Positions 1-39,510 of a stretch of DNA of 39,510 nucleotides are shown one piece after another. Both the position numbers and the translations under genes were made by a program. The stretch is from a virus (Duplodnaviria > Caudoviricetes), in the IMG/VR virus record IMGVR_UViG_3300032266_001227, positions 1 to 39,510 of that record, one strand, 5' to 3'. The notes under the pieces are model-generated. The model ran no database searches and was not told the origin of the DNA. It saw only the letters and a list, made by a program, of their open reading frames with translations. How positions within the stretch are numbered: position 1 is the first letter of the stretch; the number at the start of each line of letters is the position of its first letter.

Positions 1-123
1 AGCGACCCACCTGTTGCAGCCGAGTAGACCAGAAAAGACACGCGCATTGCTTCGCCAGCGCGGCGGCCCAAGCGGCTCCAATCCCAACGCTTGCGGAACT
101 GCAATCCGCTGGCCAGTTGCGCG
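1..123. repeat. Terminal direct repeat (circular-contig overlap), copy 1
   Basis: Bases 1-123 are identical to 39388-39510, and a minus-strand ORF reads in frame through the junction. Confidence 0.97.
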
Positions 124-392
124 ACCGGCGTCTTGATCGGGATATTAGTTGACGCCTGCGTCCACGTAATCGCGCCAGACTGGCTGTACCAGTTCCACCC
201 GCCGAGTGTTGGCAGGTCATAGGTATTTCGGTTGAAGCTATCGTACAGGATGTTCGGGGCGCGCACCGATGCGGCGTCGGTGCTGGCCGAGGCCGCGCTG
301 GCAGCGGCTGCTGCGGCCAACTGCGCGGCAAGGGTGGTGCTCTCACCCAGCAGCACCTGGCGCGGGGTTCCATCAAGAGTTACTTGCACCAT
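1..392 (-). CDS. N-terminal part of the SGNH-esterase tail protein (continues at 39387-37656)
   Basis: ATG at 392 just after the upstream stop; MVQVTLDGTPRQVLLGESTTLAAQ...GLQFRKRWDWSR is in frame with ORF 37656..39491; full protein about 707 aa. Confidence 0.85.
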   Translation of the reverse strand, partial: MVQVTLDGTPRQVLLGESTTLAAQLAAAAAASAASASTDAASVRAPNILYDSFNRNTYDLPTLGGWNWYSQSGAITWTQASTNIPIKTPVAQLASGLQFRKRWDWSRLGRRAGEAMRVSFLVYSAATGGS

Positions 393-395
393 GGC

Positions 396-815
396 TCAGA
401 CCTTCCCGAGAAGAATGAAGGGCGCGCCGAACAGCAGCGATTGCGTGCCGCCCGAGGGTGTGAACAGGAAGCTGATCGGGAAAGTCTCCACCCCGTCGCC
501 GTCGGTATCGGCGGGCAGCGCGCCGGTGGAGTTGGCACCGGTGCCGCTGGCAAGGCTGGCTGTCCACGTCGTGTATCCGGTGACCGAATCGTAGCTGGCC
601 GAACTGACGGTGAGCGTCACCAATGCGGTTGCGGCATCCGGTGTCGCCCGGATCGAGGCTGCGATCGTGCCGCCAGTCCAGTCGCCCGCCATCACGATCG
701 GATAAGTGAAGGCGAGGCCGCGCGTGGCGGTCGGAACTTCGCTATCGGTGAGCGATGCACCGCCCTTTCCGGCCGCAGCGAGCTGCTGCAGCCAGTCGTC
801 AAATGCTGTTTGCAT
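396..815 (-). CDS. Hypothetical virion/tail-fibre-associated protein
   Basis: 139 aa, Thr/Gly/Ser-rich, GGAG RBS, lies between two tail-fibre genes. Confidence 0.7.
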   Translation of the reverse strand: MQTAFDDWLQQLAAAGKGGASLTDSEVPTATRGLAFTYPIVMAGDWTGGTIAASIRATPDAATALVTLTVSSASYDSVTGYTTWTASLASGTGANSTGALPADTDGDGVETFPISFLFTPSGGTQSLLFGAPFILLGKV

Positions 816-823
816 GTTTGCTC

Positions 824-1717
824 CTATGCGGCCTTGAAGCCGATCACGGGGATGATGGTGCTGGTAATTTGCGCCAGACTATCGGTGGCATAGCTGCCGG
901 TCAGGGTTGGCCATGTGCCGAAGGTCTGAGACTTGGAGTAGCCGCAAAGCGACGTAGCCGTGCCGGTCATCAGGCCCGTCGCAGTCTGCGCTGGTACGGT
1001 CTGCGCCACGCGAAACTGAGAAACGCTGACCGAAAGAAACGCGGCGGTCGCGGCGGTGGTATCCTTGTTGGTCGCCGCCCAGTATAGACCTGCCTTCAAC
1101 GCCAGAGATGGGCCTGTATCCTCGATTGTCGCCGCACTGGTAGTCGATTGACTCGAAGAACTGTAGAGCGCCGCGCCGGTCGGCAACCGCGTGGTAGTGT
1201 CAGCGGCATAGAGCGCCATCTGGAACAGGCCGCTCGCCGCCGCCGTCGTCACGCGCGCCAGCAGGCTGTCGATCGTGGTATCGGCCAGCAGGAGGAACGG
1301 GTGAAAATAGATCGTGTTGCTGGTGTTGGCTGAAGGCGTCGCCGCCACACCGATGCCATCCGCCAGATAATAGCCGCCCGCCGCATAGCCCGGATGCCCC
1401 GGCCAGAGCAGCGTACCGCTGGCAAGTGACAGGCCGCGCCCCACGGTGATTTCCTCAACCGCTCCGGTGCTGGCCGTGGTGCGGCCGAGCAGCCGCGCCG
1501 TCGCCATGGTGAGACCGCTGCCGGTGATCGCACCCGGTGCCACGCTGCCCGCGTTCCAATAGGCCAGCGAATTGTAAGCCGTCGTTCCGTTGCCCAGCTT
1601 GGCTTTGCCGGTGTCCGTTTCCACCACCAGCTCGCCTGCCAATGGCACTTCGTTGACGCTGGCAAGGTTCGCTGCGGTGCCGCGCCGCAGCTTAAACCGG
1701 ATCAGAATGTCGCTCAC
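824..1717 (-). CDS. Tail fibre with Mtd_N-like (major tropism determinant / hyaluronidase N-terminal) domain
   Basis: N-terminus IRFKLRRGTAANLASVNEVPLAGELVVETDTGKAKLGNGTTAYNSLAY matches the RRGT...GE...ETDT...K.GDG...NSL.Y pattern; start overlaps the upstream stop. Confidence 0.8.
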   Translation of the reverse strand: MSDILIRFKLRRGTAANLASVNEVPLAGELVVETDTGKAKLGNGTTAYNSLAYWNAGSVAPGAITGSGLTMATARLLGRTTASTGAVEEITVGRGLSLASGTLLWPGHPGYAAGGYYLADGIGVAATPSANTSNTIYFHPFLLLADTTIDSLLARVTTAAASGLFQMALYAADTTTRLPTGAALYSSSSQSTTSAATIEDTGPSLALKAGLYWAATNKDTTAATAAFLSVSVSQFRVAQTVPAQTATGLMTGTATSLCGYSKSQTFGTWPTLTGSYATDSLAQITSTIIPVIGFKAA

Positions 1718-3276
1718 GCGACGACGCCGCCGTCATAGATCAGCCCATTCTCGGGATTGCGCACCCAGCCTGCAATCTCGTCACGGTCCGCGCCCGTCAG
1801 CACACCGCTAACCGCGCTCGGCGGCGTGCCAGTGGCGGCGAGCGCGGTAGTGTGCTTGCTCGCCGTTTCGCTGCGCAGCGTCACCTTCACGGTGAAGTTC
1901 GCCGGATCAAGCTCGCGCTTCAGCACGATGCAATCGGCATCGAGGCCCAGCTCGGGCAGGGTGACGTGATAGCATTCGCCCGGACGGACCATGCGCCATT
2001 CCGGGTTCAGCACCAGCTCGATCGGCCCTTCCTCGCGGCTGTTGAGGATGCGGTAGCTGGCAAGCTGCGCCGCCTGGTCCGCGTCCTTCACCAGATTGAA
2101 CGGGAATTCCTGCCGCCGCTGCTCGCCGTCCGCCGTGACAAGGCTGCTCATCACGATCGGCTCAAGGCTCACCAGTTCCCAGTTGCTGCCGGGATCGACG
2201 CATTTGGGCACCACCGCGTTGATGCGCGCCGCATAGGGCTGCATCTTCGTGGTCGAATAGTCGCCCTCCGCCAGATCCTCGCGCGTGATCGTGGCCAGCG
2301 CAAGTTCCGGCGCATCATAGCGCACCGAAAGCAGCGCGCCCGAAAACACCGGCTCGGCCCCACCTGCAATGGCAATTTCCTTGAGGTTTGCCCAGCGGTC
2401 GCCCGGCTCGAACACCCGCCCGAAGATCGTCCAGTCGTTCGCGTCGCAGACGTTCGCCCAGGCGGCAACCGCGGTCCAGTCGATCGCATCGCTGGGAAAG
2501 CCGCAGCCCATCACCAGCTTGCCGTTCTGGTAGCGGCCATAGGCATACATCGCGAAGTGGAGCGCCGGGTTATCGCTCCAGGCATAGGTGCTTTCGGTGC
2601 CGATCCGGTGCGCGCCCGATCCGCCCGGAAAGGTGCTGTCGAGCCGCGGATCGTAGACCTTCACCCATTTCCCATAGGCACCCATCACCGGCAGGCCGGA
2701 GGCGAACTTCTTGCCCTCCTTGTCGAACTTCACGTTCCACGCGATGGCCGCGTTGCCGGAGAGCTTGGCCGAAGAATCCCAACCCGGCGCACCGCTCCAC
2801 GTCAGCGCCAGCGCGGAGCTTTCCGGACAAGCCCCCAGCTGCGTCGATGTGCCGAGGAAGCCCGAATAATAGCCGCTGCTTGGCACGCCATAATCGAAGC
2901 GCGGCGCGATGCTGTCGATCGGGCCGTGCCCGCAATAGACGTCGACAAGCAGCCGATATGGGTTCGGCACATCGTCCACCGTGCCGCCATAGGCGCGGTC
3001 GTACCGGCGAACCCCGCCGACATAGCCTTCGCCCATCACATAGGGCCTCGGCGGCTCGACCTCGATCACCACCTGATTTGGGCTACCGCGCGCGGGTGGC
3101 GGTTTGGCCAGAAGCTGCGCGCCGAGACCCGCTACTGAGGCAACGACGCCTGCAATGGATGCGATCGTGCTCGTGCTGGCACCGAAGATCGTGGCGACAC
3201 CCGCAACGCCCAGCCCGGTCGCAACCAATGCCACCGCGCCCGCAACAACCGCGATGATGCGCAGAAACTTGCTCAT
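1714..3276 (-). CDS. Tail tip / host-specificity (J-like) protein
   Basis: Likely start MSKFLRIIAVV at 3276 with a hydrophobic N-terminus; KVYDPRLDST...WSDNPAL motif typical of tail-tip proteins. Confidence 0.85.
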   Translation of the reverse strand: MSKFLRIIAVVAGAVALVATGLGVAGVATIFGASTSTIASIAGVVASVAGLGAQLLAKPPPARGSPNQVVIEVEPPRPYVMGEGYVGGVRRYDRAYGGTVDDVPNPYRLLVDVYCGHGPIDSIAPRFDYGVPSSGYYSGFLGTSTQLGACPESSALALTWSGAPGWDSSAKLSGNAAIAWNVKFDKEGKKFASGLPVMGAYGKWVKVYDPRLDSTFPGGSGAHRIGTESTYAWSDNPALHFAMYAYGRYQNGKLVMGCGFPSDAIDWTAVAAWANVCDANDWTIFGRVFEPGDRWANLKEIAIAGGAEPVFSGALLSVRYDAPELALATITREDLAEGDYSTTKMQPYAARINAVVPKCVDPGSNWELVSLEPIVMSSLVTADGEQRRQEFPFNLVKDADQAAQLASYRILNSREEGPIELVLNPEWRMVRPGECYHVTLPELGLDADCIVLKRELDPANFTVKVTLRSETASKHTTALAATGTPPSAVSGVLTGADRDEIAGWVRNPENGLIYDGGVVA

Positions 3277-3704
3277 GTCCGCCAAGCTCCAATTGCCATA
3301 TCGAGAGGCGCTTCCACTTCGATCAGGCCTTTCCAGTAATCCTGATGCCAGCCCAGCAGCTTGTGCCGCCCGGCGCAGACCGTGATCAGATCGAACCCTT
3401 CGTCGCCCGGGAAGACCGCCAGATCGCCCACCAACATCATCGCCGGGGCAATCCGGGTCAGGCCGGGCTGGGCATCCAGCATCGCTGCCACATCGCTCCA
3501 ACCGCGTTCGGCTAGCGCCCGCTTCGCCCCGATCGGCCCGCGCATCCGGGGCAGCGTTTCCACCTTGTGCCCCATCTTCAGCAGATGAAACCGCGCCATG
3601 TGAACGCAGGTGACGCCCTTCTTCCAATCGAAGGCCAAGGGCCGATACTTTGCCAGTGTTGCCTCTGTGGCGCGCTTGCGGCGGAGGAGATCGGGTTCGC
3701 TCAT
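3273..3704 (-). CDS. NlpC/P60-like tail assembly protein (DUF6950-like)
   Basis: Start MSEPDLL; FDWKKGVTCVH catalytic-Cys motif and GDL; lambda K position in the tail operon. Confidence 0.75.
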   Translation of the reverse strand: MSEPDLLRRKRATEATLAKYRPLAFDWKKGVTCVHMARFHLLKMGHKVETLPRMRGPIGAKRALAERGWSDVAAMLDAQPGLTRIAPAMMLVGDLAVFPGDEGFDLITVCAGRHKLLGWHQDYWKGLIEVEAPLDMAIGAWRT

Positions 3705-4297
3705 CTGAAGCCCCCGCCAAGCCCCCAGGTGAACCTCCCCACCGGAACCTGCCCGCTCGTCGCCACCGCTTCCGCGCCCCATGTTACCGAAACCGTCAGC
3801 CCGTTGGCCTGGTCATGCCCGGTCTCGCCCGCCCAGATCGATTTGTGGAACGTCGGCGAAAGGCTGTTGCCCGAAGCGCGGTTGAACAGGCGCTCGGCCA
3901 TCGAGACCACCGTCGTCTCAAGCTCACGACTGTCGCGGCCCAGCTTGAGCACCGTCTGATCGAGCTGCCCGTCAAACTGCAGCCCCGGCGTGCCGACCAC
4001 CGCCGATGTGGCAGGATTGACCTCGGCAATCCAGAACCGCACCCGCGTCGTTTGAAACCCCGGCTGCGAAAGGTCTGCCGGTGCCGCGCTGCCCGCAGGC
4101 AGAAGCGTCATCGTCAGCGCGGGCACTTCATCGCCCACGCCTTCGCCAAGCGCCTCGATCGCGCCCATCGTGCCAAAGGTCGCATCGCGCGCGCTGAACG
4201 TCTCGCTGCCCCACTTGACCAGCCCGCCATCGCACAGCCGCACGGTGCCCGTCGGCAATTCCATCTTGCAGAGCGCGGCCAGCGTGATCGCGCTCAC
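3701..4297 (-). CDS. Minor tail protein (baseplate hub-like)
   Basis: 198 aa, overlapping start/stop coupling, position after the distal tail gene. Confidence 0.7.
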   Translation of the reverse strand: MSAITLAALCKMELPTGTVRLCDGGLVKWGSETFSARDATFGTMGAIEALGEGVGDEVPALTMTLLPAGSAAPADLSQPGFQTTRVRFWIAEVNPATSAVVGTPGLQFDGQLDQTVLKLGRDSRELETTVVSMAERLFNRASGNSLSPTFHKSIWAGETGHDQANGLTVSVTWGAEAVATSGQVPVGRFTWGLGGGFR

Positions 4298-4887
4298 CGC
4301 AGTTCCTCGATCACGATCGATGGCAGCTGCACCAGCTTGCCCACCGGGATCTCGAAATTGACGTCGCTGGTCAGCAGGCCCTCGATCACCGGCTTGGCGA
4401 TCAGCACTTCCGAATTGTTCGCCAGCGCGCAGCGCAGCGGCACGCCGAGCGTCAGTATCGCCTTGCCGTCGCTCCCCGCGCGAACCGGCGTGGCCACGTC
4501 ATGCAGATAGCGCACGCCGTCCGCATCGGTCACATTCAGCCAGTAGCCCTCGCGCGCCATCCAGCCGGGCGTGAGGCCCTTGAGCTTGAGCGTGGTGCCC
4601 GCGCTGTCCGTCCCGTCGACCACCGGTACGCCGGGGCTGCCCTGCAGGCCCTGCGCCAGCGGCATCGGCATGCGCAGCGCATCCGCCTTCGCCCGCGTCA
4701 GCCGCGCCTTGACGATGCGCGCGGTTTCCCAGTCCATCACCGGCAGCGAGAATTCCACCGAATAGCGGCTACCAAGCCGGTTATACCGCTGCGCCGGCGC
4801 GCCCGAGGCCGGGCGGATCACGAAGCCGAAATCCATCAGCATCGGCTTGGCGCTGCGCGGATAGACGGTGGCAGGCAACTCAATCAT
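4294..4887 (-). CDS. Distal tail protein
   Basis: 197 aa directly after the tape measure; QRYNRLGSRY motif. Confidence 0.7.
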   Translation of the reverse strand: MIELPATVYPRSAKPMLMDFGFVIRPASGAPAQRYNRLGSRYSVEFSLPVMDWETARIVKARLTRAKADALRMPMPLAQGLQGSPGVPVVDGTDSAGTTLKLKGLTPGWMAREGYWLNVTDADGVRYLHDVATPVRAGSDGKAILTLGVPLRCALANNSEVLIAKPVIEGLLTSDVNFEIPVGKLVQLPSIVIEELR

Positions 4888-6581
4888 GCGAGCCGCCGCG
4901 AATTGGTGCGCGCGACCTTGTTGTACCCGATCTCACCCCCCGCACCGGCAATGGCAGGCGCGGCCCGCAGCACGCGGCCATCGACCACCACGTCGAAATA
5001 TCTGCTCGGGATGATCTGGATCGACGAAGGCCCGCCGCCGGGCCCGGTGCCGTTCGGATAGACCTGCGATCCACGCGGCAGACTTACCAACTCCGGCCCG
5101 CGCTCGCCGACCATGGCGAGGCCGCCCGGGTGGAAATTGGTACCACCGGCATAGGCGGGCACCTTGTTTACTCGCGCCGCCAGCGTCTTGCCAAACAGCC
5201 CCGTGCTGGCGAGCTGCGTAAACAGCCCCACCGCCGAGCCGAGGATCGAGAGGAAATCGCCGCTGCGGATCGAGGTCGACATGTTCTGCAGCGCCGCAAC
5301 GGTATCCTGCGCCATGTCGGCAAAGGACTTGGCGATGCGCACGGTGGATGCATCGGTTTGATCCGCCGTGTCGTTGGCGGCCTTGTTCACCTTGGATAGC
5401 GAGTTCTGGATTTCCTCGGTCTGATAGAGCAGCCCCTCGAACAGCGGCGTGCGCAAGCCGGGCGCCTGTGCAGCGATGTTGGCGATGTTGCTGCCGAGCA
5501 GCGCATTGCCCCCGGCAAAACCCGCCAGAGGGCCTTTGCCTGGCGTGAACGTGCCGGTCTTGCCCGGCAGGCGCAGCAGGGCGCCGCCGCTGCTGGGCAC
5601 GGGCGCGGGGGGTGCGTTCTTCTTCGGATTGCCGTTTTCATCGAGCCCGTAGAGCCCGCCATATTTGCCCGCCGCACCCTTAGCGAGGATCCCGGCATCC
5701 TCGAGCTGCTTGACGTACTTCGTCAGCCCAAGGTCCGCCTTGCTCATTTCATCGGCAAAGCGGCTAATCCAGTTGATCGCCTGGCTCGCCTTGTCGATCA
5801 GCGTGCCGAAGGCATCGGCCAGCTTCAGGATCGAATCGGCGTTCTCTGCCACCGCGATCGAGATCTTCGCCGTGATGATCTTGTTGAGGCTGGCCATCTT
5901 GTCCGAAGCGGCGTCGGCCTTGTTGATCAGCGAGTCGCTCATCACGATGCCCAGCTTTTCGGCATCGGCGCGCAGCGAGTTGACGCCCTTGGCCCCGTCG
6001 GCCAGCAGGCTGCCCATCTTCATGCCGCTCTTGCCGAACAACTCGACCAGCACCGCCGCGCGCTCGGCGGGCGAGCCGAGCTTCTGCAGCGCATCGGCCA
6101 GTTCGGGGATGATGTCGCCCGCGTCCTTCACGTTGCCATTGGCATCGCGCACCGAAATGCCCAGCTTCTCGAACGCGGCGGATTGCTTCTTGCCGCCTTC
6201 CACCGCCTGCCCGATCGTGCGCGTCAGCTTGGCAAGGCCGGTATCCATTTCGTCCTGGCTGATGCCCACCTGATCGGCGGCATAGCGATATTCCTGCAGC
6301 GTCTTCGTGGTGACGCCCAGCTGCTGCGCCGTCTCACCGAGCGAGGCCGCATATTCGAGCCCGGCGTCGACCGCGCTTTTAAGCTGGCTGACAATCGCCG
6401 TCGCGGCAAAGGCCGAGGCGCCCGCCACCAGCGCCTTCGTCATCGAGCCGACCTTGAAGCCCGCGCGCTCGGCCTTGCTGCCCAGCGTGTTGACCTCGGC
6501 CGCGGCGCGCTTCGCCCCGCTTTCAAATGCAGCAGAATCGATGCCCAGCGAAATGCGAAGCTGGCCGATGAAGCTGCTCAT
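4884..6581 (-). CDS. Tail tape measure protein
   Basis: 565 aa, Ala-rich helical; N-terminal IGQLRISLGIDSAAF; C-terminal YAGGTNFHPGGLAMVGERGPELV motif. Confidence 0.93.
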   Translation of the reverse strand: MSSFIGQLRISLGIDSAAFESGAKRAAAEVNTLGSKAERAGFKVGSMTKALVAGASAFAATAIVSQLKSAVDAGLEYAASLGETAQQLGVTTKTLQEYRYAADQVGISQDEMDTGLAKLTRTIGQAVEGGKKQSAAFEKLGISVRDANGNVKDAGDIIPELADALQKLGSPAERAAVLVELFGKSGMKMGSLLADGAKGVNSLRADAEKLGIVMSDSLINKADAASDKMASLNKIITAKISIAVAENADSILKLADAFGTLIDKASQAINWISRFADEMSKADLGLTKYVKQLEDAGILAKGAAGKYGGLYGLDENGNPKKNAPPAPVPSSGGALLRLPGKTGTFTPGKGPLAGFAGGNALLGSNIANIAAQAPGLRTPLFEGLLYQTEEIQNSLSKVNKAANDTADQTDASTVRIAKSFADMAQDTVAALQNMSTSIRSGDFLSILGSAVGLFTQLASTGLFGKTLAARVNKVPAYAGGTNFHPGGLAMVGERGPELVSLPRGSQVYPNGTGPGGGPSSIQIIPSRYFDVVVDGRVLRAAPAIAGAGGEIGYNKVARTNSRRLA

Positions 6582-6922
6582 TCGTCTGGTTCCTCAGGTT
6601 CGGGCGGCGCGGCCATGCGCGCCTGGGCATCAAGCGCGGCCTGCCAGGCGCGCAGGTTTTCGAGCCGCCGCTCGGCCTCCTCGGCCGGATCACGCGGCGG
6701 TTCGTCTTCATCCATCAGCACATGGAGCGCGGGGATCTGTTCAACGCGGGGCAGCACAGTTTGATGCCACACCATCCAGCCCCGCCGGCGGCGATAGCCC
6801 CGGATCATCGCGAAGACGGTACGCGGCGTTTCCAGCCAGAATGCAGCCGGCGTTCCCCCCGCCTCGCACCAGTTGGCCAGCACCGCATCCCAGTCCCACT
6901 CGGCGGGGTCTAGGCGTTTCCC
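6578..6922 (-). CDS. Tail assembly chaperone GT, C-terminal frame reached by -1 frameshift
   Basis: The -1 frame from GGGAAAC gives KRLDPAEWDWDAVLANWCEAGGTPAAFWLETPR; P..FW..TPR motif of T-type chaperones. Confidence 0.8.
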   Translation of the reverse strand, partial: GKRLDPAEWDWDAVLANWCEAGGTPAAFWLETPRTVFAMIRGYRRRRGWMVWHQTVLPRVEQIPALHVLMDEDEPPRDPAEEAERRLENLRAWQAALDAQARMAAPPEPEEPDE

Positions 6923-7239
6923 CCCACACTGCCTTGATCGCCTTCGCTCTCATCCTTCGGCATCGCCGCATTGAAGGCCTTCTTGAGCGCGTCGGGAATC
7001 CCCTCGACCTTGGCAATCATTTCTGCCGCATCGGTTCGAGAGATCAGCCTGCCACCCGCTGCATGCAGTCCATGACGCAAAAGAGAGCTGATAAAGCCAA
7101 TCCGTCGCCACAGATCCGGCGAAAGCAGCGGAACCCCGCTTTCGTCCTCAACTTCGATAAGCACACCCCAGTTGATGACAATCTTATGCTCGACTTCACC
7201 ATCGTGGAACGAAGCCTCGCCTTTCAGCGGATTGGCCAT
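6910..7239 (-). CDS. Tail assembly chaperone G
   Basis: MANPLKGEASF start, located between tail tube and tape measure, slippery site at its 3' end. Confidence 0.85.
   Translation of the reverse strand: MANPLKGEASFHDGEVEHKIVINWGVLIEVEDESGVPLLSPDLWRRIGFISSLLRHGLHAAGGRLISRTDAAEMIAKVEGIPDALKKAFNAAMPKDESEGDQGSVGGNA
6916..6922 (-). other. Programmed -1 ribosomal frameshift slippery site G GGA AAC
   Basis: XXXYYYZ heptamer in the correct phase just before the G stop codon; lambda uses GGGAAAG at the equivalent position. Confidence 0.85.
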
Positions 7240-7240
7240 G

Positions 7241-7660
7241 TCAGAGTTCCGGGCCCGAAAGCTTCATGCTCAGCTTGGCGGTCTGCTTGCCCTTCACCGC
7301 CAGGTTGTCGACCTGATAGCCGGTGATCACCATCGCGCGGGTGATGTTACCCGAGCCGGAGGCGGCGTTTTCGGTCCACTGCACATAGCCGTTGCCGCCG
7401 GCCGAAAACAGCGTGCGGATCGCCGAATCGGTGGTCGAGCCCTTCACATGGTTGATCGAGATCACCAGATCTCCGGGATCGAACACGCCATCGGCGATAA
7501 ACTCCATCGCGCCGCCGCTGCTGGCGTGGTTGGTCACGTCGAGCGCATCGCGCGTCAGGTTCGGCGGCGCGATATCGAACACGCCGGCCAGCGTGGTGGT
7601 AGGCGGATTGGCATTGCCGATCTTGACGACGCTGCCGAACGATGGTGCTCCAGTGGGCAT
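7241..7660 (-). CDS. Major tail (tube) protein
   Basis: PPNLTRDALDVTNHASSGGAMEFI...DPG motif; ends KLSG. Confidence 0.88.
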   Translation of the reverse strand: MPTGAPSFGSVVKIGNANPPTTTLAGVFDIAPPNLTRDALDVTNHASSGGAMEFIADGVFDPGDLVISINHVKGSTTDSAIRTLFSAGGNGYVQWTENAASGSGNITRAMVITGYQVDNLAVKGKQTAKLSMKLSGPEL

Positions 7661-7671
7661 AGAGGCCTCCT

Positions 7672-8067
7672 TTATGAAATTGTGAACGTGTAATCCTGGC
7701 TGACCCGGTAGAGCCGCTGCCCCCCGTCCTGCTCGTCTTCCGTGGCGGTTACTTCGCTTTCGAGCATGCCCGGCCCGAACACCGAGCCGCCGAACGTGCC
7801 GCCGCTTTCCATCGCCGCGCGGACCGCCAGCGCCAGCGCATCGGCCTCGGCCAGCGTCTTGCCGTAGCTGTCGATCTGCACGCGCGGTTCATCGAGTCCG
7901 CTTGGCCCGCCGTGCGTCCAGTCGCGGCCCGGATCGATCGTGTTCAGGATCACGCAGGGGTAGCCATCCTTGCGGTTCTTCTCGAACCACGAAACCGCGC
8001 CGCCGACGATGGCCGCGACGCCCGCATTCGCCTCGATCCGGGCGCGCAGATCAGCCCGCTGCGTCAT
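7672..8067 (-). CDS. Tail terminator / completion protein (DUF3168-like)
   Basis: Start MTQRADLRAR; YPCVIL, RVQIDSYG and LYRVSQDY motifs. Confidence 0.82.
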   Translation of the reverse strand: MTQRADLRARIEANAGVAAIVGGAVSWFEKNRKDGYPCVILNTIDPGRDWTHGGPSGLDEPRVQIDSYGKTLAEADALALAVRAAMESGGTFGGSVFGPGMLESEVTATEDEQDGGQRLYRVSQDYTFTIS

Positions 8068-8621
8068 CGCGCAGCCTTTCCGCCATAGCCGATGCCGCGC
8101 AGGCGGCTGCCCTTGCCCTTGGCGATCCGCTCGGCCTCGCGCTCCAGCCCTTCGCCGAGCGCGCGGCCGATACGATCGAGCGCGATCTGCCCGCCCGCAC
8201 GCTGCCACGCGAGGCGCATCCAGGGATAGGGCGGCAGGCCATGCGCCGGCGCGCCGAATTCCACAAACGCGCCGTAAACTTCGGGCGAGGTGCCGATCTG
8301 GTACGCATAGCGCGGCGGGCCCTTCTTGCCCTTGACCGTGCTCTGCCGGGCGCTTTTGCGCGGGCGATACTGCGCGATGCGCTTCACCTGCACCGAGGCA
8401 AACAGCTTTGACCGATCCCGCCCGCGATCGACCTTGACGATCACGTTCTTCGCCAGCAGCCCCGATTTCTTGCGCACGGTTTCGCGCGCGATAACCTGCA
8501 TTTCGCGCGCCGACTGGCGCAGCGCGAACCGCCCGACCGATTGCGCCGACTTGGTAGACAGCTCAAGCAGCGCGGCATTGACCTCGCGCCCCCCGCTAAA
8601 CTGCAGATGCTGGCGTGCCAT
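8064..8621 (-). CDS. HK97 gp10-family neck/tail morphogenesis protein
   Basis: Start MARQHLQFSG; KSGLL and FVEFGA...PPYPWMRLAW motifs. Confidence 0.85.
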   Translation of the reverse strand: MARQHLQFSGGREVNAALLELSTKSAQSVGRFALRQSAREMQVIARETVRKKSGLLAKNVIVKVDRGRDRSKLFASVQVKRIAQYRPRKSARQSTVKGKKGPPRYAYQIGTSPEVYGAFVEFGAPAHGLPPYPWMRLAWQRAGGQIALDRIGRALGEGLEREAERIAKGKGSRLRGIGYGGKAAR

Positions 8622-8959
8622 CAGCCCAAGCTCGACGTTGCGGTGAATTCGAGCTCGCGCGGGGCAGGGGCGCCGATCGGGGCAATGCCCGTCACGTCCC
8701 ACGCCCGCCCGTCGCATTGGATCCGGTCGCGCACCGTCACGCTGCGCGCGCCCGTTGTGGCGAGCACCCGGAAGGTCGCGGTCTGCACCGCCTGCTCGCC
8801 CGCCGCCGCGCGCCGCTCAGCGCTGGTGCCATAGCGCACCAGCGCAAAGCAGCTCAGCAGCGTCTGCCAGCTGCCCGGCCCTTCGCCGCCCAGCGCATCA
8901 TCCCCCCCGGCATCACGCTCGAAGGTAATGCGCTGGTTGCGCTGTCCGGCCGGAATCAT
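8621..8959 (-). CDS. Head-tail adaptor (SPP1 gp16-like head closure)
   Basis: AGQRNQRITFER...W...; 112 aa; position in the neck module. Confidence 0.85.
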   Translation of the reverse strand: MIPAGQRNQRITFERDAGGDDALGGEGPGSWQTLLSCFALVRYGTSAERRAAAGEQAVQTATFRVLATTGARSVTVRDRIQCDGRAWDVTGIAPIGAPAPRELEFTATSSLG

Positions 8960-8961
8960 GC

Positions 8962-9378
8962 TCAGATCGCCACGCCGGGCGCGAGCAGCCCGATGCGCAG
9001 CACCGAGGTCGAGGTGGCGAGGCCGAGCAGCGCCGGATAATCGCCGGTGGTGTTGTCCGCCTGCGGCCGCACGCCGCCGGCAGTGCCCGAAGCGAAATAG
9101 GCCGCGCCCGCCACCAGCGTGCCGCCAATCGTGATATCGCCCCCGGTCTGATAGACCACCGGCTGCCCCGCCGCTGCCCCGTTCAGCGCAATGCCCACCG
9201 GCGTGCGCTGCCAGGCCGAGGCGCTGTTGACGTCGGCCAGCTTCACCGTGGCCGGCGTGGTGCTGTTATCCAGCGCGACCACCTGCCCCGCCGTGATCGC
9301 GACCCCCGCGGTCCCGCTGGCCGTCGAAGCATTGCTCCCGGCGATCACATTCGCCGCCGTAATCGAAATATCAGCCAT
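8962..9378 (-). CDS. Hypothetical structural protein (capsid cement/fibre-like)
   Basis: Start MADISITAANV after GGAG; AGVAITAGQVV and GIALNGAAAGQPV motifs. Confidence 0.65.
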   Translation of the reverse strand: MADISITAANVIAGSNASTASGTAGVAITAGQVVALDNSTTPATVKLADVNSASAWQRTPVGIALNGAAAGQPVVYQTGGDITIGGTLVAGAAYFASGTAGGVRPQADNTTGDYPALLGLATSTSVLRIGLLAPGVAI

Positions 9379-9401
9379 GTTCGGCTCCTGTGTTGAAAGG
9401 G

Positions 9402-9944
9402 CTAGATCCTGATCACCCGCATCGGGCGCAGCAGCTGCATCGCGGCATCGGGCAGCGCGCCGGCCTCGCGGTTCATCCACCAGTTCGCGATCGTTAGCAG
9501 CACGGCCTGCGCGATCATCGGCGGCACGGCGCTGAAGCCGGTCTGGAATTGCACGGTCACCGCGTTCGGCACGCCGTAAGCGGTATCGGGCCAGATCGTG
9601 TTCGGATCGCGCACGATCGCCTGCGGATCGCTGACCAGATCGGTGAGGTAGTAACTCGTCGCCAGCGTCTGCGATGCGCGATTGGCATCGAGATAGGTGA
9701 TCGAGACCACCGAGGTCACCGGGCCCTTGGGCAGGCTGATCGTGTCGACGAAGCCGGGCAGCGAATATTCCCAGGTCTGCGTGCCGATCGCTCGGCCCGT
9801 CACCGCCTCGGCCATCGCCGTCGCGGCGGCGATCCAGGCGTTGAACTGTGTATCCCAGTCGCTCGTCTCGACCGAGCAGTGCGCCTTGGCAGCATCCAGC
9901 GTCACCGCGCCAGCGCTCGCCGCCGTGATGAGTTTCAGCCCCAA
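9402..9944 (-). CDS. Head-tail connector (HK97 gp6 / phiE125 gp8 family)
   Basis: GGAGG then TTG start (MGLKLIT); VTLDAAKAHC and QAVLLTIANWWMNRE motifs. Confidence 0.88.
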   Translation of the reverse strand: MGLKLITAASAGAVTLDAAKAHCSVETSDWDTQFNAWIAAATAMAEAVTGRAIGTQTWEYSLPGFVDTISLPKGPVTSVVSITYLDANRASQTLATSYYLTDLVSDPQAIVRDPNTIWPDTAYGVPNAVTVQFQTGFSAVPPMIAQAVLLTIANWWMNREAGALPDAAMQLLRPMRVIRI

Positions 9945-9958
9945 GGTGTCCTCCAATC

Positions 9959-9988
9959 GAAAAGGGGCGAGCCGAAGCCCGCCCCTTC
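9959..9988 (-). terminator. Rho-independent terminator after the capsid-associated gene
   Basis: Minus strand AAGGGGCGGGC-TTCG-GCTCGCCCC-TTTT: GC stem, UUCG loop, U-tract. Confidence 0.75.
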
Positions 9989-10008
9989 CTTCACTCAGCC
10001 GCGATCAA

Positions 10009-10446
10009 TCAGGCCTGATTCGGCGCCGGGCAGATGAAGGGCTCACCCTTCAGCACATAAGCGCCGATCGGCGTGCCGGTACCGTGCGTGCCGCTAAAGT
10101 CCGCCAGCAGCTTCAGGTAGCGCTTGCCGCCCTTGTAGCCGAAGCGGAACACACCGCCCGACGAGAGCGCGGCAGTGAGCGCCTTGATGATGCCGTTCGA
10201 GGTGCCGGTCACGCCCAGCAGATCGGCATCGGCGACGTTGGTATAGGTCGAGTTGTCGTCCGAATGCGTCAGAACGAACTCGATCTTGTTGGTGCCGCTG
10301 AAGGTGATGCCGCCAGCGCCGATCGCGAGCAGAATTTCGGCGGCATCGTAGGTCTGCAGATCGACCGCAACAGGCGTCGTATCGGCCGAATAGGTCGCAT
10401 TGACGATAAGCGTATCGACGAACAGGCAAGTGTGAATGTCCTGCAT
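10009..10446 (-). CDS. Putative capsid decoration protein
   Basis: Start MQDIHT after AGGA; directly follows the capsid gene; C-terminal GYKGGKRYLKL motif. Confidence 0.65.
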   Translation of the reverse strand: MQDIHTCLFVDTLIVNATYSADTTPVAVDLQTYDAAEILLAIGAGGITFSGTNKIEFVLTHSDDNSTYTNVADADLLGVTGTSNGIIKALTAALSSGGVFRFGYKGGKRYLKLLADFSGTHGTGTPIGAYVLKGEPFICPAPNQA

Positions 10447-10492
10447 GGGAAATGTCCTCTTGATGTCCCCTGCCTTGCGCACGGGGAAGGAA

Positions 10493-10517
10493 CCGGGCGG
10501 CCGCGATGGCCGCCCGG
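10493..10517 (-). terminator. Stem-loop after the major capsid gene (weak terminator or stability hairpin)
   Basis: CCGGGCGGCC-ATCGC-GGCCGCCCGG followed by TTCCTT on the minus strand. Confidence 0.6.
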
Positions 10518-10541
10518 CAGATCAGGCTCGAATTGCTCGCG

Positions 10542-11828
10542 TCAGGCGAACTTGAGGGTCTTGATCGCCTCGAAGTTGACTACGCCGCCACCCACGCGCT
10601 TCGTCGTGTAGAAGTTGACGTAAGGCTTGTTGGTGTACGGATCGCGCAGCACGCGCGCCGCCATGCGGTCGTTGATCAGATAGCCGCGGCGGAAATCGCC
10701 GAAGGCCACCGAGTAGGAGTTCGGTGCGACTGCGGGCATGTTCTCGTCGGTCGCGACCGGTTTGCCGAGGATCGTTTCCGGTCCGCTGAGCGTCGGCGGT
10801 GCCCAGATGTACTGGTTGGTCGTGTCCTTGAAGGTGCGCACCGTGCCCATCGTCACGTCGCTCATGATGAACGTGCCGTTGGTGCGGTAACCCGGGCGCA
10901 GGGCATAGTGCAGCGCGATCAGGTTGTCGGCGCCGGCGGTGGCGAAAGCACCCGAGGTGCCCGTCGCGACAAAGCCGATCTTGCCCCAGGCGTAGGAGGC
11001 ATTGGCCACCGGCGTGTAGGACAGGAAGCCCATCGGGCGGTTCACGCCGTTGCCGCTGATGAAGGCAGCGCCTTCCTGCTCGGCAAAGGTGATCGAGGTT
11101 TCCTCGGCCAGCCAAGCCGCGATATCGAGCGAGGCGTCGTCGAGAATACGCTGCGAGGCATAGGCGTTCGCATAGATCTCGCCGGCCGGCACGCTGATTT
11201 CCGAGAGCGTCGGCGTGCTGGTCGAACTGCGCGAGGCTTCCTCGCCGACCCACCCGGAGGTGGCGCCGCCCTGGCTGACCAGAGTCTTGTACTCATAGGA
11301 GCTGGTCGAGACGACGCGGGCAAGGCCGCGCATGGCCGAAAGGTTGGCCACGACGCGGGTGATCGTCGAATCCATTTCCTCCGGCAGCAGGAAGCCGCCA
11401 TCGGGATCGGACTGCGAGGTGAGCGCGGCCTTCACCGCCAGATCCTTGAGTCCCGCCTCGACGTTCTCGCCGCCCTTGCGAAACCAGGTGTTGAACTGGC
11501 CGGCATAGGCCTGCCGTTCGGGCGTCTGAACCTTGCCGCGCAGGCCGTTGCTGGCCCCGCCGCTCAGCTTCATGGCCTCGACGGTTTCCTTCATGCCGTC
11601 GATCGCCTTGGTGAGGCTGGTCACATCGGCGTTGATGCGATCGACCTTCTCGTTGGTCACGACGTCGTCGCGGCCCTTCTCGATGGCCTTCAGGCGCTCG
11701 TCGTTGGCTTCCTTGAAGGCGGCGAAAACCTGATGGATCTCGGCAACCTTGGCATTGATATCGCCGAGGGTCGGCGCTTCGGCGCGCGCGGACATGATCC
11801 CGCGCACGCGAGTGGAAAAGTCAGTCAT
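10542..11828 (-). CDS. Major capsid protein, HK97 fold
   Basis: Coiled-coil delta domain; DGGFLLPEE, WVGEE, AFGDFRRGYLI and RDPYTNKPYVNFYTTKRVGG motifs. Confidence 0.96.
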   Translation of the reverse strand: MTDFSTRVRGIMSARAEAPTLGDINAKVAEIHQVFAAFKEANDERLKAIEKGRDDVVTNEKVDRINADVTSLTKAIDGMKETVEAMKLSGGASNGLRGKVQTPERQAYAGQFNTWFRKGGENVEAGLKDLAVKAALTSQSDPDGGFLLPEEMDSTITRVVANLSAMRGLARVVSTSSYEYKTLVSQGGATSGWVGEEASRSSTSTPTLSEISVPAGEIYANAYASQRILDDASLDIAAWLAEETSITFAEQEGAAFISGNGVNRPMGFLSYTPVANASYAWGKIGFVATGTSGAFATAGADNLIALHYALRPGYRTNGTFIMSDVTMGTVRTFKDTTNQYIWAPPTLSGPETILGKPVATDENMPAVAPNSYSVAFGDFRRGYLINDRMAARVLRDPYTNKPYVNFYTTKRVGGGVVNFEAIKTLKFA

Positions 11829-11842
11829 GATGGTTTCTCCAG

Positions 11843-12697
11843 TTAGGAAAGCATGGTGGCCCGCAGACCATCGAGGCTGCGGGAAAGCTCGCCTGCATCG
11901 CGCACGGCATGGGCATCGGGCGCTGCATCGCGCTTGCTCCCGATGGAATCGATCATCCGCTGCCGATCGGCGCGGGAATAGCCGGCCATCGCCAGCGCCT
12001 TTTCGGTCTGGCGGCGCACCGCCAGCGCCGGGTCGATCGCCGCGCGCGCCGATGCGGCAGCGGCATCGGCCGCGCTCATCTTGCCATCGGCAAAGCCCAG
12101 CTTCATCGCCTGTTCGGCGCGCATGAACGTCTCGGCGTCCATCAGCGCCTTGATCTCGGCCAGCTTGGCGCCGGTGCGCGCGTGGTAGATATCGGCGAGC
12201 GAGGCATCGAATCCGGCGAACACGGTCGAGGCTTCGGCCATATCGTGCTGGTTGCCCACCACCACGCCCCAGGCATTGTGGATCATCAGCTGCGCGCCGT
12301 CGCCCATCAGGATCGTGTCGCCCGCCATGGCGATAATGCTGGCCGCGCTCGCCGCAATGCCGAGCACCTTCACGGTCACTTCGGCCGGGTGCGCCGCGAG
12401 CATGTTATAGATCGCGATGCCCTCGAACATGTCGCCCCCGGGCGAGTTGATCGCCACAGTCACCGGGTTCGCGCCGACGCTGCGCAGCGCCGCGCCGATG
12501 CGCTTGGCCGTCACGCCTTCGCCAGACCAGAAATCCTGCCCGATCTGATCGAGGATCGAGATCGTCGCCGCGTCTTCCTCGCCGGCAGCCGCCAGCGGCA
12601 GATCCGCCCAGGCTACCAGCGCATCGGTCGGCGAATCCCAGTGGAAGTTCTTCGGCCGCCCCGAAAGGCTGGCCTGCGGCAGTTCACGCAGCGACAT
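11843..12697 (-). CDS. ClpP-like (S14) head maturation protease
   Basis: Start MSLRELPQA; INSPGGD, GIAASAASIIAMAGD, MIHN and ETFM motifs. Confidence 0.93.
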   Translation of the reverse strand: MSLRELPQASLSGRPKNFHWDSPTDALVAWADLPLAAAGEEDAATISILDQIGQDFWSGEGVTAKRIGAALRSVGANPVTVAINSPGGDMFEGIAIYNMLAAHPAEVTVKVLGIAASAASIIAMAGDTILMGDGAQLMIHNAWGVVVGNQHDMAEASTVFAGFDASLADIYHARTGAKLAEIKALMDAETFMRAEQAMKLGFADGKMSAADAAAASARAAIDPALAVRRQTEKALAMAGYSRADRQRMIDSIGSKRDAAPDAHAVRDAGELSRSLDGLRATMLS

Positions 12698-13979
12698 TGC
12701 TGTTTCCTCCTGCGCCGCCACCTGAAGTGCCGGCCGTGTTTGGCGGATCGTAATAGACGTCGCCCCCGTCGCGCGGGTTCTCGTCTTCCATCTGGCGCAC
12801 ATCGTTCGGGCTGTAGACGCCCCACTGCATCGCCTTCACGTAGGCTTCCCAGCGCGCCTGAATATCGCCGCGCACCAGCGCGTTGCGATTGAAGCGGGCG
12901 TAGATATCGGGGTTTGCATCCCAGTCGATCAGATCGGCGCCGAGCGCCTCTTCCCACATCGTCAGGTGGTCTTCGAGCGTGAAGGTGACGAAGGCCTGCC
13001 CCTGCGTTTCGAGCCCGGTGCCCCAGCTGGTGCCCTTGTCGGTATCGCCGATCATATGCGGCGGCACCCCGAAGAACATCGCGATATCGCCGCGGTTGAA
13101 CTTGCGCGCCTCGATCCACTGGGCGTCTTCGGCGGTCAGCGCCATCTGCTGGAATTCGAGCCCGTCCTCGAGCACGATCACCTTGCCATCGCGCGCGCCG
13201 CCGCTGCGGTATTCATCCAGCTGGCTGCGCAGCCCGTCGACCTGTTCCTGCGTCAGCGTGCGGCCCGTCGGGAGCTTGAACGCGCCGGAGACATTCGCGC
13301 CGTTGGCAAACACCGTGCTGCCGTGCGCCTGCATCGCGCGGCCCTCGCCGATCGCCTCGCGCATGTAGGAAAGCGGCGAAAGGCCGGTCACCCCGTCAAG
13401 GCTCAGGCCCATCAGGTGCATCACGTCGGCTTCCTGCAGCACCTGGCTGCCGCCCGAAAGCGGCGTCCAGGTGTATTCGCAGGTGAAGTCCGAAAGCTGG
13501 CGCTTGGTCACCCGGTCCGGGTGCAGCGGGATCAGCGAAATCACATCGCCGCGCGCGCCGCGGATCTTGGCCGCATAGGCATTGCCGCGCAGCAGCACAT
13601 GGCCCTGCATCATCCGCTTGAACTGAGCTGGCTTCTGCCACTTGTTCGGACGGCGGTTCATCAGCTTCCACACCGGATGCCCGGTCAGCGTCTGGCGCGT
13701 GCGATCGTCGACCCGTTCCTTGATCGAGACCGGCATGTTCGCCACCGCGCCGCTGATCAGCCGCACGCAGGCAAACACCGCCCCGACCCTCAGCGCCGTC
13801 TGCGCCGTCACCGCCTGCCCGGATGCGCTGATCCCGCTGCGCAGCATGGCATCGAGCTCGTCGGCGTTCGTCGCCGTGATCATCGTTCCCGTAGACGCCA
13901 CCGGCATCCGCCAGCGCGGCTCGGCCACGACTTCGCCCGCCGGCGCCGATGCACCGAACAGACGGTCAAACCAGCCCAT
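12684..13979 (-). CDS. Portal protein, HK97 family
   Basis: AVFACVRLIS, LLRGNAY, LHPDRV, GLSP and FGVPPHMIG motifs. Confidence 0.96.
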   Translation of the reverse strand: MGWFDRLFGASAPAGEVVAEPRWRMPVASTGTMITATNADELDAMLRSGISASGQAVTAQTALRVGAVFACVRLISGAVANMPVSIKERVDDRTRQTLTGHPVWKLMNRRPNKWQKPAQFKRMMQGHVLLRGNAYAAKIRGARGDVISLIPLHPDRVTKRQLSDFTCEYTWTPLSGGSQVLQEADVMHLMGLSLDGVTGLSPLSYMREAIGEGRAMQAHGSTVFANGANVSGAFKLPTGRTLTQEQVDGLRSQLDEYRSGGARDGKVIVLEDGLEFQQMALTAEDAQWIEARKFNRGDIAMFFGVPPHMIGDTDKGTSWGTGLETQGQAFVTFTLEDHLTMWEEALGADLIDWDANPDIYARFNRNALVRGDIQARWEAYVKAMQWGVYSPNDVRQMEDENPRDGGDVYYDPPNTAGTSGGGAGGNSNVAA

Positions 13980-15772
13980 CAGATCACCACCAGCCCACGC
14001 GAAGCGTAGGGCGAGGCGATCTTGATATCAGCCACCGGGTTCGCCTCCATGAGCTTGGTCGCGACGAAGGCGGCGATCAGGGGATCGATCTTTGCCTTGC
14101 CGGAAACCTGCTTGTCGATCGCCACCGAGTTGCCCCTTTGCACTGCCTTCGCGTTGCTGACGCACCAGGACATCAGCCGGGTGCCACCGTGCGCCGCGCC
14201 GCCCGCTTCCAGCTTGCGCTGCAGCGTGAGGATTGCCGAATTCATGTTTGCCGCGCTTTGCGACACCGCTTCCACGTCAGCGCCGGCCTCAGCCGTCGAG
14301 AGCGTAAAGCCCGCCTCGGCCAGGGCATCGAGCAGCGCGCCGATGCAAGCCCGGTCGAGGCCAATCTTGCCTTCTGCCGGCATCAGGCCGGATTCCCGTA
14401 CTCGCTTGCACAGCTGCACGATGGCAACGACGTCTTCGTCGTCCTGCCCGCGCTGAAGGGCAACTTCATCGCCTTCCAGCATCGCCGCAACATCGGCCTG
14501 GCTTTCGATCTGGCCCCAGAAGGTCAGATCGCCATCAGCCTCGAAGTCTAGCAGCACCGAGCCGATATCCTTGCGCAGCTCGAGCACCTTGCGATGCGCC
14601 CAGGCGTGGTTCCAGTAGAGCCAGACCTTCGTCGCCTTGTCGCGTCCCAGAACGCAGATCCCGGTCAAATCGTCCAGCCCGCCGCCATCGATCCCGATTA
14701 CTGCGACCTCGCAGCGATCGAGCAGCACGTCGAGATCGCGCAGCTTGAGCCAGGATGCGCCTTCCCAATAGTCGGCGCCGATCCAGCGTTCGTCCTGCAG
14801 GCCGAGCCCGATCTGCACGTTGAGGTGCTGCGAGGCCCAGCGGTTCTCTTCCTCGCGTCCTTTCTCGACCGTTTCGGCAAACTGTTCGAGCAGCAGATCG
14901 AGGTGCACCGAGCGCCCGAGGTTGGGCAGCACCATCGACCAGAGCTTGGGATCGAGCCACAGCCGATCCTTGTGTGCCTGGATCTCCTCCGGAAATTCAT
15001 AAAGCACCGGCAGTAGCGAGGCTGCCGCCGCCCCCGTCACCTTGCCGTCGCGAATCCCGCGCGCCAGCCTCAGCTCCTCGGCGAACACGCCCGCCGGCGG
15101 CTCGTCACTTTGCGTCGTGATCTCGAGCAGGAAGCCGCCCGGCCGCGAGACCAGGCCGCCCCAGATCTGCCCCCAGACCCGCTTGGCGTAGTGAACCTTG
15201 CCGAGGATATGCAGTTCGTCGATCAGCACGCCCTTGGGAATGTCGCCCGTCACCACCTTCTCGTCGAAGGTCTGCACCTTCAGTGTGGTATCCGTCTTTT
15301 GATCGAGGATCGTCTTCCGGTGCGACTGGACGTGGAAGCGATCCCTCAGCACCGGATCGGCCTTGATCATGCCCTCGGCCTGGATGAAGCCGCGGTCGGC
15401 AATCGCCTGCGTGGCGCCGAGCAGGCTGTACATCTGCCGCGGCTCGTCATCCATCAGCAGCGCCGTCAGCATGATCGCGGCCGAGCCGGTGGTCTTGTTG
15501 TTCTTCTTCGGAATCAGGTTCAGCAGACGGCGCACGCGGCGCCGCCCGTTTCGATCGAGCGAGCCGAACAGCGCCGCAACGATGTCGCGCTGCCAGTCGC
15601 CGCCCGCATCGCGCAGCATCGGATTGCCGACGACGTCGGGCAGGCGCAGCTTGTTGAAGATGCCGACCGCGCGCGCCGCCAGCTTCTGGTCAAGCGGCAG
15701 ATCGGGGATCAGGCTTCGCCCCTCGCGCAGCCGGTCTTTCCAATCCGGACAGGCAAAGGTCCATTCGTTCAT
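13979..15772 (-). CDS. terL: Terminase large subunit
   Basis: Walker A PKKNNKTT, Walker B LIDELH, ITTQS, nuclease GIDGGGLDDL, C-terminal KIDP. Confidence 0.96.
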   Translation of the reverse strand: MNEWTFACPDWKDRLREGRSLIPDLPLDQKLAARAVGIFNKLRLPDVVGNPMLRDAGGDWQRDIVAALFGSLDRNGRRRVRRLLNLIPKKNNKTTGSAAIMLTALLMDDEPRQMYSLLGATQAIADRGFIQAEGMIKADPVLRDRFHVQSHRKTILDQKTDTTLKVQTFDEKVVTGDIPKGVLIDELHILGKVHYAKRVWGQIWGGLVSRPGGFLLEITTQSDEPPAGVFAEELRLARGIRDGKVTGAAAASLLPVLYEFPEEIQAHKDRLWLDPKLWSMVLPNLGRSVHLDLLLEQFAETVEKGREEENRWASQHLNVQIGLGLQDERWIGADYWEGASWLKLRDLDVLLDRCEVAVIGIDGGGLDDLTGICVLGRDKATKVWLYWNHAWAHRKVLELRKDIGSVLLDFEADGDLTFWGQIESQADVAAMLEGDEVALQRGQDDEDVVAIVQLCKRVRESGLMPAEGKIGLDRACIGALLDALAEAGFTLSTAEAGADVEAVSQSAANMNSAILTLQRKLEAGGAAHGGTRLMSWCVSNAKAVQRGNSVAIDKQVSGKAKIDPLIAAFVATKLMEANPVADIKIASPYASRGLVVI

Positions 15773-15787
15773 CGGCTGCCCGGCATG

Positions 15788-16297
15788 CTAGTTCGGGCGC
15801 GCAGTGGGGCCGATCAGGTCGCTCCAGTCCTGATCTTCCATGCCGGCAGTCCAGGCCCTTTCCCGCCGCTCTTCCTTGATGCCCTTGGGCTTCGGCTTGC
15901 CCTTGGGCGGCGTATCGGGCAGCACGCCGAGCCGGGCCTTGTCCATCCGCTTCAGCAGCTGCACCGTCGCGGCCGTCTTGCCCGCCTTCGACTGGCGATC
16001 GAGCCGGCCGAGCAGCTCGGCCTCGAAGATATCCATCGCGTGCTGGCGCGCCTTGCGCTCGGCATGTGTCGAGAAATAATGCCGGTTCATGGTCTGGGTC
16101 GCCATGCCGTGCGCCTGGGCAACCCGCGCCACGGACCAGCCCATGCCGAAGTGGCGGATCAAACTCTCAAAGATTTCAGTGTCTTTGGCGTGTTGCGGGC
16201 GCCCTCGGCACCCCTTGTTCGCGGGCACGGGATCACCGAGCAGGTCGAACGGCAGCCATCCCGGCCCGTCGCCTTTGCCCGAAACGCGCTTACCCAA
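15788..16297 (-). CDS. terS: Terminase small subunit
   Basis: DLLGDP...GRP.H, HTH-like segment, C-terminal GIKEER...WSDL; directly upstream of terL. Confidence 0.8.
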   Translation of the reverse strand: MGKRVSGKGDGPGWLPFDLLGDPVPANKGCRGRPQHAKDTEIFESLIRHFGMGWSVARVAQAHGMATQTMNRHYFSTHAERKARQHAMDIFEAELLGRLDRQSKAGKTAATVQLLKRMDKARLGVLPDTPPKGKPKPKGIKEERRERAWTAGMEDQDWSDLIGPTARPN

Positions 16298-16378
16298 GAA
16301 AAAAAGTCCCTGAATGAGAGGGGCAGTGGTTAAAGCCGGGCCATCGCCCCAGACTTTCGACCACCCCCCGCCGCTGCA
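16298..16378. other. Probable cos (packaging) region
   Basis: Intergenic between HNH and terS, the usual cos position in HK97-like phages; G-tract GGGGGGTGGTCGAAAGTCTGG and T-tract on the minus strand. Confidence 0.55.
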
Positions 16379-16684
16379 TCACGCCAGACCGGCGCGCTCG
16401 ACCTTCGCCCTTGCCGTCTTCTTGCCGTGGCAGGGCGAGCACAGCAGCTCGACGTTGTTTGCGTCCAGCTCCGCGCCGCCGTCCTTAAGCTCGACCACAT
16501 GGTCGCCATAGATCCGCACGCCTTCAGCGCCGCACTTCTCGCACTTGCGCCCGCGCATCACGATCAACCGCGCCACCAGCGCCCGCCACTCCGGCTTCAG
16601 GTAGAACGGCAGCGCCTTCTTAGGAGCGGCGGCCAGCCTGGCCGGCCTCGCCGCCAACCGCGGCTTGCGACCCGTCAGCTTCAC
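16379..16684 (-). CDS. HNH endonuclease (terminase-associated, HK97 gp74-like)
   Basis: CEKC...DHVVELKDGG...NVELLCSPCHGKKT. Confidence 0.92.
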   Translation of the reverse strand: MKLTGRKPRLAARPARLAAAPKKALPFYLKPEWRALVARLIVMRGRKCEKCGAEGVRIYGDHVVELKDGGAELDANNVELLCSPCHGKKTARAKVERAGLA

Positions 16685-16815
16685 ATCGTCACCTCTCGCC
16701 GACTGTATCGATTCCTACCCCCAACAGACCCCGGAGACGAACACCCTAAATTTGCCCCCGGAAAGCGGAATGGGGTTGACACGTTCCGGGGTACCTTTTC
16801 CGCCATTCCTGCCGC

Positions 16816-17292
16816 TCAATACCCCGCAGGAAGCCCATCGAGCGCACCGCTCCGCACCGCCCACAGCACCGCCAGATCATCGAGCACCCGCCCATAGCGC
16901 ACCCGCAAGCCGTCCGTCGTCTCCCCCGAGTCGTGCCCGCCCATGCATTCCCACACGCGCTCCCAGCGAAACCCGCCCGGCTCGTGCCGCGTCTTCATCG
17001 CCAGTACCAGGGCGAGCAGCGGACGGTTCGCCACCGCCACGCTCTCCATCAGGCAATCCTGATCGACGAACACCGCATCGCGGAGCGCGATCTCCCGCCG
17101 CCCAAGCCGCAGCCGTGGCCGCGCATCCGCATCGGCATAGTCCATCACCTTGTCGCGCACGATCTCCGGCCATCCCGATCGCGACCCGCTGGCGAGAAAC
17201 CCGCGCTCCGGATCAGGTGAACAGCGCAGCACCACCCACGCCTCCATCAGCAGCTCCTCCATCGCCTCCCGCTCCGCATTTCGCCGTGCCAT
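16816..17292 (-). CDS. Putative late-gene regulator (DUF6362-like)
   Basis: Likely start MARRNAE; EA..VLR.SPD, WPEIVRD and C-terminal W...RY.R.L; sits in the Q position between replication and packaging genes. Confidence 0.55.
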   Translation of the reverse strand: MARRNAEREAMEELLMEAWVVLRCSPDPERGFLASGSRSGWPEIVRDKVMDYADADARPRLRLGRREIALRDAVFVDQDCLMESVAVANRPLLALVLAMKTRHEPGGFRWERVWECMGGHDSGETTDGLRVRYGRVLDDLAVLWAVRSGALDGLPAGY

Positions 17293-17380
17293 CGCCTTCT
17301 TCCCTCTTCTGAACAGTTCAACACAGATATTCATTTTGTCCGCGCGCCTGCGCACATGAAGCAAACCAATCGGGCGCAAA

Positions 17381-17552
17381 ACTGTTCGGACTGTCGCAAG
17401 CCCCTGATTTTCAAGCCTTCAGACTGTTCGGGCAACTGTTCGAAGACTGTTCGGCGAACAGTTCGAAAGCCTCAGGTCACGCCCTCAATTCCCCGGAGGC
17501 AAGCCTCCCGAACAGTTGTTCGAACAGTTGCCCGAACAGTTCCTCGAACAGT
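17381..17552. repeat. Iteron cluster, putative replication origin
   Basis: ACTGTTCG at 17381, 17423, 17435, 17446; its reverse complement CGAACAGT at 17455, 17509, 17521, 17533, 17545; directly downstream of the P4/D5 helicase. Confidence 0.8.
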
Positions 17553-17564
17553 TACGCAGCCGCG

Positions 17565-19250
17565 TCACGGCGCACCGAACGGGTCGGGATCACCAGGCTG
17601 CCAGTCCCCGCCATCGCCGTTCGGCCAGTCGCTGGCCGCCGCCGCATCCGCCAGATCACCATCCTTGCGCAGCCGGATCCCCGCGCGCGCCTTCTTGCCG
17701 CTCGGCAGCCGCACCACATAGATCTGCGCATCGCCCAGCGCCCGGCCGAACGTCGTCTGCGTCATGATGCGGTCTTCCTTGTCCCCGCGATCGAGGCAGA
17801 ACTGCCGGAACGCCTGGTAGAGCGTCGTCGCCTCGGTCCGCGCAGCGGGATCGGTCACGTCGCAGCATTGCTCCATGAACTCGCCCAGCGCGCTGGAGAC
17901 TTCCCAGAAGCTGTCCGTCGCCGCGGCCGAGGCGGCAGGCTGCGGGATCACCCGCTCGCCCAGCCAGTCGATCGCGCCGGCGATCATCCAGTTGAGGATG
18001 CCGGAAAGCTCGCCCGTCAGCCGTTTCTTGACGACGTCCACCGGCTCGTCTTCCACGCCCGGCGTCACGCCGTACTGGATCACCCAGGGATAGAGCTTGA
18101 AGCGCCGGCGAAACCCTCGATCGTCGCTTGGCGCCTTGGGCAGGTGATTGCATTCCACGATCAGCTGCCAGTGCGGCACAAAGCTCAGCTCGGTGGTCGC
18201 ATGCGCCCCGCGCGCGATCATCTCGCTGCCCGTGGCCTGCTTGATGCGCTGGCCGTCCCATGTGCTGCCCTTCTTGGGCTCGTCGGCCACCACAAGGCGG
18301 ATATCGCCCGCCAGACGCACAATATCGCTCTGGTGGCTGGCCGAGGCCTGCGATGGCCCCTCGAGGAACGTCTTGGGGTCCGCGCGCCGCGCATAGGCGC
18401 CGTGCAGTCGGCACATCACATCGTTGGTGACGCTCTTGCCGTCCTGCCCCTTGCCCTGAAAGATGTAGAACGCCTGGTCAGAGATCAGCGCCGTCAGCGT
18501 CATGCCATAGATCCGCTGCAGGGCCGTGCGCTGCACGGGATCGCGGTGCAGCTCGGCCATGCGCGCTTCCCACGCCGGCGCCGTCGCCGCGGCATCGTAG
18601 GCGACGCTCGCCACCTGCATGAAGCGATCAGACGCGCGGTGCCCCGGCTCGAACCGAACGCTCCACCGCTTGCGCGCCTTGCCCCCTTCAGGCTGGGTGG
18701 TTGCGGAGCGAAGCGAAGCAGAACCCTCTTGTTCTTCCTCAACGAACCGAATCGTACCGTTCGAACAGTGGTAAGCCAGCGGATCTGCGTCGAAGTCGCG
18801 CGACCACGCCTGCGTGATGAAGGGCGCTTCATCACCCTCACCGTCGCGCAGGCCCTTGAACTGCCCCAGCATCGCGCTGCACTTGGCCTGATCGCCAGAC
18901 TTGATGCCAAAGGCCCACAGCTGCACCACGCGCTCGCTCGCCATGTCAGCGGTAAACTTGCGGCCATAGACCGCCGCCAGCTCGTCAGGATCGGCCTCCC
19001 GCAGCGCAGCTGCTTCCTCGGCAATCCCCATCGCCGCCTTCTGGGCATAGGCCAACGCCCGCGCCGGCCCTTCATCGGTCGACCAGCGCACGCCGTCGAA
19101 CGCGATCCACGCACCCTTGCCGCCCTGCGCATCGGCCAGCCACAGCAGCCGCGGCCCCGATTCCTCGCGCGCCGCCTCCCATACGCGCCGGGCATTCCCG
19201 AGATCGTTCATCGGCAGCTTGCTACGCTCCAGGGGCGTCAAACGCTTCAA
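17565..19250 (-). CDS. P4-family / D5-like SF3 helicase (no primase domain)
   Basis: NDLGNARR (D5_N), Walker A GKGQDGKS, Walker B VVADE, CNHLP...DDRGFRRR, ELSGILNW, C-terminal winged helix. Confidence 0.92.
   Translation of the reverse strand: MKRLTPLERSKLPMNDLGNARRVWEAAREESGPRLLWLADAQGGKGAWIAFDGVRWSTDEGPARALAYAQKAAMGIAEEAAALREADPDELAAVYGRKFTADMASERVVQLWAFGIKSGDQAKCSAMLGQFKGLRDGEGDEAPFITQAWSRDFDADPLAYHCSNGTIRFVEEEQEGSASLRSATTQPEGGKARKRWSVRFEPGHRASDRFMQVASVAYDAAATAPAWEARMAELHRDPVQRTALQRIYGMTLTALISDQAFYIFQGKGQDGKSVTNDVMCRLHGAYARRADPKTFLEGPSQASASHQSDIVRLAGDIRLVVADEPKKGSTWDGQRIKQATGSEMIARGAHATTELSFVPHWQLIVECNHLPKAPSDDRGFRRRFKLYPWVIQYGVTPGVEDEPVDVVKKRLTGELSGILNWMIAGAIDWLGERVIPQPAASAAATDSFWEVSSALGEFMEQCCDVTDPAARTEATTLYQAFRQFCLDRGDKEDRIMTQTTFGRALGDAQIYVVRLPSGKKARAGIRLRKDGDLADAAAASDWPNGDGGDWQPGDPDPFGAP
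18699..18725 (+). repeat. 27-bp intragenic element, copy 1 (in helicase)
   Basis: GGTTGCGGAGCGAAGCGAAGCAGAACC, two differences from the other copies; encodes GSASLRSAT. Confidence 0.92.
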
Positions 19251-21013
19251 ACCTCGAGCCCCCGCGCATCGATCAGAGCATGCATCGCGGCCTTGCGCCT
19301 GGCGCCTGTGCCAGTGCTCAGCCGCCGCGCGGCGACGTCGACCACCTGCGGCAGCATCGCCTCATTCAGCGGCCCGCGGATGCCCAGCGTGCGGCGATAG
19401 AGCACGCGGTTCATTTCCAGTTCCTCGCGCGCTTCGGGCCCGTTCTTAAGGTCGCTCTCGATCTCGAGCACAGTGGCGGTGATCGCCTTTTTCGAAAATC
19501 CCATCAGGTCGGCCAGCGCCATCACTTCCTTGATATCCTCGGTGATTCCCCGCCGCTCCTCGCGCAGGCGCAGGATCCGCTTGACCATCGCGATCAGCTT
19601 GGCCGCGCTGTCGCTCTCGCTTTCCGGAAAGACGTAATCGCCATCGGCCGCACGCATGACGGCATGCAGCGGCTCGGCCGAGGCGAGCACCGGCGCGGCC
19701 GAGATCTCTTTCTCGAACCGCGATCGCCACACCGCGACATACTGAAGCCGCGTCTCGTCATCGCCGATCGTGCCGGCCAGCTCCACCAGGTCCGCCCAGA
19801 TCGCCGCCGTGCCTTCGGGCGAGCAGTCCCCGCCATGGTCCGCCACCACGCTATCGAACAGAAACCGATCGGCGCCCACCGCCTCGATCAACAGCGCCCC
19901 GATCGCCCGCGCACCCATGCCGCTCGCATCATTGCCCAGCAGATCGTCAGGATCCTTGCCCTCGGGCAGCAGCGCCACGGCCAGCGCCTTGCCGGGCCCG
20001 AAGTGCGGCAGCCCCGTCCGGCACGCGCGCAGCGCCGCCTTCCGCCCTGCAGGGTCGCCATCGAACAGCAGCACCGGACGGTGGTGCAGCCGCCAGCACC
20101 GCTCCAGCTGCGCTTCGGTCAGCGCCGTGCCCATCGGCGCCACCGTGGCCGCAAAGCCCGCGCGCGCCATGGCGATCACGTCGAAGTAGCCTTCCACCAC
20201 CGTCAGCCGGTTCTCGGCGCTTGGGCGCGATGCCGGTGCCGCCCGGTGCAGGTTGAACAGCGTGCGCCCCTTGTCGAACAGCGGCGTCTCGGCGGTGTTG
20301 ATGAACTTGGGCCGATCATGCCCGGTGCCCGCGGTTGCGGAGCGCAGCGAAGCAGAGCCACCGCCAGACTCCCCCCAGATGCGCCCGCCGAAGCCGATCA
20401 GCCGCCCGCGCTGGTCATGAATCGGGATGGTGATCCGATCGTGGAACACTTCGCGAAAGCTGCCATCATCCCGCCGCGCCAGCAGTCCTGCGGCAAGGCC
20501 CAGCTTGGCCGAGATCCCGCGCCCCTTCAGGCTGCCTTCCCGCCCGCGCGCATAGCCCAGGCCGAACGCCGCGATCTCCTCCGGGCCCAGCCCGCGCGCG
20601 CTCAGGTATTCCATCGCCGCGCCGGTCTCACCCAGCTGGTGGACGTAGATCCCCTGCGCCAGCTCAAGCGCCTCGCGCACCGTCTCGGCCTCGGCCGCAC
20701 GCGCCTGCGCTTCGGGCGAAGGCGCCGGCATTTCCAAGCCCGCCGCCGCCGCCAGCTCGCGCACCGCCTCCATGAACGGCAGGCCGGCATGATCGGTCAG
20801 CCAGCGAAACGCATCGCCGTGCCACCCGCAGCCGAAGCAATGGCCGAAGCCCTTCTCGTCGTTGATCGTGAAGCTCGGCGTCTTTTCGTTGTGGAACGGG
20901 CAGCACGCCTTGAACTCGCGCCCGGCCTTGGTCACCTTCACGCTGCGCCCGATCAACGCCGAAAGCGTGGTCCGCGCGCGGATCTCGTCGAGAAAGGCGG
21001 TAGGGAGCGCCAT
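19247..21013 (-). CDS. dnaG: DnaG-type DNA primase with C-terminal GapR/DUF2312-like domain
   Basis: CHC2 finger CPFHNEKTPSF...CFGC, Toprim VVEGYFDV and FDGDPAG, GKDPDD; C-terminal KRILRLREERRGITEDIKEV...GFSKK...LYRRTLG. Confidence 0.93.
   Translation of the reverse strand: MALPTAFLDEIRARTTLSALIGRSVKVTKAGREFKACCPFHNEKTPSFTINDEKGFGHCFGCGWHGDAFRWLTDHAGLPFMEAVRELAAAAGLEMPAPSPEAQARAAEAETVREALELAQGIYVHQLGETGAAMEYLSARGLGPEEIAAFGLGYARGREGSLKGRGISAKLGLAAGLLARRDDGSFREVFHDRITIPIHDQRGRLIGFGGRIWGESGGGSASLRSATAGTGHDRPKFINTAETPLFDKGRTLFNLHRAAPASRPSAENRLTVVEGYFDVIAMARAGFAATVAPMGTALTEAQLERCWRLHHRPVLLFDGDPAGRKAALRACRTGLPHFGPGKALAVALLPEGKDPDDLLGNDASGMGARAIGALLIEAVGADRFLFDSVVADHGGDCSPEGTAAIWADLVELAGTIGDDETRLQYVAVWRSRFEKEISAAPVLASAEPLHAVMRAADGDYVFPESESDSAAKLIAMVKRILRLREERRGITEDIKEVMALADLMGFSKKAITATVLEIESDLKNGPEAREELEMNRVLYRRTLGIRGPLNEAMLPQVVDVAARRLSTGTGARRKAAMHALIDARGLEV
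20333..20359 (+). repeat. 27-bp intragenic element, copy 2 (in primase)
   Basis: GGTTGCGGAGCGCAGCGAAGCAGAGCC; encodes GSASLRSAT. Confidence 0.95.
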
Positions 21014-21240
21014 CAGTCGTCCGCCTCGGGCAACAGACACTCTGCCGGCACAAAGATCAGGTTGCCTGTTGCATCATAGCGGAACACCGCCTGCATGTCG
21101 GGCTGCGATGAAATATCCACGCCCAACACAACCGGATGCAGCACCGCCTGCCGCAGCAACATCGCGTTGGCCCGCCGCGTGCCCCGTCGGCCTCGCCGCT
21201 CGGCTGCGCGACGGCGCCGCGCCTGATCCTTCCAGCTCAC
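21013..21240 (-). CDS. Hypothetical protein
   Basis: GTG overlaps the upstream stop (VSWKDQARR); its stop overlaps the primase ATG. Confidence 0.55.
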   Translation of the reverse strand: MSWKDQARRRRAAERRGRRGTRRANAMLLRQAVLHPVVLGVDISSQPDMQAVFRYDATGNLIFVPAECLLPEADD

Positions 21241-21494
21241 TGTTCCCAGTTCCCACCGATGCAGCACGCCACGTCCTCGATGCTGGTCACCAGCCCGTCG
21301 AAGTCTTCCTCGGCCGTCAGCACGTCGGCCATCGCGATCACGTCGCGCAGCGGCACGCCATGCTCGTCAGACAGATGCTTCAGCCACTCGAACCGGCTCT
21401 CGCAGCCCTGTTCGCGGTAGATCGCGAGGTCGATCGAGCGCTCCCCATCGATCCGCGCGATCAGCCGCTCGGTCGGGATCAGATCACCCATCAT
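21237..21494 (-). CDS. Hypothetical phage protein
   Basis: 85 aa, acidic, EDFDGLVTSIED; translationally coupled. Confidence 0.7.
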   Translation of the reverse strand: MMGDLIPTERLIARIDGERSIDLAIYREQGCESRFEWLKHLSDEHGVPLRDVIAMADVLTAEEDFDGLVTSIEDVACCIGGNWEQ

Positions 21495-21682
21495 TCGGGG
21501 GCCTCATTCAGCAGGTCGCGGATTTCGCCGAGCTTGCGCTCCGCTCGCCGCACGTCGCAGCGCGGGCCTTGCGTTGAAGCGTCCACCGCAATCTTCGCCA
21601 GCGCGAGCACCTCGCGCGCCGTCGTATGGACCCGAAACCGCGGCAGAGCGGTGGGGCCAATATCCTGAAACGCCTCTGACAT
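21491..21682 (-). CDS. Hypothetical protein
   Basis: 63 aa in the operon, stop overlaps the next ATG. Confidence 0.6.
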   Translation of the reverse strand: MSEAFQDIGPTALPRFRVHTTAREVLALAKIAVDASTQGPRCDVRRAERKLGEIRDLLNEAPE

Positions 21683-21694
21683 TTGCCGGTCTCC

Positions 21695-22948
21695 CTAGAC
21701 CCGTATCGGCATCAACACCTGCACAAGCCGGGCTTCGTCTTCCCCATTCACGCCCTCGATGCGCACCGGCCCATCGGCGGTGCTCAGCATCAGCCGCACG
21801 TCGTCGCTGGCCACCGCGCCCAGCGCATCGCGGAAATATCGACCATCGAACCCCCAGGTGATCGCCGGCCCGCCATAGACGCAGGGCACGTCCTCGCAGG
21901 CCTCGCCCAGCTCGATCGACGTGGCCGAAAGCGTCAGCCGGTCTTCATCCGCCTCGATCTTCACCGCCCGGCTCTTGCCATCAGCGAGCACCGCCACGCG
22001 CCGCAGCGCGCCGAGCAGCGCTTCGCGGTTCACCGTCAGCCGGTTCGGCGGCGCATCCGGAATCACCCGCGTGTAATCCGGGAACGTGCCGTCGATCGCC
22101 TTGGCTTGGATCACCAGCGTTGCCCCAAAATCATTGGCGTCGGGCATCGGCAAGGTAAACAGCAGCAGCTTGCCCTCCGACCCCATGCTCACGCCCACGT
22201 CGCCATCTTCGGGCACGCGCCCCAGTTCCTTGGCCAGAACAGCCACCACCTGGCGCGGCACGATCACGTTCGGCGCGCCGAGCGACCCCTCCGGCGCATC
22301 GATGGCGAGCCGCGCCAGGCGGTGCCCATCAGTGGCGGCAAGGCGCAGGTCCAGGGCGCCGCCTTCGCTGACGGGATGCAGATAGATGCCATTCAGATAG
22401 TAGCGCGTTTCCTCGCTGCTGATCGCGTGGTCGATGGCCGCAAAGGCATCGGCGAGCGCGGTCGCCTTCATGTTGAATTCGGTCGGCCAGTCCGCCGGCG
22501 CCGCCATCGGAAACTCCGCGCTGGGCAGGCCCTTCAAGGTCCACCGGCTGCGCCCCGCGGTCACCTTCACCGGTCCGCCCACGGTAGCGCTGGCCTCCTC
22601 CATAGCCTCGATCGTCACCATCGCATCGGCATCGACTTCGCCCAGAATGCCGAGCAGCGGTTTCGCCGGCACGCAGACAGCAAAAGCCCGGATCGAGCCG
22701 CGCCAATCTTCGGAGTTCGGCTCCCGATCATCCGTCGCCAGATCGCGCGTCGCCCAGATATCGAGGTTCGTCGCGGCCAGAGTCAGCACACCGTCGCCCG
22801 CCTGCACCAGAACCATGCTGCAGATCGGGATGGTGTTCTTCGCAGCTACGACTTGCGCGATATCGCCCAGCGCCGCTTTCAGGCTGCCCGCCCGGATGCG
22901 AAAGGCCGAGCGGCGCCGATCAGCCCCCTTCTTCGCCGCCGCGCTCAT
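21695..22948 (-). CDS. dnaN: DNA polymerase III beta sliding clamp
   Basis: KNTIPI, ATNLD, AISSEETRYYLNGIYLH, ATDGHRLA, IDGTFPDYTRVIP, C-terminal VLMPIRV. Confidence 0.95.
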   Translation of the reverse strand: MSAAAKKGADRRRSAFRIRAGSLKAALGDIAQVVAAKNTIPICSMVLVQAGDGVLTLAATNLDIWATRDLATDDREPNSEDWRGSIRAFAVCVPAKPLLGILGEVDADAMVTIEAMEEASATVGGPVKVTAGRSRWTLKGLPSAEFPMAAPADWPTEFNMKATALADAFAAIDHAISSEETRYYLNGIYLHPVSEGGALDLRLAATDGHRLARLAIDAPEGSLGAPNVIVPRQVVAVLAKELGRVPEDGDVGVSMGSEGKLLLFTLPMPDANDFGATLVIQAKAIDGTFPDYTRVIPDAPPNRLTVNREALLGALRRVAVLADGKSRAVKIEADEDRLTLSATSIELGEACEDVPCVYGGPAITWGFDGRYFRDALGAVASDDVRLMLSTADGPVRIEGVNGEDEARLVQVLMPIRV

Positions 22949-23313
22949 GCCGCACCTTCAGCGGAATCGGCAAAGCCGCTCGTCTCCAGATGCCCGTTCG
23001 TATCGAGCGAAGTCGAGACACCCTGAACAAGCGCCGCCTCGCATTCGGCATCGCCGATATGCAGGCATTGCTCGATCATCTCGATCTCGATATCGATCTG
23101 CTGCACCGTGCGCGCTGCGCGATCGGCATCCTCTGGATAATTCTTCGCCACCATTTCGGCTGCCCGGCGACGCTTGCGCAGGAAGGCAACCACATCGGCT
23201 CTCTCGCTGGCAGCGGCACCGACCGCCAGCGCGACGGCGGCATCGCTTACGGCGGCGAGAAACTTCTCCATCGCCTTGGCCAGGATTTGAGTATCCATTG
23301 CTTGCTCGCTCAC
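22945..23313 (-). CDS. Hypothetical protein
   Basis: 122 aa helical; AAASERADVVAFL; coupled to both neighbours. Confidence 0.65.
   Translation of the reverse strand: MSEQAMDTQILAKAMEKFLAAVSDAAVALAVGAAASERADVVAFLRKRRRAAEMVAKNYPEDADRAARTVQQIDIEIEMIEQCLHIGDAECEAALVQGVSTSLDTNGHLETSGFADSAEGAA
22993..23021. repeat. REP-like palindromic element (single half copy) inside a CDS
   Basis: CCCGTTCGTATCGAGCGAAGTCGAGACAC with a TCGA-GCGAAG-TCGA hairpin; resembles repeats I recall from sphingomonad genomes; encodes VSTSLDTNG. Confidence 0.55.
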
Positions 23314-23888
23314 GCCGCGCGTCCTTTCATCTCAAGCCCCGGCAGCGGTGCGCTGCCCGGTTCGTCCGCCGTCCACCGGCCTGTTTCCACGATGCGCACG
23401 CGGCGAAAGCTGCGCCCGGCGCCGCTCAGCACCACTTCGATGCGGCCTTCCTCGGCCAGCGTCTTCACCCGGTATCGGGCCGCATCGGCATCCCGCAGGC
23501 CCGCCGCCTCGGCCAGCGCGGCGTTGCTCGGGCAGGGCAGGCCCAGGTTGGCCGCGCGCACCAGCGTCATGTAGATCTTGCCCGCCTCGGTCTCGCGCCA
23601 CTCGGCATCGGCGCTAACCCGGCTGCGGCCGCGTTCATCGGCCGCCGCGCGCAGGTTCGGCCGCGCCCGCTGGAAGCAATACTGAAACTGCCCGGGCGCC
23701 AGCTTGACCTGAAACGGCAGCGCCTCGCCGGTGCGGATCCATTCGTCGACCAGCAGCTTCACCGGATGGCGATGATCGATCGCAGGTCCCGTCGCATAGA
23801 TCGCCCGCGCCCCTGCCGAAGCGCCCGCAAACCACTCCTCAAGCTGCGCCTGGTCGACGTAGCTGGTCCCCGCAAACGCGCCCTTCAT
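23310..23888 (-). CDS. Winged-helix DNA-binding protein
   Basis: Start MKGAFAG; CPSNAALAEAAGL...ARYRVKTLAEEGRIEV...RRVRIVETGRWTA. Confidence 0.7.
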   Translation of the reverse strand: MKGAFAGTSYVDQAQLEEWFAGASAGARAIYATGPAIDHRHPVKLLVDEWIRTGEALPFQVKLAPGQFQYCFQRARPNLRAAADERGRSRVSADAEWRETEAGKIYMTLVRAANLGLPCPSNAALAEAAGLRDADAARYRVKTLAEEGRIEVVLSGAGRSFRRVRIVETGRWTADEPGSAPLPGLEMKGRAA

Positions 23889-24241
23889 GCGGCGTTCCTT
23901 AGTGGCTCTGCTTCGCTGCGCTCCGCAACCGCGAAATCCACCGGCATCAGCGAGGGGATCGGGTGGCGCTTCTCGACTTCCTTGCCATGAATATCCGCGC
24001 CAGGGGTGATCTTGACAAACATTGTCGACGGCCAACCCCGCCCTTGAATTTTCGGAGAACAGCCCTTCAAGATTAGCGCACGCTCGCCGCCCAGCCTCTT
24101 AACTGGGCGCCCCACCCCTTCGACAAAGTACATCCGCCCAAGCGTCAGTCTTTTTGAAACCTGACCCGGCCAGAATGGATGCGTGAGCCGCACACACAAC
24201 GCCAGATCGCCGACCGCCCAATCGTCCCGCCCCTCGCTCAC
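23885..24241 (-). CDS. Hypothetical protein
   Basis: DDWAVGDLALCV N-terminus; 118 aa; coupled to neighbours. Confidence 0.65.
   Translation of the reverse strand: MSEGRDDWAVGDLALCVRLTHPFWPGQVSKRLTLGRMYFVEGVGRPVKRLGGERALILKGCSPKIQGRGWPSTMFVKITPGADIHGKEVEKRHPIPSLMPVDFAVAERSEAEPLRNAA
23904..23930 (-). repeat. 27-bp intragenic element, copy 3 (inverted)
   Basis: GGCTCTGCTTCGCTGCGCTCCGCAACC is the exact reverse complement of copy 2; read as VAERSEAEP. Confidence 0.95.
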
Positions 24242-24711
24242 CGCTTTTCCTCCCCACGCAGCTTCAGCAGCGCGCCCCGCAGCCGCGCGCTCGCGCGATC
24301 GAGATCGTCTTGTTCGCGCAGCACCCGGTCGATTTCGGCATCGTCGAGCGCGCCATCTTCCAGCCCGCTGCGCATCGATGCCGAAACGTCGCCAAGCTCG
24401 TGCATCAGCGCCAGCACCATGCCCGGCAGCGTATCGGCATCGGCCAGCGTATCGATGTGCGGCACAAACAACCCGCCCAACTCGCGCGCCAGCGCGGCGG
24501 TGATCGGCGGCAGCTTGCCCTGCGCCACCGCCACTTCATCAAGCGCCAGCGCCAGATCGAGCGAAGGGAAGGCAGGGCTGGCCAGATTGTTCCAGTCCCC
24601 CGCCACGCTGCGCCGCCGGTCTGCCGTCGCCGCAGCGCCATCGATCCCGCCGCACAGCGCGATCGCGGCGCGCACGCCGCGCTTGATCCGCGCCAGCGCC
24701 GCCATCAGCAC
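24238..24711 (-). CDS. CII-like phage regulatory protein
   Basis: Follows cro; GGIDGAA, FPSLDLAL and ELGDV...LEDGALD..E motifs. Confidence 0.65.
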   Translation of the reverse strand: MLMAALARIKRGVRAAIALCGGIDGAAATADRRRSVAGDWNNLASPAFPSLDLALALDEVAVAQGKLPPITAALARELGGLFVPHIDTLADADTLPGMVLALMHELGDVSASMRSGLEDGALDDAEIDRVLREQDDLDRASARLRGALLKLRGEEKR

Positions 24712-25076
24712 AGCCCCCCCTCAGCGACGCCGGACAATTGCCCGTCTTTTCCGGTCGAACCGTGGCCTGCATCGGCGCTATCAGCAGCGCCATGAAGCGG
24801 AACCCACTCCACCCCCCGCGCCCGCGCCACGATCGGATTGAGCGTCGATGCGTCGATGGTGCCCTCGGCAAGTTCTTCGATCGCCATGGCCACTTCGGGC
24901 GAAACAGACTTGAGGCCGCGCTCGACCAGCGAAACGCTGCCCTTGGTTTGCAGCCCGATTCGCGCGCCGAATTCTTCCTGCGTCAGCCCGAGCCGATTGC
25001 GCAGCGCCACGATCGGCGGCACGATTGCGCTGTCAGATACGGGCGGTGAGCATGGAGTGTCTGTCTGCTGTGCCAT
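24705..25076 (-). CDS. cro: Cro-like XRE HTH regulator
   Basis: LRNRLGLTQEEFGARIGLQTKGSVSLVERG; divergent from the repressor. Confidence 0.85.
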   Translation of the reverse strand: MAQQTDTPCSPPVSDSAIVPPIVALRNRLGLTQEEFGARIGLQTKGSVSLVERGLKSVSPEVAMAIEELAEGTIDASTLNPIVARARGVEWVPLHGAADSADAGHGSTGKDGQLSGVAEGGLC

Positions 25077-25084
25077 GGCCCAAG

Positions 25085-25171
25085 AGTTTGCATATCGCAA
25101 ACTACTTGGCAAGCCCCCAAGTTTGCATGCAGGCTAACGCAGCTGCGGACAAAGTTTGCCATACTGCAAAC
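25085..25171. promoter_or_regulatory. OR-like operators between cro and cI
   Basis: AGTTTGC-ATATC-GCAAACT (25085-25103), half site AGTTTGC at 25120, AGTTTGC-CATACT-GCAAAC (25153-25171). Confidence 0.82.
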
Positions 25172-25501
25172 ATGGCCCACAGTCGTCCGAAGCAGAACGT
25201 CGCCTGGCACCTTGCCGCCTGGATGGATTCGCTCCGCGCGACGCAAGCCGACATGATGGAGCGCGCCGGGTGGTCAAAGACCACGGCATCGCTGCTTTAC
25301 AATGCCCGGCAGGATCTTTCCTCAAAGCTGATCAGAGAAGCGGCTTTCGCGCTTAACATCGAACCCTTCGAACTGTTCATGCTGCCCGATCAGGCGATGG
25401 CGCTTCGCCGCCTGCGTGATTATGCCCTGCGGATCGCTGCTGACAAAGGCCAGATCTGGGGCAATTTTCCACCGGATGAGGCTGCAGCAGCCACTGGCTG
25501 A
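25172..25501 (+). CDS. cI: CI-like repressor (XRE HTH, no S24 peptidase domain)
   Basis: LAAWMDSLRATQADMMERAGWSKTTASLLYNARQ...AFALNIEPFELF; divergent from cro; 109 aa. Confidence 0.78.
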   Translation: MAHSRPKQNVAWHLAAWMDSLRATQADMMERAGWSKTTASLLYNARQDLSSKLIREAAFALNIEPFELFMLPDQAMALRRLRDYALRIAADKGQIWGNFPPDEAAAATG

Positions 25502-26146
25502 TCATCGCCTCGGAATGGCGAGCAGCACCACAAACAGCACCACCACGATCAACAGCGCCGAACCCACGCAACCCATGCAGCTTTGAAAGCTGTTCGGTGG
25601 AGGCTTGGCATAAGGCCCCGCCTGCCACCCCGGCGGCCGCTGCCCCGGTATGAACAGTTTCGGCCCCGGCTGCACGCCAAATCCCGCCCAATCGATCAGC
25701 TTCTCGACCCACGTCAGTTCCTGCTCGCCCGGCGGTTCCGCACGAGCCGGCGCCCTGTGCTCGATGATCTGGCCCAGTGCAGCCGACGTCCGGCTCTCCG
25801 GCCGAGGTTTGTCAGGCACAGCGACGCCTGCACGCTCTGCCGCAGCCTCCTTGCCGGTCCATACATCGAGCAGGACGCCAAGGCTCGGCTTGCCCGGCCC
25901 GCCGCCGACAATCGCGCGGACCCGCGCCAGCACGTCCTCGCCTTCCTCGGCGATCAGGCGCTGCAGCCAGCTGTCCCGCGGTACATAGCCGACCGTGCGC
26001 CCCACCACATCGCGCGCCACAACGGCCATTGGGTCGAACGTATTGGACGGTTCATGCTCGAGCTCGATCGGATCGCCTTGCCGCAACCGCTTCACCGCCG
26101 GTTGATAGTTCGATTCGCCCACCAGCTCGATGCTGTACCGCCCCAT
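25502..26146 (-). CDS. HIRAN-domain protein with C-terminal transmembrane helix
   Basis: LVGESNYQ, LEHEPSNTFDPMAV and VGYVPR HIRAN motifs; ends ALLIVVVLFVVLLAIPRR. Confidence 0.82.
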   Translation of the reverse strand: MGRYSIELVGESNYQPAVKRLRQGDPIELEHEPSNTFDPMAVVARDVVGRTVGYVPRDSWLQRLIAEEGEDVLARVRAIVGGGPGKPSLGVLLDVWTGKEAAAERAGVAVPDKPRPESRTSAALGQIIEHRAPARAEPPGEQELTWVEKLIDWAGFGVQPGPKLFIPGQRPPGWQAGPYAKPPPNSFQSCMGCVGSALLIVVVLFVVLLAIPRR

Positions 26147-26273
26147 TTACTTGCCCCCTCGCAAAGCGGCGGCAAGATGCCGTCCGCATAGCGCCCTTGC
26201 AATGTTGGATTTCGCGCAGCAGCTTGCCGCACCGCAGGTCGATTCGCACGTCCGCAAACGTCCAATCCGGTCC

Positions 26274-26328
26274 AGTTTGCTCTATGCAAACTTAGCGATT
26301 GACATTCAGTTTGCGAATTGCAAACAAT
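26274..26328 (+). promoter_or_regulatory. PL/OL-like early promoter with two operators
   Basis: AGTTTGC-TCTAT-GCAAACT (26274-26292), TTGACA (26299-26304), AGTTTGC-GAATT-GCAAAC (26308-26325). Confidence 0.82.
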
Positions 26329-26355
26329 GGCCCCCGTTCAACACGGGAGGCCCAA

Positions 26356-26595
26356 GTGCTCAAAGTCTCTGCAGCGTTCCCCAACCCCGGCGCCACCGCT
26401 TACGTCTCGCCCCACGGTGAGGCCGTCCGCATCATCCAGGCGAACGCCGATGGCAGCTACATCGTCGCCCGCCAGCGCCACCCCGCCATGTACGGCAGCG
26501 CCAGCGACACCTACCGCGCCGAGCCCGATGCCATCCACGCGACCGAGGAAGCCGCGATCGGCCTGAAGCCCCGCCGCAAGCGGAGGGCCGCGTGA
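26356..26595 (+). CDS. Hypothetical early protein
   Basis: GGAGG then GTG; first gene after PL; stop overlaps the next start. Confidence 0.7.
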   Translation: MLKVSAAFPNPGATAYVSPHGEAVRIIQANADGSYIVARQRHPAMYGSASDTYRAEPDAIHATEEAAIGLKPRRKRRAA

Positions 26596-26969
26596 TGGAC
26601 GATCTGCGCGAGAGCATTCGGATCGAACTGATCAATAGCCCTGAGACTGCAGACTTCATGGCAGCAGTTCCGCTCGAGGCCGCGCATCAGCGTGAGCGCT
26701 GGGGCTCCGAACATGACGCTGGCAAGACGCCGCTCGATTGGTTCTGGCTGATTGGATATCTTGCTCAAAAAGCTGCCGATTCTGCCGCACGCGGCGACGT
26801 AGAGAAGGCAAAGCACCACTGCATCAGCACGGCTGCAGCCTTGGCGAATTGGCATGCCAGCCTTACCGGCACCAGTCAGTTTATGCGGCCGGGACTTTCC
26901 GCAGAAGTTCAAGCTGCAGCGTTGGGCGAAGGTCAACTTACTCGCGCCTTGAAGGGCGCCGCGAAGTGA
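26592..26969 (+). CDS. Hypothetical phage protein (possible MazG-like helical fold)
   Basis: EAAHQRERWG..HD..K...DWFWLIGYL..KA...AAALANW. Confidence 0.7.
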   Translation: MMDDLRESIRIELINSPETADFMAAVPLEAAHQRERWGSEHDAGKTPLDWFWLIGYLAQKAADSAARGDVEKAKHHCISTAAALANWHASLTGTSQFMRPGLSAEVQAAALGEGQLTRALKGAAK

Positions 26970-27409
26970 CCGTCCTCTCGCTCCCCCAGCTCGCCGCCGA
27001 GCAGTTCCGTCGCCGCCAGACCAAGGCCCGCGCCGTCGTCGCATCCCGGCAGATGAGCACGGCGCAGGCCGAGGCGCACTTGCGGCCTTGGCTGGCGATC
27101 GCCTGCACCCTCGGCGCCGATCTGCCCGAGCTGGTCGGCCCCTTCGAAAGCCGGGAAGGCAACCGCTGGCTCGCCGCCGATGATGTGTGCCCGCGCAAGG
27201 TCTGGGCCCCGCTGCTCGCCGCCGCGCGTGACAACGCGATGGACCGCCTTCATCTCGATGAAAGCGAAGAGGCCATCGGCAACGCCGCCGCCCTGCTGCG
27301 CATCGCGCTCGCGCTGGCCTACGATCCGAACGGTCATCACGTCCCCTGCTACCGCGCCGATCTGCGCCAGGCGCGGGCTGCAGCCCAGACAAGAGAGCTG
27401 GCAGCATGA
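26966..27409 (+). CDS. Hypothetical protein
   Basis: GTGA overlap start (VTVLSLPQLAAEQ); coupled on both sides. Confidence 0.65.
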   Translation: MTVLSLPQLAAEQFRRRQTKARAVVASRQMSTAQAEAHLRPWLAIACTLGADLPELVGPFESREGNRWLAADDVCPRKVWAPLLAAARDNAMDRLHLDESEEAIGNAAALLRIALALAYDPNGHHVPCYRADLRQARAAAQTRELAA

Positions 27410-27492
27410 AGGCGTATATCTTCATCATCGGCTTTGCCGCGCTCTACATGATCGGCGTGCTGGCCGAAGCCATCGGGCGCACCCCGGCATGA
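27406..27492 (+). CDS. Small membrane peptide (28 aa)
   Basis: MKAYIFIIGFAALYMIGVLAEAIGRTPA; ATGA overlaps on both sides. Confidence 0.6.
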   Translation: MKAYIFIIGFAALYMIGVLAEAIGRTPA

Positions 27493-27611
27493 TCACGCCG
27501 GACCCCGAACCGCTGCCGCCGATCCTCACCTCGGTCTGGCTCCCGGTCACCGCCGCGCTCCTCGCGCTGCTTCTCGCGCTGCGCGTCTTCATCCAGTTCC
27601 AGGGAGGCTGA
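27489..27611 (+). CDS. Small membrane peptide (40 aa)
   Basis: MITPDPEPLPPILTSVWLPVTAALLALLLALRVFIQFQGG; ATGA overlap. Confidence 0.6.
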   Translation: MITPDPEPLPPILTSVWLPVTAALLALLLALRVFIQFQGG

Positions 27612-27614
27612 TCG

Positions 27615-27713
27615 ATGCAAACCATCCTGATCATCACCGCCGCCATCGCCTTCATCTGCGGCGCGTCCGTCGGCACCGTACTCGGCGCCTGGTGGGCGAC
27701 GCGCGGGGAATGA
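27615..27713 (+). CDS. Small membrane peptide (32 aa)
   Basis: GGAGG RBS; MQTILIITAAIAFICGASVGTVLGAWWATRGE; stop overlaps the next ATG. Confidence 0.6.
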   Translation: MQTILIITAAIAFICGASVGTVLGAWWATRGE

Positions 27714-28063
27714 TGGTCATGGCTGCCTTCAAGCCGCTGGCACCGATCAGCCCGCCCACCCCGCGCGTCACGCCACTACTCAAGAGCGATCCCGGCGCGA
27801 TCTCGCGGGCAGAGCGCGATGCGCTGCGCCGCCACATCGCCGATCTGCCGAACCCGGCCGTCTATGCCGAATGGCTGGCGCTGGCCGATCCGCATGCCGC
27901 GCAGCTGCTCGTGAATCCCACCACCTGCATCCGCGGCACCAGCGCTGCCGATCAGCGCGTCGCCGCGGCGCTTCGTCCCTATGGCCTGTGCGAAATGCGC
28001 GGCACCGGGATCACCGCCTTCGGCACCGCCGTCCGCCGCCGCCTTCTGGAGCTCGAGATATGA
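27710..28063 (+). CDS. Hypothetical protein
   Basis: Coupled starts and stops; C-terminal LRPYGLCE...ITAFGTAVRR resembles a winged-helix end. Confidence 0.65.
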   Translation: MMVMAAFKPLAPISPPTPRVTPLLKSDPGAISRAERDALRRHIADLPNPAVYAEWLALADPHAAQLLVNPTTCIRGTSAADQRVAAALRPYGLCEMRGTGITAFGTAVRRRLLELEI

Positions 28064-29127
28064 ACGCTTCTCCAAATCCCGCTCAATTCAAGCGCGGCGC
28101 GCAAGTTGGCGCGCCGCCCAGCCTCGAACAGATCCCCGTCGATCGCCTGCAGGTCGATGCCGCCTATCAGCGCGCCACAGATAGCGCCGGTTCGCGCAAG
28201 ATCATCAACGGCATGGTCAAGCGCTGGGATTGGTCGCTTTGCCAGCCTCTGGTGGTCGCAAGGCGGAGCGACGGCGCGCTTTACATTCTCGATGGTCAGC
28301 ACCGCCATGCGGGCGCGACCGAGCGCGGTGATATCCCCTTCCTGCCTTGCGTGGTCCTCTCCAGCCTCGGCCATGCCGATGAAGCGCGCACCTTCGTCGA
28401 ACTCAACACACGCCGGCAGAAGCTGACCCAGGCTCAGGTGTTCCACGGCATGCTCGCCGCCGGCGACGACAACGCGAGGCTCGTGCTGCAGCTGATCGAG
28501 GAAACCGGATGGCGCGTGCGCACCCACAGCAACACCGCCGCCTATGGCGCGGGCGATCTCGAATGCGCGCCGATGCTGGTCAAGGTGGTCGCGGCGAAGG
28601 GCGGCGACCCCGTGCGCTTTGCACTCACGGTTCTGCGCCTCGCCTATCCCGATACCGCCGTCCGCCAGACGTCAACGATGCTGAAGGCGCTGCTCGAGAT
28701 CTTCGACAACCCGGACCATGGGTTGACGGCGACCGGCCTTGCTTCGCTGATCGGATCGGTGCCGCCCGGCAAATGGGCAAGCCGCGCCGCCGTGCTGCAG
28801 GAACAGCGCCCGAACTGGTCACGCGTCACCGCGCTGGCAAAGGCGATCATGGCCGAAGCGACGGGTGAGGAAGCGGTCACGCCACCCCGCAGTGCGCCCG
28901 CGCCTATGCCGCCAGCACCCACCCCCAGCACCGGCGACCCCGCGATCGCCGTGCGCAGCAGGCCGCAGACGGCGCTTGCCCCGGCGCAGCGCCCGCGCGC
29001 CGCCTCCGCACCCTCGCCCTTCGGCACCACCGGCAAGGGCTGGTGCGAACAGTGCCAAAGCCTTCGCAGCCGGGAACACGCAGCCGCCTGCAGCAGTCGC
29101 TTCTGCAAGCTGCGTCCGCACACCTGA
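28060..29127 (+). CDS. ParB/Srx-fold protein (DUF6551-like) with C-terminal Cys cluster
   Basis: LQVDAAYQR, PLVVARR..G.LYILDGQHR, EARTFVELN; ends WCEQC...CSSRFC. Confidence 0.8.
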   Translation: MNASPNPAQFKRGAQVGAPPSLEQIPVDRLQVDAAYQRATDSAGSRKIINGMVKRWDWSLCQPLVVARRSDGALYILDGQHRHAGATERGDIPFLPCVVLSSLGHADEARTFVELNTRRQKLTQAQVFHGMLAAGDDNARLVLQLIEETGWRVRTHSNTAAYGAGDLECAPMLVKVVAAKGGDPVRFALTVLRLAYPDTAVRQTSTMLKALLEIFDNPDHGLTATGLASLIGSVPPGKWASRAAVLQEQRPNWSRVTALAKAIMAEATGEEAVTPPRSAPAPMPPAPTPSTGDPAIAVRSRPQTALAPAQRPRAASAPSPFGTTGKGWCEQCQSLRSREHAAACSSRFCKLRPHT

Positions 29128-29152
29128 TCCCCTTTCGAAAGGAACCGCCACC

Positions 29153-30592
29153 ATGGCCACCCAGCCCACATCGCTGCTCGACTTGCCTCTCAATTCCCTG
29201 ATCCTCTCCGCGCTCAACGTCCGCCACACCGAGCGCGATGCCGAGATCGCGAGCCTCGCCGAGGATATCGCCGCGCGCGGTCTCAAGCAGAACCTGGTCG
29301 TGGTGCCTGCGCATTTTTCGACGGGCGAGGCTCGCCCGGTTGCGGAGCGCAGCGAAGCAGAGCCAACCGGAAAAACCGACTGGCAGGACAAGTGGGAAGT
29401 GATCGCCGGCGGGCGTCGGCTGCAGGCCATGCAGCTGCTGCTCGCCGATGGCCGCTTGCCCGTCGATCATCTGGTCCCTTGCCTGATCGAAGACCGCGCC
29501 GACGCATCGGAAACCAGCCTTTCCGAAAACCTGCACAAGGTCAGCATGAACCCGGCTGACGAGTTCGCCGCCTTCCACGCGATCGTCGAGCAGCGCCGCG
29601 CCCAGGGCGAGCCGGAAGACGAAGCCATCGCCTACACCGCCCGCCGCTTCGGCGTGACGGTCAAGCACGTCCAGGGCCGTCTGCGCCTCGCCACCCTCGC
29701 GCCCGAGATCCTCGAAGCCTTGCGCGCGAACGAAATCACCCTCGATATCGCCAAGGCCTACGCCGGCACCAGCGATCACGACGTGCAGCGCACCGTGTTC
29801 AAGGCCGCGAAGAAATCGCCCTATGCGCTCACCGCCAAGGATATCCGCAATCGCCTGCGCGGCGTCACCTGCAGCCTCGATGATCCGCGCATGGAATTCG
29901 TCGGGCTCATTGCCTACCGCGCCGCCGGCGGACGCACCGAAACCGAGATGTTCATGGGCACCGAAGGCGAGGAACGCGTCGTCGACGTCGCGCTGCTCGA
30001 CAAGCTCGTGAAGGAAAAGGGCGAGGAACTGGCCGCCGCTGCCGCAAAGACCGATGGCTGGAAATCCGCGATCTTCACGTTCAGCTATGCCTATTCGGTC
30101 AAGAAGCCCGAAGGGTTTGCCATGAGCTGGGGTGGCGCCGATCAGCTTTCGAAGACCAAGCGCAAGCAGTGCATCGCAATCTACATCGCCCGCGGCGATG
30201 GAATCGAACTGCAGGCGCACCTTGAGCCGATGAAGCCCGCTGAGGAAGCACCGCGCCGCGACTGGGAAGCCGAACGCCGCGAGCATGAGCGCGAGATGCG
30301 TATCACGCGCAGCGCTGCCCGCCTCGCCGCGCGCGAGGTTCAGCCCGGACTTGCGGAGATGTTCATCGCCTCGCCCGAATCCCTGATCTGGCCAACCGGC
30401 TATGCCGCACCTGTCGAGCGCGACGACGACGAAACTTTTGTGCTGGTCACGCTGCAGATCCGTTTGCCCGTCTCCGAGCTGGAAGCGCGCCGCGAGGAAG
30501 CCACCCGCCTGATCGAAGCTGCCGAGGCCGTCGCCGACGAAGCCGACGAAGACGACGATCGCGAGTTCAGCGAAGAGGAAGCGGAGGCCTGA
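29153..30592 (+). CDS. ParB/RepB/Spo0J family protein
   Basis: AAGGA RBS; NVR, LAEDIAARGLKQNLVV, VIAGGRRLQA, SLSEN, MNPADE, HTH ARRFGVTVKHVQGRLRLA. Confidence 0.9.
   Translation: MATQPTSLLDLPLNSLILSALNVRHTERDAEIASLAEDIAARGLKQNLVVVPAHFSTGEARPVAERSEAEPTGKTDWQDKWEVIAGGRRLQAMQLLLADGRLPVDHLVPCLIEDRADASETSLSENLHKVSMNPADEFAAFHAIVEQRRAQGEPEDEAIAYTARRFGVTVKHVQGRLRLATLAPEILEALRANEITLDIAKAYAGTSDHDVQRTVFKAAKKSPYALTAKDIRNRLRGVTCSLDDPRMEFVGLIAYRAAGGRTETEMFMGTEGEERVVDVALLDKLVKEKGEELAAAAAKTDGWKSAIFTFSYAYSVKKPEGFAMSWGGADQLSKTKRKQCIAIYIARGDGIELQAHLEPMKPAEEAPRRDWEAERREHEREMRITRSAARLAAREVQPGLAEMFIASPESLIWPTGYAAPVERDDDETFVLVTLQIRLPVSELEARREEATRLIEAAEAVADEADEDDDREFSEEEAEA
29338..29364 (+). repeat. 27-bp intragenic element, copy 4 (in ParB)
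   Basis: Identical to copy 2; read as VAERSEAEP; preceded by the palindrome GGGCGAG-G-CTCGCCC. Confidence 0.95.
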
Positions 30593-30595
30593 GCG

Positions 30596-30970
30596 ATGGA
30601 GACTCGCTCGTGCGCTGTTTGCGGCTGCACCGATGCCGCCGCCTGCACCGATGATCTGCGCGGCGCATGCTGGTGGGTCAGCGAAAGGCTGTGCAGCCAC
30701 TGCGCCCAGCCCGATGCCCGGCGCGGCCTCGCCCTGGTCGCGGCCAGCCAGCTTTCCGAAGTCGTGGCAGAGCTGCTGCGCTTCGCCCGCGAAGGCGATC
30801 AGGAAGCCTTTGGCCCCTTCGCGCTCGATCCGGCCGAGAACACGGCCGACGCCCTGCGCGCCATCCTGCGCATCGAGTGCGCGACCATGCACTCGCCAGG
30901 CGCGCTCGATCCCGATGAGCACGGCCAGCTCATTTCCGCGCTTGCCCGCTTTTTGGATGGCTGGGCATGA
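30596..30970 (+). CDS. Zn-ribbon hypothetical protein
   Basis: CAVCGCTDAAAC...CWWV...LCSHC. Confidence 0.72.
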   Translation: METRSCAVCGCTDAAACTDDLRGACWWVSERLCSHCAQPDARRGLALVAASQLSEVVAELLRFAREGDQEAFGPFALDPAENTADALRAILRIECATMHSPGALDPDEHGQLISALARFLDGWA

Positions 30971-31584
30971 ACCTCGCCGCCGCCTTGCCCCGCCGCGATT
31001 ACCGGCTCGTGCTGATGGATCCGCCCTGGCGCACCGTGCTCTGGTCCGGTGCCCAGCGCACGCCCACGCAGAAGCGCGGCGATGATCACTATCCCACGAT
31101 GTCGGCCGAGCAGCTCGCCGCGATGGACGTCGCCGCGATCGCCGCGCCCGATGCGGTGCTGGCGATGTGGACGCTCGGCAGCCATCTGGATCAGGCGCTC
31201 GCCCTCGGCCGCGCGCTCGGCTTCGTCTACGTCACCGATCTGTTCTACTGGGTAAAGCAGCGCCAGCTGCGCCCCAACCAGACCGATCTGTTCACCGATG
31301 ATGTGGTCGCGCCGCCGATCGGCATGGGCAAGTACACTCGCAACCAGGTCGAGCCCTGCCTGCTGTTCAAGCGCGGCAAAGGCGTGAAGCGCGCCTCGGC
31401 CAGCGTCCGCCAGTTGATCGTCGCCCCCCGGCGCGAGCACAGCCGTAAGCCGGCCGAGCAATACGAACGCCTCGAGGCGCTGTTCGGCCCCGTGCCCCGC
31501 GCCGAGATCTTCAGCCGCACCACGCGCCCAGGTTGGGACGCCTGGGGCAACGAAACCGGCAAGTTCGAGGAAGCCGCCGCCTGA
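30967..31584 (+). CDS. MT-A70 family N6-adenine methyltransferase
   Basis: DPPW, HYPTM, LAMW, GMGKYTRNQVEPCL, REHSRKP, EIFSR and GWDAWGNE motifs. Confidence 0.93.
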   Translation: MNLAAALPRRDYRLVLMDPPWRTVLWSGAQRTPTQKRGDDHYPTMSAEQLAAMDVAAIAAPDAVLAMWTLGSHLDQALALGRALGFVYVTDLFYWVKQRQLRPNQTDLFTDDVVAPPIGMGKYTRNQVEPCLLFKRGKGVKRASASVRQLIVAPRREHSRKPAEQYERLEALFGPVPRAEIFSRTTRPGWDAWGNETGKFEEAAA

Positions 31585-31874
31585 TGCGCTGCGGCCACTG
31601 CGAACCCGATTACTGCGCCTGCGCCGACTTCTACGCCGGCAGGATGGCTTTTTGGAAAGGTGAGATCATGCCCGAAGCCGATGAATGCCCCTGCGCTGCG
31701 TGCCAGGCCGACATCGCGCGCACTGATGTGGTGGAACTCGTGGAGGCGGCAGCGCGGGCATTGCACGAACTGGACGCGGTGATTGCTCTGGTGTCGCACC
31801 AGATAACGTTCGCCGACATGGGCAAGGTTGCCGAGCGCCTTCGCGCCGCACTCGCCAAAGTTCAGCAGCCATGA
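31584..31874 (+). CDS. Cys-rich hypothetical protein
   Basis: TGATG coupling; MRCGHCEPDYCAC...CPCAAC. Confidence 0.6.
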   Translation: MRCGHCEPDYCACADFYAGRMAFWKGEIMPEADECPCAACQADIARTDVVELVEAAARALHELDAVIALVSHQITFADMGKVAERLRAALAKVQQP

Positions 31875-31957
31875 GCCTCACCCTGCGCGATTTCCTCCGC
31901 CTCAATTTCGGTTGGTACGGTCTCGAAGACTGGCACCCCGCCGACCTGCGATTCTGA
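31871..31957 (+). CDS. Small peptide (28 aa)
   Basis: ATGA overlap; MSLTLRDFLRLNFGWYGLEDWHPADLRF; fills the gap before DUF5131. Confidence 0.5.
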   Translation: MSLTLRDFLRLNFGWYGLEDWHPADLRF

Positions 31958-31961
31958 AAGG

Positions 31962-32966
31962 ATGGCCATGGCCGACAACACCAAAATCGAATGGGCCGAC
32001 GCCACGGTGAACGCGGTTAACGGCTGCTCTGTGGTCTCGCCCGGCTGCACGAACTGCTATGCCATGCGCCTCGCCGGCACGCGCCTGAAGCATCACCCCT
32101 CGCGCGCAAGCCTGACGCAGGAAAGCAAGGCCGGGCCCGTCTGGACAGGCGAGGTGCGGTTGAACGAAGAGGCGCTCCTGCAGCCCCTGAAATGGAAGCG
32201 CCCGCGCCGGATCTTCTGGAACGCGCATGGCGACCTGTTCCACGATGCCGTGCCCGACGCATGGATCGACCGGGTCTTTGCCGTCGCAGCGCTCACCCCG
32301 CAGCACACGCACATGATCCTGACGAAGCGCTCGAAGCGGATGCGGGAGTACATGTCAGCACTCGTCGACACCTTTCACGCCTCGCCAGACAGCATGGATG
32401 AGCGCTTCGGAAACCTTTGCGTCGAATTGACTTACTCGCCATGCGCAGCTGGGGCATTTGAGGAGGTCAACTGGCCGCTCCCCAACGTCTGGCTTGGCGT
32501 CAGCGTCGAGGACCAGATCCGCGCCGACGAGCGCCGGGAGGACTTCCGCGCCACGCCAGCGGCGGTGAAGTTCGTCAGCTATGAGCCTGCGCTTGGCCCA
32601 GTTGACTGGGTGGGTTGGAGCTTCGTTGACCAGATCATCGGCGGCGGCGAGAGCGGGCCCAAGGCGCGGCCATCGCATCCGCAGTGGTTTCGCGGCACTC
32701 GCGATTGGTGCGCCGCGAATGGCGTTGCGTACTTCCACAAACAGAACGGCGAGTGGGCACCAGCCATTCCCAAGCCATCCGAAACACCCGGTCGCTATGC
32801 CATGATGGCCAGAGATCCGCATGGCTGGTCCTATGAAAACCCGGTGCTACTCGACCACTACCCACGCCAATTCACACAGTTCGGATCGATCGTTCTGGAA
32901 AAGGTCGGCAAAAAGCGCGCCGGGCGCCTGCTCGATGGCGCTGAACACAACGGAGTCCCAGCATGA
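31962..32966 (+). CDS. DUF5131 / phage Gp37Gp68 family protein (three-Cys motif)
   Basis: TKIEW, GCSVVSPGCTNCYA, DLFH, LTKR, NVWLGVSVEDQ, S.EP.LG, GGESG and HKQNGEW motifs. Confidence 0.92.
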   Translation: MAMADNTKIEWADATVNAVNGCSVVSPGCTNCYAMRLAGTRLKHHPSRASLTQESKAGPVWTGEVRLNEEALLQPLKWKRPRRIFWNAHGDLFHDAVPDAWIDRVFAVAALTPQHTHMILTKRSKRMREYMSALVDTFHASPDSMDERFGNLCVELTYSPCAAGAFEEVNWPLPNVWLGVSVEDQIRADERREDFRATPAAVKFVSYEPALGPVDWVGWSFVDQIIGGGESGPKARPSHPQWFRGTRDWCAANGVAYFHKQNGEWAPAIPKPSETPGRYAMMARDPHGWSYENPVLLDHYPRQFTQFGSIVLEKVGKKRAGRLLDGAEHNGVPA

Positions 32967-33349
32967 TCGCCACGCTCGCCTATGCCGCCGCCGCGCTGTG
33001 CCTTTTGCCTAGGGTTCACGATGGCGATACCATCCACTGCGCCGGCCCGGGCGGCACCGTGGAACGCATCCGCATCAGCGATATCGATGCGCCCGAGCTG
33101 CCCGGCTCGCCACGCTGCGAGATTGCCCGCGTGCGCGAGCTGGCGCGCAGCCGCAACCCGGCCTGGTGCGATACCGCCCGCGGCGAACAGGCCCGCGCCG
33201 CACTGGTGGCGTTCCTCGCCAGCGGCCCGGTGATGATCCGCCGCCTCGGCCCCGATCACTACGGCCGCACCCTCGCGCTCGTCTCGGTAAACGGCCGCGA
33301 CGCCGGCGCCTGGCTGCGCCAACAGGGCCTCGCCCGGAGGTGGCGGTGA
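32963..33349 (+). CDS. Thermonuclease (SNase-like) family protein
   Basis: VHDGDTI, RIRISDIDAPE, DHYGRTLA, GLARRW; hydrophobic N-terminus. Confidence 0.9.
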   Translation: MIATLAYAAAALCLLPRVHDGDTIHCAGPGGTVERIRISDIDAPELPGSPRCEIARVRELARSRNPAWCDTARGEQARAALVAFLASGPVMIRRLGPDHYGRTLALVSVNGRDAGAWLRQQGLARRWR

Positions 33350-33651
33350 TGGCTATGGCCCCTTGGCTTGATCCTGATCGACGTGACACTGCGTGCCGTT
33401 CGTGCAAGCACGGTTGGTTTCCGATCATGCCCCCAGCGATGTACGGCTCTTATGAGCCAGAATGTCAGCGGCCAATTGGAACAAGGCTCGATCCGGTCTG
33501 GGGCAATACAACCACGTACCTCAGCGTATCGTGCAAATATGAGCGCCGCAGCGCGCACAGCTTCTTTGGTCGCGTAAAGTGCGGCCCATCCGGCCGCTTT
33601 TTCGAAGCTCGACCACCGATGACACCGCCTCCACCACCGAGCAGCAAATGA
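33349..33651 (+). CDS. Cys-rich hypothetical protein
   Basis: CRSCKH...C...CKYERR...CGPSGRFFE; coupled to neighbours. Confidence 0.7.
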   Translation: MAMAPWLDPDRRDTACRSCKHGWFPIMPPAMYGSYEPECQRPIGTRLDPVWGNTTTYLSVSCKYERRSAHSFFGRVKCGPSGRFFEARPPMTPPPPPSSK

Positions 33652-34109
33652 CCGCCCCCGTCCGCATCCGCCTTTCGCGCGCCAAGGGTTGGCGCCTGCC
33701 CGAAGGCGCGGTCAATGTCGCTCGCCCCGGCAAACTGGGCAACCCGTTCATCGTCGGCCGGGATGGCACTCGCGAGCAGTGCGCCGCGCTCTACCTTTCG
33801 CTGCAGCGCGGGTTCATCGGATTTGCCGACAAGGTGACGCCCGAAGAACAGGTCCGCGCCTTTCGCGCCCTACACCGCGCACTGCCGGACCTGAAGGGCA
33901 AGAGCGTGGCCTGCTGGTGCGCGCTCGATGGCGGTGCCTGCCACGGCGATATCATCCTTGCCGCCGCAAACCCCGAACTGCCGATGCCGGAATGGCTGGC
34001 CAAGGGCATCGAGCTACCGCGCGTCCGCCTCGGCATGCACATCGCCGACTATGAACGCGAACTGCGCAAGGCTGCAAAGCGCAAGCAGGCCACCCCGAGC
34101 CGCCCATGA
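33648..34109 (+). CDS. DUF4326 family protein
   Basis: PVRIRLSRAKGW, VARPGKLGNPF, LKGKSVACWC...CHGDII. Confidence 0.88.
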   Translation: MTAPVRIRLSRAKGWRLPEGAVNVARPGKLGNPFIVGRDGTREQCAALYLSLQRGFIGFADKVTPEEQVRAFRALHRALPDLKGKSVACWCALDGGACHGDIILAAANPELPMPEWLAKGIELPRVRLGMHIADYERELRKAAKRKQATPSRP

Positions 34110-34312
34110 GACCGCGCAAGCTCGTCCAGGATGCAGAGATCGAGCGCGTCATCACGCTCGCCCAGCGCCTCGGCCTGCCGATCGGCCCTATTGAAGTATC
34201 CACCACAAGCGTCACGATCCACCCGCCTGCGAATCGGGAACTCGGCGCTTATGACAAGTACAAGAAAGCGAGCGAGGCAGGTGACCGGACTTCACATCGT
34301 CGCCAAGCGTAA
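34106..34312 (+). CDS. Small protein upstream of the integrase (possible excisionase/RDF)
   Basis: 68 aa, overlaps the integrase start; function inferred from position only. Confidence 0.55.
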   Translation: MRPRKLVQDAEIERVITLAQRLGLPIGPIEVSTTSVTIHPPANRELGAYDKYKKASEAGDRTSHRRQA

Positions 34313-35282
34313 GCGCGGGCTCGTCCGCTACTATGTCTATGCCTGGCGCGGCGGGCCGCAGATCCACGCGCAGGATGATGTCCGCCCCGCGATCACCATG
34401 CAGCTCGTCGCCAAGGCGCAGGCCGCGCGCGATCAGGCTCGTGGCATCGATCCCGATACGCTCGAGGCGCTGATCACCGAATACCGCGCCAGCCCCGATT
34501 TCACGCGCCTCGCCCCATCCACGCAGCGCGACTATCGCCTGTGGCTCGATCGGATCTCGGCGAAGTTCGGCGATGCGCCGATCGATGCCTTTGACGATCC
34601 CCGCATGCGCGGCGATATCCTCGCCTGGCGCGACGAATGGGCAAAGCAGCCGCGCACGGCCGACAAGGCGAGCGTGATGATGGCAACGCTGCTCGGCTTC
34701 GGCGTGGAGCGCGGGCGACTCACTGTGAACCGCGCCGCCGGCATCAAGCAGTTGCACAGCGTCAACAAGGCAGACGAAGTGTGGGAAGATCGTCACTGGG
34801 CGGCGCTGGCGAAGGCCAAGGCGCCCGCGCACCTGATGGACGCGCTGCGCCTCGCCAGCTTTACCGGCCTGCGCCTCGGCGATCTGGTGGCGCTCGATTG
34901 GAGCCAGGTCGGCGAGAAGGCGATCATCCTCACCACGCACAAGCGCAAGGGCAGGGCGGTGATCCCGATTTTCCCCGAACTGCGCACGCACCTAGATGCA
35001 CGCGAGCACCGCACCGGCAAGGTGCTGCGCAACAGCCGCGGGGCAGGGTGGACCGAAAGCGGCCTCGGCAGTGTGTTCCAGAAAGCCAAGCCCGAAGGCT
35101 TCGACCGCACCATGCACGATCTGCGCGGCACGTACGTGACGTGGCTGGCGGTAAAGGGCCTGACCGATGAACAGATCGCCCGCATCGTCGGATGGACCGC
35201 CAAACGCATCGCCGAAATCCGCGCCCGCTACGTCGACGAAGCCCGCGTCGTGATCTCCCTGATCGAGCGCCTGAGCGCGTGA
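34281..35282 (+). CDS. int: Tyrosine integrase
   Basis: Likely GTG start after GAGG; TGLRLGDL (R), HKRK (K), HDLR, VGW, ARY (Y); attP lies downstream. Confidence 0.93.
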   Translation: MTGLHIVAKRKRGLVRYYVYAWRGGPQIHAQDDVRPAITMQLVAKAQAARDQARGIDPDTLEALITEYRASPDFTRLAPSTQRDYRLWLDRISAKFGDAPIDAFDDPRMRGDILAWRDEWAKQPRTADKASVMMATLLGFGVERGRLTVNRAAGIKQLHSVNKADEVWEDRHWAALAKAKAPAHLMDALRLASFTGLRLGDLVALDWSQVGEKAIILTTHKRKGRAVIPIFPELRTHLDAREHRTGKVLRNSRGAGWTESGLGSVFQKAKPEGFDRTMHDLRGTYVTWLAVKGLTDEQIARIVGWTAKRIAEIRARYVDEARVVISLIERLSA

Positions 35283-35288
35283 GCAGCA

Positions 35289-35690
35289 TCAGAGGGAGTT
35301 GATGTGCTCAATCTCTGCCAGAATTTCTGGGTGTGGCGCAAACCACTCACCATGAAGCCGGTGGGCTGAAAATCTGCTGTGGTAGGCCTGCTCCATCAAA
35401 AGGTTCCCCGGCCGAGCCGCAAGGATCGAAAGCTTGATCGGACTTGCCACCTGCAGCATTTTTACCCGCGCCTGCACTGAGCCAGCGATGCCGATTTTGA
35501 TCGCTATCGAAGCGTCACCAATGAAGTAGACGTACCTCTGCGCGCCAGTCGTCTCAAGGGTTCGGTCAAAGGCCTGATCCCAAGATGAGACCGGCGCCAC
35601 TGGCTTCGGATCAACACGACAAATGCGCCCCGTATCCGCATCAAAATGGCCAAGAAGCTTTCCATTGGCATAGATGGGTGGATGGTTCAA
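35289..35690 (-). CDS. GIY-YIG-like nuclease, T5orf172/MUG113 family
   Basis: YVYFI, IKIG, R...LQ, E...H..F...RLHGEWF motifs. Confidence 0.85.
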   Translation of the reverse strand: MNHPPIYANGKLLGHFDADTGRICRVDPKPVAPVSSWDQAFDRTLETTGAQRYVYFIGDASIAIKIGIAGSVQARVKMLQVASPIKLSILAARPGNLLMEQAYHSRFSAHRLHGEWFAPHPEILAEIEHINSL

Positions 35691-35706
35691 AGCAGACGCT
35701 TGCTCG

Positions 35707-35897
35707 GTTTACACCGCAACCTAAGTATTTGATCTGTCTGCACCATAAAACGCGGCAGTTTACAGTCAAGTAATTGAGGGACTTGGATTACACGAGAAAT
35801 CATAATCCGCGTGTCGGGGGTTCGAGTCCCTCCTCCGCTACCAGATTTCAATCACTTAGCTAATGGTCCGAGAGGCGGTTTACAGTCGAATGTAAAC
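35707..35897. promoter_or_regulatory. attP arm region: integrase arm-type and IHF-like sites
   Basis: GTTTACA at 35707, 35758, 35878 and inverted at 35891; IHF-like TCAA-N4-TTR at 35722-35734 (minus), about 35767-35779 (minus) and 35846-35858. Confidence 0.65.
35798..35843 (+). other. attP core = 3' half of tRNA-Met(CAT)
   Basis: AATCATAATCCGCGTGTCGGGGGTTCGAGTCCCTCCTCCGCTACCA has anticodon loop, T-arm and CCA; the upstream sequence cannot form the D-arm, acceptor stem or anticodon stem. Confidence 0.9.
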
Positions 35898-35918
35898 TTG
35901 TTGCCGGAAGGGTGCGCC

Positions 35919-36107
35919 ATGACGATGCCAGATGACGAGCTTTTGCAGCGCCTGCAGGGGCTGTTTAACCGGCTGAAGGACTTCCCCGAAGCTGGGCGGT
36001 GCGAGCATGGCGTGCACCTGAAGCCTGATGCCTTTGTCGCGTTTCTGGATCTGCGCCAGCTGGTCGAAAAGGAAGTGCTGCCAGCACTTCACCGGCGCCG
36101 TCAGTAG
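35919..36107 (+). CDS. Hypothetical protein next to att
   Basis: 62 aa, MTMPDDELLQRL..., purine-rich RBS GAAGGG; converges on the lipoprotein gene. Confidence 0.5.
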   Translation: MTMPDDELLQRLQGLFNRLKDFPEAGRCEHGVHLKPDAFVAFLDLRQLVEKEVLPALHRRRQ

Positions 36108-36403
36108 CAGCGCTTGAACCGGGGCGTGATCGGCTGCGAGCCTTTCTGGATCGTCACGGTGCTGCCGCTGCCTTCGGGGCGCACGGTGAAGCTGGCGAGC
36201 GTGGCGCCCAGCGGGGACTTTGCCAGCACTACCTTTGCGCCATCACGCTCCATTGCGGGTGCGCCGATCTTGTCTTGCAAACAGAACACCACGTCCTCGG
36301 CCGAGCGGGCAGAGTGAATCACGGCGAGCGGCGTCCGGCTTAGCACTGCGTTGGTCGAGGCGCAGCCAGCAAGCGCAAAAGTGAGCAACAAGGCTGATCG
36401 CAT
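36101..36403 (-). CDS. Small lipoprotein
   Basis: MRSALLLTFALAG-C lipobox signal peptide. Confidence 0.8.
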   Translation of the reverse strand: MRSALLLTFALAGCASTNAVLSRTPLAVIHSARSAEDVVFCLQDKIGAPAMERDGAKVVLAKSPLGATLASFTVRPEGSGSTVTIQKGSQPITPRFKRCY

Positions 36404-36490
36404 ATCGCCTTCTAGCATGAAGCGAGGCCCCTGCCTATCGGCCCCCTCTGCATTCAGAATAGGCGATGATTGGGGCTGGGCGCATGGGCT

Positions 36491-37084
36491 TCATGCCGCA
36501 TCTTTCAAGCAGACCGCGCGCTCGCGCTGGCGGCGCGCGGTGAGGCCCTTGACCGGCCGCAGCACGCCGCCCACGCGCGCCTTGTCCCAGCGCAGGAAGG
36601 CATCGCAGGCGGCGCGGATCCGGCCGGCGTCGACCAGCTTGCGCGCGCTCGATCCGCACCAGGCGCCGACACCGATGTTGTAGGCCATCGAGATCGCGGC
36701 AAAGCGCACGTTGTCGCGATGCGGCTTGTCGAGCGCGAGGCCGGGCGTGCAGTGCATCACGCCGGCGGCATGCTCCACTAGCGCGGCCTCGAGCAGCGCG
36801 GTGCACTGCGCAGGCGTGTAGGTCTGGCCGATCCGCACGCCCCTTGTGAGGCCGTCGCAGGCCGTCGGGATCCCGGCGATATCGAGATAGGCCTTCAGGT
36901 ACTGCGGGCCTGCGACGTGCGTCACGGTGGCCGTGCCCTCGACCTCAAAGCCGACCTCGACCTTACGGCCCGATTCTTCGGCCGGTACCGCCTTGAACAG
37001 CAGGCCCGCGGTGAAGATGCCTACCAGCGCGGCAAGCGTGCCCTTGCGCAGGCGCGAGGGCTGCGGCGGCGGCTCACTGGCCAT
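36491..37084 (-). CDS. Endolysin, GH24 lysozyme with N-terminal hydrophobic (SAR-like) segment
   Basis: AYLDIAGIPTACDG.T, AYNIG, W.KA and GLTARR..E...C motifs; N-terminal LAALVGIFTAGLLF. Confidence 0.92.
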   Translation of the reverse strand: MASEPPPQPSRLRKGTLAALVGIFTAGLLFKAVPAEESGRKVEVGFEVEGTATVTHVAGPQYLKAYLDIAGIPTACDGLTRGVRIGQTYTPAQCTALLEAALVEHAAGVMHCTPGLALDKPHRDNVRFAAISMAYNIGVGAWCGSSARKLVDAGRIRAACDAFLRWDKARVGGVLRPVKGLTARRQRERAVCLKDAA

Positions 37085-37307
37085 TGGGCTTGCTCAGGCT
37101 CGCTTGCGGCTTCGTACGCGCCCAGATCGGCAACACCGTCAGCACCACAAATGCGCCGATTGCGCGCAGCGGGGCGGGCAGTCCATCAAGGAGCTGCAGC
37201 GTCTCGTGCGGATAGCTGACAGCCACGCTGGCGATCGGCCCTGCCACGGCAGCCAGGCGCACGGAATTGTGGCGCGCCCAGAAGCGCACCTTTTCGATCA
37301 GGCTCAT
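37074..37307 (-). CDS. Putative holin
   Basis: 77 aa, two hydrophobic segments, W...SVRL...AR..PQ; overlaps the lysozyme start. Confidence 0.65.
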   Translation of the reverse strand: MSLIEKVRFWARHNSVRLAAVAGPIASVAVSYPHETLQLLDGLPAPLRAIGAFVVLTVLPIWARTKPQASLSKPNGQ

Positions 37308-37321
37308 AGGTTTGGTCCCTT

Positions 37322-37654
37322 TCAGGTGTCGGGATGATCCGGCGCGTCGGCCGGGAAGGCTTTCTTGAGCACGCTGCGCGCCCGCTCGAGCGCAGGGGCA
37401 TCGGGTTCATGCCGCTCGACCACGTTCATCACTTCGAACAAGGCCTGCGTAATCGCCATGATCAGCTTGCGATCGTCGCTGCGCTCGTGCTCCAGTTGCG
37501 CGATGCGCTTGTCTTGCCGCGCGCCGGCAAGGCCGAGCAGCCACCGCATGAAGCCGAGCGCCGTGACGCTGATGGCCAGCAGCACCCCGCCGCTGGGAAG
37601 CATGACGCCGAAGTCGCTGAGCACATGCTCCATGCCGCCTGTTTCGTTCGCCAT
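37322..37654 (-). CDS. Membrane-anchored coiled-coil protein of the lysis cassette
   Basis: Start MANETGG; one TM segment followed by DKRIAQLEHER. Confidence 0.6.
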   Translation of the reverse strand: MANETGGMEHVLSDFGVMLPSGGVLLAISVTALGFMRWLLGLAGARQDKRIAQLEHERSDDRKLIMAITQALFEVMNVVERHEPDAPALERARSVLKKAFPADAPDHPDT

Positions 37655-37655
37655 G

Positions 37656-39510
37656 TCAGAACGACCGGTTGATTTCGGCGCCGAGAATGCGCCCAAGCCG
37701 AGGCCCGCCGCCGCCGTTGCTAGCGGTCGAGGGCGTGGGATGCAGGCCATCGAGCGTCCACGTGACCTCTACAGCCGGCGTGCCAGACGTCGCGCTGGCA
37801 TTGCCATCGGTCAAAGCGTTGATGCCAGATCGCCCGCGCCAGTCGCAGAACGGAAGCTGATACGCCGCACAGAACGCGCGGATCGCATCGTCCATCTGCT
37901 GGCCGGTTACGCCCTGCGCATTGGCCGTGGCATCGGTGACCTTCAAATACCCCGGCGACCCGGCAATCCACACGCGGCCGGAGTAGGTTTTACCGGTGAA
38001 ACAGACCAGTACGTTCGGGTTCTTGGCATAGGCCTGATCAAGCAGCTTGCGCATCTTGCCAAAAGTCGAATTGGCCGCTGCGCTGTCCGTCACGCTGCCC
38101 AGGGGACGTGCTTCCGTACCCCACTCATTGGCCCCTTCGGTGATCACCAGAACGTCGGTTGCGGACAGATCCACGCCCGGCATCGTCGTATCGGCGAGAT
38201 AGCCGAAGTCCTTGCCGGATTGGCCATTGCTGAAAGACTGCACGCCGCCTGTCACCCGCAGCACTTCGGACTGATAATAGCCGTAGTTGGTAATTGAGTT
38301 GCCGAGGAATCCGATTCGCAGGCCTGCGCGCGGCAGCGGCGCATTGCCAGATGCAGGGCGGACACCGTACTGCTCGACCAAAATCGGCGTGTCGGTTCGA
38401 CCACCGATGTAGACTTTTCCAGCATTGGTCGGGATCGTGAGCTGATACTTGTCATAGGTCGCCGCCGCATAAGCGGGCTCGGCGGAAATGAACGCACCAC
38501 CCGCCGTGACATAGACGGCCAGCGCCATGCTTGAACCCGAAACGCGCGACGATACCCGCAGCGGCCCCGGCGTGGTGGTGAGGTCCACCAGCGTGTATCG
38601 GAAGCCCGTTGCCGCATTGATCGATGCATCGAAGCGGCTGACATAGAAATTGTCGACAGTCGTCAGGCCACCGACCGGATTCCAGCTTTTTGCCAGCTCG
38701 ATTGAGGCTTCCGCAGATGCGACCCGAGGCCCCAATGTCGCCCCAATCGATCCGACTTCGACCAGAATAGAAGCACTGGTGCGCCCGGTAACGTACATGT
38801 TGACCGCGCCCTCGGGCCGCGTGGCAATCGTGGTTGTGCTGACTACACTGGCACCCCCCTGTGCCTCGCGCCCGATGATCTCGCCGATCGCGTTGGTGTA
38901 GACGATCTGATACGAGCCAGTACCAGACATGGCGCTGGTGACGCGAATAGCGGCCTCGGCACCTGTCAGCGTGTAGACAGTCCAGCGATAGCTGGCACTG
39001 CTGGTCTGGCCGATTTGCGCCCAGAGTGTCGAATTGACGTAAGCCCCATCGGTCACCGTCAACCCGCTGACTGCGGTCCAGCTTTCGACCAGGCTCTTGT
39101 TGATGGCCGGGACATTCGGCGCGACGTTCTTGGCGATGTCCCACGCTTCACCGTACTGTGGGTCGAAAGCTCCCGAGGACTGCGAAGGGGCTACGGTCCC
39201 CACGCTGGCGAACACGCCCCCGACCTCGAACGCGCCCGACGACGACGAGACGGCTACGTCCATCATCGCAATCGCGCCGCTCGGGATGGCTGAAATCGCA
39301 ACCGTCACCACCGAAAGCCCGCCCGCAAAGGAGCCGGTGAAGGCTGAGCCCACGGCGGTGCCGCTGGCATCGCGGAACTGAACCGACAGCGACCCACCTG
39401 TTGCAGCCGAGTAGACCAGAAAAGACACGCGCATTGCTTCGCCAGCGCGGCGGCCCAAGCGGCTCCAATCCCAACGCTTGCGGAACTGCAATCCGCTGGC
39501 CAGTTGCGCG
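37656..39510 (-). CDS. Tail-associated protein with C-terminal SGNH/GDSL esterase (starts at 392 across the junction)
   Basis: Block I GNSIT, block II GQSG, block III GANE, block V DGLHP; two repeated beta-rich modules upstream. Confidence 0.85.
   Translation of the reverse strand, partial: AQLASGLQFRKRWDWSRLGRRAGEAMRVSFLVYSAATGGSLSVQFRDASGTAVGSAFTGSFAGGLSVVTVAISAIPSGAIAMMDVAVSSSSGAFEVGGVFASVGTVAPSQSSGAFDPQYGEAWDIAKNVAPNVPAINKSLVESWTAVSGLTVTDGAYVNSTLWAQIGQTSSASYRWTVYTLTGAEAAIRVTSAMSGTGSYQIVYTNAIGEIIGREAQGGASVVSTTTIATRPEGAVNMYVTGRTSASILVEVGSIGATLGPRVASAEASIELAKSWNPVGGLTTVDNFYVSRFDASINAATGFRYTLVDLTTTPGPLRVSSRVSGSSMALAVYVTAGGAFISAEPAYAAATYDKYQLTIPTNAGKVYIGGRTDTPILVEQYGVRPASGNAPLPRAGLRIGFLGNSITNYGYYQSEVLRVTGGVQSFSNGQSGKDFGYLADTTMPGVDLSATDVLVITEGANEWGTEARPLGSVTDSAAANSTFGKMRKLLDQAYAKNPNVLVCFTGKTYSGRVWIAGSPGYLKVTDATANAQGVTGQQMDDAIRAFCAAYQLPFCDWRGRSGINALTDGNASATSGTPAVEVTWTLDGLHPTPSTASNGGGGPRLGRILGAEINRSF
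39388..39510. repeat. Terminal direct repeat, copy 2
   Basis: Identical to bases 1-123. Confidence 0.97.

What the first reader, a model, noticed from the sequence alone, without database searches (positions are those of the whole stretch)
18699..29364. 27-bp GNA-mini-hairpin element inserted in frame into four unrelated phage genes, in both orientations
Seen: GGTTGCGGAGCGCAGCGAAGCAGAGCC occurs at 18699 (2 mismatches), 20333, 23904 (inverted) and 29338; I found no intergenic copies. It is nine codons long and open on both strands, giving GSASLRSAT in the helicase and primase and VAERSEAEP in ParB and ORF 23885-24241. It has a 5-nt period (GCGGA GCGCA GCGAA GCAGA GCC), i.e. overlapping GC-GNA-GC units closed by GGTT/ARCC ends. 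Both changes in copy 1 keep this structure and are also synonymous. Known: d(GCGNAGC) forms exceptionally stable ssDNA mini-hairpins, and Rickettsia RPEs are the precedent for palindromic elements living inside proteins. In DnaG (GGRIW..PKF), D5 (NGTI..H) and ParB (QNLVV..WEVIAGGRR) it lies in what I recall as short variable loops. Inference: this is either a very small selfish coding-compatible mobile element, or a dispersed ssDNA signal (priming or ParB-loading site) placed in tolerant loops. Three of the four host genes encode DNA replication or partition proteins.
Basis: partly seen in the sequence, partly recalled or inferred. Interest (0 to 1): 0.85.

Follow-up and report, generated by a model that had tools for sequence, protein, structure and literature searches.

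The report
Hairpin micro-insertions in phage replication proteins
A 27-base DNA motif, predicted to fold into a tiny hairpin, sits in frame in four genes of this phage; at the three sites that could be compared most relatives lack it, and it is likely a small mobile repeat that survives only in protein loops able to take extra residues, a new family of a known kind of selfish DNA.

Summary
The four copies are real and in frame. The window is a complete temperate phage of Novosphingobium-like hosts. In each of 120 listed primases, helicases and ParB proteins, only 3 carry the insert, and carriers are scattered across the trees. The net gain is 13 codons (primase, ParB) or 19 (helicase), not nine, with untidy edges and no target duplication. 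A related phage carries a copy where this one is empty. Other copies lie between genes, in a prophage sliding clamp and in host tamB. Their outer arms stay fixed while the inner stem-loop changes length, which supports a folded single-strand DNA structure. The same helicase loop in another prophage holds a different repeat that has 15-74 copies in four host genomes, so these loops are landing sites for repeats. No high-copy host and no mobilising enzyme were found. Best reading (0.6): a REP-like passenger moved in trans, filtered by protein tolerance and passed between prophages by recombination. A priming or ParB signal is less likely (0.15). In-gene REPs are known; this family and its phage bias were not found in print.

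The parts
18699..18725 (+). Copy 1 (2 synonymous changes), antisense to the helicase gene; part of a loop 57 nt longer than in most relatives
   Evidence: replaced stretch 18655-18735 against a relative's contig, table 5c
20333..20359 (+). Copy 2, antisense to the DnaG gene; loop 39 nt longer than in the closest relatives; residues 219-227 fall in the only low-confidence stretch of the predicted catalytic domain
   Evidence: (20328-20372 replaced by 6 nt)
23904..23930 (-). Copy 3, sense, in the C-terminal tail of ORF 23885-24241, 16 nt before the start codon of the next gene; no empty allele available
29338..29364 (+). Copy 4, sense, in the ParB-like gene; loop 39 nt longer than in the closest relative
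17565..19250 (-). Host gene: P4/D5-family primase-helicase
19247..21013 (-). Host gene: DnaG-type primase (CHC2 zinc finger, DnaG_N, Toprim, GapR-like C-terminus)
23885..24241 (-). Host ORF of 118 aa, no family; taken as a gene from its overlapping start/stop coupling with both neighbours (inferred)
29153..30592 (+). Host gene: ParB-like protein
27257..27258 (+). Empty site: related phage G001 carries the element here in frame, net +39 nt

Best explanation
The 27-mer is the conserved core of a likely non-autonomous, REP-like micro-element, predicted to fold on single-stranded DNA, that is present in some alleles and absent from most, and is likely kept only where a protein loop or an intergenic gap tolerates it. 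Shown: patchy presence, empty alleles, polyphyly, loop location, only two of six frames used, fixed outer arms with an inner stem-loop of variable length. Predicted fold: stem TGC/GCA, a GGA/GAA internal loop closed by sheared G-A pairs, and a GC-GNA-GC mini-hairpin. Inferred: (1) it is copied in trans by a host single-strand nuclease/transposase that reads the hairpin, as HUH/Y1 enzymes do for REPs, which fits the lack of a target duplication; (2) insertions survive only if they keep the frame and give a polar, linker-like peptide; (3) filled loops then pass between prophage alleles, and are lost again, by homologous recombination; (4) the inserts are nearly neutral. The enzyme and the reservoir were not found.
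For: Carriers 3 of 120 primases, 3 of 120 helicases, 3 of 120 ParB proteins. Reciprocal filled site in G001. Three changes forced by well-supported branches in the helicase tree (25 rows) and the ParB tree (25 rows); the primase carrier P0028 lies outside the 100% clade that mixes two carriers and three empties. Copies between genes (L009, L010, L192; L259 and the window are empty there), in a prophage clamp and tandem in host tamB. Inner stem lengthened with pairing kept in G665. Six outer codons identical between primases that keep only 2 of 18 A/T-ending fourfold codons elsewhere, P about 4e-4 under neutral descent. A different repeat with 15, 28, 35 and 74 copies in four of five hosts sits in frame in the same helicase loop of the G608 prophage. 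In-gene REPs, many in DNA synthesis and repair genes, are described (PMC3733652).
Against: No reservoir: 1 of 401 family genomes at up to 3 mismatches (the one already known), 2 exact-core stretches in the whole GTDB scan, no excess over the reversed control in 376 Novosphingobium and 291 family genomes with gapped patterns. No Y1/HUH gene among the phage ORFs scanned; Y1 genes in only 2 of 5 carrier hosts, none flanked by the element. No GTAG or CGTC tag and no dimers. Boundaries are not clean even against a relative about 90% identical. Flanks inside the net insertion differ between copies, which a fixed-length transposon would not give. Covariation of a closing stem was not significant (p = 0.09).
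Confidence: 0.6

Rival explanations
1. A dispersed functional signal on single-stranded phage DNA (priming, SSB-excluding or ParB-loading hairpin) placed in tolerant loops and kept by selection on the DNA.
For: Third positions are conserved across diverged alleles; the fold is kept when the inner stem changes; GCGNAGC-type mini-hairpins occur at phage priming sites and bind SSB poorly (PMC13037366 passages); all four copies lie in the replication/early region.
Against: Relatives at 76-85% identity lack the copies at the matching sites, and three related prophage stretches have no copy within 7 mismatches (G555, G704) or only a loop variant (G608); mixed orientation; copies in host tamB and in an unrelated head module; an unrelated host repeat fills the same loops.
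Confidence: 0.15
2. No dedicated mobiliser: nuclease-resistant mini-hairpin fragments from other elements are captured at breaks by repair or template switching, then spread by gene conversion within and between prophages.
For: Untidy edges, variable flanks, no duplication; the first 21 nt cap a 21-bp hairpin inside an ISNCY element on sphingomonad plasmids; the core recurs in 31 metagenome stretches of GC 0.34-0.69; mini-hairpins resist nucleases.
Against: Ku was found in only 1 of 5 carrier hosts (genomes may be incomplete); the same 27-32 nt ends recur at seven or more unrelated sites, more regular than random capture would give; the flank letters were not traced to a donor.
Confidence: 0.17
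3. Selection acts on the peptide (a useful linker or binding tag), and the DNA likeness follows from recent duplication.
For: Only two of six frames are used, both polar; the variable base is a third position in both.
Against: Two different peptides from opposite strands; intergenic copies are as well conserved; synonymous positions are conserved.
Confidence: 0.05
4. Assembly artefact or adapter-like contamination.
For: The 32-nt inverted match between copies 2 and 3 breaks the source contigs.
Against: All copies keep the frame; variants occur in independent records; source contigs match without differences.
Confidence: 0.02

Closest known systems
Intragenic GTAG and CGTC REPs (Di Nocera et al. 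2013, PMC3733652; sections 5, 6, 15, first part of 17 and passages read; figures with the consensus sequences not held; 4 supplement files searched without a hit)
   Same: 20-40 bp imperfect palindromes; single units in frame in loops or linkers, many in DNA synthesis and repair genes; others just 3' of genes; GTAG-1/2 have unpaired dinucleotides before a variable stem-loop and a conserved 3-nt tail, like the fixed GGA...GAA arms here; CGTC REPs are common in alphaproteobacteria and lack a known transposase.
   Different: No GTAG or CGTC tag; 1-4 copies per genome, not tens to thousands; mostly in phages and prophages; no head-to-head dimers (one tandem pair in tamB); predicted sheared G-A internal loop.
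Rickettsia palindromic elements (RPE-1, RPE-4, RPE-6; known through PMC3733652 passages, otherwise recalled)
   Same: Palindromic insertions translated as extra segments of unrelated proteins, from either strand.
   Different: Much shorter than RPE-1 (length recalled, about 150 bp); found in phages of free-living bacteria; no high-copy genome found.
TnpA-REP (RAYT) / REPtron system (PMC8266576, passages read)
   Same: A strand-specific folded ssDNA hairpin with irregular pairs is the kind of substrate these HUH enzymes read; no target duplication expected.
   Different: The GTAG tetranucleotide those enzymes need is absent, and no Y1 gene was found next to the element.
d(GCGNAGC) mini-hairpins and GNA zipper motifs (PMC13037366 and PMC11014236, passages read)
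   Same: The central heptamer is the textbook mini-hairpin; the GGA/GAA loop matches the sheared G-A bracketed purine stack described for (GGA)2 satellites.
   Different: Those are structural motifs or single origin/promoter sites, not dispersed polymorphic insertions in genes.

Membership tests
REP (GTAG or CGTC superfamilies) | 20-40 bp imperfect palindrome | tested here: met
   27-32 nt, fold scan; energy model alone is neutral
REP (GTAG or CGTC superfamilies) | Terminal GTAG-like or CGTC-like tag | tested here: not met
   No such tag at either end in 12 aligned copies
REP (GTAG or CGTC superfamilies) | High copy number in a host chromosome, mostly intergenic | tested here: not met
   At most 2-3 pattern matches per genome, at control level, in the genomes searched; one genome per species, many incomplete
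REP (GTAG or CGTC superfamilies) | Dimers or clusters (REPIN/BIME) | tested here: not met
   Single copies; one tandem pair in tamB
REPtron / RAYT-mobilised REP | Y1 transposase gene flanked by the repeat | tested here: not met
   3 Y1 loci in 2 of 5 carrier hosts, none with the element; none in the phage
REPtron / RAYT-mobilised REP | Strand-specific cleavage of the folded repeat by the enzyme | not testable with these tools
   Needs an in vitro assay
RPE-like coding palindromic insertion | In-frame insertion with empty orthologous alleles | tested here: met
RPE-like coding palindromic insertion | Insert lies in a surface loop and leaves the fold intact | tested here: met
   Predicted for DnaG only: mean pLDDT 87, insert at pLDDT under 50 after strand 205-212; gap against 2au3
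RPE-like coding palindromic insertion | Decorated proteins are expressed | not testable with these tools
   Needs proteomics; frame bias is indirect support
MITE | Terminal inverted repeats and target-site duplication | tested here: not met
   Longest flank direct repeat 3-4 nt, the background mode
Single-strand initiation site (ssi/pas) | Conserved fixed position near an origin across relatives | tested here: not met
   Absent from close relatives, mixed orientation
Single-strand initiation site (ssi/pas) | Primes complementary-strand synthesis | not testable with these tools
   Needs a priming assay
Rfam RNA families | Match at gathering score | tested here: not met
   0 matches in the window and four loci

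The most novel reading that the evidence does not exclude
A phage-resident micro-transposon of about 30 bases, with no host reservoir, that folds into a sheared G-A zipper hairpin, makes new insertions in prophage replication genes and then spreads between alleles by a homing-like conversion (the same filled helicase loop, flanks included, sits in two separate clades); it would be among the smallest mobile units known and a steady source of new loops in phage replisome proteins.
Probability: 0.25. Interest if true: 0.8.

Novelty: new variant of a known kind. Interest (0 to 1): 0.5.

Why it matters
How REPs without a known transposase move, and why they favour DNA-metabolism genes, is open (PMC3733652). 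Here two unrelated repeats are caught in the same primase and helicase loops of one phage group, with filled and empty alleles side by side. That favours tolerant landing sites over the idea that such inserts were selected to change the enzyme, and it gives a small, tractable system (a 39-kb temperate phage, four copies, natural empty alleles) in which mobility and neutrality can be tested directly.

Tried and rejected
Peptide-degenerate and gapped viral scans gave 31, 28 and 38 stretches, nearly all chance or unrelated; only G001 and L192 were kept, and L325 and L094 were inspected and left out as doubtful. Most gapped hits in genomes were chance; G608, G665, G420, G002 and G003 were kept on anatomy and context. 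Target-site duplication: rejected. Closing-stem covariation: not significant. The phage's T5orf172/GIY-YIG-like ORF as mobiliser: no homologue in any locus held, including the whole G001 contig. End-joining capture: Ku in 1 of 5. Promoter or terminator role: none of the 4 promoter-like and 11 terminator-like sites overlaps a copy. Single-sequence AlphaFold failed (pLDDT 41). The one-clade test on the primase tree did not finish, and all trees are quick trees; 1 of 53 primase rows and 5 of 30 helicase rows were skipped because the loop pattern did not match. No RNA holder listed. Runs X3 and X4 gave nothing. Paper searches with no hit; listings only. Look-ups of earlier findings by sequence and by relatives were empty.

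Full report
OBSERVATION. The 27-mer occurs four times at the stated coordinates, with 0 matches in 100 shuffles and nothing closer than 9 mismatches elsewhere. A scan built on the fold alone recovers exactly these four (mean 0.03 in 30 controls). The window is a complete virus record with terminal repeats: HK97-type head, long-tail genes, integrase, and a replication block. Named homologues come mostly from Novosphingobium and other Sphingomonadales. The host genes are a P4/D5 primase-helicase, DnaG, a ParB-like protein and a 118-aa ORF without family. Contigs of the likely source run match without differences and break at the 32-nt match between copies 2 and 3; that run is not independent evidence.

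EMPTY ALLELES. Of 120 listed primases, 3 carry the insert (P0001, P0002, P0028); the loop pattern could be read in 90 of them, and the closest empties (P0003-P0005, 76-85% identical) are 13 residues shorter. Of 120 helicases, 3 carry it (P0121, P0126, P0132); the usual loop is 18-19 residues shorter. Of 120 ParB proteins, 3 carry it (P0241, P0243, P0244); the closest relative is 13 shorter, though this loop varies widely, 31-50 residues. Proteins that share a 40,428-bp contig length, taken as one phage (inferred), are filled in primase and ParB and empty in the helicase. Phage G001 has one copy, in frame, in a gene where this window is empty, net +39 nt. Contigs of run X2 give net differences of 57, 39 and 39 nt at the three sites, but as replacements, not clean insertions. 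There is no target duplication. Why three unrelated sites gained exactly 39 nt is unexplained.

HISTORY. With the loop removed, quick trees put the three helicase carriers in three well-supported clades, each beside empty alleles (25 rows, 3 changes forced), and the same for ParB (25 rows, 3 changes; one gain and two losses is possible). In the primase tree (52 rows) P0028 lies outside the 100% clade that holds two carriers and three empties; the formal test did not finish. P0121 and P0126 share the insert and its flanks at 72% protein identity yet fall in different clades, which points to lateral transfer of a filled loop (inference). The primase carriers have different flanks, which points to repeated insertion (inference).

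STRUCTURE OF THE ELEMENT. Base 13 is C, A or G in family copies. It is the middle of the GNA loop but also a third codon position in both frames used, so it does not by itself separate DNA from protein constraint. Better evidence: the arms stay while the inner part changes. The G665 prophage clamp gene has a 5-bp inner stem with a GAA loop, the G608 prophage primase a 3-bp stem with a 4-nt loop, and phage locus L192 a longer inner hairpin in the gap after the capsid gene, where the window is empty. The six outer codons are identical between the window and G608 primases, three of them A/T-ending, whereas 2 of 18 such codons are kept in the rest of the gene (P about 4e-4): the copies are recent or held at DNA level. 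The predicted fold rests on published chemistry of GCGNAGC mini-hairpins and GNA zippers (passages of PMC13037366 and PMC11014236), not on the energy model, which is neutral. A further closing stem is only suggestive (p = 0.09).

PROTEIN FILTER. All six frames are open, yet seven independent coding sites (helicase, primase, clamp; ParB, ORF 118, the G001 gene, tamB) use only two, both polar. By hand, any two frames taking all seven has a chance of about 0.007. Peptides of the other frames were sought in the 360 stored proteins and not found. In the alignment-based DnaG model (mean pLDDT 87) the insert is the only low-confidence stretch of the catalytic domain, and it is a gap against the solved primase 2au3. 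Helicase and ParB were not modelled.

DISTRIBUTION. It is not an abundant host repeat in what was searched: 1 of 401 family genomes, 2 exact-core stretches in the GTDB scan, each a single intergenic copy in a phage-like head module of a Novosphingobium MAG, control-level counts in 376 and 291 genomes with gapped patterns, and only the phage's own contigs in the source run. One chromosome has two tandem copies in the N-terminus of tamB. These collections hold one genome per species and may withhold near relatives, so an unsampled reservoir stays possible. The 19-21 nt core is a widespread building block: 31 metagenome stretches, only one of them this family, and the cap of a hairpin in an ISNCY element.

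THE LOOPS ARE LANDING SITES. In the G608 prophage the primase loop holds the variant and the helicase loop holds a different repeat, present in 1, 15, 28, 35 and 74 copies in the five hosts tested (I first recalled that motif from a peptide, the calls then showed it). This is the strongest argument for a passenger and against a signal needed at these places.

MECHANISM. Most likely (0.6) a non-autonomous REP-like hairpin copied in trans by a single-strand nuclease, filtered by frame and loop tolerance, and shuffled among prophages by recombination. The mover is inferred: no Y1 gene in the phage, none beside the element in five carrier hosts, and the phage's GIY-YIG-like ORF is missing from G001. 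Passive capture (0.17) and a functional ssDNA signal (0.15) remain.

COMPARISON AND NOVELTY. It works like the intragenic GTAG/CGTC REPs and RPEs of PMC3733652 but fails membership: no tag, low copy, no dimers. That paper's consensus figures were not available, so likeness to a listed family cannot be fully excluded. Searches that found no description: no papers; listings, none on this. Earlier notes of this scan describe similar in-frame hairpins in other genomes; they are unchecked and not counted as support, but they suggest the phenomenon is common. One of them prompted the comparison with GTAG-1 REPs. Verdict: real, a new variant of a known kind, interest 0.5.

Noticed in passing
L253 (G608 prophage), helicase gene near G608:C44:56002: A host repeat with 15 copies in that genome and 28-74 in three others sits in frame in the same helicase loop as copy 1; its peptides also appear in that loop or in the primase loop of P0021, P0043, P0047, P0139 and P0152.
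   Followed up: yes
L353:2635-2701 (NZ_CP017077.1), also L349, L164: A perfect 21-bp hairpin just after the stop of an ISNCY (rve) transposase is capped by the first 21 nt of the element; 3 plasmid records hold it.
   Followed up: partly
L100, L108, L109, L111, L114-L116, L118, L119, L121, L122 (CXWJ01 contigs): A multi-copy repeat with long terminal inverted repeats carries the same 19-nt core inside, sometimes in tandem.
   Followed up: no
L009, L010, L259, leader before the capsid gene: A well-conserved non-coding block of about 90 nt upstream of a podovirus-like capsid gene in three genomes; no Rfam match in L009.
   Followed up: no
window 19247-19650 (-): The phage DnaG ends in a GapR-like DNA-binding domain (PF10073).
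   Followed up: no
window 18683-18697: The left flank of copy 1 faintly resembles a decayed copy of the host repeat above; not tested.
   Followed up: no
window 35289-35690 (-), 30967-31584 (+), 25502-26146 (-): T5orf172/MUG113 GIY-YIG-like ORF next to the integrase, an MT-A70 methyltransferase and a HIRAN-domain ORF.
   Followed up: partly
window 20332-23931: Copies 2 and 3 form a 32-nt inverted repeat around 3.5 kb, so the segment could in principle invert; gene orientation fits the present assembly.
   Followed up: no
L006, L007, L008: Unrelated viral contigs with clusters of GNA-loop hairpins of the same inner type.
   Followed up: no
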